From Thermodesulfobacteriota bacterium (lineage in GTDB: Bacteria > Desulfobacterota > Desulfobacteria > Desulfobacterales > C00003060): a DNA stretch of 64,000 nt. Shown piece by piece: positions 1-64,000 of the stretch. The DNA lies in assembly GCA_034189385.1 (NCBI GenBank), contig JAXHVD010000005.1:32001-96000 (forward strand), written 5' to 3'. The stretch's first letter is position 1, and the number at the start of each line of letters is the position of its first letter. A program made the translations under genes and the position numbers. A model generated the notes under the pieces. The model did no database searches and was not told the DNA's origin. It saw only the letters and a list, made by a program, of their open reading frames with translations.

Positions 1-9
1 GGTGATCTG

Positions 10-1161
10 ATGGCTGAGAGACGAGCAACATATGGGGAGTTGGAACAAAGGGTCAAAGCACTCGAGCAGGAAGCGGCCAAGGGCAAGCGTGTGGAGGCGG
101 AGCTTCGGGAGAGCGAGGAGAAATACCGCCTTCTCATCGACAACTATGGTGATCCGATCACGGTCTTTGACGACAATGGTGTTCTTACCCTTATAAACAT
201 TGTAGGGGCCAGGAACTTGGGTGGAACCCCTGAGGAGTTTGTTGGAAAGTCCATGCACCACCTTTTTCCTGAGAATGCCCATGTCCTTATGGAGAGAAAT
301 CGTCAGGTCATCGAATCTGGAACAGGGCGTGATTTCGAAGACGAATTCCAACTGCCCACGGGGAATCGATGGTTTCTGTCAAACATTCAGCCTGTTAAAG
401 CCCGTGATGGAAAGACCTTTGGTGTTCAGATTATCTCTCATGACATCACTGAGCGCAAGCTCATGGAAGAGGAGCTGAGAAAGAGCTCTGAGAAGATAAA
501 AATCTTTGCCTACTCGGTTTCACATGACCTCAAGAGCCCGGCCGTGGGCCTCTATGGCGTCACACGGCTTCTTCACAAACACTACCGACATGTCCTTGAC
601 GAAAGGGCAAGGAATTATTGTGATCAGATTATGACGGCCGCAGAACAGATTGCAGATCTTGTTTGGAAAATCAATGTCTACATATCGACTAAAGAGTTAC
701 CGCTGAACGTGACGAGTGTTAAGCTGAAAGAGATACTGCAGATGGTGAAAGACGAATTCTCAGCCCAACTCAATCTCCGCGGAATTCAGTGGATGGAGCC
801 TGAAAGCATGCCTGAGATCAGGGTTGACAGATTGTCTATCTTGAGGGTGTTAAGGAACCTTGTGGAGAATGCACTGAAGCACGGAGGCGATGGGTTGAGT
901 GAAATCTGGGCAGGATATGAGAGGTCTGATCAGTTTCATGTCCTTTTAGTAGGCAATAACGGTGTGGGAATAAAGAGCGAAGTCATGGAGAAGATCTTTG
1001 GGCCTTTCCAGCGCCATGAAACACGTGGGGCTGGGGAGGGGGCCGGTCTGGGCCTGGCCATCGTTAAAGAGGTGGCAGAACAGCATGGCGGCAAAGTATG
1101 GGTGAAATCCCGCCCGGGAGAGGGGCCGACTTTTTACATATCCATTTCTAGGGCCTTGTAA
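10..1161 (+). CDS. PAS-domain sensor histidine kinase
   Basis: PAS-like region (EKYRLLIDN...SHDITERK), HisKA H-box (SVSHDLKSP), N-box (NLVENALKH), G-boxes (NNGVGI, GAGLGLAIV). Confidence 0.92.
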   Translation: MAERRATYGELEQRVKALEQEAAKGKRVEAELRESEEKYRLLIDNYGDPITVFDDNGVLTLINIVGARNLGGTPEEFVGKSMHHLFPENAHVLMERNRQVIESGTGRDFEDEFQLPTGNRWFLSNIQPVKARDGKTFGVQIISHDITERKLMEEELRKSSEKIKIFAYSVSHDLKSPAVGLYGVTRLLHKHYRHVLDERARNYCDQIMTAAEQIADLVWKINVYISTKELPLNVTSVKLKEILQMVKDEFSAQLNLRGIQWMEPESMPEIRVDRLSILRVLRNLVENALKHGGDGLSEIWAGYERSDQFHVLLVGNNGVGIKSEVMEKIFGPFQRHETRGAGEGAGLGLAIVKEVAEQHGGKVWVKSRPGEGPTFYISISRAL

Positions 1162-1235
1162 CTGGCCTAGTCGCCAGTGTGAATAAGTACCAGGCCATGG
1201 GCCAGTGCTTTCTTCCCTCCCCCCCTTTTTGTGGA

Positions 1236-1303
1236 AAGAATCGATCTGATCGGGCAGAAAGTCTTTTGTGAGGGACATTGAGTCCGCCCTGGCGGGAAAA
1301 TTT
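1236..1303 (+). repeat. Degenerate partial copy of the inverted-repeat element family also at 58051 and 60721
   Basis: AAAGTCTTTTGTGAGGGACATTGAGTCCGCCCTGGCGG aligns with AAAGTCTTTCGCGAACGACATTGAGCCCGCCGTGGCGG from the 60721 element. Confidence 0.65.
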
Positions 1304-1431
1304 CTGTGCAAAGCGAGACAAGGGGCAATCGGTGCAAGATCTATGTAACTGACACGGGACATGGGATCGCAAGTGGAGACACAACAGGGGCAGCAAGGTG
1401 TGTTTCCTCATGGCCCTGTTGGACAGAGGAC

Positions 1432-1569
1432 TTAGGTATACATGAGGGAATAGAGCCTGGTTCTTTCCCAGAGAGATGTAATGTCCCAAGCTTGTCTTTT
1501 AGGAAGTATCCTGACCAGGCGGCAGTAGACATGCAGGGCATTGAGGTTATGGTGTAAGAAGTTTTTCAT
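1432..1569 (-). CDS. Small hypothetical protein, 45 aa (MKNFLHHNLNALHVYCRL...)
   Basis: ATG at 1569 with a purine-rich RBS (AAAGGGGGAAAATACG-ATG) and its own sigma-54 promoter immediately upstream. Confidence 0.65.
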   Translation of the reverse strand: MKNFLHHNLNALHVYCRLVRILPKRQAWDITSLWERTRLYSLMYT

Positions 1570-1604
1570 CGTATTTTCCCCCTTTCTTTTGGTTATCCTC
1601 TTTT

Positions 1605-1621
1605 TGCACTGGCCATGCCAA
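1605..1621 (-). promoter_or_regulatory. Sigma-54 (-24/-12) promoter
   Basis: TTGGCATGGCCAGTGCA with exact GG-N10-GC spacing; 14 of 16 positions identical to the promoter at 14431. Confidence 0.8.
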
Positions 1622-1728
1622 CTCACGGCAACCTCGGCCGCGCTTCAATATAACCAATTGTAATGAGACAGATTCTTGGATTTCCAGCCTTTGTGAAGGG
1701 ATTTTGGGTCCGTGGGCAACTGATGAGT

Positions 1729-1780
1729 TGTTGTGTGCAATGCAACTTATTGCAGTGGCAGTGTCTCCTCAAGGCCAACA
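1729..1780. promoter_or_regulatory. Paired upstream activator sites (TGTTG-N9-CAACA type)
   Basis: TGTTGTGTGCAATGCAACT (1729-1747) and TGTCTCCTCAAGGCCAACA (1762-1780), 33 bp apart; the proximal site is 109 bp from the -24 box. Confidence 0.65.
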
Positions 1781-1858
1781 TCACGATCGGAGAGAGGGAG
1801 AAAAGGGCAGACTCGAAAAAAGTCAGAAACGGGCGTTGTGACTTCTTGCGACACCATC

Positions 1859-1893
1859 AAAAAAGGGAGGCGGCCAAAACGGCCCCCTCCCTC
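1859..1893 (-). terminator. Rho-independent terminator of the Tyr/Pro-rich precursor gene
   Basis: Minus strand reads GGGAGGGGGCC-GTTTT-GGCCGCCTCCC followed by a T tract, about 25 nt after the stop. Confidence 0.8.
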
Positions 1894-1917
1894 TAGGAGT
1901 TGCCCGAGGAGGTAGCT

Positions 1918-2172
1918 TTACTCAGCGCCACCGCCCATTGCCGGCATTGCCCCGCCGGGAATGCCGTACGGGACCACAGGGTAGCAGGGATAGGGGAAAC
2001 AGGGGAAGTAAGGATAGCCCATGTAGAAGGGAAAACCGGGGTAGCAGGGATAGCCGGGGATGTACCCAGGGACATAACCCGGGCCGGGGTAACAACCACC
2101 TGCCACCTCACTCATAGCCTTGCCGTTTAGTTCCTTGTCCATTTCCAAATCCTTGATTTTGACCTTTTTCAT
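1918..2172 (-). CDS. Double-glycine-leader secreted peptide precursor with Tyr/Pro/Gly/Cys-rich core (84 aa)
   Basis: RBS AAAGGAGAAGGAAA-ATG; leader MKKVKIKDLEMDKELNGKAMSEVAGG; own sigma-54 promoter and terminator; C39 peptidase transporter nearby. Confidence 0.88.
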   Translation of the reverse strand: MKKVKIKDLEMDKELNGKAMSEVAGGCYPGPGYVPGYIPGYPCYPGFPFYMGYPYFPCFPYPCYPVVPYGIPGGAMPAMGGGAE

Positions 2173-2224
2173 TTTCCTTCTCCTTTCTTTTTGTTTTTTG
2201 CTGGCGTTTGGTTTACTGTTGGTC

Positions 2225-2241
2225 TGCATCCCCCGTGCCAA
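2225..2241 (-). promoter_or_regulatory. Sigma-54 (-24/-12) promoter
   Basis: TTGGCACGGGGGATGCA, near consensus with GG-N10-GC, about 50 bp upstream of ATG 2172. Confidence 0.88.
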
Positions 2242-2348
2242 CACCGTCGCCAATATTGGATGAACAGTGATAAGTATTTATCATTCAACATCAATTTTGA
2301 ATAAGGGCCTTTTGGGGGAAGCTCCGTATTTTCCAGGTCTCTAAATCT

Positions 2349-2400
2349 TGTTGCTTTTTTTGCAACACATCTGGCATGATCTGTTTGTTCACTGCCAACG
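2349..2400. promoter_or_regulatory. Paired upstream activator sites
   Basis: Palindrome TGTTGC-T7-GCAACA (2349-2367), 109 bp from the -24 box, and TGTTTGTTCACTGCCAACG (2382-2400), 33 bp further. Confidence 0.7.
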
Positions 2401-2653
2401 CTTCTGTTGAGTCGAAGCATTCTGTTGTCCCTTTGCTTGTGACAAGAAGAGTCAAAACCCCTTGATTTGGAGGGATGAAATGGCCATTTTGGGATTGTCT
2501 TTTCATTGAATCTCTGGTATTTGAGATTTTGGCAGTTTGACACTTTCAGAGCACCAGCAACCGTTTTTCCCATAAACAAACAAGTTGTGAAGATCTTGCC
2601 GCTTGGCCTGACAGAACATTCTTTGTGCTGTTCCGTGCCTAAGCGTTAAGGTG

Positions 2654-2772
2654 TTGAACCGAATAAGCGAGCGCATTCCCCGCTGCTTGCGGCGGGGTTA
2701 GCGAGTGTATAGTTAAGATGACAACATCCTTGCGGTGAAGATTCCCCGTGGCTTGCCGCGGGGAGGGTTCAA
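2654..2772. mobile_element. 119-bp non-autonomous miniature element (REP/MITE-like) with two GC-rich hairpins
   Basis: Terminal inverted repeat TTGAACC...GGTTCAA; hairpins CCCCGCTGCTTGCGGCGGGG (2678-2697) and CCCCGTGGCTTGCCGCGGGG (2744-2763). Confidence 0.6.
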
Positions 2773-2865
2773 TTCATCATTATTCGTGCTCGTGGCTGTA
2801 TGCCGTTGCATCGGGCGCCTCGTCAGTTCCCTGTGTCTTTCAATTGCATTGATCTGTGAGGTACA

Positions 2866-3549
2866 TTGAGAAGGCCCCTTTCCGTTGGATACTTGGCGCT
2901 CCTGCCGTCTATCATTGCCATCCTTGCCTCTGCAGCTATTGCCGAAGATCGATCTGAAAAAGAGATTTGGCAGCTATCCCCCGACTATGAGCTCATGAAG
3001 CCCAAAGTGATTGCGGTGGTTCCCATGGACAACTTCTCTTTGGAGCCCAACGTTGAGAAGGCCTTGTACCAGGAGGTCTATGAACGATTGAAGGTGAAGG
3101 GATACATGAGGATTGCGGCCGAAAAAGTAGATGAGGTCATGAAAGAGCTCGGTATTCAAACGCCTGGTCAACTGGCGGGGATTTCACTCGCCAGGCTTGG
3201 GAAAAAACTTAAGTGTGAGGCTGTGTTGATGGGGCAGATCGAGCAGTCTGGCACGATCCATAAAGGGATTTATGACGCTGTAGCAGTCTCTTGTTCTCTT
3301 AGGCTGGTGGACTGCGCCACGGGGAGAATGCTCTGGCAAACGGAGCAGTGGAGAGCCGCCCACAGACAGTGGCAGGTGGATCCGATTAATCTATTTATCA
3401 ATGTTGCCGCCCATGAAAAGGCCTCACGTGAAAAGAGAGTGGCCTGCCTCGTCCATGAGATGCTGAAGACATTGCCCCAGGGCCACGTCGATGTGCAAGT
3501 TGGCGACCTTTTAAATCAAGCCCAGGAGATCCCAGCAAACCAACCGTAG
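2866..3549 (+). CDS. Exported protein, DUF799/CsgG-like fold
   Basis: N-terminal signal peptide; IAVVPMDN...LKVKGY...AVLMGQI...SLRLVDCATGRMLW pattern typical of DUF799/LpoB/CsgG-like proteins. Confidence 0.65.
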   Translation: MRRPLSVGYLALLPSIIAILASAAIAEDRSEKEIWQLSPDYELMKPKVIAVVPMDNFSLEPNVEKALYQEVYERLKVKGYMRIAAEKVDEVMKELGIQTPGQLAGISLARLGKKLKCEAVLMGQIEQSGTIHKGIYDAVAVSCSLRLVDCATGRMLWQTEQWRAAHRQWQVDPINLFINVAAHEKASREKRVACLVHEMLKTLPQGHVDVQVGDLLNQAQEIPANQP

Positions 3550-3602
3550 AATAGTATGTTGGTACACCCCGCTTTTCGGACCGGTATGATCGGAGGAAAA
3601 AG

Positions 3603-5018
3603 ATGAAGGCTTCACTGGCAATCAGGTTCTCTCTATTGATGGTGACGGTCCTAAGTGCATGCTCTGTGGGGCCCCAATATGAACGCCCGAAGCTTGAGGA
3701 AAAGAAGGCTTGGGGTGAAACAGAAGCTGCCGAATTAGGGCCCTGCCGAGTCATACAGATGGATTGGTGGACGGGTTTTGGCGATCCTTATCTTAACAAA
3801 TTGGTCCAAGAGGCTATCTCAGGCAGTTTTGACTTGAAGATTCTGCTCGGACGTATCCAGGAAGCAGGTGCTACGATTAAAGGGGCTCGGGCGCAACTGA
3901 TGCCTTCTCTAGACTTGTCCACAAAGGCAGAGTTTAGTCGGGCGGAAGTGCCTGACTTCGGTGGCGGTCACACGGTGGCTGACTCTCAACAGGCCACCGG
4001 ACAGACGAGTTTGAGTTGGGAAATAGACATGTGGGGCAAGAAGAGGAGAGAGTATGCAGCAACCAAAGCTGAATATGAAGCCAGTCAAGCTGACTATCGG
4101 GCAGGATATCTAAAGCTGGTTTCGGAGCTGGCAATGGCCTATTTTCAGATCCGCCAGATTGATGAGCAGTCCCGTATGACGGACAGGTCCCATGGACAAT
4201 ACAATCAAATACTGACCATCTACCAAAACCAATACGCTGAAGGCCTTGTTCCTCAGTGGAAAGTGCTGCGGCAAGAGGCAGAAGTGAAAAGGCTGAATCA
4301 GGATTTGTTGGAACTTGAAAGGGTGCGAAAGAGGCTTGAAAACAGAATAGCCACTTTGTTGGGCCGGCCTGCAGGGGATTTGAAAATTCCCCGTGCCAAC
4401 CTGAGACAAAACCTGCGGCCCGTGAAGGTGCCTGTGGGCCTTCCCTCTGACCTTCTGTCCCGACGTCCGGACATTGTGGCAGCCGAATACCGCCTCATTA
4501 AGGCAACCCATAACGTAGGTGCGGCCGAAGCCGCCAGGCTCCCATCTTTTGGTCTGACCGGCTCTGGCAGCTTAGTGAGTGAAAGCCTCAAGGGGCTGCT
4601 CACGGGCACCTGGGCGCTGTCCATCGCACCAGCCGTGTCCATGCCGCTTTTTGATGGTGGCAGTCGCAAGGCTGACGTTGCTGCAAAACAAGCACGAGCA
4701 CAAGTAACCCAAGAGGTGTATCGCAAGACAGTAATGACAGCCTTTGAAGAGGTGGAGAACGCTTTGGTAAATCTGGAGAGTCGACAAAAGCAGCAGGCTG
4801 TCCTGAAGGAGAAGCTCGACGGGCTGAAACAGGTTCGATCTCAAACCACCGCCAAATTTGAACTTGGCTTGATATCCCAATTACAGGTTCTAGACATCGA
4901 GCGGGAGCTTTATGCAGCTGAGAAGTCGCTTCTGCAGATGCATCGTTACCTCTTGGATGATACCGTCTCTCTCTTTAAGGCCCTGGGCGGCGGCTGGGGC
5001 AAGGTCACAGTGAAGTAG
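3603..5018 (+). CDS. Outer membrane factor lipoprotein (NodT/OprM/TolC family)
   Basis: Lipobox LSAC-SVGP, WWTGFGDPYLNKLV, SWEIDMWGK, PSDLLSRRPDIVAAE, LFKALGGGW. Confidence 0.95.
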   Translation: MKASLAIRFSLLMVTVLSACSVGPQYERPKLEEKKAWGETEAAELGPCRVIQMDWWTGFGDPYLNKLVQEAISGSFDLKILLGRIQEAGATIKGARAQLMPSLDLSTKAEFSRAEVPDFGGGHTVADSQQATGQTSLSWEIDMWGKKRREYAATKAEYEASQADYRAGYLKLVSELAMAYFQIRQIDEQSRMTDRSHGQYNQILTIYQNQYAEGLVPQWKVLRQEAEVKRLNQDLLELERVRKRLENRIATLLGRPAGDLKIPRANLRQNLRPVKVPVGLPSDLLSRRPDIVAAEYRLIKATHNVGAAEAARLPSFGLTGSGSLVSESLKGLLTGTWALSIAPAVSMPLFDGGSRKADVAAKQARAQVTQEVYRKTVMTAFEEVENALVNLESRQKQQAVLKEKLDGLKQVRSQTTAKFELGLISQLQVLDIERELYAAEKSLLQMHRYLLDDTVSLFKALGGGWGKVTVK

Positions 5019-5056
5019 CGTGAGAAAGTAGAATTTTGACCGGAGACATTTTTCCT

Positions 5057-7108
5057 ATGAAAGTCATCCTGCAGGCCGAGCCAAATACGGGTATCCAAGA
5101 TATCGTCATCGAGGGCTTGCCTTTTGTGATCGGCCGCGGCGAAGGCAAGTTTTCGCAGTACGAAGAGCAATTCCCGGATCAGCTAAAGAAGCTTTCCAGG
5201 CGGCATGCCCGGATCTTCGTCGAGGGGGGCAGACTGTACATAGAGGACCTGGGCAGCACCAACGGCACTTTTTTGGGCGGACAACGGCTTCATGATCAGC
5301 CCATGCCTCTTGGAAATGGGGACGCTATAGCCTTTGGCGCTTTCTTTAAATACGTGATTTACATAGATCAACCTGAGACGAAATCGGCGGAAAGCCGGCC
5401 CGGCGGGGAAAGCACCATATACGTGTCGGACGCTTCCTCCTTCTTGGGCATGCTAGCCTCGGAGAAGAAAGCAGATCAGGGCCCTTCTTCAGGCGGCCGC
5501 CAAGAAACCTCCTCCCAATCCTCTATTCCGTGTGCGGGCACCCATTCGAAACTTAAGGACAAGAAAAGACTTTTTGCCGCCTTTATCGCTGAGTTCTGGG
5601 ACAAGCCCGGAGACGGCCGGAAACGAAAATGGTACTTGCTGGGTTTGGTCGGGGTCCTCTTGGCTGCAGGGGTTGTTTCAGTGGTCGCCCTCAGTTCGCC
5701 CGAACGGAAGTTGAAGAGACTAATGAAGCAACAGCGTTACACTGAGTGTGCTCAGGTGGCTGATGCAATACTGCGGGAGGATCCTCACGATGAACGCGTG
5801 TGTGATATCGCAACAGAGGCTCTCATAAAGGGCATTTTGCCTGACTGGATGGACAAATTGAAAAGGGCACGCTTCGCTGAGGCCCGGGAATTCCTAGCCT
5901 CAGCGGCATCACGAAACGAACACAATCGTGACGGCTTAAAAGCTATAGAGTTGTTGGTTTGGGTCACAGACCTTGAAGCGTTCTTTGCCGGAAGGAAGGG
6001 CGAAACACCTGTAACCATATACCGGGACGAGGAAAAGGTAGAGTCCTTGCTCAGTCGATGGACCAAGGACAAGAACTGCAACTGCTCTCTTCTGGACCAA
6101 ATGGCAAACCACCATCCTCCATTTGCCATTTACCAGAGACAGATACACAGCGATCTAAATGCACTGAAGACCTTGGAGACGATGCGTGTTGAGCCCACCG
6201 AAGAGCTCAAGGCGGCAATAGAAAGTCAATTGGATGCGGACCGGCCTGAGGCTTTGGTTGCAACTGTAGAAAACTTCAGACGAAAGTACCCAGAGATCGG
6301 CGGAATAGAGGCATTGCAGAAAGATGTGGCTGCCTATATTGCCCTCTGGAGAGCGGTGGAGTCAAAGGAATTGTTCAGGGTGTCCTCCTTGCTTGAAGAA
6401 GACCCTTATCAGACCAAGCCATTTGTGGACAAGGTCGCCCACATTCGTGAAAAGATCCTGCCCTCGCCCGCCGTCGTTGAGGCATACAGAAGGGCCAGAG
6501 AGGCCTGGTTGGGGGGGGCTCCCAAAAAAGCCATCGCGATCCTTCAACCCCTCGTCAACGAGAAATGGGGCGAACTGGCAGAGAGGAAACTGAAACACTA
6601 TCGTCAGGTTCTAAAGGACTTCGCTGCGGTGGAAGGGTCAAGAGACAGATTAGACTACGGTGTCCTCCTGCTCTCTTTTCATAATATCCTTATTCCAAGT
6701 GAGGACGAGGTTTTCTTGAAGTTGATAGAAAAGGATTACGAGAAGATTAGAACCGAAGAGTTGAAGAAGAGTCAGGCTTCATTCATGGAGGCGCAAGCAA
6801 AATGGGATGACTACCTAAAAGGTGGTGGGATTTCGGGGCTTCTTCGCCTTGACACAAAGGTGTCTGAGGAGTTTCGAAGAAAGGCAGGACTTCTGAGAAC
6901 GGCCTTTGAGGCTTTTTCGTCAGGTGCCAGCATATATGGTCTTCTAAACAGGGAGTTGCCCGATACGTGGAAGACCCTTGAGAAGACCATTCTTGATGAA
7001 GTCCAAATCCAACGACTACGTCTTGATGATCTCAGAAACGTATTGGACCCTGCTGTATCGTCAGAGAAGGTCAAATTGCTACCGAATCCATCAGAGAGGA
7101 AAGACTGA
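5057..7108 (+). CDS. FHA-domain membrane protein with large helical (TPR-like) C-terminal region
   Basis: FHA motifs VIGR, LSRRHA, DLGSTNGT; one hydrophobic helix (WYLLGLVGVLLAAGVVSVVAL); alternative TTG start at 5036. Confidence 0.85.
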   Translation: MKVILQAEPNTGIQDIVIEGLPFVIGRGEGKFSQYEEQFPDQLKKLSRRHARIFVEGGRLYIEDLGSTNGTFLGGQRLHDQPMPLGNGDAIAFGAFFKYVIYIDQPETKSAESRPGGESTIYVSDASSFLGMLASEKKADQGPSSGGRQETSSQSSIPCAGTHSKLKDKKRLFAAFIAEFWDKPGDGRKRKWYLLGLVGVLLAAGVVSVVALSSPERKLKRLMKQQRYTECAQVADAILREDPHDERVCDIATEALIKGILPDWMDKLKRARFAEAREFLASAASRNEHNRDGLKAIELLVWVTDLEAFFAGRKGETPVTIYRDEEKVESLLSRWTKDKNCNCSLLDQMANHHPPFAIYQRQIHSDLNALKTLETMRVEPTEELKAAIESQLDADRPEALVATVENFRRKYPEIGGIEALQKDVAAYIALWRAVESKELFRVSSLLEEDPYQTKPFVDKVAHIREKILPSPAVVEAYRRAREAWLGGAPKKAIAILQPLVNEKWGELAERKLKHYRQVLKDFAAVEGSRDRLDYGVLLLSFHNILIPSEDEVFLKLIEKDYEKIRTEELKKSQASFMEAQAKWDDYLKGGGISGLLRLDTKVSEEFRRKAGLLRTAFEAFSSGASIYGLLNRELPDTWKTLEKTILDEVQIQRLRLDDLRNVLDPAVSSEKVKLLPNPSERKD

Positions 7109-8475
7109 TGTCCCAAGAAAAACACCCAGAGGTTTTCGTGGACGCCGTGGAAGAGCACAGTGCGGAAGCCCTTGAAGTGCTCATGGAAAGGTCCTCTTTG
7201 TTAGCCCGGGGGATTATCTATCTGCTGATAGCCCTCTTAGCGTCGCTGTTTATCTGGTCTTTTTACGGCAAGGCAGATGTGATCATTAAGGCTAAAGGGC
7301 AATTGGAGCCGGCGTCTGAGGAAAGACGGGTCTATTCACCCACAAACGGTGAATTGATCGACATCTATGTGGCAGAGGGCATGCCCATATCCAAGAATGA
7401 CCTCCTGGCTCGCATCAAGGCGCCAGAAGCCATCAAGGCTGCGGCAGGAGCAGTGGAGGCAAAGATGAAACTTCAGGAAGCTGAGCGGCAAAAAGAGGTC
7501 TTTCCAGAGAAGAAGAAGATAATGGAAGAAGAGCTTGCCACCATAGCCAAACACATTGAGCAGAAAGAGAAGGAGTACAGTCAACTTAAGACAGAAGGAT
7601 TGCGGAACCTTTCGGAGAGCCAAAGACATAAACTAGAGGCAACGAGAACCAAGCTGGAAGAAGCAAGAAGCGAAAGAGATCTTGCGAAACGGACGGCGGG
7701 TACATACAAGCGCCTCTATGAGACGCCAGGCCATGGCGGCGTCTCCAGACAAGAAACGGAAAAGGCAGAAAGCACATACCTTAAGGCAAATGCCACGTAT
7801 GAGCGTTTGTTGACGGAGCTACAGAACCTGGAACTTGAGTTCAGCAAACAACATGCGGAAACGGGCAACAAGATTGACAAGACATACATTGAGCTACTGG
7901 GTATGCGTGTCAAACATGCAAACAAGAGGCAGGAAATCGCAAACGCGGAAAGCCGGATTGACGTCCAGTATCGCACGGCGCGGGCGAAGTGGGAGGCCGC
8001 TTCCCTGGTGAGTTTTGAGGACCTTGATCAAGAAACGCTAGTGATCCGTTCCCCTGTATCCGGGAAGATAACCCGGGTCTCCTTCAAGCAACAAGGAGAA
8101 AAGGTGGAAGCAACAAAAGCCCTCGTTTCCATCGCCCCGGCAGATGCCAGGGATATTCTGCGTGTTTCTATCTTGGACAAGGACCGTGGCTTCCTCAAGG
8201 TAGGCCAACCGGCAAAACTGAAGTTTGCTGCCTTTCCTTTTCAGCGCTATGGCTTCATACGGGGCAAACTGGAGTATATATCTCCCTCTGCAGAGCTCTC
8301 AAAGGACGGACAGCCGCTATACAATGGCCGGGTCAGTTTGGAACGTGACTATTTCATAGTCAACGGTGAGGAGATAAAACTGAGGTATGGCATGACTGCA
8401 GATGCGGAGATCATAGTTCAAAAGCGCAGGTTGATAGATCTGGCCTTGGATCCGGTGAGAAGACTCAAAGGCTAG
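7108..8475 (+). CDS. HlyD-family type I secretion membrane fusion protein
   Basis: N-terminal TM helix, lipoyl-like halves, long coiled coil, KLKFAAFPFQRYG, LRYGMTADAEI. Confidence 0.95.
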   Translation: MSQEKHPEVFVDAVEEHSAEALEVLMERSSLLARGIIYLLIALLASLFIWSFYGKADVIIKAKGQLEPASEERRVYSPTNGELIDIYVAEGMPISKNDLLARIKAPEAIKAAAGAVEAKMKLQEAERQKEVFPEKKKIMEEELATIAKHIEQKEKEYSQLKTEGLRNLSESQRHKLEATRTKLEEARSERDLAKRTAGTYKRLYETPGHGGVSRQETEKAESTYLKANATYERLLTELQNLELEFSKQHAETGNKIDKTYIELLGMRVKHANKRQEIANAESRIDVQYRTARAKWEAASLVSFEDLDQETLVIRSPVSGKITRVSFKQQGEKVEATKALVSIAPADARDILRVSILDKDRGFLKVGQPAKLKFAAFPFQRYGFIRGKLEYISPSAELSKDGQPLYNGRVSLERDYFIVNGEEIKLRYGMTADAEIIVQKRRLIDLALDPVRRLKG

Positions 8476-8664
8476 GGGCGGCGTGGACTGAAGGGTCGGG
8501 ATCTTACACAGTCAGCCCGACATGAATTGATCTGTGCCAGTGACCGCACTTTCACGGTCGTGGGATTCCATGTTAAGAAAGGAGGTGACCGTATTCCCGG
8601 GGGGAGGAATTTGACAGGAAAGGTAGCGCGCCTGAGTATTTATGGGTTCTTGAAGGAGGTAAAG

Positions 8665-9417
8665 ATGAGCACAGCGATCAAGATTAACGACGAGGTGGTT
8701 TCTGCAGAGCAATTTATCAATATCCTGAAAATGTCAAACGAGTTTCCTTTGCTGGCCGAGAAAGTTATCCGCGACAAGATAACGGTACAGGAGGCCAAAA
8801 AGAAAGGCATCAGTGTGTCCACCGAGGAGGTCCAGCAGGAAGCGGACGATTTCAGACGCGTTGCGGCCCTTCATCGGGCAAAGGATACGCAGGAATGGAT
8901 GGATCAGAGAGGGCTGACGCTGGATGAGTTTGAGATTTTTGTAACGGAGAGAATCTACAAGAAGAAGATGGTTGAAACCATCACGAGCGAGCAGTCCATT
9001 GAAGAGTATTTCAAGCTGAACTCGCCCAAGTTCGACAGTGCCGATATCAGGCACATCGTGGTGGACAGTGAGGCCAAGGCAAAAGAACTGATGTCTCTGC
9101 TGAGTGAAGACCCAGAGGGTTTTGGCGAGTTGGCCAAGGAGCACTCGCTTGACAATGAGACCAGAAAGACGGGAGGACAGATCGGAGGCTTGCGTCGGGG
9201 GGTGCTGCCCGATGAGGTGAGTGCCAAGGTCTTCAATGCATCTGCAGGAGATGTCGTCGGGCCCTTGGAGTTGGGCGATGGGTATTTCTACGAGATTATC
9301 CAGGTTACAGCCGTCAATCCTGCCAGCCTGGACGATTCCACCAAGGAAGAGATAGGTGAGTTACTTTACAACGACTGGCTGGAGGCACGTCTGCAAGAGC
9401 ACAGTGTTACGGTATAG
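8665..9417 (+). CDS. Parvulin (PpiC/SurA-like) peptidyl-prolyl isomerase without signal peptide
   Basis: RBS AAGGAGG; RHIVV...FGELAKEHSLD...TGGQIG...GDVVGPL rotamase motifs after a SurA-like helical region. Confidence 0.9.
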   Translation: MSTAIKINDEVVSAEQFINILKMSNEFPLLAEKVIRDKITVQEAKKKGISVSTEEVQQEADDFRRVAALHRAKDTQEWMDQRGLTLDEFEIFVTERIYKKKMVETITSEQSIEEYFKLNSPKFDSADIRHIVVDSEAKAKELMSLLSEDPEGFGELAKEHSLDNETRKTGGQIGGLRRGVLPDEVSAKVFNASAGDVVGPLELGDGYFYEIIQVTAVNPASLDDSTKEEIGELLYNDWLEARLQEHSVTV

Positions 9418-9775
9418 TTCGTTTCTGTCCCTATAAATCGCTCTTATTCCAATGAGCGGCTTTATGCGTGGGTATTGCGCCTGGGGCTTGAAAGGAACGG
9501 CTGTGATCCGCCTATGGTGGACTGACTTCGAGACTGAGGTCAGTGCTGATTCATAAGCTGTTTATACATGGGCAGTAGCTGGGTTTCGTGAGAAGAGGAA
9601 GGTGGCTGAAACCGTGGTCCTTGCAGGCAAGGGGGAGTTGCCGCTTTTTTTTATTCCGGGGCGCCCCCCTTTTACTTCATAAAGGTTGTGGTCCCCTTAC
9701 AATAGGTTTCTTTGAGTCCATGGCTTTGACTTGCCGGAGTACATTGGCCGGCCAGATTAAACAGGAGGCCTTTCA

Positions 9776-12700
9776 TTGACAGAGTCATCCATAGTAGACT
9801 TCCTTGCTAGCGTTGAGTTCTTCTCTCCTTTTATATATCGAGAACTGGAGCAATTGGCCGGATATGCCGAGTCGTTGCACTTCGAGTTTGGGGACACCAT
9901 ATGCACCTCTGGCGACACGGCCCAAGGCCTCTTCGTCATCAAGGCGGGGCGGGTGAGACTCTTTACCGAAGACAGGGGCAAAGAGAGGAGCATAGGGGTT
10001 CGCGAACCTGGGGACACCTTTGGCGAGGTCTCGGTTTTGGAAGAGCCAACGCTCGACTATTCGGCCCGCGCCTCTAGCAAGGTGGAGATCCTTTTCTTGC
10101 CTCGCCAGCCGGTCATGGATTTGTTGGCGAAAAACGAGGCAGCAAAGGGTTTTATCGCACGATATGTGGCCTTGAAGGTGAGCGGTGCTGTGGTGACCCA
10201 GCTTTTCAACCTTCGCTCCAAGGTGGACCGCGGAGAGATCGAAGAGATTATCAAGGGCATTGGCATTAAGCGCGTGAAGGCAGGAGAGAAGATCCTTGTC
10301 CAAGAGGGCGCTGAAGATCGACGGCTGTACATCGTGCGAGAGGGCAAAGTAAGTATTGTAAAGGAGGAAGAGGGTTCGGAGTATTCTTTAATGAGTCTGG
10401 GACCAGGGGAAGTGTTCGGAGAAAAGGCCTGCCTCCTTTATTCGACGCAGCCGGCTACGGCCGTTGCAGACACGGACAGTGTCCTGATGGCCGTGCCACA
10501 AGAGACCATCCACTTCATTCTGGAGCGTAATCCTGGCCTGCGGGAGGTGTTGGAGGAACGCATCCATTTCGCCGAGAAGGAATTGGAGCGGAGAAGAAAA
10601 GTTGCCGAGCGCAGGAAAAAACGTCTTCTCTTTGACATCAAGTCCAAGCCCAAAATGGGGGAGCGCATTATCAAGCGGTTTCCCCTAGTAGAGCAGGCCG
10701 AGGAAATGGATTGCGGTGCGGCCTGTCTTGCCATGATCTGCAAGTACTATGACATCCCTGTGACCCTGGGAAAACTGAGGGAGATGGCCAATGTGACCAT
10801 TGAAGGTGCTACCATGGAAAGCCTGGCACGTGTGGGTGAATCCTTGGGCTTTGCGACAAAGGGCGTCCGATGCACCTACAAATCCATGCTCAGTTTTGAG
10901 CTTCCCTTTGTAGCACACTGGGAAGGATATCACTACATTGTGGTGTACGGCATTTCCAAGTCCCATGTTTGGGCTGCTGACCCGGGGGTGGGGTTTAGGA
11001 AGATGTCCGTGTCGGAGTTTGAACAGGGGTGGACGGGCAATAACCTGTTGTTTTCCCCCACCGGGGCCCTCGCTCAGATCGCCGTTGAGCAGTCCCCCTG
11101 GCTTCGTTTTGTCGGCTATCTCAGTCCCTTTAAGAAGATCCTTCGGGACCTCATTTTTGCGTCCCTTATTGTCCAGTTGCTGGGCCTGGCCCCTCCTGTG
11201 ATCATACAGAACATCCTGGACAGGGTCGTGGTTCACCAGAACTATCACCTCCTCCATGTCATGATCGTGGGTCTGGCAATCACGATGATATTTAGCCAGG
11301 TCACGGGGTATCTCAGCGCTTACCTGTCAAATTTCATGATCCGCAAGATGGATTTCAACATGATGTCCCACTTCTATAAACATGTGCTTTCTCTGCCGAC
11401 GAGCTTTTTTGCCAAGCGGAAGGTGGGCGACATCATGGCCCGGTTTCAAGAAAATGACACCATCAGGCGGTTCATGACAGAGACCAGTATCAGGACCCTT
11501 ATAAGCACGCTGATGGTGTTTACCTATTTCATTGTCATGTTCATGTACAATGTAAAACTGACCCTTTTGCTACTCGCCTTTTTGCCGCCCATCATCCTCC
11601 TTACCCTCTTGGCCACACCCAAATACAAGGACTACGCCCGGCGCAGTTTCTATGCCGAAGCTGATGCCCAATCCCTTCTCGTAGAAACATTGGGCGGGGC
11701 AGAGACAGTGAAAGGGACAGGCATCGAGCGACCAATGCGCCTAAAATGGGAGAAAAAGTATGTCAAGACCCTGGACCTGCGTTATCGTTGCGAAATGTTC
11801 ACCAGCCTGGTGGGGACTCTGGGCCAAACGTTAAAAGCGGCCACGACGCTTACGCTATTGTGGGTGGGGTCCAGGATGGTTCTGGCCCAGGAGCTTACCA
11901 TTGGCCAATTGATGGCTTTTAATGCCCTTATCGGCAGCGTGATGACACCCCTCATGGGCCTCGTGGGGGTTTGGGATGAGCTTCAAGAAACGCTCATTTC
12001 CATGGAGCGGCTGGGCGACGTGCTGGAGCTAGAGTCTGAGCAGAAGCCAGAAGAGGTCCCCGCCAAAGTGGTGCTTCCTGACCTGAAGGGAGACATACGC
12101 TTCGAGAATGTCTATTTTCGGTATGGTGGCAAGGAAACCCCTTATGTGCTGGAAAACATCAACATGGACATTCAGGCCGATACGACAGTGGCCATTGTTG
12201 GGCACAGCGGTTCAGGTAAAACCACACTGGCCAAAATGCTGGTGGGTTTCTATCGGCCCAGTGAAGGGAAAATATTCGTTGATGGTTATGATATTGGCAT
12301 GCTCGATGTAGAGTACTACCGTGCTCAAATTGGCTACGTCATGCAGAGTAATCTCCTCTTTTCGGGAACGGTCTCTGAAAACATTGCCGTGGGTGAGCAG
12401 AATCCGGACCCGAGACGCATTGCCGAGGCGGCCAGACTGGCTGATGCCCATGGGTTTATTGGCAACTTGCCTTTGGGTTACGAACAGGTCGTTGGTGAAA
12501 GGGGAATAGGCTTGTCCGGTGGGCAGATTCAGCGCATTTGTATTGCCCGTGCCCTTTACCGTGATTCAAGATTGTTGATTTTTGATGAAGCCACATCTGC
12601 CTTGGACAGCGAATCTGAAAGTCATATCCAGATGAATATGCGAAAGATCCTCAAGGGCAGGACTGCCATTATCATCGCCCACAGACTGAGCACCGTCATG

Positions 12701-12835
12701 CATGCTGACAGGATACTGGTCCTCTATGATGGGGCTATTGTGGAGGAAGGAAACCATCAAGAGCTGTTAGAGAGAAAGGGCATGTACTTTCATCTTGTCC
12801 AGAAACAGATATCTTCGGGAGAGATTAAGTCATGA
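9776..12835 (+). CDS. Peptidase-containing ABC transporter: 2x cNMP-binding, C39 peptidase, ABC membrane and ATPase domains
   Basis: Two cNMP-like domains (PGDTFGEVS, PGEVFGEKA); C39 catalytic residues QAEEMDCGAAC, HYIVV, ADP; Walker A GHSGSGKTT, LSGGQ, DEATSALD. Confidence 0.95.
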   Translation: MTESSIVDFLASVEFFSPFIYRELEQLAGYAESLHFEFGDTICTSGDTAQGLFVIKAGRVRLFTEDRGKERSIGVREPGDTFGEVSVLEEPTLDYSARASSKVEILFLPRQPVMDLLAKNEAAKGFIARYVALKVSGAVVTQLFNLRSKVDRGEIEEIIKGIGIKRVKAGEKILVQEGAEDRRLYIVREGKVSIVKEEEGSEYSLMSLGPGEVFGEKACLLYSTQPATAVADTDSVLMAVPQETIHFILERNPGLREVLEERIHFAEKELERRRKVAERRKKRLLFDIKSKPKMGERIIKRFPLVEQAEEMDCGAACLAMICKYYDIPVTLGKLREMANVTIEGATMESLARVGESLGFATKGVRCTYKSMLSFELPFVAHWEGYHYIVVYGISKSHVWAADPGVGFRKMSVSEFEQGWTGNNLLFSPTGALAQIAVEQSPWLRFVGYLSPFKKILRDLIFASLIVQLLGLAPPVIIQNILDRVVVHQNYHLLHVMIVGLAITMIFSQVTGYLSAYLSNFMIRKMDFNMMSHFYKHVLSLPTSFFAKRKVGDIMARFQENDTIRRFMTETSIRTLISTLMVFTYFIVMFMYNVKLTLLLLAFLPPIILLTLLATPKYKDYARRSFYAEADAQSLLVETLGGAETVKGTGIERPMRLKWEKKYVKTLDLRYRCEMFTSLVGTLGQTLKAATTLTLLWVGSRMVLAQELTIGQLMAFNALIGSVMTPLMGLVGVWDELQETLISMERLGDVLELESEQKPEEVPAKVVLPDLKGDIRFENVYFRYGGKETPYVLENINMDIQADTTVAIVGHSGSGKTTLAKMLVGFYRPSEGKIFVDGYDIGMLDVEYYRAQIGYVMQSNLLFSGTVSENIAVGEQNPDPRRIAEAARLADAHGFIGNLPLGYEQVVGERGIGLSGGQIQRICIARALYRDSRLLIFDEATSALDSESESHIQMNMRKILKGRTAIIIAHRLSTVMHADRILVLYDGAIVEEGNHQELLERKGMYFHLVQKQISSGEIKS

Positions 12836-14100
12836 AAACGGGCTCTGTGGTATCCTTTGCTCGGCTCTTAGAGCGTATTGAGATTCTCCGTTCGGGCCTC
12901 CGCTGGGCCCCCCAGCTTGACCGTACGGGGGTCCAGAGGATCTTAAGGCAGGTGAACAAGTTACGCGAGGACGTCCTACTGCTTTCTGGGGTGGAAAGAT
13001 ACAAAAAGCGTATGCGTGAGAAGGCCCCGCCGAAGCCCAAGGCTGCTAAGAAGAGACTTCAGGCGCTCATGGACCGCAACTTTGTCTTTGAAGGGGTTTT
13101 TGGCGAAAACCCAAAGCTGCTGGAAGCCTTGGAAACAGTGGAAAGAGCTGCACGGACAGAGTTGCCCATCTTGATCGAAGGCGAGAGCGGCACAGGCAAA
13201 GAATTACTTGCCAAGCTCATCCACGCTGGAAGTGACCGGTCGGAGAAGACCTTTGTCTCCGTTAACTGTGGTGCCATCACCCCCAGTTTGCTGGAATCTG
13301 ATCTGTTCGGCCACGTCAAAGGGGCTTTCACGGGCTCTGTAAAGGACCGCAAAGGCAAGTTTGAGACCGCCAAAGACGGCATCATTTTTCTGGATGAGAT
13401 TGGTGAGCTTTCGGCGGAAAGCCAGGTCAAGCTCTTACGGGTGCTGGAAAGTGGCGAGATCCAGAGAGTCGGCTCAGATGAGGTCATTCGGGTAAACACC
13501 CGCGTCCTTGCAGCCACAAACCGCAACTTGTACCAGATGACGGCAGACGGGCAGTTCCGAGAGGACTTGTACTACCGTTTGAGCGTCATTTCCGTCACGT
13601 TACCCCCTCTTCGCGAGCGTACCGATGAGATCCCCCTGCTTATAGACTACTTCTGTGCCGAGGCATCGGAGAAGTTGAATCGTCCTGCTGTGAGGCTCTC
13701 TCCGCGACTCAGAAGATTTCTGCAAAAACACCCTTTTCCAGGAAACATCCGGGAGCTGCGAAACATCATCTACCGTGTAGCCTGTCTGGCCGATGAAGTG
13801 GCGGACCTAAGAGATCTGCCGGAGACCATACGCCCTTCGTCAGTGGGGCCCCAAGACGCAGTTGAAGGGCGGGCCCCAAGCCGATTTACTACCCTGGCCG
13901 AGGCCAGGAAGGCGGCTACCGACGCAGCGGAAAAAGAGTTTCTGGAAGAACACCTGACACAGACCCATGGAAACGTGACGCAGTTGGCCAAACACCTGGA
14001 GATGAATCGTTCCTACCTTCAGACGCTACTAAAGAGCCATGGGCTGCGGGCGAAAGATTTCAAAGGCAAGGCAACGTCTACAAAGAACTCTGAAAGATGA
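12832..14100 (+). CDS. Sigma-54-dependent enhancer-binding activator (AAA+ and Fis-type HTH)
   Basis: GESGTGKE, SDLFGHVKGAFTGS, FLDEIGE, FREDLYYRL, FPGNIREL, C-terminal HTH GNVTQLAKHLEMNRSYL. Confidence 0.95.
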   Translation: MKTGSVVSFARLLERIEILRSGLRWAPQLDRTGVQRILRQVNKLREDVLLLSGVERYKKRMREKAPPKPKAAKKRLQALMDRNFVFEGVFGENPKLLEALETVERAARTELPILIEGESGTGKELLAKLIHAGSDRSEKTFVSVNCGAITPSLLESDLFGHVKGAFTGSVKDRKGKFETAKDGIIFLDEIGELSAESQVKLLRVLESGEIQRVGSDEVIRVNTRVLAATNRNLYQMTADGQFREDLYYRLSVISVTLPPLRERTDEIPLLIDYFCAEASEKLNRPAVRLSPRLRRFLQKHPFPGNIRELRNIIYRVACLADEVADLRDLPETIRPSSVGPQDAVEGRAPSRFTTLAEARKAATDAAEKEFLEEHLTQTHGNVTQLAKHLEMNRSYLQTLLKSHGLRAKDFKGKATSTKNSER

Positions 14101-14122
14101 AGGGGCCCACAGGCCCCTTTTT
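14100..14122. terminator. Terminator hairpin between convergent genes
   Basis: AAGGGGCC-CACA-GGCCCCTT-TTT between the activator stop and the precursor stop. Confidence 0.75.
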
Positions 14123-14136
14123 GCTCTTTGTGACAG

Positions 14137-14364
14137 CTAAGCGCCCCAGCCGCCCCATGGCATGCCCCAGCCGCCCCATGGGTTTCCCCACCAGCCGGTA
14201 CCCCAGGAGGTGGAGCTGCTGCTTCTGCCGCCGCCGCCCCAGGGGGTCCACCACCAGCTCGAGCTGGAGCGCTGACTCCACCACCAACCGCCTGTCAAGC
14301 TCTTCAACGCCTCTTTGTCGAGCTCCATGTTCTTTTCCAGGTCCTTAACTTCAATGTTTGCCAT
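14137..14364 (-). CDS. Double-glycine-leader secreted peptide precursor with Trp/Ser/Gly-rich core (75 aa)
   Basis: RBS AAAGGAG; leader MANIEVKDLEKNMELDKEALKSLTGG aligns without gaps to the leader at 2172 (10 of 26 identical); own sigma-54 promoter. Confidence 0.9.
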   Translation of the reverse strand: MANIEVKDLEKNMELDKEALKSLTGGWWWSQRSSSSWWWTPWGGGGRSSSSTSWGTGWWGNPWGGWGMPWGGWGA

Positions 14365-14430
14365 GTTCTATCTCCTTTCTTCTGATGTTTGTTCAACTCG
14401 CTCTTTCTTGAGGATCCGTCTCTAGACGTA

Positions 14431-14447
14431 TGCACTGCTCATGCCAG
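14431..14447 (-). promoter_or_regulatory. Sigma-54 (-24/-12) promoter
   Basis: CTGGCATGAGCAGTGCA with GG-N10-GC, about 65 bp upstream of ATG 14364. Confidence 0.85.
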
Positions 14448-14557
14448 GTCGGGGTCTATCAGGCCATCCATCATGATAACGCTTTATAATTAATAGCTAA
14501 ATTGATGATGGAATCTGTCTTGCCTTGCAACCTATTGCAGCTAGTCCTTTGTTTTTT

Positions 14558-14620
14558 TGGTGTCTTTTACCCAACATAATCAACGGGGACTTGGAGGCAA
14601 GTGTTGGCTCCATCCTAACA
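14558..14620. promoter_or_regulatory. Paired upstream activator sites
   Basis: TGGTGTCTTTTACCCAACA (14558-14576, 112 bp from the -24 box) and TGTTGGCTCCATCCTAACA (14602-14620), 44 bp apart. Confidence 0.6.
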
Positions 14621-14712
14621 ACGTGTTGCCAGGCCCCTTCCCACTGCTTGGCATCATTGCGACCTCCCGAAAAAGAGCGGATTTTCTGCCTGGCCCACGT
14701 CCATTCTTTGAT

Positions 14713-14764
14713 TGTTTGCAAAAAAGTAACATTTTGGTTTTCATTTGTTCTTCTAAACACAACA
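14713..14764. promoter_or_regulatory. Paired upstream activator sites for the rightward promoter
   Basis: TGTTTGCAAAAAAGTAACA (14713-14731) and TGTTCTTCTAAACACAACA (14746-14764), 33 bp apart; the proximal site is 111 bp from the -24 box at 14875. Confidence 0.65.
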
Positions 14765-14873
14765 CAAACCAGACGTGAAGATTGGTCAAGTCGATCTGAA
14801 ACGACTTGCCGGGTTCGACATTTAATAGACATGATAACTGCTTATGGAAGAGCATGGGGGGACAGCCCGTAGG

Positions 14874-14890
14874 TTGGCACGGTAGATGCG
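14874..14890 (+). promoter_or_regulatory. Sigma-54 (-24/-12) promoter facing the kinase operon
   Basis: TTGGCACGGTAGATGCG with GG-N10-GC. Confidence 0.82.
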
Positions 14891-15140
14891 ATGTAAATGA
14901 AACGAAGGAACCCTGAGGGGGCGAGGCGGATCTTCTCTGACTAAAGGTCGCTGCCGGTCTGCATGGCAGAGGCACCTACAGTGGTAGGTGAAAAAAGAGG
15001 GCACTGGCGGCATCGGGGGCAGAGCGGAGAGGGGTCCGAATGTTCTTGGCTCCATGAGGGTGTGGCCATTTTTTTGAGGCCAGCCGGCTATTGTTTTTTT
15101 GGAATCTTTGGTATATGAGATGACATAGTGAGGGGAAATA

Positions 15141-16952
15141 GTGGCTCTAGCCAATGAAATCTGCACGTACTACTCTGTGCAGTTTACTCCTCAGATACCG
15201 CAGATAGACTGGCCTCTTATGTCCGAAGATGAAACCAAAATTAAGTCAGCTCTTGGTAAGAAGTATGAGATCAAGAGCCTGATCAACAGCGGAGGGATGG
15301 GTGCCGTCTACTTGGGCATCCATCGGGCCCTCGATAGGCCCGTGGCTATAAAGATCATCCATCAGGAGTTGAGCAAGGATGAGCAGCTCAGGAGGAGGTT
15401 CTGCCAAGAGGCCAAGTTGGCCGCAAGTCTCGATCATCCTGTCATCATTGACGTATACGATTTTGGCAGCAAAGATGATTTTGACTATATCATTATGCCC
15501 TATGTTGAGGGTAAAACGCTCCAAGACCGGCTCAAGGAAGCGGGCAAATTCGGAGTGCAGGAATGCTTAAGATTGATGATCAAACTAACAGATGCCCTTT
15601 GTTATGCACACAAGAAGAACGTGGTGCATCGGGACATCAAGCCATCAAATGTCATGATAGATAACCATGGACATCTTGTTCTCACTGATTTCGGCATCTC
15701 CAAGGACATGGGGGATCTTGGGCTTACTGTTCCCGGGAAAGTGCTCGGATCGCCGAAATACATGAGCCCTGAGCAGATTAGAGGGGAGGATGTGGACGGC
15801 AGAAGCGATCTGTACTCCTTGGGCTTGGTTTTCTACGAAATGATTACGGGTAAACATCCTTTTGAGGGCAAGGATGCCACCTCCATTTACTACGCCCAGG
15901 CCCACGAGATTCCCCCCAGGCCGGAAGAGTCTGTACTCGAAATCCCCGGTCAAGTGGGGGATATCATCATGAAGCTCCTTGAGAAGTCCCCGGAACAAAG
16001 GTACCAAGACAGTGGTCAATTGCTGAGGGATTTGGAGGGCCTTGGCCCTGGTCCTCCCAAGGAGCTAAGGATAGATGTCGATGCAACGTTGGTAGACCCC
16101 GAAACAGGACCTGATGGGAGGGGCAAGCCTTCTGCCCAGGACGCGAAGAAAGAAATCTCTCCATTAGGAAGGCCCAATGAAATGGCCGACGGTCTTGCCG
16201 AACAAGCACAGCCTTCGGCGAAAGACAGGAAGACTCCCAGATGGATGGTCCCTGCACTGGGAGCGACTCTAGTAGTTGTGGTCGGCATTGTGTGGGTCAT
16301 GCTCATGCCATCGACAAAAGACCCTGGGCCAAGCCCGACAGACAATCAGTCTCCACAAAGCCTTGAGAAAGAAAATGGGTCAAGCCTCTCTTCAATGGGT
16401 GTGGAAGTCCTCAAATCGGAAACGGAGAAGGAGTTGAGCTCTGAGCTGACTCAGGGTCTGGGGGCCAAACCCTCATTCGATTCAGTAGTAGAACGCTTGC
16501 TGGTCCTTGCTCAAGACAGAGAGGCCGTCTTTCTTCGGCTGTCAGTAGACAAGCCGAATTTTAAAATCGGCGAATCCATTTCCTACCATTTTCGATCAGA
16601 CAAGGCCTGCTATTTGGCATTGCTCAGTCTTACCACCGGCGGGGAACTCATTCAGGTTTTTCCCAACAAGTTCAACCCGGACCAATATATAGAGGCGAAA
16701 AGGGATTATGCCATTCCTGGAGAGAAGATGGATTTTGAATTGCATATTACAGGGCCGCCAGGGGAAGAAGAGCTTCTGGCCTTCGCAGCCGATGCGCCCT
16801 TTGACCTTTTCTCTGCCAGCTTTGAAGCTCAGCCCTTCTTCCAGGTGGACAAGGGTGACCAAAGGATACTGGATAGAATCATTAACAGAATACAAGAAAT
16901 GGAGAGAATCAACGTCGCACAGAGGCGTGTAAGCTATACAATAAGTGACTAA
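15141..16952 (+). CDS. Hanks-type Ser/Thr protein kinase with TM helix and C-terminal DUF4384-like domain
   Basis: GGMGAVY, VAIK, HRDIKPSN, DFG, YMSPE, SDLYSLG; TM helix near aa 370-390; C-terminal FKIGESISYHFRSDKACYL...QVFPN. Start is GTG 15141 or ATG 15219. Confidence 0.93.
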   Translation: MALANEICTYYSVQFTPQIPQIDWPLMSEDETKIKSALGKKYEIKSLINSGGMGAVYLGIHRALDRPVAIKIIHQELSKDEQLRRRFCQEAKLAASLDHPVIIDVYDFGSKDDFDYIIMPYVEGKTLQDRLKEAGKFGVQECLRLMIKLTDALCYAHKKNVVHRDIKPSNVMIDNHGHLVLTDFGISKDMGDLGLTVPGKVLGSPKYMSPEQIRGEDVDGRSDLYSLGLVFYEMITGKHPFEGKDATSIYYAQAHEIPPRPEESVLEIPGQVGDIIMKLLEKSPEQRYQDSGQLLRDLEGLGPGPPKELRIDVDATLVDPETGPDGRGKPSAQDAKKEISPLGRPNEMADGLAEQAQPSAKDRKTPRWMVPALGATLVVVVGIVWVMLMPSTKDPGPSPTDNQSPQSLEKENGSSLSSMGVEVLKSETEKELSSELTQGLGAKPSFDSVVERLLVLAQDREAVFLRLSVDKPNFKIGESISYHFRSDKACYLALLSLTTGGELIQVFPNKFNPDQYIEAKRDYAIPGEKMDFELHITGPPGEEELLAFAADAPFDLFSASFEAQPFFQVDKGDQRILDRIINRIQEMERINVAQRRVSYTISD

Positions 16953-17038
16953 AAGGAGCTCAGCTACTGATTCTTTTTGATCCCTCTGCCAGGCAGGCTC
17001 CTCCGGACCATGAGTCACAATGAGAAAGGAGTACACAC

Positions 17039-19123
17039 ATGAGACTAAAACATATACTCAGCCTGTTTTTTGTCGGCTTGTGTTTCCTCTTGTGCTTTCC
17101 GGTGGCTGTCCAATGTGGAGAAACCTCTAGGATTCTTATCCTTGTAAGAGGCGACCAGCCGCAGGTGCAATCTGTGAAAACAGAAGGCGGGCCAGAGGTA
17201 AAAATCGTTTACGGTGATGAGGAAGGGGGCGCAAAAGCTTCGGAGATGCTCATTGCGAAGCGTTTGCTGGGGGCCAACTATGATGTATTGACATCTGACG
17301 ACTTAGCTCCCTCTTTATGGCTATCAAGTGAGGATATTCTCGCGGCCAAGAAAGGGAATGTGCCAAAGGGACGAAAGGCCGCTGCCTTTTCTGACGCGAA
17401 CGTACTTTTCAGTGGTTTTATCAAGGTGGGCACGAGCGCGGAGGAAGTGCTGGATATGGAAATGAATAAAGCGGTGACCACCTTGTCTTACAAACTTGTA
17501 AGTACTGCTTCAGGAAAGGTCCTTGATCTAGATAGCAAGCAGTACCGCAGTAGCAGTAGATCTGCGAAAGAGGCTGTGCAGGCCACCTTGGAAACCATGG
17601 CCAATGAGGTCGCCCAGATGTTGGCAGAAAAGGTTCCTCTGGAGGTTTCCAAGAAAGATTCAGGATTGTTGGCAAAGTACAAGAAGAAGTTTGAAAAGAC
17701 CAAAGTGGCAAGGAAACCATCTGTCCCTCCAGAGCCGACGGCCTCAAAGGAAAAAGCGGCACCATCTCCTCAGATCATTATTATTAGCCCCCCGGTGGGA
17801 CGGGGATTTGAGGTGGTTGAGAAGAAGACCAAAATTACCATAGAGGGGCTTGCCAAAGATCCTGCCGGCATCAAACTGGTGAAGGTGAATGCTGATCCTG
17901 CCGACCTGGACACGGAGGGCTTCTTTTCTTACGAATCTACCCTGTCACCAGGAGATAACCGTTTTCTGGTGTTGGCCATGAACAAGGTTGGAAGTACGGC
18001 CACCAAGGAACTAGTCGTTAAACACAGGAAGGATGAATCTCCGCCTGAAATTGTCCTCATGAGGCCCCAGGTGACGAGGGGCTTTACAGTGGCGATGAAA
18101 CAGCCGCTGTCAAAGACCTTTGTCGAAGGCATGGTCAAAGACGACACCGGCATTCTTTATGTGAGAGTGAACGGAGGAGACGCCGCCGTTGACAAAGAAG
18201 GGTTTTTTTCTAAGGAGATTCCCGTAAAGGAGACCGATGAGAAGATCGTCATTGAGGCAGCTGACAAGGCGGGGAACCAGACGCGCAAAGAGTTTCAAAT
18301 TACCAGAACGTACGAAGGCACGAGGACCATGGCCCCTCTAGGGAGCGGGACCGTCAAACCGGTCCTCTGGGGCCTGGCCATAGGCGTTTCTCGATACGAC
18401 GGCACTACCGCGGATCTCAGATACGCCGATGACGACGCAAAGAGCCTGGCGGAGTCTCTAAAAAAACAGGAGGGTAGGCTCTTCTCTGAAGTTCATTTTG
18501 AGACTCTGGTGAATGAGGACGTGACGCGGGACAGTATTATCCAGAGCATGTCAAGGCACTTGGGCAAGGCCGCTCCGGACGATGTTGTTTTCATATTTAT
18601 TGCAGGTCACGGGGTGAAGCATCGCCAGTCCGGCTCATACTACTTTGTTCCGTACGACGCTGATTTTGATTCCATCCTTACAAAGGGACTCAGAATGTCC
18701 GATTTTGATGAAGCCGTTAGCATCCTGTCGAGGAACGTGAACAAGGTCATCCTGGCCATGGATACTTGTCATTCGGGGGCGATGAGACTGGGTGTGAGGG
18801 CTGAAGGGAGCGGGGAAAATCTGGCTGAAGCCCTGAGAGAGGCCAGCGGACGCTATGTTCTCGCGGCTTCAAAAGGCGGAGAGGAATCCCTTGAAAACGA
18901 GAAGTTCAAGATAGACAAACAAGACTCAGGACACGGGGCATTTACCTACGCGCTACTGGAAGGTATGTCCGGTAAGGCGAACTACGATGGGGACAACTAC
19001 ATTTCTCTGAACGAGCTTTTTCAATATGTGGCCAAGCGGGTCCCTCGGTTAACGGATGGAAAACAGCATCCGTACTTCACCGCAGCAGGAACGGATATGC
19101 CTTTGATTGTTTTGAAGGAGTAA
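17039..19123 (+). CDS. Exported caspase-like (peptidase C14) protein with two Ig-like repeats
   Basis: Signal peptide; two beta-rich repeats (PQIIIISP.../PEIVLMRP...); LAIGVSRY, catalytic FIAGHG and DTCHSG, HGAFTYALLEG. Confidence 0.9.
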   Translation: MRLKHILSLFFVGLCFLLCFPVAVQCGETSRILILVRGDQPQVQSVKTEGGPEVKIVYGDEEGGAKASEMLIAKRLLGANYDVLTSDDLAPSLWLSSEDILAAKKGNVPKGRKAAAFSDANVLFSGFIKVGTSAEEVLDMEMNKAVTTLSYKLVSTASGKVLDLDSKQYRSSSRSAKEAVQATLETMANEVAQMLAEKVPLEVSKKDSGLLAKYKKKFEKTKVARKPSVPPEPTASKEKAAPSPQIIIISPPVGRGFEVVEKKTKITIEGLAKDPAGIKLVKVNADPADLDTEGFFSYESTLSPGDNRFLVLAMNKVGSTATKELVVKHRKDESPPEIVLMRPQVTRGFTVAMKQPLSKTFVEGMVKDDTGILYVRVNGGDAAVDKEGFFSKEIPVKETDEKIVIEAADKAGNQTRKEFQITRTYEGTRTMAPLGSGTVKPVLWGLAIGVSRYDGTTADLRYADDDAKSLAESLKKQEGRLFSEVHFETLVNEDVTRDSIIQSMSRHLGKAAPDDVVFIFIAGHGVKHRQSGSYYFVPYDADFDSILTKGLRMSDFDEAVSILSRNVNKVILAMDTCHSGAMRLGVRAEGSGENLAEALREASGRYVLAASKGGEESLENEKFKIDKQDSGHGAFTYALLEGMSGKANYDGDNYISLNELFQYVAKRVPRLTDGKQHPYFTAAGTDMPLIVLKE

Positions 19124-19153
19124 GACCGCCCAAGGGCAGGGGCGCTAAACGAG

Positions 19154-19882
19154 ATGTCAGAAAACAGGAGGTCCACGTTGAAAGGAAATTACACTTCAGT
19201 AAAAGTCCTGCAGTTAACGGCGCTTTCAATAGTCCTTGCGCTCTTGGGGTGTGCGGGAGCTCCGCCTGCCGCTGATCTGCCGCCAACACCGGAAGAAAAG
19301 ATGGACTGGTCCACACTGCCCAGTCCGCCACAGAAGAAGCAGCTTGTTGCTGTCGCGGGTTTTGAGAACAAGAGCACCTATTCTGCTGACAAACTCTGGG
19401 ATACATCCTCCCGCATCCTGGCAAGTTACCTGTTGCGGGCCGGATACTTCCGGGTAGTGGAATGGGAGAAGATGAAGCAGCTCTTTGACTGGGACACCTT
19501 GAGTACGGCCAGCCTGGTGAAAACGCCGGAAAATATGAAAAAAGCACAGCGTATATTGTTATGTGAGCAGTTTCTTTCCGGGTCGATCACGTATTTCGAC
19601 GTGCGACAACATGCAAGTGTGAGCGCTACTTCCAAGAAAAAGGTCATAGACACAACCATCCGGGTCGATCTACTCCTCCAAGATGCTCAGTCTGGGGAGT
19701 ATGTCTCTGCTGGCATGGGCGAACATACGGTGAGCCAGGTCTATTCAGGGGGGCTCTCAGGTGGCCAGACGGGAAGCTGGGATCCGCGCGCCGCAGATAA
19801 AGCGCTGGATATGGCCATTGGCAAGGCATTACTTGAATTGATTTCAAATTTTGACCGGCTTGTGGGACATGGGGCTTCGTAG
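19154..19882 (+). CDS. CsgG/HfaB-family lipoprotein
   Basis: Lipobox LLGC; VAVAGFENKS...GYFRVVE...LSGSITYF...IRVDLLLQDAQSGE pattern. Confidence 0.75.
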   Translation: MSENRRSTLKGNYTSVKVLQLTALSIVLALLGCAGAPPAADLPPTPEEKMDWSTLPSPPQKKQLVAVAGFENKSTYSADKLWDTSSRILASYLLRAGYFRVVEWEKMKQLFDWDTLSTASLVKTPENMKKAQRILLCEQFLSGSITYFDVRQHASVSATSKKKVIDTTIRVDLLLQDAQSGEYVSAGMGEHTVSQVYSGGLSGGQTGSWDPRAADKALDMAIGKALLELISNFDRLVGHGAS

Positions 19883-20314
19883 CGCCTCTTATCTGGGGCC
19901 GCAGTGTTGAATTTCCATCAAAGGAACACTGATAACCCTGCGAGCCTTCGTGGGGTGGGACATATCGATGGTCGAACAAGGAGTTTTGACGCACGGGGTT
20001 TTCGAACGCTTCCTTTCTAAAATCCTTCAACAGTTGTCAATCCTTGCTCATTATTCGATGTTCAGTCAGTCCTGGAGTGGCGTTCAGCTTCAAGTTTGCT
20101 TCCGTGTGTGAAGGGGCACGGGGGTCGTGTCTCGTCATCACGGGATACCTCTTTTTAAATCAACCGTAGTCGAAAATCAGGGGGGAGCAATGAGAAGTAA
20201 AATGGAAGGGAAGCGGGAGCCTCCAAGGCCCATTGGCACGGAGCAAGGGGTGGTAGCGTTTAGTAAAATAAAGAGTGGGCTATTTCGTTTGCCAAAGGTG
20301 AAAGGAGAGTCAGA

Positions 20315-21982
20315 ATGAGAAGATTCAGGTCAAACACTCTGGCACAGATTCTATGCTTCATTGCTGTTGCCTTTTTCGTTGTACCGAGTCATGTGGCATC
20401 CGTCCTTGCCGAGGAGGTCATAAAGGCCACTACAAAGGTCGAACACAAACCCATCAAGTACTTTGTCCCCGAAAAAAGGATCAAGCTTCAGGCAGAGGTC
20501 ACGGACAAGGAAGGGGTGAATCTCGTCCGGTGCTATTTTCGGGCCGTTGAGCAGGCCGACTATGTGTTTGTGGCCATGAAGCCGGGCAGCAGCCTGTATT
20601 CAGGCGTCATTCCTGCGCCGAGCAAAGAGACAGAAATGCTTGAGTATCTGTTTCTGGTTGTGAATGGTGAAAACAAAGTAGTCAAAACACAGACATTTAA
20701 GGTCGAGAAAAAGGACGACGACGACACACCGGCATGGCAGGAGGTGAGCTCAAAGGGCGATATCCATGTGAGTACTGAGTTGGCCCAGGCCCCCACAGCG
20801 CCGCCGGGTTTTGCAGACTCCATTGCAATAGACGTTGCTGAATCATCTGCCCGTTTTGGTTTTGTGGTGGGGGGTATCTACACAGCGCTTCAGGCTTCAG
20901 ACTCTGGAGGCACTTCCGGCACTGCCGCAGCAGCAGATAGCGCAGGCACCATTTCCGCCAAAACAGGTGGTCTGTCCACGTTGGCCTATGTTGGCATTGG
21001 TGCTGCCCTTGTGGCTGGAGGCGCTGCTGCCGCTGGAGGCGGTGGAGGCGGTGGCGGCGGTGGCGGCGGTAATGGAGGACTCTCAGGCGTTACCGTAGAT
21101 AGCACCGCTGTCAGTATAGCTTTCTGGGACTGTGGGTCGGCAGATACTGATCCGCCGTGCAACAATGATGGGGACGTCATCGACGCCAGCCTCAATGGGG
21201 CACCTATTGCACAGAGCCTTAGGTTGTCTCCAAGTGAAGACGTTCGCCAAGTCAGCTTAAGAGAGGGACAAAACACCCTTAGGATCATGGCACGGCAAGA
21301 TGGAGAGTGTCCCGGCAACGCGGCATGCCTTCGTATCTCAAACGTAACCTCAGGCGATCCAACTCAGGATTGGCAGCTTTCCGCCGTAGGACATGAGGGT
21401 TGGCCCCAAAGTGCTACGATGCCGATAAACGCTCCAACGGACGACACAACCACCACAACGACAAGCACTACGACTACGTCGACCACAACCACAGGGACAA
21501 CCACAGCGCCTCCGACGACAATACCGACGACGACAATATCAACAACGACAATACCAATGCCTACGTCAACAACAACAGTGGCCGATCCCTGTGCAGGCAA
21601 CCATCCTCCTCAAGTGGGGGGTGTGAATGTGTACGGGGCTCAGAATACAAGTGCCCTTTGTGTGGGCGACCGTATTGCCTTCACAGCAAGCGGTTATGAT
21701 GCAGATACCAACTTGGACGTACAAAGTATCTATGTGACGGTGGTAAATAAGACTTACGGCACCCAAGGGGCCCAGACCTTCTATCCCCAACCTTCAGGAG
21801 TTGGCAATTCTTTTACGGTGTCGAGAGTAACCAGGTTCAGTGTTGGATATGAGGACGCCCAGTATTGCGTTTACGTCCAGCTACAGGACAAATGCGGAAA
21901 CCGGAGCAATACCGGAGCCGGCTGTGCTTACAGCAGCGACTGTAGCGGACATCACGATGACGACTATTATGACGATTATTAG
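20315..21982 (+). CDS. Secreted modular protein with poly-Gly linker, Thr-rich mucin-like tract and Cys-containing beta domains
   Basis: RBS AAAGGAG, signal peptide, hydrophobic segment followed by a long Gly run, Thr tract at about 21434-21589, acidic Tyr/Asp tail HHDDDYYDDY. Confidence 0.8.
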   Translation: MRRFRSNTLAQILCFIAVAFFVVPSHVASVLAEEVIKATTKVEHKPIKYFVPEKRIKLQAEVTDKEGVNLVRCYFRAVEQADYVFVAMKPGSSLYSGVIPAPSKETEMLEYLFLVVNGENKVVKTQTFKVEKKDDDDTPAWQEVSSKGDIHVSTELAQAPTAPPGFADSIAIDVAESSARFGFVVGGIYTALQASDSGGTSGTAAAADSAGTISAKTGGLSTLAYVGIGAALVAGGAAAAGGGGGGGGGGGGNGGLSGVTVDSTAVSIAFWDCGSADTDPPCNNDGDVIDASLNGAPIAQSLRLSPSEDVRQVSLREGQNTLRIMARQDGECPGNAACLRISNVTSGDPTQDWQLSAVGHEGWPQSATMPINAPTDDTTTTTTSTTTTSTTTTGTTTAPPTTIPTTTISTTTIPMPTSTTTVADPCAGNHPPQVGGVNVYGAQNTSALCVGDRIAFTASGYDADTNLDVQSIYVTVVNKTYGTQGAQTFYPQPSGVGNSFTVSRVTRFSVGYEDAQYCVYVQLQDKCGNRSNTGAGCAYSSDCSGHHDDDYYDDY

Positions 21983-22247
21983 AAATTATTAGACAGGCAA
22001 AGGATATTCTTTCGTCTTCTCCCCTTGGGGGCATTGATGATTCACCCAAGAGGTTTTTCCCCGTACGGCTGCGATTCATCTGTGCATGGACCGTACATGA
22101 TAATAGCTTGCTGGTAAGGCCTTTTGGCTTGACAGCTTTTTAGGAGAGGGCCTCCGATCAGTTCCGGCGCATTTTCTTGCGCCTCTTGTGCCAAGAAGGC
22201 AATTATTTTTGCCATGGCAGGGGAGCCGTATCATCATTCTAGCATAA

Positions 22248-23732
22248 GTGAAATGTATGCTGTCCATAGTACTTCATTACTTCCATGGTAGAGGTTTCGT
22301 TCTCTCTCGCCTGTGTTGGTGCGGGCTGATCCTATCCATAGTCTGCTATTGGGAAGGTGTCGGCGCTGAAGAGAACGCCACCGGACGAGGAGAGGATGAG
22401 AGCGTTATGTCCCTCACTCTGGAAGAGGCCATCAACCTGGCCCTTGAGGCGAACAGGAATCTTCTTATTTCAACCTCCAATTTGGAAAGCCAGACACTAT
22501 TCTTGACTTCAGCCCAATCGGAATTCGAACTGAAGTTTGCGCCGTCCGTGACCGGAGACGCCAGCGATGATTACAAAAGCATAGGATCAGAGATCTCCCT
22601 GGACAAGAAACTTAAGATGGGACCAAGGGCTACATTGACGCCGGGGATTGCAATTTCAGATGTAGGGGACAAGTATTCAGGGAGGACAGCTCTCTCGCTT
22701 GAGATGCCACTTCTGAGAGATTTCGGCAGAGAGGTCACCCTGGACAGTGTGCGGTCTTCGGAGTTCTCAGTCAGGACTGCGGAAAGGTCTCTGTATTTCA
22801 CAAGGGTGAATACGGTTTTGGACACCGTTTTCGGTGTCTACGACATCATCAAACAAAGGGAACTCGTCGAGCTCTATGATTCTCAGGTCAAACGCTTGAA
22901 CGGACACGCTGAAACGGCAAAGATAAAGGAGAAGGTCGGCCTGGCAACGCCTATAGACATTTATCGTGCAGAGATTCGCCTTAAGGACGCTGAGGACAGC
23001 CTAACACAGGCCCGCGAAGCCCTTAGTTCTTCTGAGGATGCGCTGAAGCTGATTCTTGCAATGCCGCTGGACACATCAATCGCGGTGACTGCCCCCGTCG
23101 AGTATGATCCAATCAATGTGAATATAGATGATGCGGTTGAAATAGCGCATAATAATAGAGTAGAACTGGAGGGCCAGAGAGATCAAATTCGAGAAGTCGA
23201 GAGGAGGTCTCGTGTTTACAAGCATAGACTGCTGCCACAGTTAAACGTCGTCATGAATTACGAAAAGTATGGCACTTCTGATGACTTCAGCGAGAGCACG
23301 AGATTGGACGAGGATCGTTGGAGCATTAATCTGGTTAGCACAACCGATTGGGCTCGAACCGCGGAAAAAGCAGCATTCAGGCAAAGCCTCCTTGACATTA
23401 AAACAGCCCGGCTGGATCTTGAAGCGAGGCGAGATGAGATAACCCGAGAGGTGCGGCGACAACTGGAAGCACTAAGAAAGTCCAGGGAACGTATTGAAAT
23501 TAGGAGCGAAAAGATAAAACAGGCTAAGGGAAAACTGGCCCTGGCAAAAATCAAGTTTAATTACGGAATGGCCAACAATTTTGACGTCATTGAGGCAGAG
23601 ACAGAGCTCCAGCAGGCGCAGGTGGATTTACTTTCCACAGAGGTAGAATACATTGTGGGAACCTACAACCTGAGAGCTGTTTTAGGCACGCTCATTGAAA
23701 GAGGGGGAGATCCAGTTTTTAATGCGTCTTAA
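22248..23732 (+). CDS. TolC-family outer membrane efflux protein
   Basis: LTLEEAINLALEANRNL, two OEP repeats, GMANNFDVIEAETEL; start uncertain. Confidence 0.88.
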   Translation: MKCMLSIVLHYFHGRGFVLSRLCWCGLILSIVCYWEGVGAEENATGRGEDESVMSLTLEEAINLALEANRNLLISTSNLESQTLFLTSAQSEFELKFAPSVTGDASDDYKSIGSEISLDKKLKMGPRATLTPGIAISDVGDKYSGRTALSLEMPLLRDFGREVTLDSVRSSEFSVRTAERSLYFTRVNTVLDTVFGVYDIIKQRELVELYDSQVKRLNGHAETAKIKEKVGLATPIDIYRAEIRLKDAEDSLTQAREALSSSEDALKLILAMPLDTSIAVTAPVEYDPINVNIDDAVEIAHNNRVELEGQRDQIREVERRSRVYKHRLLPQLNVVMNYEKYGTSDDFSESTRLDEDRWSINLVSTTDWARTAEKAAFRQSLLDIKTARLDLEARRDEITREVRRQLEALRKSRERIEIRSEKIKQAKGKLALAKIKFNYGMANNFDVIEAETELQQAQVDLLSTEVEYIVGTYNLRAVLGTLIERGGDPVFNAS

Positions 23733-25173
23733 ACCCATACACAAGTATTCCATGCTGGCTATGGGCCTGGTCACGGTTGGACTTCTGTTGGTCCGTTTCG
23801 TGACGCCCGGCTCCAGTAATCACGATGTTCAATTGGCAACGGTGTCCGCCAGTAGTTTTGACATACGGGTGAACGCCGTGGGGGTGTTGGATACGGAAAG
23901 GTCCCACACGATTTCCTCTGCTATTGGAGGAAACAAGGGGAAAATTGTCTACTTGATAGAAGACGGAACGTGGGTCAAGGAAGGTGATGTGTTGGTGGGG
24001 CTCGACGCCACGCCCTTTGAGGAGGCCGTTCGTACCTTGAAGGGATCGGTTGAGGCCCTGGAGGCTGAAGTAAAAGGAGAGGAACAGAAAGTAGAGTGGG
24101 AAAAAAACCAGGTTGAACGAGAAATCAAAGCAGCCGAATACGGGCTGAAAGTTACCAAACTGGATTTGAAGAAGGTTGTTGAAGGAGACGGGCCCCTTCA
24201 GTTGGCTCAATTCAAGGAGGAGATGGAGAAGGCTAAGGAAGACCATTCCCGCCACCAGTCATATATACGGGACCTGGAAGAGTTGAGCCAAAAAGGGTTC
24301 AATAATCCTACAGAAATGGCTTTAGCAAGAGAAAGAATAGCAGAGTTGAAAGAAAGACATGATGCGGCCAGTAAGAAGTATGCCAGTTATAATGAACACG
24401 TTCTTCCGTCGCTCGTAGAAGCTGCCAAGGCCAAGGTAGGAAAAGCCGACATGGAACTCGAGCAGATCAAGAAGGGCGCCGTCTTCAAGGTAGCCAGGGC
24501 AGTAGCTTCCATGGAAGAGGCTAAGGGCAGACTGAAAGCGACCAGGGCCTCACTCACGCAGGCAAAGAGCGACTTGGGAAAGACAACTATCGGTGCTCCT
24601 TTTTCAGGGATAGCTATCTTATTTGAGACATTTCGAGATGGAGAAAAGAGAAAACCAAGAGTGGGGGACCAGGCCTGGCAGAATCAACCTTTGCTGTACC
24701 TACCAGACATGTCTTCCATGATAGTCAAAACTCAGATTCGGGAAATTGACCTTCACAAGATTAGACTGGGACAAAAGTGCATGGTGAAGGTTGACGCCTA
24801 TCCTGACGCTGAGTTCGAAGGCGAAGTGATCTTTATCGGTGTACTGGCCTCTAAGCGCTTTGAGGGAGGGATAGGGGAGAAGTATTTCCAACTCACCCTT
24901 TCTCTTAAGAGTGAAGACTCAAGGCTCAGACCGGGCATGACGGCAAGGGTCTCCATATTGACAGACAGCGTTAAAGACGCCCTCTGTGTTCCGTCCCAAG
25001 CCGTCTTTGACGAAGGAGGTAAGAAATACTGTTATCAGTATACGGGCCAAAGCTTTCTAAGAGCAGAAGTCTCTTTGGGCAAACAGAATGAGGATTTGGC
25101 TGAGATCTTATCAGGGCTGAGAAAGGGGGACAAGGTCAGCTTGGTCAAACCGCCTCGGCAAGAAACAAGATAG
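23722..25173 (+). CDS. MacA-like efflux periplasmic adaptor
   Basis: N-terminal TM helix, GTWVKEGDVLVGLD, coiled coil, TIGAPFSG, RLRPGMTARV, GLRKGDKV. Confidence 0.9.
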   Translation: MRLKPIHKYSMLAMGLVTVGLLLVRFVTPGSSNHDVQLATVSASSFDIRVNAVGVLDTERSHTISSAIGGNKGKIVYLIEDGTWVKEGDVLVGLDATPFEEAVRTLKGSVEALEAEVKGEEQKVEWEKNQVEREIKAAEYGLKVTKLDLKKVVEGDGPLQLAQFKEEMEKAKEDHSRHQSYIRDLEELSQKGFNNPTEMALARERIAELKERHDAASKKYASYNEHVLPSLVEAAKAKVGKADMELEQIKKGAVFKVARAVASMEEAKGRLKATRASLTQAKSDLGKTTIGAPFSGIAILFETFRDGEKRKPRVGDQAWQNQPLLYLPDMSSMIVKTQIREIDLHKIRLGQKCMVKVDAYPDAEFEGEVIFIGVLASKRFEGGIGEKYFQLTLSLKSEDSRLRPGMTARVSILTDSVKDALCVPSQAVFDEGGKKYCYQYTGQSFLRAEVSLGKQNEDLAEILSGLRKGDKVSLVKPPRQETR

Positions 25174-25236
25174 GGGGTCGCGGCTGTCCATACCCGCCGG
25201 TGAAGGAAAGACGGAAAAGGGTGAAAGACTACGGAC

Positions 25237-25926
25237 ATGTCATATCTGATAGAGGCATCGGGAATCACCAAGGAATTTAGCATTGGCGGATCTTTGATTC
25301 AAGCTTTAGATAACATTGACCTCCAGGTTGACAAGGGTGAGTTTGTAGCCATCATGGGACCTTCCGGGTCAGGGAAGTCCACTTTGTTGCACGTCCTGGG
25401 ATGTTTAGAAAGGCCCACCTCGGGGACTTACTTGCTAAATGGCACAGACGTCTTTCAATCTTCGGACAGAGAGCTTTCTCACTTTCGCGCCAACCACATA
25501 GGCTTCGTGTTTCAAACTTTCAACCTTCTATCCCAATTGACTGTTTTTGAGAACGTAGAGCTTCCGTTTTTCTATTCCTCCAGTACGAATGGGGAGACAA
25601 GTGCCCGAGTGACGAGGGCCATTGAAGAGGTGGGGCTCATTGACAGGCTTGACCACCGGCCGTCAGAGCTTTCCGGAGGTGAGATGCAGCGCGTGGCCAT
25701 TGCCAGGGCCCTGGCCATTGCACCCACACTCATTCTGGCAGATGAGCCCACGGGCAACCTGGATTCCAGGACCAGCCAGGAGATCCTTGAGCTGTTTGAT
25801 AGGCTCCACAATGACGGTGCAACCATGCTGATGGTAACCCATGATCGTGAAGTGGCGTCCCGGTCTCAGCGGGTCATGACTTTAAGGGACGGCAAATTCA
25901 TTGACGGCATTGAGGTTGGAAGGTGA
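25237..25926 (+). CDS. ABC transporter ATP-binding protein (MacB/LolD type)
   Basis: GPSGSGKST, LSGGEMQRVAIARAL, ADEPTGNLD, VTHD. Confidence 0.96.
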   Translation: MSYLIEASGITKEFSIGGSLIQALDNIDLQVDKGEFVAIMGPSGSGKSTLLHVLGCLERPTSGTYLLNGTDVFQSSDRELSHFRANHIGFVFQTFNLLSQLTVFENVELPFFYSSSTNGETSARVTRAIEEVGLIDRLDHRPSELSGGEMQRVAIARALAIAPTLILADEPTGNLDSRTSQEILELFDRLHNDGATMLMVTHDREVASRSQRVMTLRDGKFIDGIEVGR

Positions 25927-27173
25927 ATAGGGCTTCAAAGATTATTGCATTGGCCATTCGGTCTTTGCTGCAACACAAATTGAGGGCGGCCTTGAGCATT
26001 CTAGGAGTCATATGCGGGGTCACGGCAGTCCTTGCCATGCTGTCCATAGGGGAGGGCGCCAAGCGAGAAGTCCTGAGCCAGATAGAGCAACTGGGCACAA
26101 AGAACATCTATCTTAAGGCAGTGGCTTTGACGGAGAATCAAGAAATAAAGGCAAGAGAGAAACTGTCCCGGGGCTTAAGCACGTACGATAGGGATCGCAT
26201 TGTTCGGGGTTGTGCAGCAGTGAGAGATGTAGCCTGCTTGATGGAACTGCCTGCGTCGGTCATTGGTATGGCAAGGGAAGTGTCTCCTCAGATTGTAGCC
26301 TGTTCCTCCAACTATGGTGAGGTGCACAGAATCCCTCTTTCCTACGGACGGTTTGTTGGCGATCAGGATGTGGAGCGCAAGTATAGAGTCTGCGTGCTGG
26401 GTTGGGATGTGTCTGAAAGTCTGGGCTCAGAGGGCCGGCTGGGAAGCCACATAAGAATGGAAGACCACCTATACCAAATCGTGGGTGTTTTGAAGAGACA
26501 GGACTTCAAGACCGCCAAATCATCAGTCGTATCTGTCCGAAACCATAATCAGATGATTTTCGTTCCCCTGGGGACGGAAGGGAATCTTGTGCAAGGCCCG
26601 CAAAGAAAGGGTAATCGATCGACCGGCGGTTTGACGGAACTGGTCGTTCAGGTGCAAGAGACGGATCAGGTGATTGGAGCGGCAAGGGTCATTAGAAGAA
26701 TTATGGAAAGATCCCACGGTGGTGCACAGGATTATCAGATGGTTGTCCCTCAAGAGTTATTGAGACAGGCACAAAAGACCCAGAGAACCTTCAATATTGT
26801 TTTGGGCAGCATTGCCTGTATCTCTCTGCTAGTGGGCGGCATAGGGATCATGAACATTATGCTTGCCACCGTGTCGGAACGAACAAGAGAGATCGGGATC
26901 AGAAGAGCGGTGGGGGCTGCACGTGAACACATCATGATTCAATTTCTTGCTGAATCCGTACTATTGACTTTTTCCGGTGGCATTGTCGGGGTTGCAGGCG
27001 GCATAGTGGGCGTGTGGCTTATTACAGCCATGGCTGGATGGAAGACGGCCATAACGATCTGGTCGATTATTCTTTCTTTACTGATGTCCACCGTCGTGGG
27101 GATCTTTTTCGGCCTCTACCCTGCCTACCATGCCGCTAAAATGGACCCGATCGCAGCCCTTCGCCACGAGTGA
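25923..27173 (+). CDS. ABC transporter permease (MacB/FtsX family)
   Basis: SLLVGGIGIMNIMLATVSERTREIGIRRAVGA, GLYPAYHAAKMDPIAALRHE. Confidence 0.96.
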   Translation: MNRASKIIALAIRSLLQHKLRAALSILGVICGVTAVLAMLSIGEGAKREVLSQIEQLGTKNIYLKAVALTENQEIKAREKLSRGLSTYDRDRIVRGCAAVRDVACLMELPASVIGMAREVSPQIVACSSNYGEVHRIPLSYGRFVGDQDVERKYRVCVLGWDVSESLGSEGRLGSHIRMEDHLYQIVGVLKRQDFKTAKSSVVSVRNHNQMIFVPLGTEGNLVQGPQRKGNRSTGGLTELVVQVQETDQVIGAARVIRRIMERSHGGAQDYQMVVPQELLRQAQKTQRTFNIVLGSIACISLLVGGIGIMNIMLATVSERTREIGIRRAVGAAREHIMIQFLAESVLLTFSGGIVGVAGGIVGVWLITAMAGWKTAITIWSIILSLLMSTVVGIFFGLYPAYHAAKMDPIAALRHE

Positions 27174-27407
27174 GCGGGGGGCTGAAAAGGTGCCATGACA
27201 GTGAAATATGAATGACAGACTCTGAGAAAAAGCATCTATTTCTGGTGTGGTGACACGGCTTAAGGCGCATGGCGTGCGGCGCAAGACATCTGGCCTTGCG
27301 TCCTAAGTCTCATGCCTTGCGCCTCGATTTTGTCCCCAAAAGGTTCTTCTACTCAACAGCCACGCAATCGGTTGGCATCATGTCTGTCATCAAGGAGGCT
27401 ATTAGCG

Positions 27408-28103
27408 TTGTCTACTGTGTTTTCCGGCCATAACATTTCCGTGGTGATCCCCACTTTGAACGAGGAGGTGACCATCGCGCGGGTCATAGACGGGTGCAGA
27501 CCCTACGCAGATGAGATCATCGTGGTAGACGGTCATTCCCGCGACAGGACAAGGCAGATTGCCGAGAAACTGGGGGTCAAGGTTGTTCAAGATAACAAGA
27601 TGGGCAAGGGTGAGGCCCTGCGGCACTCCATCAACTGCGTTACAGGGGACATCATCGTTTTTATCGACGCCGACGGCTCTCACAATCCTGACGACATACC
27701 GAAACTGATTCGGCCCATAATGGGAGGCAGGGCCGATCACGTATCGGGATCCAGGCTGATTGGCGGGTCGAGCGAGTTGCACGGAGGTTTTGACGAATGT
27801 TTCCGGCTTATGGGAAGCTCCTTTGTCACTGCCTGCATCAATTGGAAGTTCAAGGTGCGCTTGAGTGAGAGTCAGAATGGATTTCGAGCCATAAGGACAG
27901 ATGTTGTCAAACAGCTGGGCCTAAGAGAAAATATTACCACTATTGAACAGGAGATGATCATCAAGACCTTGAAGAATGGATTTCGAATGACTGAGGTGCC
28001 CACGCACGAGAACGAACGCACGGCCGGGTACTCCAAGATTGACCTGAAGAAGGTGTGGTTTAGGTATGTGTACTCCCTGGTGAAATACCTCTTCTGGGGT
28101 TAG
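27408..28103 (+). CDS. Glycosyltransferase family 2 (polyprenol-phosphate sugar synthase-like)
   Basis: TTG start after AGGAGG; ISVVIPTLNEE, VVDGHSRD, GKGEAL, FIDADGSH, GFRA. Confidence 0.92.
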   Translation: MSTVFSGHNISVVIPTLNEEVTIARVIDGCRPYADEIIVVDGHSRDRTRQIAEKLGVKVVQDNKMGKGEALRHSINCVTGDIIVFIDADGSHNPDDIPKLIRPIMGGRADHVSGSRLIGGSSELHGGFDECFRLMGSSFVTACINWKFKVRLSESQNGFRAIRTDVVKQLGLRENITTIEQEMIIKTLKNGFRMTEVPTHENERTAGYSKIDLKKVWFRYVYSLVKYLFWG

Positions 28104-28167
28104 GCAATATAGTGTTTTGGCGGAAGTCTTTTTGTGGTTTCAATAAATGCGTGCAGTGTGGGATGAC

Positions 28168-29589
28168 ATGAACATTTTATTACTCAACCCTCCAACGTTT
28201 GACAACAAGGCCTACATCCGAGAGGGCCGCTGCAACCAAGAGCAAGGGGCGTGGACGACCCTGTGGCCCCCCGTCAGCTTGGCCACAGCCGCATCTATGC
28301 TCGAGCAAAAGGGGCATAACGTAAAGGTTTTGGATTGTGCGGCCCGGGAGATCCATCTAAGAGCTCTGCTGAAGAAAGTCCGCACAGGGCGTTTTCCGCT
28401 CATTATTTGGAGCACCGCAACCCCTTCCATAAAAAGCGACCTGGCCCTGGCCGACCAAATCAAGAAGATGGAGTCAAGAGTAACAACAGCGGTCTTTGGA
28501 ACACATGTGACAACGCTGGCAAGGGAGTGTTTGGAGGCGACGGAAGGTCTGGATGTGGTCATTCGTCATGAGCCGGAGGCATCTATAGTGGACTTGGCAG
28601 ACTGCCTTGAAGACAAAGGTCCGCTGGAGGAGGTGGCAGGCATCAGTTACAAGAGCTCTGATGGTGAGATTATTCACAACCCAGAGCGTCCCTTTATCCA
28701 GGACCTGGACAGCCTTCCTGCTCCTGCGTGGCACCTCCTGGACTTGGAAAGATACAGGCTTCCCCTTAAAGGAGACAAATTCCTTATCCTTTCTCCTGTT
28801 CGGGGATGTCCCTATGCCTGCACCTTCTGCACGGCTCAGACCTACTATGGGAAGAGGCTGCGCAGAAAGTCAGTGTCAAAGGTGATGGAGGAGATAAGAT
28901 ACATTATTGATCGATTCAACATAAGCGAATTCTTCGTCTGGGCCGACACCTTCACTGCAGACAGAGACTACGTGACTGAATTCTGCCAGGCTATTAGCGA
29001 CAAAGAATGGGCCATTGGCTGGACCTGTAACAGTCGCGTCGATACAGTGGATAGGGCCCTGTTGGCGGCCATGGCAAAGGCAGGATGCTGGATGATTAGC
29101 TATGGGATTGAATCAGGCACACAGGAGATCCTGGATACGGCCAGAAAGAGGATAACTCTGGGCCAGTGCCGTGAGGCAGTGCGAATGGCCAAGGCGGCAG
29201 GCATTAAAGTGGCCGGGCATTTCGTCTTGGGCCTTCCGGGCGAAACTGAAGCCACCCTCAAAGAAACGCTGGCCTTTGCATTGACCCTGGACCTTGATAT
29301 GGCGCAGTTTTATTGTGCCGTGCCATTCCCAGGTTCGTCTTTGTTCGAATGGGCTCGAGCTCAGGGCTGGATAGAGGGGAAAGGGTTCGATGAATTTCGC
29401 CAAGACAATGCCGTTATGAATCTACCCGGGCTTTCTCCCTCCATTGTCAATGATTATAGAAAAAAAGCTTTTAGCCGCTTTTACCTAAGACCCAGTCGTT
29501 TCCTTCAAATGTGGAACATGGCGAAAATGCGGTCCATAGGAGAGACTATTAGGGGTGGGCTTCGGTTCATGAAATGGATGGGCTCATGA
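28168..29589 (+). CDS. Cobalamin-binding radical SAM protein
   Basis: N-terminal B12-binding region, RGCPYACTFC, YGIESG, FVLGLPGET, PFPGS. Confidence 0.93.
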   Translation: MNILLLNPPTFDNKAYIREGRCNQEQGAWTTLWPPVSLATAASMLEQKGHNVKVLDCAAREIHLRALLKKVRTGRFPLIIWSTATPSIKSDLALADQIKKMESRVTTAVFGTHVTTLARECLEATEGLDVVIRHEPEASIVDLADCLEDKGPLEEVAGISYKSSDGEIIHNPERPFIQDLDSLPAPAWHLLDLERYRLPLKGDKFLILSPVRGCPYACTFCTAQTYYGKRLRRKSVSKVMEEIRYIIDRFNISEFFVWADTFTADRDYVTEFCQAISDKEWAIGWTCNSRVDTVDRALLAAMAKAGCWMISYGIESGTQEILDTARKRITLGQCREAVRMAKAAGIKVAGHFVLGLPGETEATLKETLAFALTLDLDMAQFYCAVPFPGSSLFEWARAQGWIEGKGFDEFRQDNAVMNLPGLSPSIVNDYRKKAFSRFYLRPSRFLQMWNMAKMRSIGETIRGGLRFMKWMGS

Positions 29590-31277
29590 GATCAATCTTG
29601 GGGATATGGGATGGCCATGATTCTGGCGCAGCCCTCATTGCAGACAACAAGGTCCTCTTTGCCATTAACGAAGAGCGTCTTAGCCGAAGAAAACTTGAGA
29701 TTGCCTTTCCCGACAGGTCCATAGCGGCCTGCCTTGCATATGCCAGGAGGTCACCAGAGGAGATCTGGGACGTGGCCATTTCCACCTCAGACGTGGCAAA
29801 GACGGTGGCCCGAATTATCCCCTCCCTCCGGGAAGAGTATTATCTGATCCGGAGGAGAAAGAAAGAGCCGGGCAAGATTACTTCTTTGAAGAAACAGTTC
29901 AAGTACAAACTCACTGAATACCCCCCCCTAGCTCCGACCAGGTGGCTGAGCCGGTATAATGTGCGGCAAAATATGAAAAGGCTCGGTTTTCGGGACTTCC
30001 ATCTACACCTGGTGGACCACCATCACAGTCACGCCGCCACAGCTGCCTTTTGCAGCGGCTTTGAACGGGGCCTGGTCATCACCTTGGACGGGTTGGGCGA
30101 TGGGCTTTCAGGCTCTATCTATGCGTTCAGGGACGGCACCTTGGAAAACCTGTCCTCCCTTCCCGCCCGCCATTCTCTGGGGATCTTCTTTGAGCACGTC
30201 ACCAATCTCATGAATATGCGGGAACTGGAGGATGAAGGAAAGGTGATGGCACTTGCAAACTATGCCTATCCCGTTGGTGATGCCGAGAATCCCATGATGG
30301 AGTTGATTCAGGTGAATGGACTTGCCATCGAATGCCGTCACACGTCTCTTGGAATGTTTGAGGAACTACGAAAGATTCTCTGGCATTATCCCTCTGAGCA
30401 ATTCGCCTATATGGCCCAGAGAAGTCTAGAAGTGAAGATATTAGAATTGGCCCAAAACGCCATAGATGCAACAGGCCTTGATCATCTGAGCCTGGCCGGA
30501 GGCGTCTTTTCCAATGTCAAGGTAAACCGCCTCCTGAGGATACTTCCCGGTGTGAAGGAATGCTTTGTCTTCCCGCACATGGGAGATGGCGGTTTGGCAC
30601 TCGGAGCAGCCCTGGTGGCAAATCACAGGCTGAATGGCACACACCATATGGCGCTGGATAATCTGTTTCTTGGTCCCCAATACTCGGATCAGGAGATAGA
30701 AGAAGTTTTGCAGGAAACCAACGTTTCCTATCAAAAGAGCACGGATATTGTCAAAGAGGTGGCAGAGATCATAGGCAGCGGGGAGACAGTGCCTTGGTTC
30801 CAGGGACGTATGGAATTAGGGCCTAGGGCCCTTGGGGCCCGTTCTATTCTGTCTCGACCTGATTCAGAGACGATCAAGGACGAGCTCAATCTCAAGCTCA
30901 AGAAACGGGTTTGGTACCAGCCCTTTTGTCCCACCATGTTGGAAGAAGATGCTGAAGAGCTGCTAGAAGACTATGACGGTCGGCCCAACACATTTATGAC
31001 CATGGCTTACATGGTGCGGGAGAGGAAGAGGGATCTCGTTCGCGGCGTGATCAACGTAGACGGCTCCTGCCGTCCTCAGATCCTCCCTCTAGACGACTCT
31101 CCTTTTGTACGGCTCCTTAAAGAGATTAAGAAGAAGACGGGCCACGGCATTCTGCTCAACACAAGTTTCAATCTGCATGGAGAACCGCTGGTCTGTTCGC
31201 CTGAAGATGCTCTGTCTACATTTGTGAGGACGAGGAGCAAGTACATGGCTATGGGCAGCTTCCTGATAATGAAATGA
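29586..31277 (+). CDS. Carbamoyltransferase (CmcH/NodU family)
   Basis: HDSGAAL, INEERLSRRK, HHHSHAATA, EGKVMALA, GPRALGARSIL, VNVDGSCRPQ-like motif, LLNTSFNLHGEP; ATGA overlap with the upstream gene. Confidence 0.95.
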   Translation: MRSILGIWDGHDSGAALIADNKVLFAINEERLSRRKLEIAFPDRSIAACLAYARRSPEEIWDVAISTSDVAKTVARIIPSLREEYYLIRRRKKEPGKITSLKKQFKYKLTEYPPLAPTRWLSRYNVRQNMKRLGFRDFHLHLVDHHHSHAATAAFCSGFERGLVITLDGLGDGLSGSIYAFRDGTLENLSSLPARHSLGIFFEHVTNLMNMRELEDEGKVMALANYAYPVGDAENPMMELIQVNGLAIECRHTSLGMFEELRKILWHYPSEQFAYMAQRSLEVKILELAQNAIDATGLDHLSLAGGVFSNVKVNRLLRILPGVKECFVFPHMGDGGLALGAALVANHRLNGTHHMALDNLFLGPQYSDQEIEEVLQETNVSYQKSTDIVKEVAEIIGSGETVPWFQGRMELGPRALGARSILSRPDSETIKDELNLKLKKRVWYQPFCPTMLEEDAEELLEDYDGRPNTFMTMAYMVRERKRDLVRGVINVDGSCRPQILPLDDSPFVRLLKEIKKKTGHGILLNTSFNLHGEPLVCSPEDALSTFVRTRSKYMAMGSFLIMK

Positions 31278-33058
31278 CAAGAGAAGACGGCGGCAAAAAG
31301 AGTCTGGCGGAAGGAGAGAAACGAACTGTAGGCTGGATGCTTGTCATTCTCGTCTATGTCAGTATCGTGGCAGCCCTCCTTATGTGGTGCATCTCATTTG
31401 ATTCTAAGCAGTTGCGGGATCAACTCATCTCAATCATTCCGTGGTTTCTTGAAGTCAACTTGTTGTTGATCATTATTGCCATTGGTCTGAGCTTTGCTGT
31501 TGTCAGAAATCAGCTAAAAGACATTTCTTCAAGGCAGTGGTGTCTTGTGTCAGCCATCGTTGTCCTGGGAGTGGTGATGACTGCATTTGTGGCCCCAAGG
31601 ACCCATAGGCTTTTCTACGACGAGAATATCTACCTGAATATTGGTCAGACCATAGCAGCCGAAAAAAAGGCAGCCATGTGTGCTGAAGGATACAACCGGT
31701 ACGGCGAGTATCATTGCGCGCAATTGGAGCACAACAAACAGCCCTATGCCTTTCCTCATCTTATCAGTATCGTGTACCGAGTATTTGGCCCAAGTGAGAC
31801 AGTGGGCTTTGTGTTTAATAATGTCGTTTTTGGCCTTGCCATTCTCCTATCATTCCTCCTTGGCTTCCTTTTGTTTGGCCATTTTGCGGCCGGCATCTAC
31901 TCTGCTCTTATTTATTGTCTGATTCCAGAGAATGTGATTTGGGCCAATACAACAGCAGTGGAACCCAGCGCGGCCCTTTTTTCAGGCCTGGTGATGGCGG
32001 CAGGCTTGATCTATTTGAAGGAAAAAGGTGCGAGAGCCCTTTTCCTTTTGTCTGTACTGCTCCCGTACTCGATGCAGTTTCGCACAGAATCCTTTCTCAT
32101 TGTTCCCGTCGTCGGTTTTCTTGTTTTACTGCATGAAAGGGAGGCTCTGAGAGATTGGGATACATATATACTACTTGCCATCTCTTTTGTGCTCATAGCT
32201 CCCCATATAGTGCAGCTCTACGCAGTAAGAGGAGAAAGTTGGGGGAGTAGCGGCCTAAGGATGAGCTTGGCCTATCTTTTCAACAACTTCAGAGTAAATT
32301 CATTATTCTATATCAACAATGTAAAATTCCCGTTTCTTTACACCCTCCTTCTTGGTGTTGGCCTTTTATTGAAAGGAACGGTGAGAAAGAAGCTGTTCTT
32401 GGTGACATGGCTTTTCCTGTTTTGGGGAATATTTCTTTTCTTCTATGCTGGGAGCTATGAATTTGGCCAAGATGTGCGGTTTTCTCTTGTTTCATACATG
32501 CCATTATCTGTCCTAGCCGGCCTTGGCATCTTTAGATTGGAGAGGCTGTTGGAGCCAAAGGGTTTAACCAAGACATTCAGAATCGTGGTGGTGGCCGTCC
32601 TTTGTCTTTCATTCACGAGCTTCTTGCCTCATGTACGGACTATTGGGGAAGAGGCCTGCCAGGCCCGGGCAGATCACAAGTATGCACGAGAGATGGCGAA
32701 GCTCTTGCCAGAAGACTCCATGGTGTTGACCCATAACCCCAACATGTTCCTCCTCTGGGGAAAGAATGCTGCACAGGCCTCCATTGCCACGCACAATGCG
32801 CCACTCATTGAACACTTTTTCAAAAGATATACAGGTGGGGTGTATTTCCATTTCAACTATTGGTGCAACACGGATAATGCAAGGGAGCGAGCGTTTTGCC
32901 AGAATATCCTGGACAAGTATGGTCATGAAGCTGTTGCTAACTATGAGGAAGGAGGGTATACTTTTGCGCTATACCGGCTGAAGGGCAGATCAGTGCCCAC
33001 ACAGGAGAAAGCCGAAGAAAAGGATGTAACAGATGAGTTAGCGACACCAAAGCTGTAA
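31274..33058 (+). CDS. Multi-pass membrane GT-C fold glycosyltransferase (PMT/ArnT-like)
   Basis: Many TM helices with FYDENIY acidic motif in the first external loop and a late RF motif. Confidence 0.75.
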   Translation: MTREDGGKKSLAEGEKRTVGWMLVILVYVSIVAALLMWCISFDSKQLRDQLISIIPWFLEVNLLLIIIAIGLSFAVVRNQLKDISSRQWCLVSAIVVLGVVMTAFVAPRTHRLFYDENIYLNIGQTIAAEKKAAMCAEGYNRYGEYHCAQLEHNKQPYAFPHLISIVYRVFGPSETVGFVFNNVVFGLAILLSFLLGFLLFGHFAAGIYSALIYCLIPENVIWANTTAVEPSAALFSGLVMAAGLIYLKEKGARALFLLSVLLPYSMQFRTESFLIVPVVGFLVLLHEREALRDWDTYILLAISFVLIAPHIVQLYAVRGESWGSSGLRMSLAYLFNNFRVNSLFYINNVKFPFLYTLLLGVGLLLKGTVRKKLFLVTWLFLFWGIFLFFYAGSYEFGQDVRFSLVSYMPLSVLAGLGIFRLERLLEPKGLTKTFRIVVVAVLCLSFTSFLPHVRTIGEEACQARADHKYAREMAKLLPEDSMVLTHNPNMFLLWGKNAAQASIATHNAPLIEHFFKRYTGGVYFHFNYWCNTDNARERAFCQNILDKYGHEAVANYEEGGYTFALYRLKGRSVPTQEKAEEKDVTDELATPKL

Positions 33059-33085
33059 TTTCTGCTACTGACCGTATGGAGAAAA

Positions 33086-33682
33086 ATGAAACCCAAGAGA
33101 TACGTTGTTTTGTTTCTGATTTTGGCCCTGTCATCCGTGGTGACTGGCTGCGCTGCCTTTAGAGAGGGGAGCATTTCCAGGGCCGGGATGCTGACTGAAA
33201 CCGCCATGAAGAAACACCCATCAATCGGTGTGCAGGTGAGTGGGGCAGTTATCTTGAATGGCAAGATATATCAATCCCACCCAAAAACCACAAAGAACTG
33301 GCGTGCCCAGACGATTAGGGCTTACGAAGAATCAGGCCTCTTTTCTCAAGTGGTGGAGAGTGCCGGCGACACAGACCTTCATGCGGAGGTGATGATAGTT
33401 GACAGAGGTGATCCGAATCGGTTTTTCTCCTTCATAACGGGTCTGACCTTATACATCATACCCAGCAAGGCGACTGATAAGTTCACTGTGAAGACAGCGA
33501 TCAGCGATGGGGATGGGAACATCCTTGAAGCATTCGAAAAGTCTGAGACAGTGACCCTTTGGCAGCACTTGTTTATGATTGTTGCTATGCCCTTTAATTG
33601 GCCTTCGTCAGTCGCAAAAGAAGCCCTGTATGATTTAAACCGTGCAACCATCAGCGACGCATATGCTCATGGGATATTGTAG
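33086..33682 (+). CDS. Hypothetical lipoprotein
   Basis: RBS GGAG, lipobox VTGC, TGLTLYIIP hydrophobic segment. Confidence 0.75.
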   Translation: MKPKRYVVLFLILALSSVVTGCAAFREGSISRAGMLTETAMKKHPSIGVQVSGAVILNGKIYQSHPKTTKNWRAQTIRAYEESGLFSQVVESAGDTDLHAEVMIVDRGDPNRFFSFITGLTLYIIPSKATDKFTVKTAISDGDGNILEAFEKSETVTLWQHLFMIVAMPFNWPSSVAKEALYDLNRATISDAYAHGIL

Positions 33683-33701
33683 GCTGAAAACAGTGCCTCA
33701 C

Positions 33702-35003
33702 CTAATGACTGTGCTCGTTATTTCCGACAGACAACTTATATGGTGAATCCCAGGCCATGGCCTCCAGACGCTGGATGCGCTCTGCAAGGGGTGGATGGGA
33801 ATAATAGAACCATGCATAAAGGGGGTGCGGATAGAGATTTGAAAGATTGTCACTGGCCAACCGCTTCAGGGCACTGATCAGGTCAGCAGGCTGCTTTAAC
33901 AATTGAGCGGCATAGGAATCAGCCTCTCTTTCAAACCGCCTGGAAATAGCAGCGCCTAAGGGCCCGAAGAATTGGCCCACAGCCTCCCAAAGCACGCCCA
34001 CAAGAAAAAGCCCTACATAGGAAACGCCGTGATCAAACCCAAATGTCTGGTACAGGGTGGGCCATGTCAGCAGCCTTGAAGCTGTGTAGAACAAAAGGAG
34101 TGAGACAAGGCTCACGAAGAACAGGTTTTTATGGAGGTGCCTTTTTTTCCAGTGTCCCACTTCATGGGCAAGAATAGCCACGATCTCATCGTGACTGTGG
34201 GAGGTAAGGAGGGTATCAAAGAGCACAATCCGCTTGGCCTTTCCCAAACCGGTGAAGTAGGCATTGGTGTGCCGACTGCGTTTGCCTGCGTCCATCTTAA
34301 AGACACCTTCGACTGCCAGGCCACCCCGCTCCATGGTCCGTTTTACCTGCTCTTCCAAGGCTTTGTCCTCCAGGGGAAGAAACTTGTTGAACCAAGGGGC
34401 AATGAGGGTCGGATAAAGGACAAGCAACAGGAGTTGAAAGCCGAAGAAGACCAACCAGGCCCAGAGCCACCAGAGGCTTCCGCCATGCTCCACGAGAAGG
34501 AGGACGGAGCCCAGCAAAATGCCGCCAATGATGGCGCCTACCACGACAGCCTTCAAAATGTCCGTAACCCATGTCTTGAACGTTGATGTGTTAAAGCCAT
34601 AGCGTTGTTCAATCACAAAAGTTTTATAGTAATTGAAAGGCAGGGAGAATACCCCTTGGACCACGGCAAGTGTGGCAAAGAAGATCATGGCGGAAGCAAG
34701 GACACCAAAGCCAAAGGTCTCCACCAGTTTGACAAACCAGGGAAGGAGACCGGAGAGAATAACAAAAAGAAAAAGGGCGCTGGTGATCCACGAGGTGAAT
34801 AGATCAAACTGCTCATTGTCAACGGTGTAGTCTGTTATGATCCTCAATTTGTCGCCATCGATGTAGCCCTTGAAAAGATCGGGCACCCTATGGCCATGGT
34901 GTTTAAAATGGCCCATATTCATCTTCGTCAAGACGGACTCAGTCGCCACGCCGGTCAAGAAAAGAACAAGATAGACTATGAGAAGTGGACTTATGGAGAT
35001 CAT
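33702..35003 (-). CDS. M48 family (Ste24-like) membrane zinc metallopeptidase
   Basis: NAYFTG, KRIVLFDTL, HEVGH, EREAD, YSHPPLAERI. Confidence 0.96.
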   Translation of the reverse strand: MISISPLLIVYLVLFLTGVATESVLTKMNMGHFKHHGHRVPDLFKGYIDGDKLRIITDYTVDNEQFDLFTSWITSALFLFVILSGLLPWFVKLVETFGFGVLASAMIFFATLAVVQGVFSLPFNYYKTFVIEQRYGFNTSTFKTWVTDILKAVVVGAIIGGILLGSVLLLVEHGGSLWWLWAWLVFFGFQLLLLVLYPTLIAPWFNKFLPLEDKALEEQVKRTMERGGLAVEGVFKMDAGKRSRHTNAYFTGLGKAKRIVLFDTLLTSHSHDEIVAILAHEVGHWKKRHLHKNLFFVSLVSLLLFYTASRLLTWPTLYQTFGFDHGVSYVGLFLVGVLWEAVGQFFGPLGAAISRRFEREADSYAAQLLKQPADLISALKRLASDNLSNLYPHPLYAWFYYSHPPLAERIQRLEAMAWDSPYKLSVGNNEHSH

Positions 35004-35818
35004 GTTTCGTTATTCCATACCTGTTTTTTACCTGCCCCTTTTCGGTGGCGTTTCGTGGCAGGGCGCTGGCGCAACAGGATATAGGTGGCCCCCGCACCCC
35101 CGTCGCATGCTCTGGCGCTGGTAAAAGCGATGACCCACTTCCGCCATGGGCCCGACGTGAGCCACTCCTTTACCTTGGCCTTTAAGACAGGCTCTTTAGG
35201 GGAAGAAAGGCCGCGGCCGTGAACGATCAGAACCGCCCTTTTTCCTGTGAGCAGGGCTTCCTTGAGAAAGCCCTCAAAGGCTTCGAGGGCCTCCTCCACC
35301 CCAAGGCCATGGAGGTCAAGGTGTTCCTGGATGGAGAAATCACCTTGATGCAATCGTTTAGCGATTTCAGGGCGTACGCCGTATCCCACGCCTTCCATGT
35401 ACTCTGCTGTGTCAGAGACAATAAAGCCCTCCCCATCTCTTATCAGATCCTCCAGCAAGGCTAGGGCTTCGGCTTCTGGATCCTTTTCTTCCATCTTCGG
35501 ACGGGCGGGCTGGAGTTCATGCAGGTGACTGGCCTCATGGACCATGGGTACAACGTCTGCCATGAGCTCTCGAAAAAGCTGTGCTTCCTCATCAGCATTC
35601 AACGGACTGTTATCTTCTTCTTTTGTTACAGGCTGTTCCTTGGGCTCAGAAACCACCGGAAAGGACTTTTCCTCAAGGAGGTCCTTGAGATTCTCAAAGG
35701 GTCTATAGGTGCCAGAGGCCTTAGAAGATTTCATGGATGCTTGTTCCAGCAAGGGGCCTGTGCCCACCGTCAGACTCCCTTCTCGGGTTGGAAGAGAAGG
35801 CCCCTGATGCTTTGACAA
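35000..35818 (-). CDS. Smr/MutS2 C-terminal domain protein
   Basis: LDLHG, LIVHGRG, PVLK, DGGAGATYILL; start may be ATG 35734. Confidence 0.9.
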   Translation of the reverse strand: MSKHQGPSLPTREGSLTVGTGPLLEQASMKSSKASGTYRPFENLKDLLEEKSFPVVSEPKEQPVTKEEDNSPLNADEEAQLFRELMADVVPMVHEASHLHELQPARPKMEEKDPEAEALALLEDLIRDGEGFIVSDTAEYMEGVGYGVRPEIAKRLHQGDFSIQEHLDLHGLGVEEALEAFEGFLKEALLTGKRAVLIVHGRGLSSPKEPVLKAKVKEWLTSGPWRKWVIAFTSARACDGGAGATYILLRQRPATKRHRKGAGKKQVWNNET

Positions 35819-35943
35819 GATATCCGAAAGATGCTAGAAAATGCAAGCCCAAGGGTGCAAGAAGAAGTGTTCTATGGTCTTCAGAAGACTTCTCGCTGCC
35901 ATCAACCCTATGACGGCAAGAGACAAAGATTTGGAGGCAGGAA

Positions 35944-36135
35944 ATGAAAGTCACCTGTGATCAATGCCAGTGCGACATGAAGATAACCTCTTCTTACAGG
36001 TACCATTGTCCAGAATGCAAAAACGAGATCGAGATGGCCTACGTTCAAGAGATGAACAAGAAGTACTGGGATGAACACAAAAAGAACATGGAGTGGGTGA
36101 AAATCAAGGGCACCGAGATCATCATGGTAGAATAG
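35944..36135 (+). CDS. Small zinc-ribbon protein (63 aa)
   Basis: RBS GGAGG; CDQC and CPEC pairs. Confidence 0.7.
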   Translation: MKVTCDQCQCDMKITSSYRYHCPECKNEIEMAYVQEMNKKYWDEHKKNMEWVKIKGTEIIMVE

Positions 36136-36218
36136 CCAGCCGTTGGTTGTCCAGGAAGTGCCGATTTAGAGCGTTCTGGAGTGTGTGATTCCGTCTTGGG
36201 TCAAGCGTTACAGAGCGG

Positions 36219-36314
36219 AAAGCTCAAGGCTCAAAGCTGAAAGGCCAGGAAGTTCTTTTAAGAAAACCCCTTGATTGTTTTGCCCTTGAGCCTTCAGCTT
36301 GTGCCTTTCAGCTT
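36219..36314. repeat. Heptamer-based inverted repeat between convergent genes
   Basis: AAGCTCA-AGGCTCA-AAGCTGA-AAGG followed by complementary units; perfect 12-bp arms AAGCTGAAAGGC (36234-36245) and GCCTTTCAGCTT (36303-36314). Confidence 0.7.
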
Positions 36315-36317
36315 CCT

Positions 36318-37253
36318 CTATCGTGTTTTATAGGCGAGAGACCGGAGTTTCTCGTAGCCAAAAAGCTCGTCTCTCACCATAGGGCTTTCCTTTAGTTCCA
36401 CTTCAAAGGCCTTCTCAAAAGCCCCTATCGCCGTCTCCTTGACCTGATCCCATGGCGGTCTCTTTCCTGTTTCCTGCTCTACAGACGTAAGTGGCTCTAC
36501 CACTTTGTCCCGCACCTCTGGTGGCACCCATACGATGCGCAAAAAGTCTCTGGTATCCAGGGGGGCCAAGAAGGTCAGGGCATTTACTAGCGCTATACCC
36601 TCAACCTCTGAGATGACGAAAGTGGCGATTTTGTCTCCCCGTACCCGAATGCTTCCCCGGTGCTTGTACCAGGCCTCTTTGACACCCAGATCCCTTACGA
36701 TTTCCAGCAAGACATGTCCGATCTTGTTGTAAGCCCCATCAATGTCATCCACGAGGTCCCCTGGGAGGATCAGTTGGATGAAAGCCGTGCTTTGTGGGTG
36801 GCCAAAGACCAGATTGCGCTCCCCAGTCAAGATGACCTGCTCCAAATCGGGTAGCTCCGGTCGAACCTCATTGATCATGGGGGCAAAGTTGGTCAAGGCA
36901 ACGAGGACTTTAGCACCAGAGTCCTTGAGGATGTGGAGGATCTCTCCGCCCTTGTAAAGGGTGTTGAAGGGCACGGCCACGGCCCCAAGTTTCAGCGTAC
37001 CTACCAAGGTGTACACAAACTCAGGGATGTTCGGAAGCATGATCGCCACCCTGTCCCCCTTTGCCACCCCCACCCCTTGGAGTCCGTTGGCCACGCGATT
37101 GGCCCTAAGGTTCAATTCCCCATAGGTGATGGGCTCTCCTTCAAACTGGAGAGCCACCGAGTCGGGACTGGACGAAGCCCATCTTTCAATGGACTGAACC
37201 AATCCTCGATTATTTTCGTTCAATTCTCCGCTCATCCTGATAGTCTTCCGCAA
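36318..37253 (-). CDS. Hybrid: N-terminal part of an acyl-CoA synthetase fused to the C-terminal part of a lipoate-ligase (LplA/BPL) fold
   Basis: TYGELNLRANRVANGL, GDRVAIMLPN, GAVAVPFN but no YTSGTTG; after aa 145, RDLGV...IRVRGDKIA...LTSVEQETGKRPP resembles the LplA C-half. Confidence 0.75.
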   Translation of the reverse strand: MRKTIRMSGELNENNRGLVQSIERWASSSPDSVALQFEGEPITYGELNLRANRVANGLQGVGVAKGDRVAIMLPNIPEFVYTLVGTLKLGAVAVPFNTLYKGGEILHILKDSGAKVLVALTNFAPMINEVRPELPDLEQVILTGERNLVFGHPQSTAFIQLILPGDLVDDIDGAYNKIGHVLLEIVRDLGVKEAWYKHRGSIRVRGDKIATFVISEVEGIALVNALTFLAPLDTRDFLRIVWVPPEVRDKVVEPLTSVEQETGKRPPWDQVKETAIGAFEKAFEVELKESPMVRDELFGYEKLRSLAYKTR

Positions 37254-38637
37254 GCTCCTTCTTAAGAACCTTCCCCGTCACACTCATGGGTAAGACCTTC
37301 CTAAAACAGATCTCATCGGGCACCTTGAAGCTTGACAGGGCCTCCTTGCAGTGGTCCATGACCTCTTTTGCTGTAAGCTCTCCCTTGGCTGTGACAAAGG
37401 CAACGATTTCCTCACGCTCCCCTTTTTTTCTGCCAATGACGGCGGCCTCCTTTATGGCCGGATGGCTCGACAGGACCTCTTCCACCTCCCTGGGGGAAAT
37501 GTTAAAACCTCCCTTAATGATGATTTCTTTCTTACGATCAGTAACATAGAAGTAGCCATCGTCATCCCGATATCCGATATCGCCGGTGAGAAACCAGCCC
37601 TCCCTAAAGGCCTCTTTCGTATCCTCTGGAAGACGGAAGTAGCCCGGCGTGACGCCATCTCCCCTTACTGCAATCTCTCCCTGCTTCCCCGAGGGAAGTC
37701 CTTTGCCGTCTGGGTCAAGGATATCCATTTCGAATCCGGGAAGGGGGAGGCCAATGGAGCCAGCCTTGCAGATGCCATCTGGAGGATTGGCGCAGCATGC
37801 TGCCACGGTTTCCGTCAAGCCATATCCCTCAAGCAGCTGAGCGCCCGAACAGTCCTCAAAGGTTTGGATCATCTCCTTGGGCAATGGGGCCGCCCCTGAC
37901 ACACAGATTCGGATGCTTCTAGGCAGCTGCACCTTTTTTCGTTCCAGGAGGGTGAGAAGATGGACATACATAGTGGGAATGGCGACCATGAGGGTGGGAT
38001 GATGATCCATAATAGTCTTCAGCAAGTTGGCGGGACTATACTGTGGAACAAGGATCACAGTGCCCCCGTGAATCAGACCCAGATGGAGCACATTTGAAAG
38101 GCCGAAAACATGAAAAAAAGGCAACACGCCGATCACCTTATCCTTGGGCGTGCAATCGAGCACATGTTCCGTAGACTTGCCTTCGGAAACAAAATTCTTG
38201 TGGGTCAACTGCACCCCCTTGGGCCGACCCGTTGTACCGGAAGTGTATAGGATGCAGGCCAGATCTTCCGGCTCAGTGGCAACGGAGACGAATGCGTCGT
38301 CTTCCTGTAACATCATTTCTTCAAAGTTGATGGTTTCTGCCGGCCGCAAGCTGGCTCTGCCAGACCTGGGTTGAAAGGCCACGTCCACGTCGTGCTCTGA
38401 TGCGGCCTGGAAATCCACTGCTACGTCCGCCCCTGCCAATATCCCTTTCTTAGAGAGGCCCTGAATGACAAGGGTGCCCCCTGAAGCCATGGATGAAAGG
38501 AGGTAGCGTCCGGCGATCTGGCCCTCTACAACAGCGCCTGGCAAGGCCATCACATCTGCTATGTCAGCTTGCGGCTTAAAGATAAGGCGCCACTGCTCTT
38601 TACGCTTTTTTCGAGAGAAAATCTTCCACTTCATCAA
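37210..38637 (-). CDS. Hybrid: N-terminal part of a lipoate-ligase fold fused to the catalytic C-terminal two-thirds of an acyl-CoA synthetase
   Basis: WRLI...MAL N-terminus; then LYTSGTTGRPKG, EGYGLTE, TGDIG, DRKKE, KVPD, GKVLK. Confidence 0.8.
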   Translation of the reverse strand: MMKWKIFSRKKRKEQWRLIFKPQADIADVMALPGAVVEGQIAGRYLLSSMASGGTLVIQGLSKKGILAGADVAVDFQAASEHDVDVAFQPRSGRASLRPAETINFEEMMLQEDDAFVSVATEPEDLACILYTSGTTGRPKGVQLTHKNFVSEGKSTEHVLDCTPKDKVIGVLPFFHVFGLSNVLHLGLIHGGTVILVPQYSPANLLKTIMDHHPTLMVAIPTMYVHLLTLLERKKVQLPRSIRICVSGAAPLPKEMIQTFEDCSGAQLLEGYGLTETVAACCANPPDGICKAGSIGLPLPGFEMDILDPDGKGLPSGKQGEIAVRGDGVTPGYFRLPEDTKEAFREGWFLTGDIGYRDDDGYFYVTDRKKEIIIKGGFNISPREVEEVLSSHPAIKEAAVIGRKKGEREEIVAFVTAKGELTAKEVMDHCKEALSSFKVPDEICFRKVLPMSVTGKVLKKELAEDYQDERRIERK

Positions 38638-40102
38638 AAAACACCCGAATCACTTTTTCGCTGGGCCGGCTGGTGAGCAGGCTGATAACCACAAAGAGTA
38701 TGAGATTCACCAAAATGGTCGGAATGGCAGGCGGCAGGCCAAGCAGCAGCGGCTTGTGGATGAACCCTGCGACCAGATAGACAGATCCCGCAACCGTGCC
38801 TGCTAATGCCCCCTTCTTGGTGGCCCTTTTCCAGAGTATCCCCCCGACGAGAGCTGGCCCCCACTGCGCAAAACCAGGTATGGCAAGGTCGAGCAAGTAA
38901 CGGGCCAGTTCAACAGGGTACCAGAAGGCAATGCCCATGCTCATGAGGAGAATGGCAATGACCGACAGCTTCGTCGTTCTTATAAGGAACTGGTCCCTAC
39001 CCCTTGGAACGAAGACACCGTGGATAATGTCCCGGGCCACGATGATGCTGGCCGTCATGAGCTGGACTGCAGCCGTGGATATGGCTGCTGCAATGACTCC
39101 CATAAGCACAAAGGTTGAAAACCAGGGAGGCAGATAAGAGGTGACAATGGTCTGTACGATATTGTCTGCGGCCTTGCCTGACACCGGTGGCACGAGACTG
39201 CCTGGCATATGACTGATGGCTGGGGCTACCACAGCGCCCCAGATAAAAGGGATGGTGTAAAAGAGCATGCCTGCCACAATGAGGGCCAGGGCTGGCATCC
39301 ACTTGAATATGGTTTTGTCCTGGGCCGTCATGGTGCTGACAACGATGTGGGGCCAGGTAAAAGCCAATATTCCAAGCATGAACACAATACAGGTTACGTG
39401 GGGGAGGAATTTTTCCTGGGGGCCTGGTGTGAAGAGAAGGGCAGGTTGTTTTGCCTGAAGAATGGACACGGCTTCTGATAGCCCTCCAGGAAAGACCTTG
39501 ACGACGACAAAGACCAGAGATCCGAGAAAGGCAAGGGTGTAGAGGAGGCCAAGAATCACATTGACCCACGCCGTGATGCGCATGCCGCCCAGCAAAACGA
39601 TGAGAATGAGAAGCAAGGAGATATAGAGAATGCCCACAAAAGGAGGAAAGCCCAGCAGGGCTTTCAGTCCAAGGCCTACGCCCAGAGACTGATCAGCGAT
39701 GTAGGGCACAACAGAACCAAGGAGCACCAGGGATAGAAGAAGTCTTAAGGCAGGAGATTCGTACCTGGCGGAAAGGGCCTCAATGGGGGATAGAAACCGA
39801 TTTAATCGGCAAACGGCCCAAAGGCGCGGGCCGATAAACATGTATAAAACGACGAACCCTGCCACGCAGCCCCATATAAAATAGACGAACCCAGGCCCAT
39901 GGCGATAGAGGATGCTGGGATAGGCATAGAAGGTCCACACACTGGATATGGCAAAGAGGGCAAAGAAGAACATGACTGCAATGCCGATACCCCTGCCCGC
40001 GAGCATGTAGTCTTCTGCGGTCTTGGCCGAGACCTTGTATCCATAAACGGCCAAGAGCAAGACCAGCAATCCAAAGGCAGCCAAAATGAAGACCGTCATC
40101 AT
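38600..40102 (-). CDS. Sodium:solute symporter family protein
   Basis: EDYMLAGRGIG, GGMR, AAAIST, about 13 TM helices. Confidence 0.93.
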   Translation of the reverse strand: MMTVFILAAFGLLVLLLAVYGYKVSAKTAEDYMLAGRGIGIAVMFFFALFAISSVWTFYAYPSILYRHGPGFVYFIWGCVAGFVVLYMFIGPRLWAVCRLNRFLSPIEALSARYESPALRLLLSLVLLGSVVPYIADQSLGVGLGLKALLGFPPFVGILYISLLLILIVLLGGMRITAWVNVILGLLYTLAFLGSLVFVVVKVFPGGLSEAVSILQAKQPALLFTPGPQEKFLPHVTCIVFMLGILAFTWPHIVVSTMTAQDKTIFKWMPALALIVAGMLFYTIPFIWGAVVAPAISHMPGSLVPPVSGKAADNIVQTIVTSYLPPWFSTFVLMGVIAAAISTAAVQLMTASIIVARDIIHGVFVPRGRDQFLIRTTKLSVIAILLMSMGIAFWYPVELARYLLDLAIPGFAQWGPALVGGILWKRATKKGALAGTVAGSVYLVAGFIHKPLLLGLPPAIPTILVNLILFVVISLLTSRPSEKVIRVFFDEVEDFLSKKA

Positions 40103-40141
40103 ACCTCCTCTTTCACCCTGAATCCCTGTCCGTCCTCAGAA

Positions 40142-40354
40142 TCAACGAAAGGGCCAATACTTAAAGAAATAAACCAGATATGCACAAAGCCAAATAAGCA
40201 GGAAAACGATGCCCGCTGCAAATGGCAGGCTAATCCACCCCATGACAATGATTGGTTTGGAGAACAAGGGGGTGACTGCTAAAAGCCCTGCGACATCCAG
40301 GAATAGAACCAGCAGGAAGATCCGACCTGCCCGGTGTGAAAAGGCCTCTCTCAC
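40142..40354 (-). CDS. Small two-helix membrane protein, likely symporter accessory subunit
   Basis: GTG start after GGAGG; two hydrophobic helices; directly upstream of the symporter gene. Confidence 0.7.
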   Translation of the reverse strand: MREAFSHRAGRIFLLVLFLDVAGLLAVTPLFSKPIIVMGWISLPFAAGIVFLLIWLCAYLVYFFKYWPFR

Positions 40355-40642
40355 GTTGCCCTCCTTGACACACGAGATGCATGGGTTAGTTGCCCAAAGG
40401 ACGTTCGATTACATACTCTGGATGGGGGTCACATATCAAGCTAAAACCGTACACCAATGGGGCCGTGACCGAGCCCTTTTTCAGAGCCTTTGTTGGTAAG
40501 GTTTTGGGGCAGATATACTGGCAAAAAACATCTTCATGTCATGCCCCACAAAGAGATTCTTGGTTCGGAAGGTGGGGAAGAAAACAGATACTGACGGGCG
40601 TCGAGGGTGTCGGGCGGCGAGATCGCTTCACAGAAGGGCTTT

Positions 40643-41056
40643 TCAGAAAGCTGTCATTCTTGACGGTTTCTGGATGCCCCCAGCCACGTATGTTTGTACG
40701 ATGTTAAACAGATCCTTGAGATTGAAGGGCTTGGCCAAAAAAGAGTCCGCACCCAACTCCTTGGCGGACTTTTCATTAGAGGGGTCGGCTGACATGATAA
40801 TACATATCTTGCGTGGGTACTTCTTCTTTATTTTGGACAAAAGCTCAAATCCATTCATCTTGGGCATGTCTACGTCAGCTACTACAATGTCCGCCCTACC
40901 GTGACTGGCCAGATAGTTCCATGCTTCCACGCCATTCTCAAAGGACAAGACATTTCTGTTCACGCAATACATGAACACATTGACCACAAGCTCTCTAATG
41001 AGCTTATTGTCCTCAACCACAGCGATGGTGACATTCGGTATGATGGCCCACCTCAC
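40643..41056 (-). CDS. Single-domain response regulator
   Basis: VVED, DVDMPKMNG, IIMSA, FLAKP. Confidence 0.92.
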   Translation of the reverse strand: MRWAIIPNVTIAVVEDNKLIRELVVNVFMYCVNRNVLSFENGVEAWNYLASHGRADIVVADVDMPKMNGFELLSKIKKKYPRKICIIMSADPSNEKSAKELGADSFLAKPFNLKDLFNIVQTYVAGGIQKPSRMTAF

Positions 41057-41451
41057 GCTACTTTCATGAACTTCATATCGTATGCCTGGCTGTCAAACGT
41101 GATGGCTTCACATATATAATTCAGATTATCCTCCAAGGCTTGCCGCCTGAATTCCCCCATGGGGTATCCCTCGGCAAAGGCCTTCGCCATCACGGCAAGT
41201 AGCTCGACTCTCAGGTGAAATACATGATCTTGATCCATCTCCTCCTTTGATTCAAGGCCTGCCATGTGCTCTTTAACATATTTGGCCACATGCTCAGCAT
41301 TTTCAATGACGGCTTCTTTTCTAAACTCGCCAAGAGGGTAGCCTTTCAGGTAACCCTTTGACATGATAATAAGTAGTTGTAATTTTGCCAGGGAAATGTC
41401 CTTTTCAGACATCTCCCCCATTTCTGCCGGACTCGACCCAAATCTCAGCAT
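41053..41451 (-). CDS. Hypothetical protein with an internal duplication
   Basis: Repeats KLQLLIIMSKGYLKGYPLGEFRKEAVIEN and RVELLAVMAKAFAEGYPMGEFRRQALEDN; start uncertain (ORF open to 41550). Confidence 0.75.
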   Translation of the reverse strand: MLRFGSSPAEMGEMSEKDISLAKLQLLIIMSKGYLKGYPLGEFRKEAVIENAEHVAKYVKEHMAGLESKEEMDQDHVFHLRVELLAVMAKAFAEGYPMGEFRRQALEDNLNYICEAITFDSQAYDMKFMKVA

Positions 41452-41797
41452 AATATGCCCCTTTGCTTGGAGGTCCTGAGCAAGACCAGCTACTGAGGCC
41501 CCATCTCTCAACATAATTGCGACACTATTCCTTAACCTATCGCTATTCACATGTCAACAAGCTATTGGCTCGTGCCTCCAAAAAAATGTATTGAGGCGAC
41601 ATAGTTATGCGACTTTTTCGTGAGCCGGACAAGACCTAACATCGCAACCCCTTGTGTGTGCATGTGCCGGAGGGTCTCATATGGGGTGGAAAAAGCCTCT
41701 TGCTTTGCCGAGAGGCATTCTTTGCAGCGGAACGGAGGAGTTCGGTCCAAGGGACCCACTTGAGGGGAAAAAGCCTTCAACGGTTCCATGACGTCCC

Positions 41798-43102
41798 TTA
41801 GGGTCCAAATTTCTCTCTTGGGGGGTTGAAATATCCGAATTTCAGCGTGGGAAAAGCCTTTCGCACCCTTTCCATGACGGTGTGCATCCCCATCAGTTGT
41901 GCTTCGGGGCTACCGTCGCCCATAATTTGCCAGTAGCGCACCGGGTCAAAATTCAGGTTCCGCCATTGGATCATCTGGACGGGATGGTTATCCAGAAAAG
42001 ACAGAAAAGCGGCCATTTCCTCCTTGGAATCGGTGAACCCAGGCAGGTTCAGATAGTTCATGGAAACAAATTTGCCTTTATGTCCGGCCAAATCGATGCT
42101 TGCAACCACATCCTCGAAGCTGTAGCCTTTTGGTCGGAAATAGGCTTCATAGAACCGTTTCCTGACGCTGTTCATGCTTACCCGAATGGCGTCTAGGCCT
42201 GCCTCAAAGAGTCTCTCCAGCACAGACGGAAGGCTGGCATTGGTATTCATATTGATGGTACCCCGTTGAGTGGCCTGTCGAATAAGCCGAATGGCGGGTT
42301 CAATCACCTTTGCGGCCAGTAGAGGCTCCCCCTCACATCCTTGACCGAAACTGACCACAGGTCTTTTGGTATGGCTGATATGATGCATGGCAATCTGTGC
42401 AATCTCGTCCGGCGTAGGAGTGAAATCAATCCGCTTTTGGGTACTTGGAATGTCGCTCTCTCGCTGCAGGGAAAGACACCCGTGACATTTGGCATTGCAT
42501 TTCACCGACGTGGGTAGAGGGCCTTCACAGCGTTCCAGAAAGAAGTTCTTGGCTGCGGGACAGCCGTAAGTGAGGGCGCAGGTCTCAAGATGGGCCCTCA
42601 GTCGATTTGAAGGCATGGTACGACGAAGGGAGGCGATTCCCTCGACGATCTTGTCATGGGGCATAAGCCGCAGGTCCTGGCGTCTTTCCCGGTCCACCCG
42701 AATGGCTGCCACTCGAAATCTTCCCTTAAGCCAGCCAATAGCACCGTAAGAAAAAAGGGGGAGAGGGGCGGGATCGGGCTGCTCTGCATAGGCGCTTACA
42801 AGAGAGATAGTGTAGCCCGGGGCGTTAAAGGCTGCTACGGGATAGACCGGCTCGCCTGGAGCATGGGGATTATCAGTGAGGACTTCGAATGTCTTGGCTG
42901 CCATGTTATAGACAATAGGCCTTCTATCCGGCAGGAACAGGTGTTCGCCTCCAAAGGGCATGTTAATAGTGTCCATCTCCGTAAGGGGAACCAATGTGGA
43001 ACCAGCCATCCCTACGGCAGCGTAGTGATCGAGATCAAAGAATTCTCCTTCCCTGTTTGCTACAAGGGCCTTTATGAACTGTCTCCGTTGTCTAGACATC
43101 AC
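41798..43102 (-). CDS. Radical SAM protein, function unknown
   Basis: CNAKCHGC, SFGQGCEGEPL, NMNTNAS. Confidence 0.9.
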   Translation of the reverse strand: MMSRQRRQFIKALVANREGEFFDLDHYAAVGMAGSTLVPLTEMDTINMPFGGEHLFLPDRRPIVYNMAAKTFEVLTDNPHAPGEPVYPVAAFNAPGYTISLVSAYAEQPDPAPLPLFSYGAIGWLKGRFRVAAIRVDRERRQDLRLMPHDKIVEGIASLRRTMPSNRLRAHLETCALTYGCPAAKNFFLERCEGPLPTSVKCNAKCHGCLSLQRESDIPSTQKRIDFTPTPDEIAQIAMHHISHTKRPVVSFGQGCEGEPLLAAKVIEPAIRLIRQATQRGTINMNTNASLPSVLERLFEAGLDAIRVSMNSVRKRFYEAYFRPKGYSFEDVVASIDLAGHKGKFVSMNYLNLPGFTDSKEEMAAFLSFLDNHPVQMIQWRNLNFDPVRYWQIMGDGSPEAQLMGMHTVMERVRKAFPTLKFGYFNPPREKFGP

Positions 43103-43140
43103 ATTCCTTCAAGCCTTGACCGTGTTTCTCTGAACAACGA

Positions 43141-43327
43141 AAAACCGGGTCCTCGACTCCGTCCTTTTACCGCCTTTTCCCCGATTTCCTGGCCTTGGGC
43201 CTCAATTCAAGAAGCCTATTTTGAACACGGTCCCCTCCATTACGAACCCATCTGCGGCCACAAACATCATGGTCATCTCCGGTGCACCAAGTGTGGCAAA
43301 ACGATAGAACCTCAGGAAGGGCTTTGA
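43141..43327 (+). pseudogene. Frameshifted, truncated Fur/Zur-family regulator relic
   Basis: One frame gives TPSFYRLFPDFLALGL; skipping base 43204 continues as IQEAYFEHGPLHYEPICGHKHHGHLRCTKCGKTIE, matching the Fur helix-wing and HHxHLxCxxC motif. Confidence 0.7.
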
Positions 43328-43344
43328 AGCGGCGGCGGGTGGCC

Positions 43345-44394
43345 CTATCTCAGAATACCTGCAAAACGATCAGCAATTTCCTTCATGTTTTTTAGATAAT
43401 CTCTGGCCAACGGATCAATATGCACCACCTTGCCTCCAATGGCACGGGCCACGGTTTCAGCACTGGTTTTGCTGAACTGCTTCTGCACGAATATGATGCC
43501 GATGCCCTCTTCCTTCGCCTCTTCAATGATACGAATGAGATCTTTGGCCGTTGGCTCCTTGCCTTCGATTTCGATGGGAATTTGCTCCAGCCCGTAGTCA
43601 CGGGCAAAGTACCCCCATGCTGGATGAAAAACCATGAATTTACCGGTCTTTGCCTTTTTCAGGGACTGTGCGATTTTCCTGTCTAGCTCGTCAAGATCGC
43701 GCTCAAGGGCTTTGAGATTCTCCAGGTAATAAGTCCTGTGAGCAGGATCTTCCGCTGCCAGGGCTTCAAAGACGGTCTGGGCCTGTATCTTGACCAGTCT
43801 AAGACTTAACCAGATATGGGGGTCTTTCAGGCCTTCGCCGCGATGACGGTGGGCAGACCCACGTTCTCCATGGCCGTTGTGTCGGTGGTGTTCATCCTGG
43901 TCCTTTTCTTGATGACGACCTTGGAGCCCATGTCTTTCTTCATGATGATGGGCTTTCATGGGCAGAAGCTCGATGCCGTGACGGGTGTCAACAACCTTCA
44001 TGTTCGGGTTGATCTTGCTTATCCGTTCCATCCAGACTTTTTCAAAATCCACGCCAATGCGAAAGTAAAGCTTGGCCTGGCTGAGCTCGTACATCTGTTT
44101 TGGCCCGGGTTCGTACGTGTGAGGGCTGTGACCGGGCCCAACCATGACCGAGACGTCTACAAGGTCTCCGCCCACGCGGTCTAAGAAATAGGCTTGGGGG
44201 AGAATGCTGACGAAAACCTTCATCTCCGGTTCTAGAGGACCCGATATTTCCGCAGACGATTGGGATCCAATTGGAAGGAGCAATCCGGCGAACACCAGGA
44301 TAAGGCCAACGATGCACACAGAATGCCTTCTCCTTGTTTCTCGTTGCCTCCCTGCCAAGGATATCCGTTTCATGTGTGTCACTTGTCTTTGCAT
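43345..44394 (-). CDS. znuA: Zinc/manganese ABC transporter substrate-binding protein
   Basis: SPHTYEP, His-rich loop, DPHIWLS, VFHPAWGYF, EGKEP, IDPL; start uncertain. Confidence 0.9.
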   Translation of the reverse strand: MQRQVTHMKRISLAGRQRETRRRHSVCIVGLILVFAGLLLPIGSQSSAEISGPLEPEMKVFVSILPQAYFLDRVGGDLVDVSVMVGPGHSPHTYEPGPKQMYELSQAKLYFRIGVDFEKVWMERISKINPNMKVVDTRHGIELLPMKAHHHEERHGLQGRHQEKDQDEHHRHNGHGERGSAHRHRGEGLKDPHIWLSLRLVKIQAQTVFEALAAEDPAHRTYYLENLKALERDLDELDRKIAQSLKKAKTGKFMVFHPAWGYFARDYGLEQIPIEIEGKEPTAKDLIRIIEEAKEEGIGIIFVQKQFSKTSAETVARAIGGKVVHIDPLARDYLKNMKEIADRFAGILR

Positions 44395-44463
44395 GGGAAT
44401 AAGGTGTGGAAAGGGGCCATTGGCCCCAGATGGAAGCCCCGTAGTGTTGTCAAAGTGGCTGGT

Positions 44464-46653
44464 TCATGCCAATCCAATGATCTTGCCGCCTTGATAGATC
44501 AAAAAGGCAACGACCCAGGCCAGAACGGTGCTGTAACCGATGCTGAAGAAGGTCCACTTCCAGGAATTCGTTTCCCGTCTGATGACTGCCACAGTGGCGA
44601 GGCAGGGGACATAGATGAGCACAAAGGCCATCATGGCATAGGCGGAAAGGGCCGTCATCCCAGATTTCTTAAGGGCTCCTTTCAAGGCCTCATTTCTCTC
44701 GGTCCCATCAGCCCCGACGGCATAGAGAACGCCCATGGTGCTTACCACAATCTCCTTGGCAACAAAACCGGAGATGACTGCCACACTGCCACGCCAGTCC
44801 ATGCCAATAGGAGCAAAGATCGGGGCCAAGGCTTTTCCTAGATAGCCCATGTAGGATTTTTCCACCTTCTCTCTGGCCTTCTGCGCTTCCACGGCGGAGA
44901 TGGCTTTATCCCGTTGCCGCATGAGTGCTTCACCGCTATTCCCCTGCAATTGGAGGATCTGAGTCTCATACTTGGCATGGACGGTTGCTATCTCCGATTC
45001 GTAGTCCCTTGAGTACTCAATGTCCTGTGGAAAGGCACTCAAGAACCACACAACAACCGACCCGATTAGGATCACGCCTCCCATTTTCTTTAGAAAAATC
45101 TTGCTGCGATCCCACATATGGATAAGCAGTCCTTTAAACATGGGGGCCCGATACGGTGGAAGTTCCATGACAAAGGGAGCCACTTTACCTCTGAGTACGG
45201 TGGATCGAAACAGACGCCCCACAAGAATCGCCAGCACGATGCCCAAGGCGTAGATGGAAAAAATAGCGTTGCCGGCCTTGACTCCAAAAAAAGTACCGGC
45301 CAGAAGGATATACACGGGTAATCTAGCAGAACACGACATCAGGGGATTGATTAGAATCGTCAATATACGATCCTTTTCGCTTTCCAAGGTCCTGGTGGCC
45401 ATGATGGCTGGGGCATTGCAGCCGAAACCCATGAGCAAGGGGATGAAGGACTTGCCATGGAGCCCGATGAGGTGCATGACCTTGTCCATTAAGAAGGCAG
45501 CCCGAGCCATATAGCCGGTATCCTCAAACAGGGCAATGCAGAAGAAAAGGATCAGGATGTTCGGCAAGAATATGATGACACTTCCCACGCCGGCAATGAT
45601 GCCGTCTACGATCAGATCGTGCAGGAGGCCCTGTGGCAGACGCCCTCCGATGGCTCCGCCCAGCCAGCCCACGCCTGAATCTATCCAGCCCATGGGATAG
45701 GTCCCCAGTGAGAAGGTGATCTGGAACATGGCCCAAATGAAGAAGACAAAGATAGGAAGCCCCAGCAGTCGGTTGGTCAAGATCTGGTCTACTTGCCGGG
45801 AAATGTCTATACGTCTTCCCGATACTGTCTTTAAGGCCTCTTTCACAATACCGGCGATAAAACCGTACCGGTGGTCTGTCATGACAATCTCGGGTTCCTC
45901 ATCAAAGAATTGGCGGAGCCTCTCCCGTTTCTGCTCCGCCTCACAGAGGATAGCCTCTCCTTCTGGGCTGGCCGCCTGAAGGGTCCTTTCTTGAACGATC
46001 TTGTCCTTTTCAAGGAGCTTCACGGCAATCCAGCGAACACTGTGAGGAAGCCTTTTACCCATTTTGTCCTTTATGAATGTGGACAATTCCCCAATGGTCT
46101 TTTCAATGTCTTTGCCGTAATAAACACGGCGGGTGCGAGGAAGCTCTATATCCGTTTCTGCCACGGCGATGATGGCCTTGAGGAGTTGATCTGTGCCTTC
46201 GTTCTTGTTGCCGACCGTGAACACCACCGGCACGTCAAGCAGTTCAGACAGCTTCTCGCCGTCGATCTTGATACCGCGCTGGCGGGCCACATCGGCCATG
46301 TTCAGGACATAGATGACCTTCGTGTCAAGTTCCCGAAGCTGTGTGGCCAGGTAGAGATTGCGCTCCAAGTTCGAGGCGTCAATGATATCAACGACTACGT
46401 CAGGTTTTTCATCCAGGATGAAATCGCGAGCCACGATTTCTTCGATAGAATAGGCGGTAAGGCTGTATGTGCCAGGGAGATCGACAATGGTGAGTTCATA
46501 CCCGTTGGTGCTAAGATGGCCTTCTTTTTTTTCTACAGTGACGCCAGGCCAGTTTCCTACCTTCTGGCGGGTACCTGTGAGATTATTAAATATCGTGCTC
46601 TTGCCCGAGTTGGGATTGCCGGCAAGGGCTACTGTAATGGAGTGGGGGGCCAT
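44464..46653 (-). CDS. feoB: Ferrous iron transport protein B
   Basis: GNPNSGKST, VGNWPGVTVE, DLPGTYSL, GFGCNAPA, MSCSARLP, YVPC. Confidence 0.98.
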   Translation of the reverse strand: MAPHSITVALAGNPNSGKSTIFNNLTGTRQKVGNWPGVTVEKKEGHLSTNGYELTIVDLPGTYSLTAYSIEEIVARDFILDEKPDVVVDIIDASNLERNLYLATQLRELDTKVIYVLNMADVARQRGIKIDGEKLSELLDVPVVFTVGNKNEGTDQLLKAIIAVAETDIELPRTRRVYYGKDIEKTIGELSTFIKDKMGKRLPHSVRWIAVKLLEKDKIVQERTLQAASPEGEAILCEAEQKRERLRQFFDEEPEIVMTDHRYGFIAGIVKEALKTVSGRRIDISRQVDQILTNRLLGLPIFVFFIWAMFQITFSLGTYPMGWIDSGVGWLGGAIGGRLPQGLLHDLIVDGIIAGVGSVIIFLPNILILFFCIALFEDTGYMARAAFLMDKVMHLIGLHGKSFIPLLMGFGCNAPAIMATRTLESEKDRILTILINPLMSCSARLPVYILLAGTFFGVKAGNAIFSIYALGIVLAILVGRLFRSTVLRGKVAPFVMELPPYRAPMFKGLLIHMWDRSKIFLKKMGGVILIGSVVVWFLSAFPQDIEYSRDYESEIATVHAKYETQILQLQGNSGEALMRQRDKAISAVEAQKAREKVEKSYMGYLGKALAPIFAPIGMDWRGSVAVISGFVAKEIVVSTMGVLYAVGADGTERNEALKGALKKSGMTALSAYAMMAFVLIYVPCLATVAVIRRETNSWKWTFFSIGYSTVLAWVVAFLIYQGGKIIGLA

Positions 46654-46656
46654 CTG

Positions 46657-46896
46657 TTATGTTGCTCCAAGCCTTACGTTTTCGACTTGAACCCAGGCGG
46701 CTTCATCCACGCGAAGAGACACATGGTAGCCTTTCAGGATGAGTTCAATAGGGTCTTTCAAGGGGGCGTATTTTTCAACATACACCTCTGTGCCGCGCAA
46801 AAACCCCATCTCAAGGAGTCGCCTACGAAAAGAACCTTTACCCGACACCCGAACGACTGTGGCTACCTGACCTTCCTGCAGTTCACTCAGGTTCAC
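46657..46896 (-). CDS. feoA: Ferrous iron transport protein A
   Basis: RRRLLEMGF, APLKDPI, SLRVDEA. Confidence 0.96.
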   Translation of the reverse strand: MNLSELQEGQVATVVRVSGKGSFRRRLLEMGFLRGTEVYVEKYAPLKDPIELILKGYHVSLRVDEAAWVQVENVRLGAT

Positions 46897-47588
46897 GGCA
46901 AGTCCCTTCGGTCTCCATTTGGTTTGACCATGATCTTTCTGGCAATCCCTCGGCCCAAGGCCAACCTCGTGGCATTTACTGCCACCACCACTTGTCCCTC
47001 ACCCCTGTTGGTGATGACTTCCACTTCATCTCCGCTTCGCAGCCCCATGGTAGCCAAGCGCAGTTGTGCGCCAGCACCTCCCATGAACTCTTCTATGATG
47101 CCCCGCTCCCCTTCTTGGGCATACGATAGCGGCATCAATTGGACGCGTTCTTTCACACAGTCTGCGCAAAGCCCGTAGATCTCCATCTTGTGCTGGAGCA
47201 TGTGAAAGCCATGGGTAGCCGCTATTTCCACTTGCAGGTGTTCCATCTGCTGATTTTTGAACTCAACAATCTTCCGGCACTTCGTACATATGAGGTGATC
47301 GTGGTGTAACCCAAGGTGACGATGCTCGTAACGGGTGGGCTGACCTTCGAATTTTTCCTTTGAGGCAAACCCATACCGGCACATCAGGTTGAGTGTCTTC
47401 TTTACGAAGTCAGGCTCAAAATGAAGGCCTTTTCTTTCTAACAGGTCCATGAGATCTTTGAAGCTTACATGTGCCTCTTGTCCAAGAAAGACGCCGAGGA
47501 TGGCCATTCGATCCTGAATTTGGTCTATTCCTTCCCTTTCAAAAAGACGTTTGAATTGTCGCTTTTCCTGCTGATGAATCGGGTCCAT
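46893..47588 (-). CDS. Fur-family regulator fused to a FeoA domain
   Basis: YEH...HHDHLICTKC...YGLCADC, then MPLS...RLATMGL...RLALGRGIARKIMV. Confidence 0.9.
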   Translation of the reverse strand: MDPIHQQEKRQFKRLFEREGIDQIQDRMAILGVFLGQEAHVSFKDLMDLLERKGLHFEPDFVKKTLNLMCRYGFASKEKFEGQPTRYEHRHLGLHHDHLICTKCRKIVEFKNQQMEHLQVEIAATHGFHMLQHKMEIYGLCADCVKERVQLMPLSYAQEGERGIIEEFMGGAGAQLRLATMGLRSGDEVEVITNRGEGQVVVAVNATRLALGRGIARKIMVKPNGDRRDLP

Positions 47589-47601
47589 AAAACAGGCCCC
47601 C

Positions 47602-47622
47602 TATTGCAACTAAATTTCAATA
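47602..47622. promoter_or_regulatory. Candidate Fur box upstream of the feo operon
   Basis: Imperfect palindrome TATTGCAACTAAATTTCAATA about 14 bp upstream of the start codon. Confidence 0.65.
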
Positions 47623-47692
47623 AAGTTAATGCACGACAGCGAGCTTGTCAATCCCTGCTTCGGGGCGTGCTGGTGACTTGACGTATGGTTGC

Positions 47693-47941
47693 CTAACTTT
47701 TGGAATAACCGGGGAACTCTATCGAGGTGCAGGTCCCGGAGGCACATTGCCTGGATTCGACCGTTGGGCGTCGTGCTTCGCCTCCACTCGGGCCTACTGA
47801 ATAGGTGGTGGTGCTCATGACACGTTCAAAGTCAGAGGATTGACAGTGGGGACACCTCATGTCAAACCCGTCCTCTTCTTTGACCTTGAGGAGCTCGAAG
47901 ACCTGGTTACACTTCAAACAGCGGAATTCATATATGGGCAT
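47693..47941 (-). CDS. FmdB-family zinc-ribbon protein
   Basis: RBS AAAGGAG; MPIYEFRCLKC...CPHC. Confidence 0.88.
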   Translation of the reverse strand: MPIYEFRCLKCNQVFELLKVKEEDGFDMRCPHCQSSDFERVMSTTTYSVGPSGGEARRPTVESRQCASGTCTSIEFPGYSKS

Positions 47942-48225
47942 GATTATTCTCCTTTCTATATCATGAGTATAACAAAACCCAAAGATGGAGGCAATCATTA
48001 AATCTCCCACCGCGGAGACTGATGGGTTGTCCATGATCCCAGCTCGGCGGGAGAGCCTTCCCCTTGACCACCCAATAGGATTATCCTATTTTCTTATAAA
48101 AGGCTTAAGAAAAGCTTGCGCTCAGAAGTGGCAGTGAACCTCTTTGGCGGACGGTGATGAAAAGAGGCCCATGGCTGAAGTGGTCCACACTAGAACTTAT
48201 GAACATTACGACAAAATAATAGGAT

Positions 48226-48759
48226 ATGAGCGATACAAACTGGTGTGTCATCAGCGGTGCGCCGTCTTCAGGAAAAACAACGCTGGTGGAGGAGCTTGAA
48301 AGGCGCGGCTACCGGGTTATTCATGAAGTGGCCAGGGCCATCATTGAAGCAGGGATGGAGCAGGGCCGAACGCTAGAAGAGATTAGATCAGATGCAGAGT
48401 CTTTTGAAAACCTTGTCCTGAACACCAAGATTGCCATAGAGGCAGATCTTCCAAAGGATGAGGTCATTTTTCTTGACAGGGCCGTACCAGACAGCATTGC
48501 ATATTTTGAGATTGCAGGTTTGAATCCAGAGGAGGCTCTCGCAAAAAGCCCTCGCAATCGTTACAAGAAGGTTTTTTTGCTGGATAGACTTGCCTATCTG
48601 AGGGATGATGCCAGAATAGAAGATCAGGAGGAGGCCGCAAGTCTGGATCAAAGCCTGGAGGCCAGCTACTCAGCGCTCGGCTATGAGGTGATCAGAATTG
48701 GGGTGATGCCCGTCAAAGAGAGACTAACACGCGTCATAGAGGAAATAGAAAAAGAGTAA
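48226..48759 (+). CDS. P-loop ATPase/kinase (AAA_28, NadR/Ttd14-like)
   Basis: SGAPSSGKTT, HEVAR, FLDRAVPDSIAY. Confidence 0.85.
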   Translation: MSDTNWCVISGAPSSGKTTLVEELERRGYRVIHEVARAIIEAGMEQGRTLEEIRSDAESFENLVLNTKIAIEADLPKDEVIFLDRAVPDSIAYFEIAGLNPEEALAKSPRNRYKKVFLLDRLAYLRDDARIEDQEEAASLDQSLEASYSALGYEVIRIGVMPVKERLTRVIEEIEKE

Positions 48760-48828
48760 GGGTTCATCCTGTTACCCTTGGCGAGTGACAACCACCGGCT
48801 GTTGCCACCAGGAAAAGGAGGTGCCTCT

Positions 48829-49359
48829 ATGGAGAGGAAGGTTGGGAATTCAGTAGTTGAGGTGAGCCAGTCCGACTTGACTGAGATGGACACAGATGCC
48901 ATCGTCAATGCCGCCAACGCGCAGCTTATCCTAGGCGCTGGTGTGGCCGGCGCCATCAAGGCCAAGGGCGGTCCAAAGATCCAACAAGCATGCAATGTCA
49001 TTGGGGGGACCTTTGTAGGCGGGGCGGTGATAACGACAGGAGGAAATCTAAAAGCCCGTCACGTCATCCATGCAGTAGGGCCTCAGATGGGTGAAGGCGA
49101 AGAAGACGAAAAGCTCAAAAACGCCACCCTAAATAGCCTCAAGGTGGCAGATGAAAACAACCTTGCCAGCCTCAGTTTTCCGGCTATCAGTACGGGCATC
49201 TTTGGCTTTCCAAAGGACCGCTGCGCCGAGATCATGCTTGGTACTGTCATTGAGTATCTAAAAAAGGGAGAGACCAGACTTCAAAGGGTGGTCTTCTGTC
49301 TTCACGGAGCGTCCAGTTTCGAGATTTTCTCAGCAGCCTTGAAACGGCTCCAAGCATAA
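48829..49359 (+). CDS. Macro domain protein (ADP-ribose binding / O-acetyl-ADP-ribose deacetylase-like)
   Basis: RBS AGGAGG; DAIVNAAN, GVAGAI, VIHAVGP, FPAISTGIFGFP. Confidence 0.95.
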   Translation: MERKVGNSVVEVSQSDLTEMDTDAIVNAANAQLILGAGVAGAIKAKGGPKIQQACNVIGGTFVGGAVITTGGNLKARHVIHAVGPQMGEGEEDEKLKNATLNSLKVADENNLASLSFPAISTGIFGFPKDRCAEIMLGTVIEYLKKGETRLQRVVFCLHGASSFEIFSAALKRLQA

Positions 49360-49508
49360 ACATAATCTGAGTGTCACTTACGTCGTGCATCCTGCCAGAT
49401 GGCGTCCACAGGTGGAAGCCTTAACTTGCCAGGGGCATGATGCGGCGCAACCCGATTCTGTCTGGTCGGAGGAGGCCAGAGGAAGCGGCATGGACTTCTT
49501 ACAAACCG

Positions 49509-50912
49509 TCATTGTGGTGGGCATGGCATGGAGTTGTTCACAGGCGAAGGGATCCTACTTGCAGGAACCATAACCTTGGCATTCGCCCTTTGTTCCCAGT
49601 CAGTGACATCTTCTTTCTGGAGAAAAAGCGCAGTGTTGCCGTGACAATTGTTGCAGTTTTTGTTTTGTGGCGTCACCCGTTGAAGCGTGTGAGGTGTGTC
49701 CAGTTTCCAGGTAGGAAGTCTGTCAAAATCGCTTAGCCCGTCCTTTACATAGAAATCAAAGAGGCCCGGATGTGCAGGGGCATGACGCAACACTACATAG
49801 TTATAGGGCCTGTCTTCACTCTTGCCAGGATTGATGCCTATCTTAAAGAGCATCGTGGTTTCCCTAGATTGGTAGTAGGGAAGGCCTTGTTTGTCTGTTC
49901 CAACGTGGCACTGGAAGCAGTTTTTGTAGGGCCTGCCGTGGCAGACTTGGCATGCCACCTTGTCCCTGTGAATCCTGTGTGACGCTGTGCTAGGGTTTTC
50001 CGATACAGCGTCCCAGTGGCAGTTTTCGCATCGGGGCCTCTCGGGCAGATCAAGTCGACTGGAAACCCCCATGGCATCAGCATGCATCTCCATGCCGGTG
50101 TGGCAGTCCATACACGTCATGTTCACTTTGGCATAATGGACGTCTGCTGGATACCCCTCGTTTCCCCCAGTATACTCCTTATAAGTGCGGCCGCTGTGGC
50201 AGCCCGCACAGCCAGAGTCCATTGGTGGGCTCTTCTGAAAAACATGTCCGGCCAGGAACCCCCCCTCCGCGTAATCTGGACGGCTGACATGACACTGCCC
50301 GCAGCTTGCGTGACAGACACTGCAGTGCTTATCTCTGGCCGACCAGACTTTGTCCATGATTCCCTGGTCCTTCTTGTTGGTCCGGGCCCTGATCGTCCTG
50401 CTGAAGGGAGCCAGCGTGTAGTGAAGGCTATTCTTGGCTGTGGACGTGATACCCTGGTGACATGCTCCGCAAGCCTTGTCGGCATCGGGAAAGGTGGGAT
50501 CTCTCACAAGCCCCTCGTGGGCGGCCTGCCAATTGGATGCCAGTGGGTTGCCTTGATGGCATGTCTGGCAAGGTATTTTCCCATGGCGGGTCTTGAGGAA
50601 TGACCGGTCAACATAGGTCCTCTCGTGCGGCTCGGACCAAGCCACAGGCTCGGCTCAACATTCGCCAGTGGATTCTGGTGACGGGCCAGGCTTTGGCCTT
50701 ACCTTTTCCATCTCCCTGGCCAAGGTGACTTGCCTTTCGGCATTGGTGTGGCAACTGACGCATTCACTCTGCGCCAAGTCCTGGTTAGCCACAGAACGCG
50801 GTGACACGCCACACGCCGGCAGGGCAAAAGATAAGACTAGAAGTCCAATGGAGATAAAAAATGCTCCCAGCCTATTTGTCCTGTTCCATTTCAGAGAGTC
50901 TATCTCGAGCAT
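49509..50912 (-). CDS. Multiheme cytochrome c lipoprotein (11 CxxCH), probable selenoprotein read through TGA 50655-50657
   Basis: Upstream ORF (lipobox LPAC, one CxxCH) and downstream ORF (10 CxxCH, no signal peptide) are in frame across a single TGA followed by a SECIS-like hairpin; start uncertain (50912 or 50921). Confidence 0.8.
50621..50654 (-). promoter_or_regulatory. Putative bacterial SECIS element
   Basis: After UGA: GCCGAGCC-UGUGGCUUG-GUC-CGAGCCGCA, a 9-bp stem with two G-U pairs and apical GGUC about 17-20 nt downstream of UGA. Confidence 0.7.
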
Positions 50913-51093
50913 TTCTCGCATATTCGCTGTCGGGGTAATTAGCCACAATTTCCTGGTACAACTTCTTGGCGTGCTCTTCGTTGTGTTGCAACTCTTCCAG
51001 CCGTGCGGTATCAAAAAGCTCTTCAGCCTTATTGCCCGTGCAGCCAGAAAGGGCTAGGGCAGCCCAAAGAAAGAGGAAAGAATATCGTTTCAT
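50872..51093 (-). CDS. Small TPR-like lipoprotein
   Basis: RBS AGGAGG; lipobox LSGC; AKKLYQEIVANYPDSEYA TPR-like helix pair. Confidence 0.85.
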   Translation of the reverse strand: MKRYSFLFLWAALALSGCTGNKAEELFDTARLEELQHNEEHAKKLYQEIVANYPDSEYARNARDRLSEMEQDK

Positions 51094-51398
51094 AGGCCCT
51101 CCTTAATTTATTGCTTATCACGAAATGGTGAGGGACATCAAATGGCCCCCCCCTTCTGTGGCGGTGGTTTTTAAGTCTACCAAGTCTCAGGGCGATTTTC
51201 CAAATAGATCTTGAGGGGCGGGATCTTTTCTGCCATACTATTAAATAATCGTCAATGATACCAAAGTATTGCAGAAAGCGTCATGGACCAAAGGGAGCGC
51301 TGGGGCTCGCTAGGACCACATTTAGTGGTTCTCAACGTTGTTGACGGGATGCAGCAACCAACATTCTGGGAACATGACCGCCTGCAGAGCACAGAGAT

Positions 51399-52040
51399 AT
51401 GCCGACAGAAGAGGACTACAAGACAGCTCGTGCGCTGGCATTTGAAAAGCTAGCAGAACTCGATGTTGGGGGGTGCTGCAAGAGGGCGGGGCTATCATTT
51501 GAAACAGTCTCACCAGACAAGAAGCGTGTCTCGATTCCGTATCTGGGCAAGACATACCATCTGAGTGTGTCGACCGAGAAGACCTCCTTTGATGAAGGTG
51601 AAGAGGCTCCCAAGATATCTGATCAGGTTCTCCTGCTCCACTATCTGATCACCGCTACCGGCATTCCTTTTGCGGACGAATGGATTACTTTTCGCGAAGT
51701 CCCGTCGGGCTCATTTTACTACCCGTCCTTTGTAAAACGGGCTATTGACCCCCTCGTAAGATCCTTTGGAAAGAGGCCAGAGCTCTTGGAAGGGACAGCC
51801 GGGAGGCTCGGTCAATTGATGGTGACCCTCCCGGGCGACAAGGGGGCGAAAATCTTAGCCCTTCCACGGGTGCCTGTAGTCCTTGCCCTGTGGAGGGGAG
51901 ATGACGAATTCCCGCCAGAGGGGAATGTCTATTTTGACGCCTCTGTTTCTTCCTATCTTTCCACAGAAGACATCGCCTACCTGGCCGGCGCAACGGTATA
52001 TAGGATCATCAGCATGGCACGTGATGTGGCGGGATTGTGA
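51399..52040 (+). CDS. DUF3786-family protein
   Basis: LLLHYL, WITFREVPSG, LPRVPV, WRGDDEFP, LSTED. Confidence 0.85.
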   Translation: MPTEEDYKTARALAFEKLAELDVGGCCKRAGLSFETVSPDKKRVSIPYLGKTYHLSVSTEKTSFDEGEEAPKISDQVLLLHYLITATGIPFADEWITFREVPSGSFYYPSFVKRAIDPLVRSFGKRPELLEGTAGRLGQLMVTLPGDKGAKILALPRVPVVLALWRGDDEFPPEGNVYFDASVSSYLSTEDIAYLAGATVYRIISMARDVAGL

Positions 52041-52101
52041 CCGCCTGTGGAGTGTTAGAGTAATGGAATGGCGAGGTGATGGCTTCCAAGAGGCTGGTGC
52101 C

Positions 52102-52869
52102 ATGAAAATTACCATACTTGGCTCAGGTACCTGTGTGCCCTCTTTGAAACGGAGCAGCTGTTCGGTACTCATCCAGATCGACAAAAAGTGGCTGCTTTTT
52201 GACTCCGGCGCCGGGACCATGAGAAGACTCCTTGAGGCAGGGGTCACCATTGACAGGATTTCGCATCTCTTTTATAGCCACCTTCATCCAGACCACTCTG
52301 GAGAGCTGGTCCCCTTCTTGTTTTCAACCAAGTACCCGGAGACCTACAGACGACGCACGCCCTTTACCGTTATCGCCGCCAAAGGATTTGTGGACTTCTA
52401 TAAAAAGCTGAAGTTGGCTTATGGAGAGTGGATTGAAATGTCACCAGGCCTCATGCGCATCTTAGAACTTGACAATAAGATTGGCGACCATCTCGATTGC
52501 GGCCTTTTTGACGTAGACAGCCTGCCCATGAATCATACGGACAAAAGCCTGGCCTATCGAATTACTGCGCCCAACGGCTGCTCTGTTGTCTACTCAGGAG
52601 ACACAGACGTATGTGAAAACCTGGTGACCCTGGCCAAGGATGCAGATCTGCTGATTTGCGAATCTGCCTTGCCTGATGAGATGAAGGTGCCCGGGCACCT
52701 CACGCCATCTCTGGCAGGTCACATTGCCACCCAAGCAGGCGTCAAGAGGCTTGTCTTAACCCACTTTTATCCTGAGTGCGACAGGGTGGATGTGTCCGCA
52801 CAATGCCGAAAGACCTATCAGGGAGACCTCGTTCTGGCAGAAGATCTTTTGGAAATCCACCTTTCTTAG
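52102..52869 (+). CDS. Metallo-beta-lactamase-fold hydrolase (RNase Z/BN-like)
   Basis: ILGSG, SHLHPDH, YSGDT, GHLT, LTHFY. Confidence 0.92.
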   Translation: MKITILGSGTCVPSLKRSSCSVLIQIDKKWLLFDSGAGTMRRLLEAGVTIDRISHLFYSHLHPDHSGELVPFLFSTKYPETYRRRTPFTVIAAKGFVDFYKKLKLAYGEWIEMSPGLMRILELDNKIGDHLDCGLFDVDSLPMNHTDKSLAYRITAPNGCSVVYSGDTDVCENLVTLAKDADLLICESALPDEMKVPGHLTPSLAGHIATQAGVKRLVLTHFYPECDRVDVSAQCRKTYQGDLVLAEDLLEIHLS

Positions 52870-53002
52870 GTAGTTTCCATCCATAAAGCGTTTAGCTATC
52901 AACAGGCACCGGCAGAGTATTGTATGGGACGCCGTCGAGGCGCCTTTACAAGAGGATCGTCAAAAGAAGAGGGTGCCGTTAGAAAGAGGGGAATCAGAAG
53001 AT

Positions 53003-53030
53003 AGCCCCCCCGCCCTGGAGGCGGGGGGGG
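53003..53030. terminator. GC-rich hairpin between convergent genes
   Basis: CCCCCCCGCC-CTGGA-GGCGGGGGGG just beyond the Mrp stop; no clear U tract. Confidence 0.5.
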
Positions 53031-53044
53031 GTGGGGGAGGGGCA

Positions 53045-54292
53045 TTAATGGTCACACACGTTTTCTCCGGTAACCAATGCGTTTGAGAGATATTGCTGTA
53101 CCAGTTCCTCAGGTACAAGATTAGGCGCCCCTGTCATCACCTTAATGTCGTTTTCTCCAAAAAGGCTGAGGGCCCTCTGTCCCATGCCTCCCGCAATAAT
53201 CACGCTCACACCCTGTTCGTGGAGCCACTTGGGCAGCACGCCCGGCTCATGGGGTGGGGGGGTCAACATCTCTTTCTTCGTTATTTCCTGGTTTTCCACA
53301 TGAACAATGGCAAAATCTGCCGCATGGCCAAAATGGGCCGTGAGTTTACCTTCAGCGACAGGGATTGCGATTTTCATAACGCCATCCTCCTTCTTTCCTT
53401 TTTCCGTCTGTGATGTCTTGGGAGCAGGTTTAGAAGCAACGGCTCCTGTCTGGTTGTTTTCTATTATTCTTTCAACCACTTCATTGAACGCTTGCGTTGT
53501 CTCAGAGTCCGGATATTTTCCCATGTACGATTCCCCTGCATCACCGCACTGTACCAGCTTGGGATCAAAGGGGATCCGACCCAAAAAGGGCACATTCATG
53601 GCCAGAGCCGTTTTAAAACCGCCACCTGTTCCGAAGAGCTCCACCGATTGGCCACAATGGGGGCACAAGAATCCGCTCATATTTTCTATTAGTCCCAGGA
53701 TGGGCATCTTAACGGTCCTGCAAAAACTGATCGATTTCCTGATGTCGGCCAGAGAAATCTCCTGGGGAGTGGTGACGATAATGGCCTTGGCACCAGGGAT
53801 GGTTTGAGCGATAGAGAGCGGTTCATCCCCTGTGCCAGGCGGCGAGTCGATAATGAGATAATCGAGTCTTTCCCAATGCACGTCAGAGATGAATTGCCGG
53901 ATAACATGCATCTTCAAGGGACCCCTCCAGATCACGGCTTCGTCCTGATCTTGGGCAAGGGACTCAATGGAGACTACTTTGAGATTGTCGGAGTATGCCT
54001 TTGGTACCATTCGGTTATCGGCGCTGATGCCAAGAAGGCCCTTGAGCCCCAGCATTCTCGGTATGTCAGGGCCATGGAGATCAACGTCCATGAGCCCTAC
54101 CTTGGCCCCCTTTTTTGACAGAGCCACAGCCAGGTTGGCAGAGACACTGCTTTTGCCCACACCACCTTTTCCGCTCATGACCAGAAACTTATGCTTGATA
54201 AGACTGAGCGATTCTTGGATGGCCAGGTCTTGTGGGTCCGTCCCTCCACCCTGCTTGGATGGCCCTTGGCCAGATTTCTTAACTTCACTCAT
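53045..54292 (-). CDS. mrp: Mrp/NBP35 (ApbC) Fe-S carrier ATPase fused to a NifB/NifX-like domain
   Basis: GKGGVGKS, IWRGP, DSPPGTGDE, ENMS, CPHC; C-terminal MKIAIP...HFGHA...GGMG...NVCDH. Confidence 0.93.
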   Translation of the reverse strand: MSEVKKSGQGPSKQGGGTDPQDLAIQESLSLIKHKFLVMSGKGGVGKSSVSANLAVALSKKGAKVGLMDVDLHGPDIPRMLGLKGLLGISADNRMVPKAYSDNLKVVSIESLAQDQDEAVIWRGPLKMHVIRQFISDVHWERLDYLIIDSPPGTGDEPLSIAQTIPGAKAIIVTTPQEISLADIRKSISFCRTVKMPILGLIENMSGFLCPHCGQSVELFGTGGGFKTALAMNVPFLGRIPFDPKLVQCGDAGESYMGKYPDSETTQAFNEVVERIIENNQTGAVASKPAPKTSQTEKGKKEDGVMKIAIPVAEGKLTAHFGHAADFAIVHVENQEITKKEMLTPPPHEPGVLPKWLHEQGVSVIIAGGMGQRALSLFGENDIKVMTGAPNLVPEELVQQYLSNALVTGENVCDH

Positions 54293-54405
54293 CGAGAAAC
54301 CTCCTGTATTTGCTATTTTAGAATGTGGATGCCCAGTGTAGCAGGAACTATAAGCATTCAAACCCTTGGTGGCAACCCCTAACCCTTCACACCTGGGCCT
54401 ACTGA

Positions 54406-54768
54406 CTAGACCCAGTGCCCTTCTACATTGGGCCCGTCCACCTGCTCTAACCGGCCGTTTTTGTACTGCATGACGGCATCTATCACGCGTCCTTTGGCAC
54501 CCGTCACCACCTTGATGTCTGCAGCATTCAAGACATCAAAGGCCTTGGGCCCGCAATTGCCGGAGATCAATACACTCACCTTGTTATCTACAATAGTTTT
54601 GGCCGCTTGGATGCCCGCCCCTTGCGGCAAATTCAGATTTTGTACATTCTCCACGGCTTCATATTCCAGTGTCTTGGGGTTTACGACAACAAAATATGTG
54701 GCCCTCCCAAAACGGGGATCCATTTCGGAAATAAGCTCGTTCCCAGTAGAACTGACAGCAATTCTCAT
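54406..54768 (-). CDS. NifB/NifX-family protein (Orange protein-like)
   Basis: DPRFGRA, GAGIQAA, GNCGPKAF, VEGHW. Confidence 0.9.
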   Translation of the reverse strand: MRIAVSSTGNELISEMDPRFGRATYFVVVNPKTLEYEAVENVQNLNLPQGAGIQAAKTIVDNKVSVLISGNCGPKAFDVLNAADIKVVTGAKGRVIDAVMQYKNGRLEQVDGPNVEGHWV

Positions 54769-54793
54769 TCTTGGTTCTGCCTCCTCTTTTTCA

Positions 54794-55084
54794 CTAATTC
54801 CCGGCTTGTTTTAGCACCTCCATAAGCTGATCAGCCCTGTTGTATCCTGCCACCTTGATCTCCACCTCCTCAACGCCCTCTGTTTTTTCCACAGCCTTCT
54901 GAATGTTGTGGGCCAGTTCAAAGGCCATGGGACAGACTGGAGACGAGGGGTGAAAGGTAAAGCTGACTTTGCCGTGCTGGTCGACAGAGAGTCCTCTGAC
55001 CAGTCTCATGCGCATGATGTCAAGTTTGGTGCCTGGGTCAATCACTTCTCTTAAAGTATCTTCAACTTTTTTCTTTAGTGTCAT
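54794..55084 (-). CDS. DUF59 / Fe-S assembly protein
   Basis: LREVIDP...LDI...SPVCP. Confidence 0.85.
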   Translation of the reverse strand: MTLKKKVEDTLREVIDPGTKLDIMRMRLVRGLSVDQHGKVSFTFHPSSPVCPMAFELAHNIQKAVEKTEGVEEVEIKVAGYNRADQLMEVLKQAGN

Positions 55085-56016
55085 CGGTAATCCCTGAGTT
55101 GATAGTAGACCTCAGCGTCCTTGTTGACCACCTTGATCTTATCGTCCTTAACCAACAGGTCCATGTATTTTATGACCTCGTTCTTATGCACAGCCAACCC
55201 AGAAGAGATGTCATCCAAGGTGCACGGCCGTCTTGCAAGGAGGTTCAACAAGTCTTGTTCAATGTTGGTCTTGGGTTCGTGCTTGTGGCCGTCTTCAAAT
55301 GGTGCAATCACTTCTGCCTTCTCGCCTAGAATCTTGCAGAACCTCGCCATCTCCTCTTGGGAAACCTTCTGCGCATGAGGTTCTGCTGAAGGGCGGACAG
55401 CGGTGTTCACGTGTACCTTCTGCGGATCCACCCTTTCGATCCATTGCCTAAAGCGTGTGGCGTCGGTTTCCGTGGCATTTACATTTTTGAGGATGAAGAC
55501 CTCAAGCCATATCTCCCCGCTGTATACCTTCCGGAAGTCAACGAGTCCATCGACCATGGCCCTAAAGCTGATCTCGGGATGGGGGCGATTGATTACCTCA
55601 AACCCCCTTTGGTCATATGCGTCTAAAGACGGCAGCACGACGTCAGCCTCCATGATAGATTCTTGAACCCTGCCGTCTCCCAAAAGGGAACCGTTGGTTA
55701 ACACCGCTACCGGAATGTCAGTGTGTTTCTTAATGTCATGAATCAGTGGGCCGATATCACTATTCAATGTGGGTTCCCCAGATCCTGCCAGGGAGATGTA
55801 GTCTGCGTCCAGACCCTCTTCCATGGTTTCATAGAACTGATCCAGGATCTTTCTTACCGGTATATAAGGCTTTCTTTCAATGGTCTTGGTCTTGGTTCGC
55901 CCAAGTTGGCAATAGATACAGTCATAGGAACAGACCTTATATGGAACCAGATCAAGGCCTAAAGAGCGTCCCAACCTCCGTGAGGGCACAGGCCCGTAAA
56001 GAAAGCGTTGCTTCAT
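55081..56016 (-). CDS. Radical SAM protein
   Basis: YGPVPSRRLGRSLG, CSYDCIYC, GSGEPTL, LTNGS. Confidence 0.92.
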   Translation of the reverse strand: MKQRFLYGPVPSRRLGRSLGLDLVPYKVCSYDCIYCQLGRTKTKTIERKPYIPVRKILDQFYETMEEGLDADYISLAGSGEPTLNSDIGPLIHDIKKHTDIPVAVLTNGSLLGDGRVQESIMEADVVLPSLDAYDQRGFEVINRPHPEISFRAMVDGLVDFRKVYSGEIWLEVFILKNVNATETDATRFRQWIERVDPQKVHVNTAVRPSAEPHAQKVSQEEMARFCKILGEKAEVIAPFEDGHKHEPKTNIEQDLLNLLARRPCTLDDISSGLAVHKNEVIKYMDLLVKDDKIKVVNKDAEVYYQLRDYR

Positions 56017-56879
56017 TGTCTTCCCAGGCAGTCATCAACCCGATGCCAGATATCTTTTATGGCCTCAGACACCTTGCCCTTTGAGAACTCGACAACACTC
56101 TGTCCAGCCACCATGGCACGGGTGACCTCGGTGTCGTAGGGGATATGCCCCACCAATTCAATGCCGTTCTTTCCACAATAATCTGCAACCCGCGCAGACA
56201 TCTCCTCATTGAGGTCGAATTTGTTGATACAGGCCAGGGTAGGTATCTTGAAGTGGGCAGCCAGCCCGCCAACCCGTTCAAGGTCGTGAAGTCCTGACAG
56301 GGTGGGTTCGGTCACTATAAGGACCAAACTTGTGCCGGTTATGGAGGCAATGACGGGACATCCAATCCCCGGGGGGCCGTCCACAATAACGGTATCTAGC
56401 CCCCTGTCCTCGGCTAGGACTTTGGCCTGATTTCTAACGAGGCTTACCAGCAACCCAGAGTTCTCCTCTGCGATACCCAGGCGGGCATGGACCATGGGGC
56501 CAAACCTGCTTTCAGAGACGTACCACTTACCGCAAACACTCTGGGGAAAGTCAATGGCCTCCACTGGGCAGAAATGGACACACACCCCGCATCCCTCGCA
56601 ATCGATCTTATTGACTACAAACTCTGGACTAATGGCATTGAACTGACATCGATTCAGGCACTCCCCGCATTCCGTGCACCTATCAGGGTCAATGACGGCG
56701 ATTCGCCCCCCCTTGAAATCTTCCTCATGCCTGATCTCCGGGGCAAGAATCAAGTGAAGATCGGCCGCGTCCACATCGGCATCGGCCATGACCTTTTCTT
56801 TAGCAAGGGCCGCGAAAGAGGCTACCACACTGGTCTTACCAGTGCCGCCTTTGCCACTTATGATCGTTATTTCTTTCAT
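56013..56879 (-). CDS. MinD-superfamily P-loop ATPase with inserted 2x[4Fe-4S] ferredoxin
   Basis: SGKGGTGKT, DADVDA, CTECGEC, CEGCGVC, DGPPGIGCP, TEPT. Confidence 0.93.
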   Translation of the reverse strand: MKEITIISGKGGTGKTSVVASFAALAKEKVMADADVDAADLHLILAPEIRHEEDFKGGRIAVIDPDRCTECGECLNRCQFNAISPEFVVNKIDCEGCGVCVHFCPVEAIDFPQSVCGKWYVSESRFGPMVHARLGIAEENSGLLVSLVRNQAKVLAEDRGLDTVIVDGPPGIGCPVIASITGTSLVLIVTEPTLSGLHDLERVGGLAAHFKIPTLACINKFDLNEEMSARVADYCGKNGIELVGHIPYDTEVTRAMVAGQSVVEFSKGKVSEAIKDIWHRVDDCLGRQ

Positions 56880-57712
56880 GCAGTCAGTTCCCCTATTTTC
56901 TCATAAACCGCTCGAAACTGATCCTTCATCTCAGGCCTGACGTCTATCATCATGATGCCACGGGAATAGGCCTCAGCGATCTTTCGGTCATTTGGGATCT
57001 CCATCAAGATGGGGATTCCCTCTTTTTTAGCATATGCCACAACGCGATCGTCTCCTACGTCAGATCGGTTGATAACGATCCCGAGGGGGATTTCCAGAAT
57101 CCTTACAGCCCCCACGGCCAACTTGAGGTCATGTAGTCCAAAGGGAGTGGGTTCGGTCACCAAGAGGGCGAAGTCCGAGCCTTTGAGTGTGACAATGACG
57201 GGGCACGATGTCCCTGGTGGCGCATCGATAATGGTCGTCTTTTTCGGATCAATGTATTCCTTAACCTCTTCAATGAGAGGGGGAGACATGGCCTCGCCAA
57301 TCCGTAAACGGCCATGGATGAATTCAACGGAGCCGCAGTGGCCCTTTTCCAGGACCCCAAGTTCACGGGGCTTCTCTCCTATGGCCTCTCTCGGACAGAC
57401 CATCATGCACCCTTTACAGCTGTGACAAAGCTCCGGGAAAGTCAGCACCTTCTTGCCAATGACGGCAATGGCACTAAACTGACAGATCTCTCCGCACATT
57501 CCGCAGTAATCGCACTTTTCCAAATCAACTTCCGGCACCGGTGTCGTCACCGTCCCCGTATAGTCGATGTCAGGTTTGGTAAAGATGTGGGCGTTTGGTT
57601 CTTCCACATCACAGTCCAAGAGCTGAACCCCTCCATCCAATGAAAAAGCCAGGTTGGTAGCGATAGTCGTCTTCCCCGTGCCCCCTTTGCCGCTGGCAAT
57701 AGAAATAATCAT
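56876..57712 (-). CDS. MinD-superfamily P-loop ATPase with inserted 2x[4Fe-4S] ferredoxin
   Basis: SGKGGTGKTT, DCDVEEPN, CDYCGMC, CHSCKGC, DAPPGTSCP, TEPTPFG. Confidence 0.93.
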   Translation of the reverse strand: MIISIASGKGGTGKTTIATNLAFSLDGGVQLLDCDVEEPNAHIFTKPDIDYTGTVTTPVPEVDLEKCDYCGMCGEICQFSAIAVIGKKVLTFPELCHSCKGCMMVCPREAIGEKPRELGVLEKGHCGSVEFIHGRLRIGEAMSPPLIEEVKEYIDPKKTTIIDAPPGTSCPVIVTLKGSDFALLVTEPTPFGLHDLKLAVGAVRILEIPLGIVINRSDVGDDRVVAYAKKEGIPILMEIPNDRKIAEAYSRGIMMIDVRPEMKDQFRAVYEKIGELTA

Positions 57713-57797
57713 GCCTCTCAGATTCTCCTCAATCTATAATGATGGCCCGTTGCCGTCAGTGTATGGGTGTCGCCGGCATGGCCTGCCCCTCATTTGG

Positions 57798-58019
57798 CTA
57801 CCCTCGTGTCATGGCCGCCCCACACTTGGGGCATTTTTCTTCAAAGCAGGGCGTTCCCTGTCGGTGGGGAACCCTTTGGCCACAACTGGGGCAAACACAG
57901 TCTCCACCGGGACCTCTGCCAGAACCCGCACCCTGACCTGAGCCTCCGCCGCCTTGCCCCATGCGCCTTCCTGTGCCGGGGCCTTCGCCCCTCGGGCCAG
58001 TTCCGTCTCCTCGTGGCAT
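57798..58019 (-). CDS. Small Gly-rich protein with Cys cluster (DUF5320-like)
   Basis: RBS AGGAGG; MPRGDGTGP, CVCPSCG, CPKCG. Confidence 0.85.
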   Translation of the reverse strand: MPRGDGTGPRGEGPGTGRRMGQGGGGSGQGAGSGRGPGGDCVCPSCGQRVPHRQGTPCFEEKCPKCGAAMTRG

Positions 58020-58050
58020 TGTCATCTCCTCCTAATTTCAGTTCTAACCT

Positions 58051-58115
58051 TGATGGTTTCGAAAAAAGTCTTTTTCAAATCATTGAGTCCGCGGGGGCGG
58101 ATGAGAAAAGCACTT
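58051..58115 (+). repeat. Partial (left-end) copy of the inverted-repeat element family
   Basis: TGATGGTTTCGAAAAAAGTC then CATTGAGTCCGC...GGCGG, matching 60721 onward. Confidence 0.7.
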
Positions 58116-58539
58116 ACTCCTGGGCCCGTATTCGGTGGAGTTCTTCGCATCCACAGGAAGGGCATTTCTGGGGCCGGCCCGTGCCACGAGGTTCTTTCCA
58201 CTGACTTTTGCAGTGGTCGCAAAGGAAAAGCCGATTTTCTGCCGGGTCTACCCTTTTGTAATTTCCCCCTTCTACATTGATAGCCTTTCCGTAAATGAGT
58301 GCTCCTGCAATGGTTTTGCGCGCCTGTTCGACAATGCGCCCAAATGTGGCTCTTGATACCCCCATCTGCTTGCCTGCTTCTTCATGAGACAACCCCAGAA
58401 GATCAGCGAGCCTTAGCGCCTCAAGCTCATCCACGGTGAGTTGGACCTGTTCCAAGTCGATCATGGGAACTCCCCGCGGTTTGAAGTAGTTTATCTGCGG
58501 GTCAATATTTACAAGTCGGTCTTTTTGCGGACGTACCAT
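58114..58539 (-). CDS. DUF134-family DNA-binding protein with C-terminal zinc ribbon
   Basis: YFKPRG, ELEALRLAD, MGVSRATF, EGG, CDHC, CPSCG. Confidence 0.92.
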   Translation of the reverse strand: MVRPQKDRLVNIDPQINYFKPRGVPMIDLEQVQLTVDELEALRLADLLGLSHEEAGKQMGVSRATFGRIVEQARKTIAGALIYGKAINVEGGNYKRVDPAENRLFLCDHCKSQWKEPRGTGRPQKCPSCGCEELHRIRAQE

Positions 58540-58560
58540 GGCGCCACCGTTATGAGTGCG

Positions 58561-58580
58561 TTATGAGTATATGCTAAAAA
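58561..58580. promoter_or_regulatory. Candidate operator upstream of the DUF134 operon
   Basis: Imperfect palindrome TTATGAGTAT-ATGCTAAAAA (7 of 10 pairs), with a repeated half site TTATGAGT at 58550. Confidence 0.45.
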
Positions 58581-58947
58581 CTACAGTAAACATCCCCCTG
58601 AGCCTTGTCAAGAAATAAAATCATGACCCTGTCAAAGACTCATCAACCTAGCTGACTTGGTCCGTTAGTCGGTGTTCCTCGCTGGGAAAAGCGCGTTGCG
58701 TGGCCATGGGAAGGGCCCTCTTTCGGAAACCTGGCACCAATTTACAGGGGAGCCCCTGTTAAGAGGGGGGCAAGCCTTTACGGGCTGTTGCCCAAATCCC
58801 TTTTCGCTTGGGCTAAAGCGTTTTTTGACAAATGTGGGGCTCGCTCCAGGCGATGTCAAAACTCTCGGCCGCGGCGGATCAAGCAGTTGACATTGCTAGT
58901 CTTCCACTTCGCCAACAGTTGTTGGCAAAAAACGCCTTAATGCCCGC

Positions 58948-60696
58948 TCAAAGGAATTCTTGTTTGGGCAACAGCCCGTTTAGATAGTGCCCGAATTGCC
59001 GCAGGCTCAGAGGGGAAAAGGAATCTAATTCGCTGAACATCTCGAGTCCAGGTATGAAGCTTTTTACCACCGGTATGTCCAAATCGTCTCTGGTGAGATC
59101 CACGTAGACCGGGCTATAGCCATTGGAGACCAGAAGCCTTTCCAAGAGCTTTAGATCCTCGTTGACGTCGCCAGACGAATAGTCTGGAAGATCTTTGTAG
59201 TCCAGTTCCTTGGGGCCGTGGATCACCGACCCAGGGGCAAACCAGGAGGGGTGATAAGGCACCTCTGTAAGCGCCGAGACAGCGGCCCTCTTTCCATCCA
59301 GGTGAGCGGCAGATCCTTTAAGGATTTGTCCATCTGGGCCCTGTATGAAGGCCTTGTAACAGGGGATACCGAATTCTGAAGTGATGTCCAAAAACTGGAC
59401 GTGGATGCCTTCCTTTCTGCAGCCACCTAAGATCTTCTGCACTGGCAGCTCATTCCATGCCAGGGAAAAACACCTTTCCGGAACATAGGGCATGACCCTT
59501 TCTGCATCCCTCTCGATGACCTCCAGCAAGCTGTGCAGTCTAGCCTCCTCAGGCGTGTTTCCGGCAGCCAGACCGGTGGAGGGCAAACCGGTTGATAGGC
59601 TTATTTCATCCAGATTGGAGAACAAAAAGACCAACTGGGCTGGCACGTAGACCGGATGTTGGCCCTTTTCATCTACCCTCACGGCAGACACCCAGTATAG
59701 GGGCTGGTTTCTGTAAGGGACCTCAAGATGGATCTCGTTAGGGTTTAACACGTCAGGGTATTCTTCTCTCAAGTTCTCATAGGTGCCATGGATCAAGGGG
59801 TGGCCGTCTTTGTAGCGCAAGGCCCCTCTTTCATCAAAACTGGCAAAGGATGACACCCTTTCCGCCACCTCCATCCAGCAGGAGGCCCTCGCTTGATCCC
59901 TATCGAGTCCCTTGCCATAACTGGTCTGGGGCCCGGCCAATTCCCAATGGTTTCTCCCGACAGACACCGTCACCTTAAGATGCCATGGTATCTTTAGAGC
60001 AAAGGGGCTGAGACTGGCCTGGTTTTCTGTCTCTTCTCCCGCCTTTAAATCAATGGCCTTCAGCCTTTCCCTGGCCGTGCATGCGATCTCAGAAGGCGTT
60101 GGGACCGGCAGGCCCCCTTTTTGACAGCGCTGGTTCCCTTCTGGAGGCAATAGTCGTGAAATGGGCAAGGTGCTGTTGTACCATGCATCTATCGCTTGCT
60201 GATCAAAGGGGATAGGCCGTTCAAAGTCTCCTGCGGCCTTAAGCGGCCGGTGTCTCAGGAGGTTTTCGGAGAAAAGTTCAAGCCAATAGGCCCTGTTGTC
60301 CCGATCCGCTTTCAAGGACCAGTTGATATAAATAAGTGGCGTACATTCTGCCAGTCCTTTGATGTCTAAACCCTTAAATTCTGGTATCAAATCGTGCAAT
60401 CTGTCATTGAGGAGACAGGTCTCGTACATCAATGCTAGCAAACAAGGGTTCCCCTTTTTTCCTTTTTCTATCAATTGGCGAGTCAGGTTTGGCCCGAATT
60501 TTCCTGCCAGTCCCAGGAGGTGTTTGTGCATGAAGTCGTCGTAAGGATGATCCTGGATATATTCAAACCCGTGTTCCACATCCAGGTCATCGCTGGGCAG
60601 GCACGCAAAGGACCCTGTCCCAAATCGCGTCTCTAGATGCGCCATTTCGTATCTGATAGTACGATGACATGCTGCAAACTCACTGCTTTCATTCAT
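58948..60696 (-). CDS. YcaO-family protein
   Basis: SYGKG...ASCWMEVAER, STGLAAGNT...LLEVIERDA, LDIT, VDLT, PVVK...PGLE. Confidence 0.9.
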   Translation of the reverse strand: MNESSEFAACHRTIRYEMAHLETRFGTGSFACLPSDDLDVEHGFEYIQDHPYDDFMHKHLLGLAGKFGPNLTRQLIEKGKKGNPCLLALMYETCLLNDRLHDLIPEFKGLDIKGLAECTPLIYINWSLKADRDNRAYWLELFSENLLRHRPLKAAGDFERPIPFDQQAIDAWYNSTLPISRLLPPEGNQRCQKGGLPVPTPSEIACTARERLKAIDLKAGEETENQASLSPFALKIPWHLKVTVSVGRNHWELAGPQTSYGKGLDRDQARASCWMEVAERVSSFASFDERGALRYKDGHPLIHGTYENLREEYPDVLNPNEIHLEVPYRNQPLYWVSAVRVDEKGQHPVYVPAQLVFLFSNLDEISLSTGLPSTGLAAGNTPEEARLHSLLEVIERDAERVMPYVPERCFSLAWNELPVQKILGGCRKEGIHVQFLDITSEFGIPCYKAFIQGPDGQILKGSAAHLDGKRAAVSALTEVPYHPSWFAPGSVIHGPKELDYKDLPDYSSGDVNEDLKLLERLLVSNGYSPVYVDLTRDDLDIPVVKSFIPGLEMFSELDSFSPLSLRQFGHYLNGLLPKQEFL

Positions 60697-60720
60697 ACAA
60701 TCTCTTCTCTCTTTCAAGAA

Positions 60721-60942
60721 TGATAGAGTCGCAAAAAGTCTTTCGCGAACGACATTGAGCCCGCCGTGGCGGAGGAGGAAAACATTTGAGATGTTCCGGG
60801 TTAAGAAATGCTAACTGTTTGATCCGCCGCCGCGGAGCGTTTTAGCATTTTAGCTGAACCTCTCAAGCGCCCCCATCTCTTTTCAAGCCCGCAGGCGCAA
60901 ATGGTCACGGAGTGAGAAAGTCGACTTTTTACGAATCCATCA
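60721..60942. mobile_element. 222-bp MITE-like element with 20-bp terminal inverted repeats
   Basis: TGATAGAGTCGCAAAAAGTC and GACTTTTTACGAATCCATCA (17 of 20 complementary); no ORF; partial copies at 1236 and 58051. Confidence 0.7.
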
Positions 60943-61204
60943 AGGATGAAACCAATAGGCGACGTTTTTGCTTATTGCCGATAGAGTAAAAGACCCTCCT
61001 TGTCAACAGTGAGATGGACTAGGGCCCCTTTGCCGTGCGCCGTTTTTTCGGTGTCCGGCGGGTGGACGGGCGTGACGCCTTCAGACTTACCCGAAGGACG
61101 GTAAAGACTGGTGCCTAGTCCAAGGCACTGATTGGCCGTTGACAGAAGGCTTGAGGCTCTGTTATCAAGTGTCCACCTTATTTTCAGACTGTGAGGACTG
61201 AATC

Positions 61205-61867
61205 ATGTTGGATTTTTCAAAGACTTTCGAGAAATACGAGGCCCTGGTTTCTGAGGTTGACAAGATCTTCAAGGCCGTGCAGGAGGCGGAAAAGGGTTGC
61301 GTGCGGTGTGAAATCCATTGCTGCGACTGCTGTTACGCCGTGTTTGATCTTACCCTCATTGAGGCCGTTTATGTGAACTATCATTTCAACAGGTCTCTTG
61401 CCAGGAAAGAGAGACGCCCCATCATGAGGCGGGCGGAAAAGGCTGATCGCAAGTATTATCAGATTAAACAAAAACTTCAGAAGATGTACATAGACAAGGG
61501 AAAGCCTCCCGAGGAGGTCTTCCAGCAGTTGTCCCAAGAGCGGGTACCCTGTCCCTTTCTCAATGATGAGAAGATGTGTGACCTCTATGCCCGCAGACCC
61601 ATTACGTGTAGAGTCTACGGGATCCCGACTTCCATTGGGGGCATGGCCCACATCTGCGGAAAATCTGGCTTCAAAAAGGGCATTGCCTATCCTACGGTAA
61701 ACCTGGACAAGATGAATGACCGCCTCTTTGAGCTTTCCGAGGAGCTGCTCAAAGAGATTGGCTCGATCCGTTCAAGGCTTCATATGGGCCTTGTGCCCCT
61801 TTCAGCGGCCTTGATGACCGATTATGACGAGAAATACCTCTTGGCCAAGGACGTTGAACAAGCATAG
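61205..61867 (+). CDS. YkgJ-family (CxxCxxCC-type) cysteine-cluster protein
   Basis: CEIHCCDCC, CPFL, CDLYARRPITCRVYG. Confidence 0.9.
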   Translation: MLDFSKTFEKYEALVSEVDKIFKAVQEAEKGCVRCEIHCCDCCYAVFDLTLIEAVYVNYHFNRSLARKERRPIMRRAEKADRKYYQIKQKLQKMYIDKGKPPEEVFQQLSQERVPCPFLNDEKMCDLYARRPITCRVYGIPTSIGGMAHICGKSGFKKGIAYPTVNLDKMNDRLFELSEELLKEIGSIRSRLHMGLVPLSAALMTDYDEKYLLAKDVEQA

Positions 61868-61960
61868 GCTGCCGAAATGGATGTTCGGGGGTGCCCTAGG
61901 TGCTGAAGTAGTGCTTGAAGTAGTGCTTTTGATAGTCCTCAATGAAGGAGACATTGATAG

Positions 61961-62308
61961 ATGAGAAAACTATCGCCTGAAGAGGCAGAGAGAAAGAAAT
62001 TCATTTTTGACAGCATGTCCCCCAGGCGGCAGAAGCACATTCTTAAGAGAGAAGGCTATGACGAGTGGGACCCCTTTATTGAGCCAAAAGAGCCGATCGA
62101 TATACGGACCGACAAATCAAAACGGACGGCCATTCAACTGGCCAGGGAGTTTTTGGCCAGCTGGAGTCACGAGGACTACAGCAACGCCTTCGGGCAAGGG
62201 GCCTGGGAAATCTGCCTTGGGTTGATGAATGATGATGATCGCTTTAAAGGGATGTATGAGTTTTCCTGCTGGTATCGCGACCACCTGAAGAAGGAAGGGC
62301 TGGAGTGA
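61961..62308 (+). CDS. Hypothetical protein
   Basis: RBS AAGGAG, 115-aa ORF co-oriented with its neighbours. Confidence 0.75.
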   Translation: MRKLSPEEAERKKFIFDSMSPRRQKHILKREGYDEWDPFIEPKEPIDIRTDKSKRTAIQLAREFLASWSHEDYSNAFGQGAWEICLGLMNDDDRFKGMYEFSCWYRDHLKKEGLE

Positions 62309-62366
62309 GAAGGCAGCAACCTTCAAGGCATTCCAGATTCAAGAAAGGCCTTTCTGGTTCAGTCTT

Positions 62367-64000
62367 ATGTCTGTCAATTTCCTCTTCGTTCACGTCAACT
62401 TGTTAGCCCCCATTGAGTCTCCGGACACCATCCCCATATCTGAGGCTACTATTCTGGCCCACCTGAAGGATCACGGGTTCTCTGGTCAGATCTTGGGAGA
62501 TTTCCTAAATCGTCCCCTGAAACCTCACCTTTTGGGCAGGGCCATCCACACCCACGAGCCCCTTGCCGTGGGCTTTACCGCATATCAGGAGAATATAGAA
62601 CAGATAAGACTTTGGGCCAGATTTGCCAAGAAGATGTCGCCACATATCAAAATTATCCTTGGAGGACCCCAGGTCACCTTCATGCCTGCTCAGGCCCTAG
62701 GGCATATGCCGGAGGTGGATTTTCTTTGCAGGGGCGAAGGCGAGGAGGTGATGTTGGGCCTCGCCCGGGCCCTGAGCCGAGGGACAGACCCTGCTGGGGT
62801 GCCTGGGTTGTGCTTTTTTCAGGAAGGGAAGGTGGTGGAGACTGGCCCGGCCCACGGTGCCAAGGACTTGGATACCTATGCCTCCCCTTATCTCACGGAC
62901 CTCGTCGACCTGGCGCAAAAGGAACGGGTCGTGATGCTCACATCAAGGGGGTGCTCCTACAATTGCGCCTTTTGTTATACCCCGAAAGCCTGCGGCAAGA
63001 AAGTGAGATTCTACTCCATAGAGCGGATTATTGATGAGATGCAATATGTCAAATCCAAAGGGGTCAGGGCCTTTTGGTTTGCCGACCCCAATTTTTCTTT
63101 TTCCCGCAAGCGCTTGGAGGCACTGTTGGAGGCCATTATCACAAAGGTGCCAGGCATTACTTTCTGGTGTCAGACAAGGTACGACCTTGTTGACCGTGAG
63201 CTCTTGTCGCTGCTCAAGCGCGCCGGTGCTGATAATTTGGCATACGGATTGGAGTCGGCAAACCCCGGAGTCCTTGAGCGCATTAACAAAGGCATTGACC
63301 TTGAGCGTCTGTCAGAGGTCGTCCGCTTGACCCAAGAGGCCGGCATCCAGGTGGAGCTCTTTAGCATGTTTGGTCTTCCAGGGGAGACCTTTGACCAGGC
63401 ATTGAACACGCTGTCTTTTGTGAAAGAAAACGGGGTGGCCATAGACGGCAACTCTATATCCCAGCAAGCCCATCTCTTCTTTGGGACGCCCATGAATGAC
63501 AGCCCCGAGGCCTTTGGACTGCGCCCCTTCCCATGGGCACGCCCTGCCTACCTGAGCGTGTGCAGGGATTATGAGACCGACACCATGTCGGCAGACGAGA
63601 TTAAACAGATCAGTTTGATCTGGCGACTGAATCGTAGCGACTTTGCGGAAGACGTGCAAAGCGGAAGAAACCTGTTTCACAGGGCATCCTTTGTTACCCA
63701 AAATCAGAAGGCCTTGGCTCAGCGGCCTGAAGCTGCTTGCTTGCTTGCTCGGATATATCTCGGCCTTGAAGAATATAGAGCAGCCTTGGATTGCATGGAG
63801 AGATTGAACAAGGCTTTTCCTCAGGATCGTGCAACAGAATCGCTCCTGCAAGGGCCTTTCTTGTGCTTCAAGGTGACTCATGAGAGATCACGCCCCGGGT
63901 GTAAGGTCATCTACGACTGTCATGGTTCTATTGGTGGCAAGCCCGTGCCTGAAACGTGCGCAAGGTTTCAGGAGGCCATTCTTGGTGAAGGGGCACTTCT
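62367..64000 (+). CDS. Cobalamin-binding radical SAM protein, truncated by the window end
   Basis: Absent from the ORF track because no stop is reached. Manual translation from ATG 62367 gives IILGGPQVT, RGEGE, SRGCSYNCAFC, YGLES, FGLPGET, then a helical region. Confidence 0.88.
   Translation, partial: MSVNFLFVHVNLLAPIESPDTIPISEATILAHLKDHGFSGQILGDFLNRPLKPHLLGRAIHTHEPLAVGFTAYQENIEQIRLWARFAKKMSPHIKIILGGPQVTFMPAQALGHMPEVDFLCRGEGEEVMLGLARALSRGTDPAGVPGLCFFQEGKVVETGPAHGAKDLDTYASPYLTDLVDLAQKERVVMLTSRGCSYNCAFCYTPKACGKKVRFYSIERIIDEMQYVKSKGVRAFWFADPNFSFSRKRLEALLEAIITKVPGITFWCQTRYDLVDRELLSLLKRAGADNLAYGLESANPGVLERINKGIDLERLSEVVRLTQEAGIQVELFSMFGLPGETFDQALNTLSFVKENGVAIDGNSISQQAHLFFGTPMNDSPEAFGLRPFPWARPAYLSVCRDYETDTMSADEIKQISLIWRLNRSDFAEDVQSGRNLFHRASFVTQNQKALAQRPEAACLLARIYLGLEEYRAALDCMERLNKAFPQDRATESLLQGPFLCFKVTHERSRPGCKVIYDCHGSIGGKPVPETCARFQEAILGEGAL

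Follow-up and report, generated by a model that had tools for sequence, protein, structure and literature searches.

The window, which is the whole stretch of 64,000 nucleotides that was analysed, contains on its minus strand at 49509..50921 a gene for an 11-heme c-type cytochrome, in which an in-frame TGA (50657-50655) is, judged from sequence comparisons, very likely read through as selenocysteine (Sec86). The exported product may well be a periplasmic sulfane sulfur reductase that acts on polysulfide or protein persulfide, possibly with the neighbouring Cys85 as the resolving thiol; this complete assignment was given an even chance.

Gene layout and export signal

Read through the TGA, the minus-strand frame 50912-49509 encodes 467 amino acids and ends at a TGA stop (49511-49509), while the alternative start ATG 50921 yields a product of 470 amino acids. 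Locus L088 retains just the first ATG, and that stretch overlaps the upstream ORF. The frame contains exactly one in-frame TGA (residue U86, in the context PESTGEC-U-AEPVAWSEP) and 11 CxxCH motifs, of which the first precedes the TGA and the other ten follow it. As the earlier note had proposed, the two ORFs that were called separately form one frame across this single TGA, joining a part with a signal and one heme to a part with ten hemes. The ten-heme part was also correctly described as having no export signal, since the downstream ORF begins without a hydrophobic leader.

The export signal covers residues 1-41 (50790..50912) and contains either a signal-peptidase-I site after A41 or the lipobox LPAC (C34). 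The earlier description of the upstream part as a one-heme lipoprotein was correct for the heme and the export signal, but the lipoprotein assignment is doubtful, because LPAC has Pro at position -2 and the end of the segment, SP-x-S-V-A, resembles a competing signal-peptidase-I site. C34 was present in all seven loci of the clade with Cys before Sec (C-U), as LPAC or LLAC, and the closest relatives with Gly before Sec (G-U) have no Cys there. A profile search of the cytochrome gave no match to LPAM_1, and the Pfam matches of the protein were to cytochrome families only.

The 5' end of the cytochrome gene is overlapped by 40-50 bases by a gene for a lipoprotein of 73 aa that contains a pair of TPR helices like those of BamD/CpoB (window 50872-51093, minus strand). 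The TPR lipoprotein gene stands without the cytochrome in other members of the genus (L148, L151), which suggests that the cytochrome gene was inserted behind it.

Conservation of the TGA codon and selenocysteine machinery

The gene was found in 44 of 401 genomes of the phylum, with 46 matches, of which 45 contained one TGA and the remaining one starts at a contig edge. The TGA column was identical in all 40 larger regions, down to 31% identity, and in all 30 loci of an order-wide search, five of which repeat earlier genomes, the source genome included. Among the best 120 protein records 119 begin after the TGA codon, so the family is truncated in the databases. TGT-TGA was identical in six metagenome loci of 80-98% identity. 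A sequencing error can be dismissed as an explanation of the codon: besides these loci, bridging contigs of runs X1, X2 and X4, of which X1 may be the source sample, had the TGA unchanged.

In 51 full-length homologues (52 candidates minus one fragment) column 86 was occupied by Cys in 14, Tyr in 5, Trp in 4 and other residues in 17, including His in 2 and Met in 1, and 11 had a gap. The four Trp records may represent TGG, or TGA under another code. The genome contains tRNA-Sec (selC) together with selA, selB and selD, and its selD carries an in-frame TGA of its own. Co-occurrence of selA was uninformative, since selA was nearly as common in non-carriers (56 of 62) as in carriers of the gene (48 of 52). 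Loci L124 and L125 have selA on the strand of the family gene, about 2-3 kb upstream of it. The proposal of Sec insertion, made in the earlier note from the two adjoining ORFs and a hairpin, was strongly supported: homologues have TGA or Cys at this column, the machinery is encoded in the genome, the hairpin covaries and the gene is under purifying selection.

SECIS hairpin

The SECIS hairpin extends from +9 to +29 after the UGA (50626..50646, minus strand), with a stem of 8-9 bp from +9/+10 to +28/+29 and a GUC loop at 50637-50635. An apical GGUC loop had been described at this place; GGUC is indeed present at +17 to +20, but the family alignment gives a G18-U19-C20 triloop closed by a G17-C21 pair. 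The folding energy relative to shuffled sequences was unremarkable (z -1.24). Of the 7,778 TGA-ended frames of at least 80 aa in the genome, only 4 are followed by an 8-bp stem that has G18 in the register seen here, and 47 by such a stem in any register.

Across 55 distinct sequences, with eight shifted-register loci omitted, the stem positions paired in 91% of cases, compared with at most 46% in slid controls, and two-sided changes were present in seven of the eight stem pairs. Covariation of the stem was 0.40 versus at most 0.15 in the slid controls. In the GEC-U clade the pair C17-G21 became G17-C21, at the cost of a change from PL to WS in the protein; the linker over the stem reads APLEP or EPLAP in variants and AWSEP here. 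As these stem changes alter the protein, selection on the RNA is indicated. The consensus bSECIS, as given in PMC13188914, has a loop of 3-9 nt with G first, a stem of 4-16 bp, a spacing of 16-37 nt and an MFE of -7.5 or lower. Compared by hand, the hairpin agreed with every one of these terms (3 nt loop, G18, 8-9 bp, 17 nt, -12.3 to -15.3 kcal/mol). The hairpin of the formate dehydrogenase gene of the same genome has an identical GUC loop.

Cys85 and the C-U clade

The vicinal Cys-Sec pair emphasised in the earlier note is present in the source protein, where the Cys85 codon TGT (50658..50660) precedes the conserved TGA (50655..50657) within a Gly-rich linker, but it does not define the family, as Gly stands before Sec in 62 of 68 distinct Sec contexts and the family motif is G-x-G-U-G/A. 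Cys precedes Sec in the other six contexts, all from one clade that consists of the source gene, L072-L076 and L088 (80-98% identity). This GEC-U clade had full support in a quick tree, was nested among G-U sequences, and its members share the neighbourhood of the source gene. The C85-U86 redox pair therefore appears, from the sequences compared, to be a late, lineage-specific addition with a function that we infer. A private mutation at Cys85 was ruled out by the six metagenome loci with TGT-TGA.

Within the clade dN/dS was 0.13-0.18 for four partners (dS 0.39-0.57; L088 was excluded from the codon comparison, its alignment being out of register), indicating purifying selection, and the Cys85 codon was replaced by the synonymous TGC in one divergent contig. 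P0003 and P0004 are deeper members of the AWSEP clade with 72-75% identity, and one of them reads AWCEP. A further GEC-U sequence, L143, groups with the G-U sisters. The best tree gave two origins of C-U; in AU tests on groups that were named only after a tree had been seen, a single origin of C-U was not rejected (p 0.117), and a single origin of GEC-U and GEC-C was rejected (p 0.008).

Additional Cys residues were found elsewhere in the family. The 14 Cys-type homologues included three with CC, two of these as GECCGG, and two with CxxC, compared with a Cys frequency of 0.3% elsewhere in the linker. Position 349, predicted to lie beside C85, is Ser in the source protein (49866..49868) and Cys in 69 of 116 rows of the closer alignment A3, and six of the Cys349 loci are G-U. 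A second thiol thus appears to recur as GECC, CxxC or Cys349. A second thiol is dispensable, as the majority of Sec-type members have Cys at neither position 85 nor position 349.

A working role for Cys85 was rated slightly below an even chance. The alternative, that Cys85 is a tolerated neutral change in a selenoenzyme that functions like the G-U members, is unlikely, but has several points in its favour: a single transversion from GGT, the codon of several sisters, is sufficient, the long stem of the clade carries further changes (G88E, P92W, G240S), its members share about 85% of their residues anyway, and G-U dominates the family. These points are weighed against the displacement of a near-invariant Gly by a Cys that was kept in seven of seven clade loci at dS up to 0.56, the synonymous TGC variant, and the recurrence of an additional Cys at the same spot in unrelated branches.

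Fold and predicted interface

All structural models represent the protein without hemes and without U86. The AlphaFold2 model had a pLDDT of 78.8. Residues 107-460 (49533..50594), which contain hemes 2-11, form a core like that of octaheme tetrathionate reductase (OTR; SO4144, PDB 1sp3, TIGR04315) and matched 1sp3 with Z 8.2 and an rmsd of 4.8 over 273 aligned residues; the next match had Z 3.8. A sequence profile also matched OTR (E 3.7e-7). Foldseek gave E 2.7e-3 against OTR and no match below E 0.001, and a single-sequence search of the PDB gave no match. A Z near 8 is modest; it was trusted because no other match comes close and the sequence profile points to the same fold.

The alignment with 1sp3 does not include the N-terminal piece. 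When residues 45-85 were folded with residues 87-458, ipSAE was 0.64, compared with 0.00 for the best of three controls; the ipSAE mark is reached by 116 of 157 solved pairs and 2 of 215 mismatched pairs, but halves of one chain tend to pass it, and the model was used mainly for geometry. Interface runs agreed in at least 72% of contacts, with a partner pLDDT of at least 64. The invariant heme 1 motif CVSCH (residues 51-55, 50748..50762) was placed against the core by a contact of H55 with the invariant H223 (50244..50246), at a predicted error of 1.5 A. From this contact heme 1 is predicted to be bis-His coordinated and the downstream half to need the upstream half. Ligation of heme 1 by Sec is disfavoured by the same contact.

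Cys85 was in the predicted interface. The core residues of the interface beyond the heme-1 patch were Arg242 (50187..50189), Lys330, Cys332, Ser349, Thr352 and Pro379, with Cys332 belonging to the heme 10 motif CFQCH (residues 332-336, 49905..49919), which is predicted to be nearest to the Cys-Sec tip. With contacts assigned by elimination from residue lists and not from listed pairs, Cys85 is predicted to lie near Arg242, heme 10 and residue 349. Arg242, the predicted anion binder of the active site, was conserved in all 36 Sec-type homologues, in 11 of the 14 of Cys type and in 10 of the 37 others, the last group being more divergent and related sequences not being independent. That Arg242 tracks Sec or Cys at column 86 agrees independently with the predicted site.

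Heme ligands

In the broad set nine free His were invariant for 11 hemes. Two more were conserved only in the close set, in which H196 and H377 were 91-97% conserved. These counts leave zero to two hemes without a His partner; as the close set retains as many as 11 free His, each heme may have one, and an open heme site is no more than a possibility.

Two readings in which the Cys-Sec pair binds iron were considered. The first, which seems improbable, is a stand-alone polysulfide reductase of tetrathionate-reductase fold, in which a mobile arm holds Cys-Sec at the added heme, one of the two residues ligates the iron and the other attacks sulfur, the second thiol having evolved several times (Cys85, Cys349, CC, CxxC). 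If true, this would be a natural His/Sec-ligated c-heme; we know of no natural Sec-ligated heme. The second, for which we see little chance, is that Sec86 (or Cys85) is an axial ligand, probably of heme 10, and that catalysis or redox tuning takes place at a His/Sec heme and not at a free selenolate. The predicted interface includes residues of heme 10, and column 86 has Tyr, His and Met in eight of the 51 homologues, above a linker background of about 1% each; however, Tyr, Trp and Arg can also arise from TGA or TGY by a change of one or two bases, and the homologues with neither Sec nor Cys mostly have no Arg242 either, which fits loss of a catalytic site. The nine invariant free His would leave room for such a ligand, but H196 and H377 could fill the His count.

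Gene neighbourhood and genome context

In 35 of 40 regions the cytochrome adjoins, or is fused to, an exported rhodanese that has an active-site Cys; of the other five regions, one has just 328 bases downstream. A rhodanese was adjacent or fused in 29 of 30 order-level loci, the exception being the source locus. The cytochrome is fused to tandem rhodanese domains in L134, L108, L184-L187 and P0146. Constant pairing with rhodanese was rejected as a rule, as it fails in the C-U clade, where no rhodanese was found near the gene (window, L072, L075), and in several sisters. The G-U sisters L006, L008, L130 and L131 also have no rhodanese neighbour and keep G-U, so the Cys is not a necessary consequence of losing the partner. 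In the rhodanese-less G-U sisters L006, L007, L008, L079 and L130 the cytochrome gene is instead next to genes for a radical SAM/SPASM protein and a PF03601 membrane protein.

No match to PF00581 was found in three of five sister genomes, which are 67-96% complete. Four genes with a rhodanese domain were found in the source genome (90% complete). None is of the partner types, and two have a CAU motif, namely L060 (G000:C1:36071-36517) and L061 (C23:169565-169843) with the motifs LYCAU and FYCAU. The L060 rhodanese, which has a signal peptide, is a candidate for an unlinked partner.

The 13-heme forms L013, L015, L087, L091 and L093 have a C-terminal membrane helix and are followed by cytochrome b561, which was counted toward a role in sulfur metabolism. 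Cytochrome c maturation genes are near L087 and L093. As only 26 of 55 carriers were found to have dsrA, the family is not one of sulfate reducers as such. The dsrA of the source genome (G000:C45:102002-103270) lies 6 kb past the end of the window and about 19 kb from the cytochrome gene. The flanks of the gene contain a Fur-FeoA fusion, FeoB, ZnuA and a zinc-ribbon gene (window 43345-48034) and DUF134, two MinD-type 4Fe-4S ATPases, radical SAM, DUF59, NifB/NifX and Mrp-NifX genes (window 53045-58539); both look like an ordinary metal-cluster region.

Comparison with known systems

MccSep (ExtKL, GSU2937-2936, NCBIfam NF040886) is the polysulfide reductase of Geobacter sulfurreducens, in which, according to PMC13510729, Sec, Cys, Arg, Lys and a heme act on polysulfide. 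Like the 11-heme protein it is a periplasmic multiheme c cytochrome of Desulfobacterota with an annotation split by an in-frame UGA, and its Sec lies close to a heme, together with Arg/Lys and a Cys, as is predicted for the 11-heme protein. In contrast, MccSep has five hemes, among them a catalytic heme with His/Cys ligation, and its Sec comes after all of them in a C-terminal Ig-like domain, whereas Sec follows heme 1 in the 11-heme protein. No homology between the two was found beyond CxxCH words, and NF040886 did not match the 11-heme protein at E 0.1, but instead found a gene on C28. This is a separate true MccSep/ExtKL of the source genome (G000:C28:7739-9025, L155) with an in-frame TGA, divergent from the 12-heme cytochrome L003. 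The genome thus encodes two unrelated multiheme selenoproteins.

OTR was the best structural and profile match, and the order of the core hemes aligns. The 11-heme protein exceeds OTR by three hemes and by a heme-Sec module at its N-terminus, and with 25.5 bits against a cut-off of 375 it is not a member of TIGR04315. A 2026 catalogue contains one GenBank-annotated Sec-containing OTR, WP_331457571.1 (PMC13188914). The heme-II ligand of OTR is Lys56, according to PMC3769277; no Lys more than 50% conserved was found between residues 138 and 226 as its counterpart. The predicted site of the 11-heme protein is at heme 10, whereas the OTR heme-II position corresponds to heme 4.

Mammalian thioredoxin reductase has a C-terminal Gly-Cys-Sec-Gly with vicinal Cys-Sec and receives electrons from FAD/NADPH. 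By analogy, the pair in the 11-heme protein, which is likewise vicinal and on a flexible segment, could be a selenenylsulfide-capable two-electron shuttle. Here it would stand in an internal E-C-U-A linker with heme electrons and no flavin domain, and the Cys is optional in the family. Thioredoxin reductase is also cited as an analogy in PMC13510729. Adjacent Cys-Sec occurs in HgcA, SaoL, SaoC, MbdU and KCU-star, none of which is listed as a multiheme cytochrome (PMC13188914 Table 1), and the 11-heme protein had no match to the CU-motif families in NCBIfam.

Proposed mechanism

The earlier note had suggested sulfur or selenium chemistry, and its sulfur part gained indirect support from the rhodanese partners, the tetrathionate-reductase fold and the MccSep precedent. 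S-S chemistry at the Sec site is somewhat probable, and the best reading, by analogy, is that the mechanism copies the chemistry of MccSep onto another fold. The N-terminal heme would pack onto the core via H55/H223. The flexible linker would bring its Cys-Sec tip to a pocket of Arg242, Lys330/Asn331, heme 10 and residue 349. An anionic S-S substrate would be held by Arg242 and attacked by the Sec86 selenolate, with release of HS- or a shortened polysulfide. The Se-S adduct would be resolved by a nearby thiol, which may be Cys85 here, Cys349 in many relatives, and a rhodanese Cys or none in others, and the site would be regenerated by two electrons from the heme chain. In most relatives sulfur would be delivered by the exported rhodanese; in the C-U clade, which has no rhodanese neighbour gene, free polysulfide or an unlinked partner may take its place.

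Binding or reduction of a metal or metalloid (selenite, Hg, As) by the C-U pair instead of sulfur is very improbable. CU motifs are known from HgcA, SaoL, MbdU and a CopZ-type protein (PMC13188914 Table 1), MccSep reduces selenite too, and the gene is near Fur/FeoAB, ZnuA and metal-cluster genes; but these neighbours are shared only within the C-U clade, the context of the family is that of a sulfurtransferase, and the G-U family has the same pocket residues. The reading of the TGA as a genuine stop, as a lesion in a pseudogene or as an error of assembly is close to refuted: the hairpin energy is not significant by itself and some homologue records have Trp or no linker at the column, but against this stand one TGA column down to 31% identity, the covarying hairpin, the Cys homologues, purifying selection, and a downstream part without export signal whose invariant H223 is predicted to need heme 1.

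Significance of the family

The family is absent from the 119 families in Table 1 of the 2026 review, in which the cytochrome or CXXCH entries are ExtKL, GSU2204 and the GenBank-annotated OTR (PMC13188914). NCBIfam 20.0 has no family model for it; the source protein was below every cut-off, and 36 aligned members gave weak multiheme matches only (best E 3.6e-14). The Atlas contained generic multiheme clusters only, the word 'cytochrome' is absent from the main text of the deep-Sep, BSepDB and SelCysML papers, and no description of the family was found in the literature searched, which did not extend to subscription papers.

MccSep (2026) is the only characterised multiheme selenoenzyme in the papers found, and the 11-heme family would be a second, unrelated scaffold. 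About one in ten of the genomes sampled from the phylum carries it, and nearly all of its protein records are truncated. As no dsrA was found in about half of the carriers, the gene may point to a pathway of sulfur respiration or sulfane handling that has been overlooked. With its naturally occurring G-U, C-U, G-U plus Cys349, G-C, C-C and CxxC forms, with and without rhodanese, the family would allow the contributions of Sec and of a resolving thiol at a heme site to be told apart.
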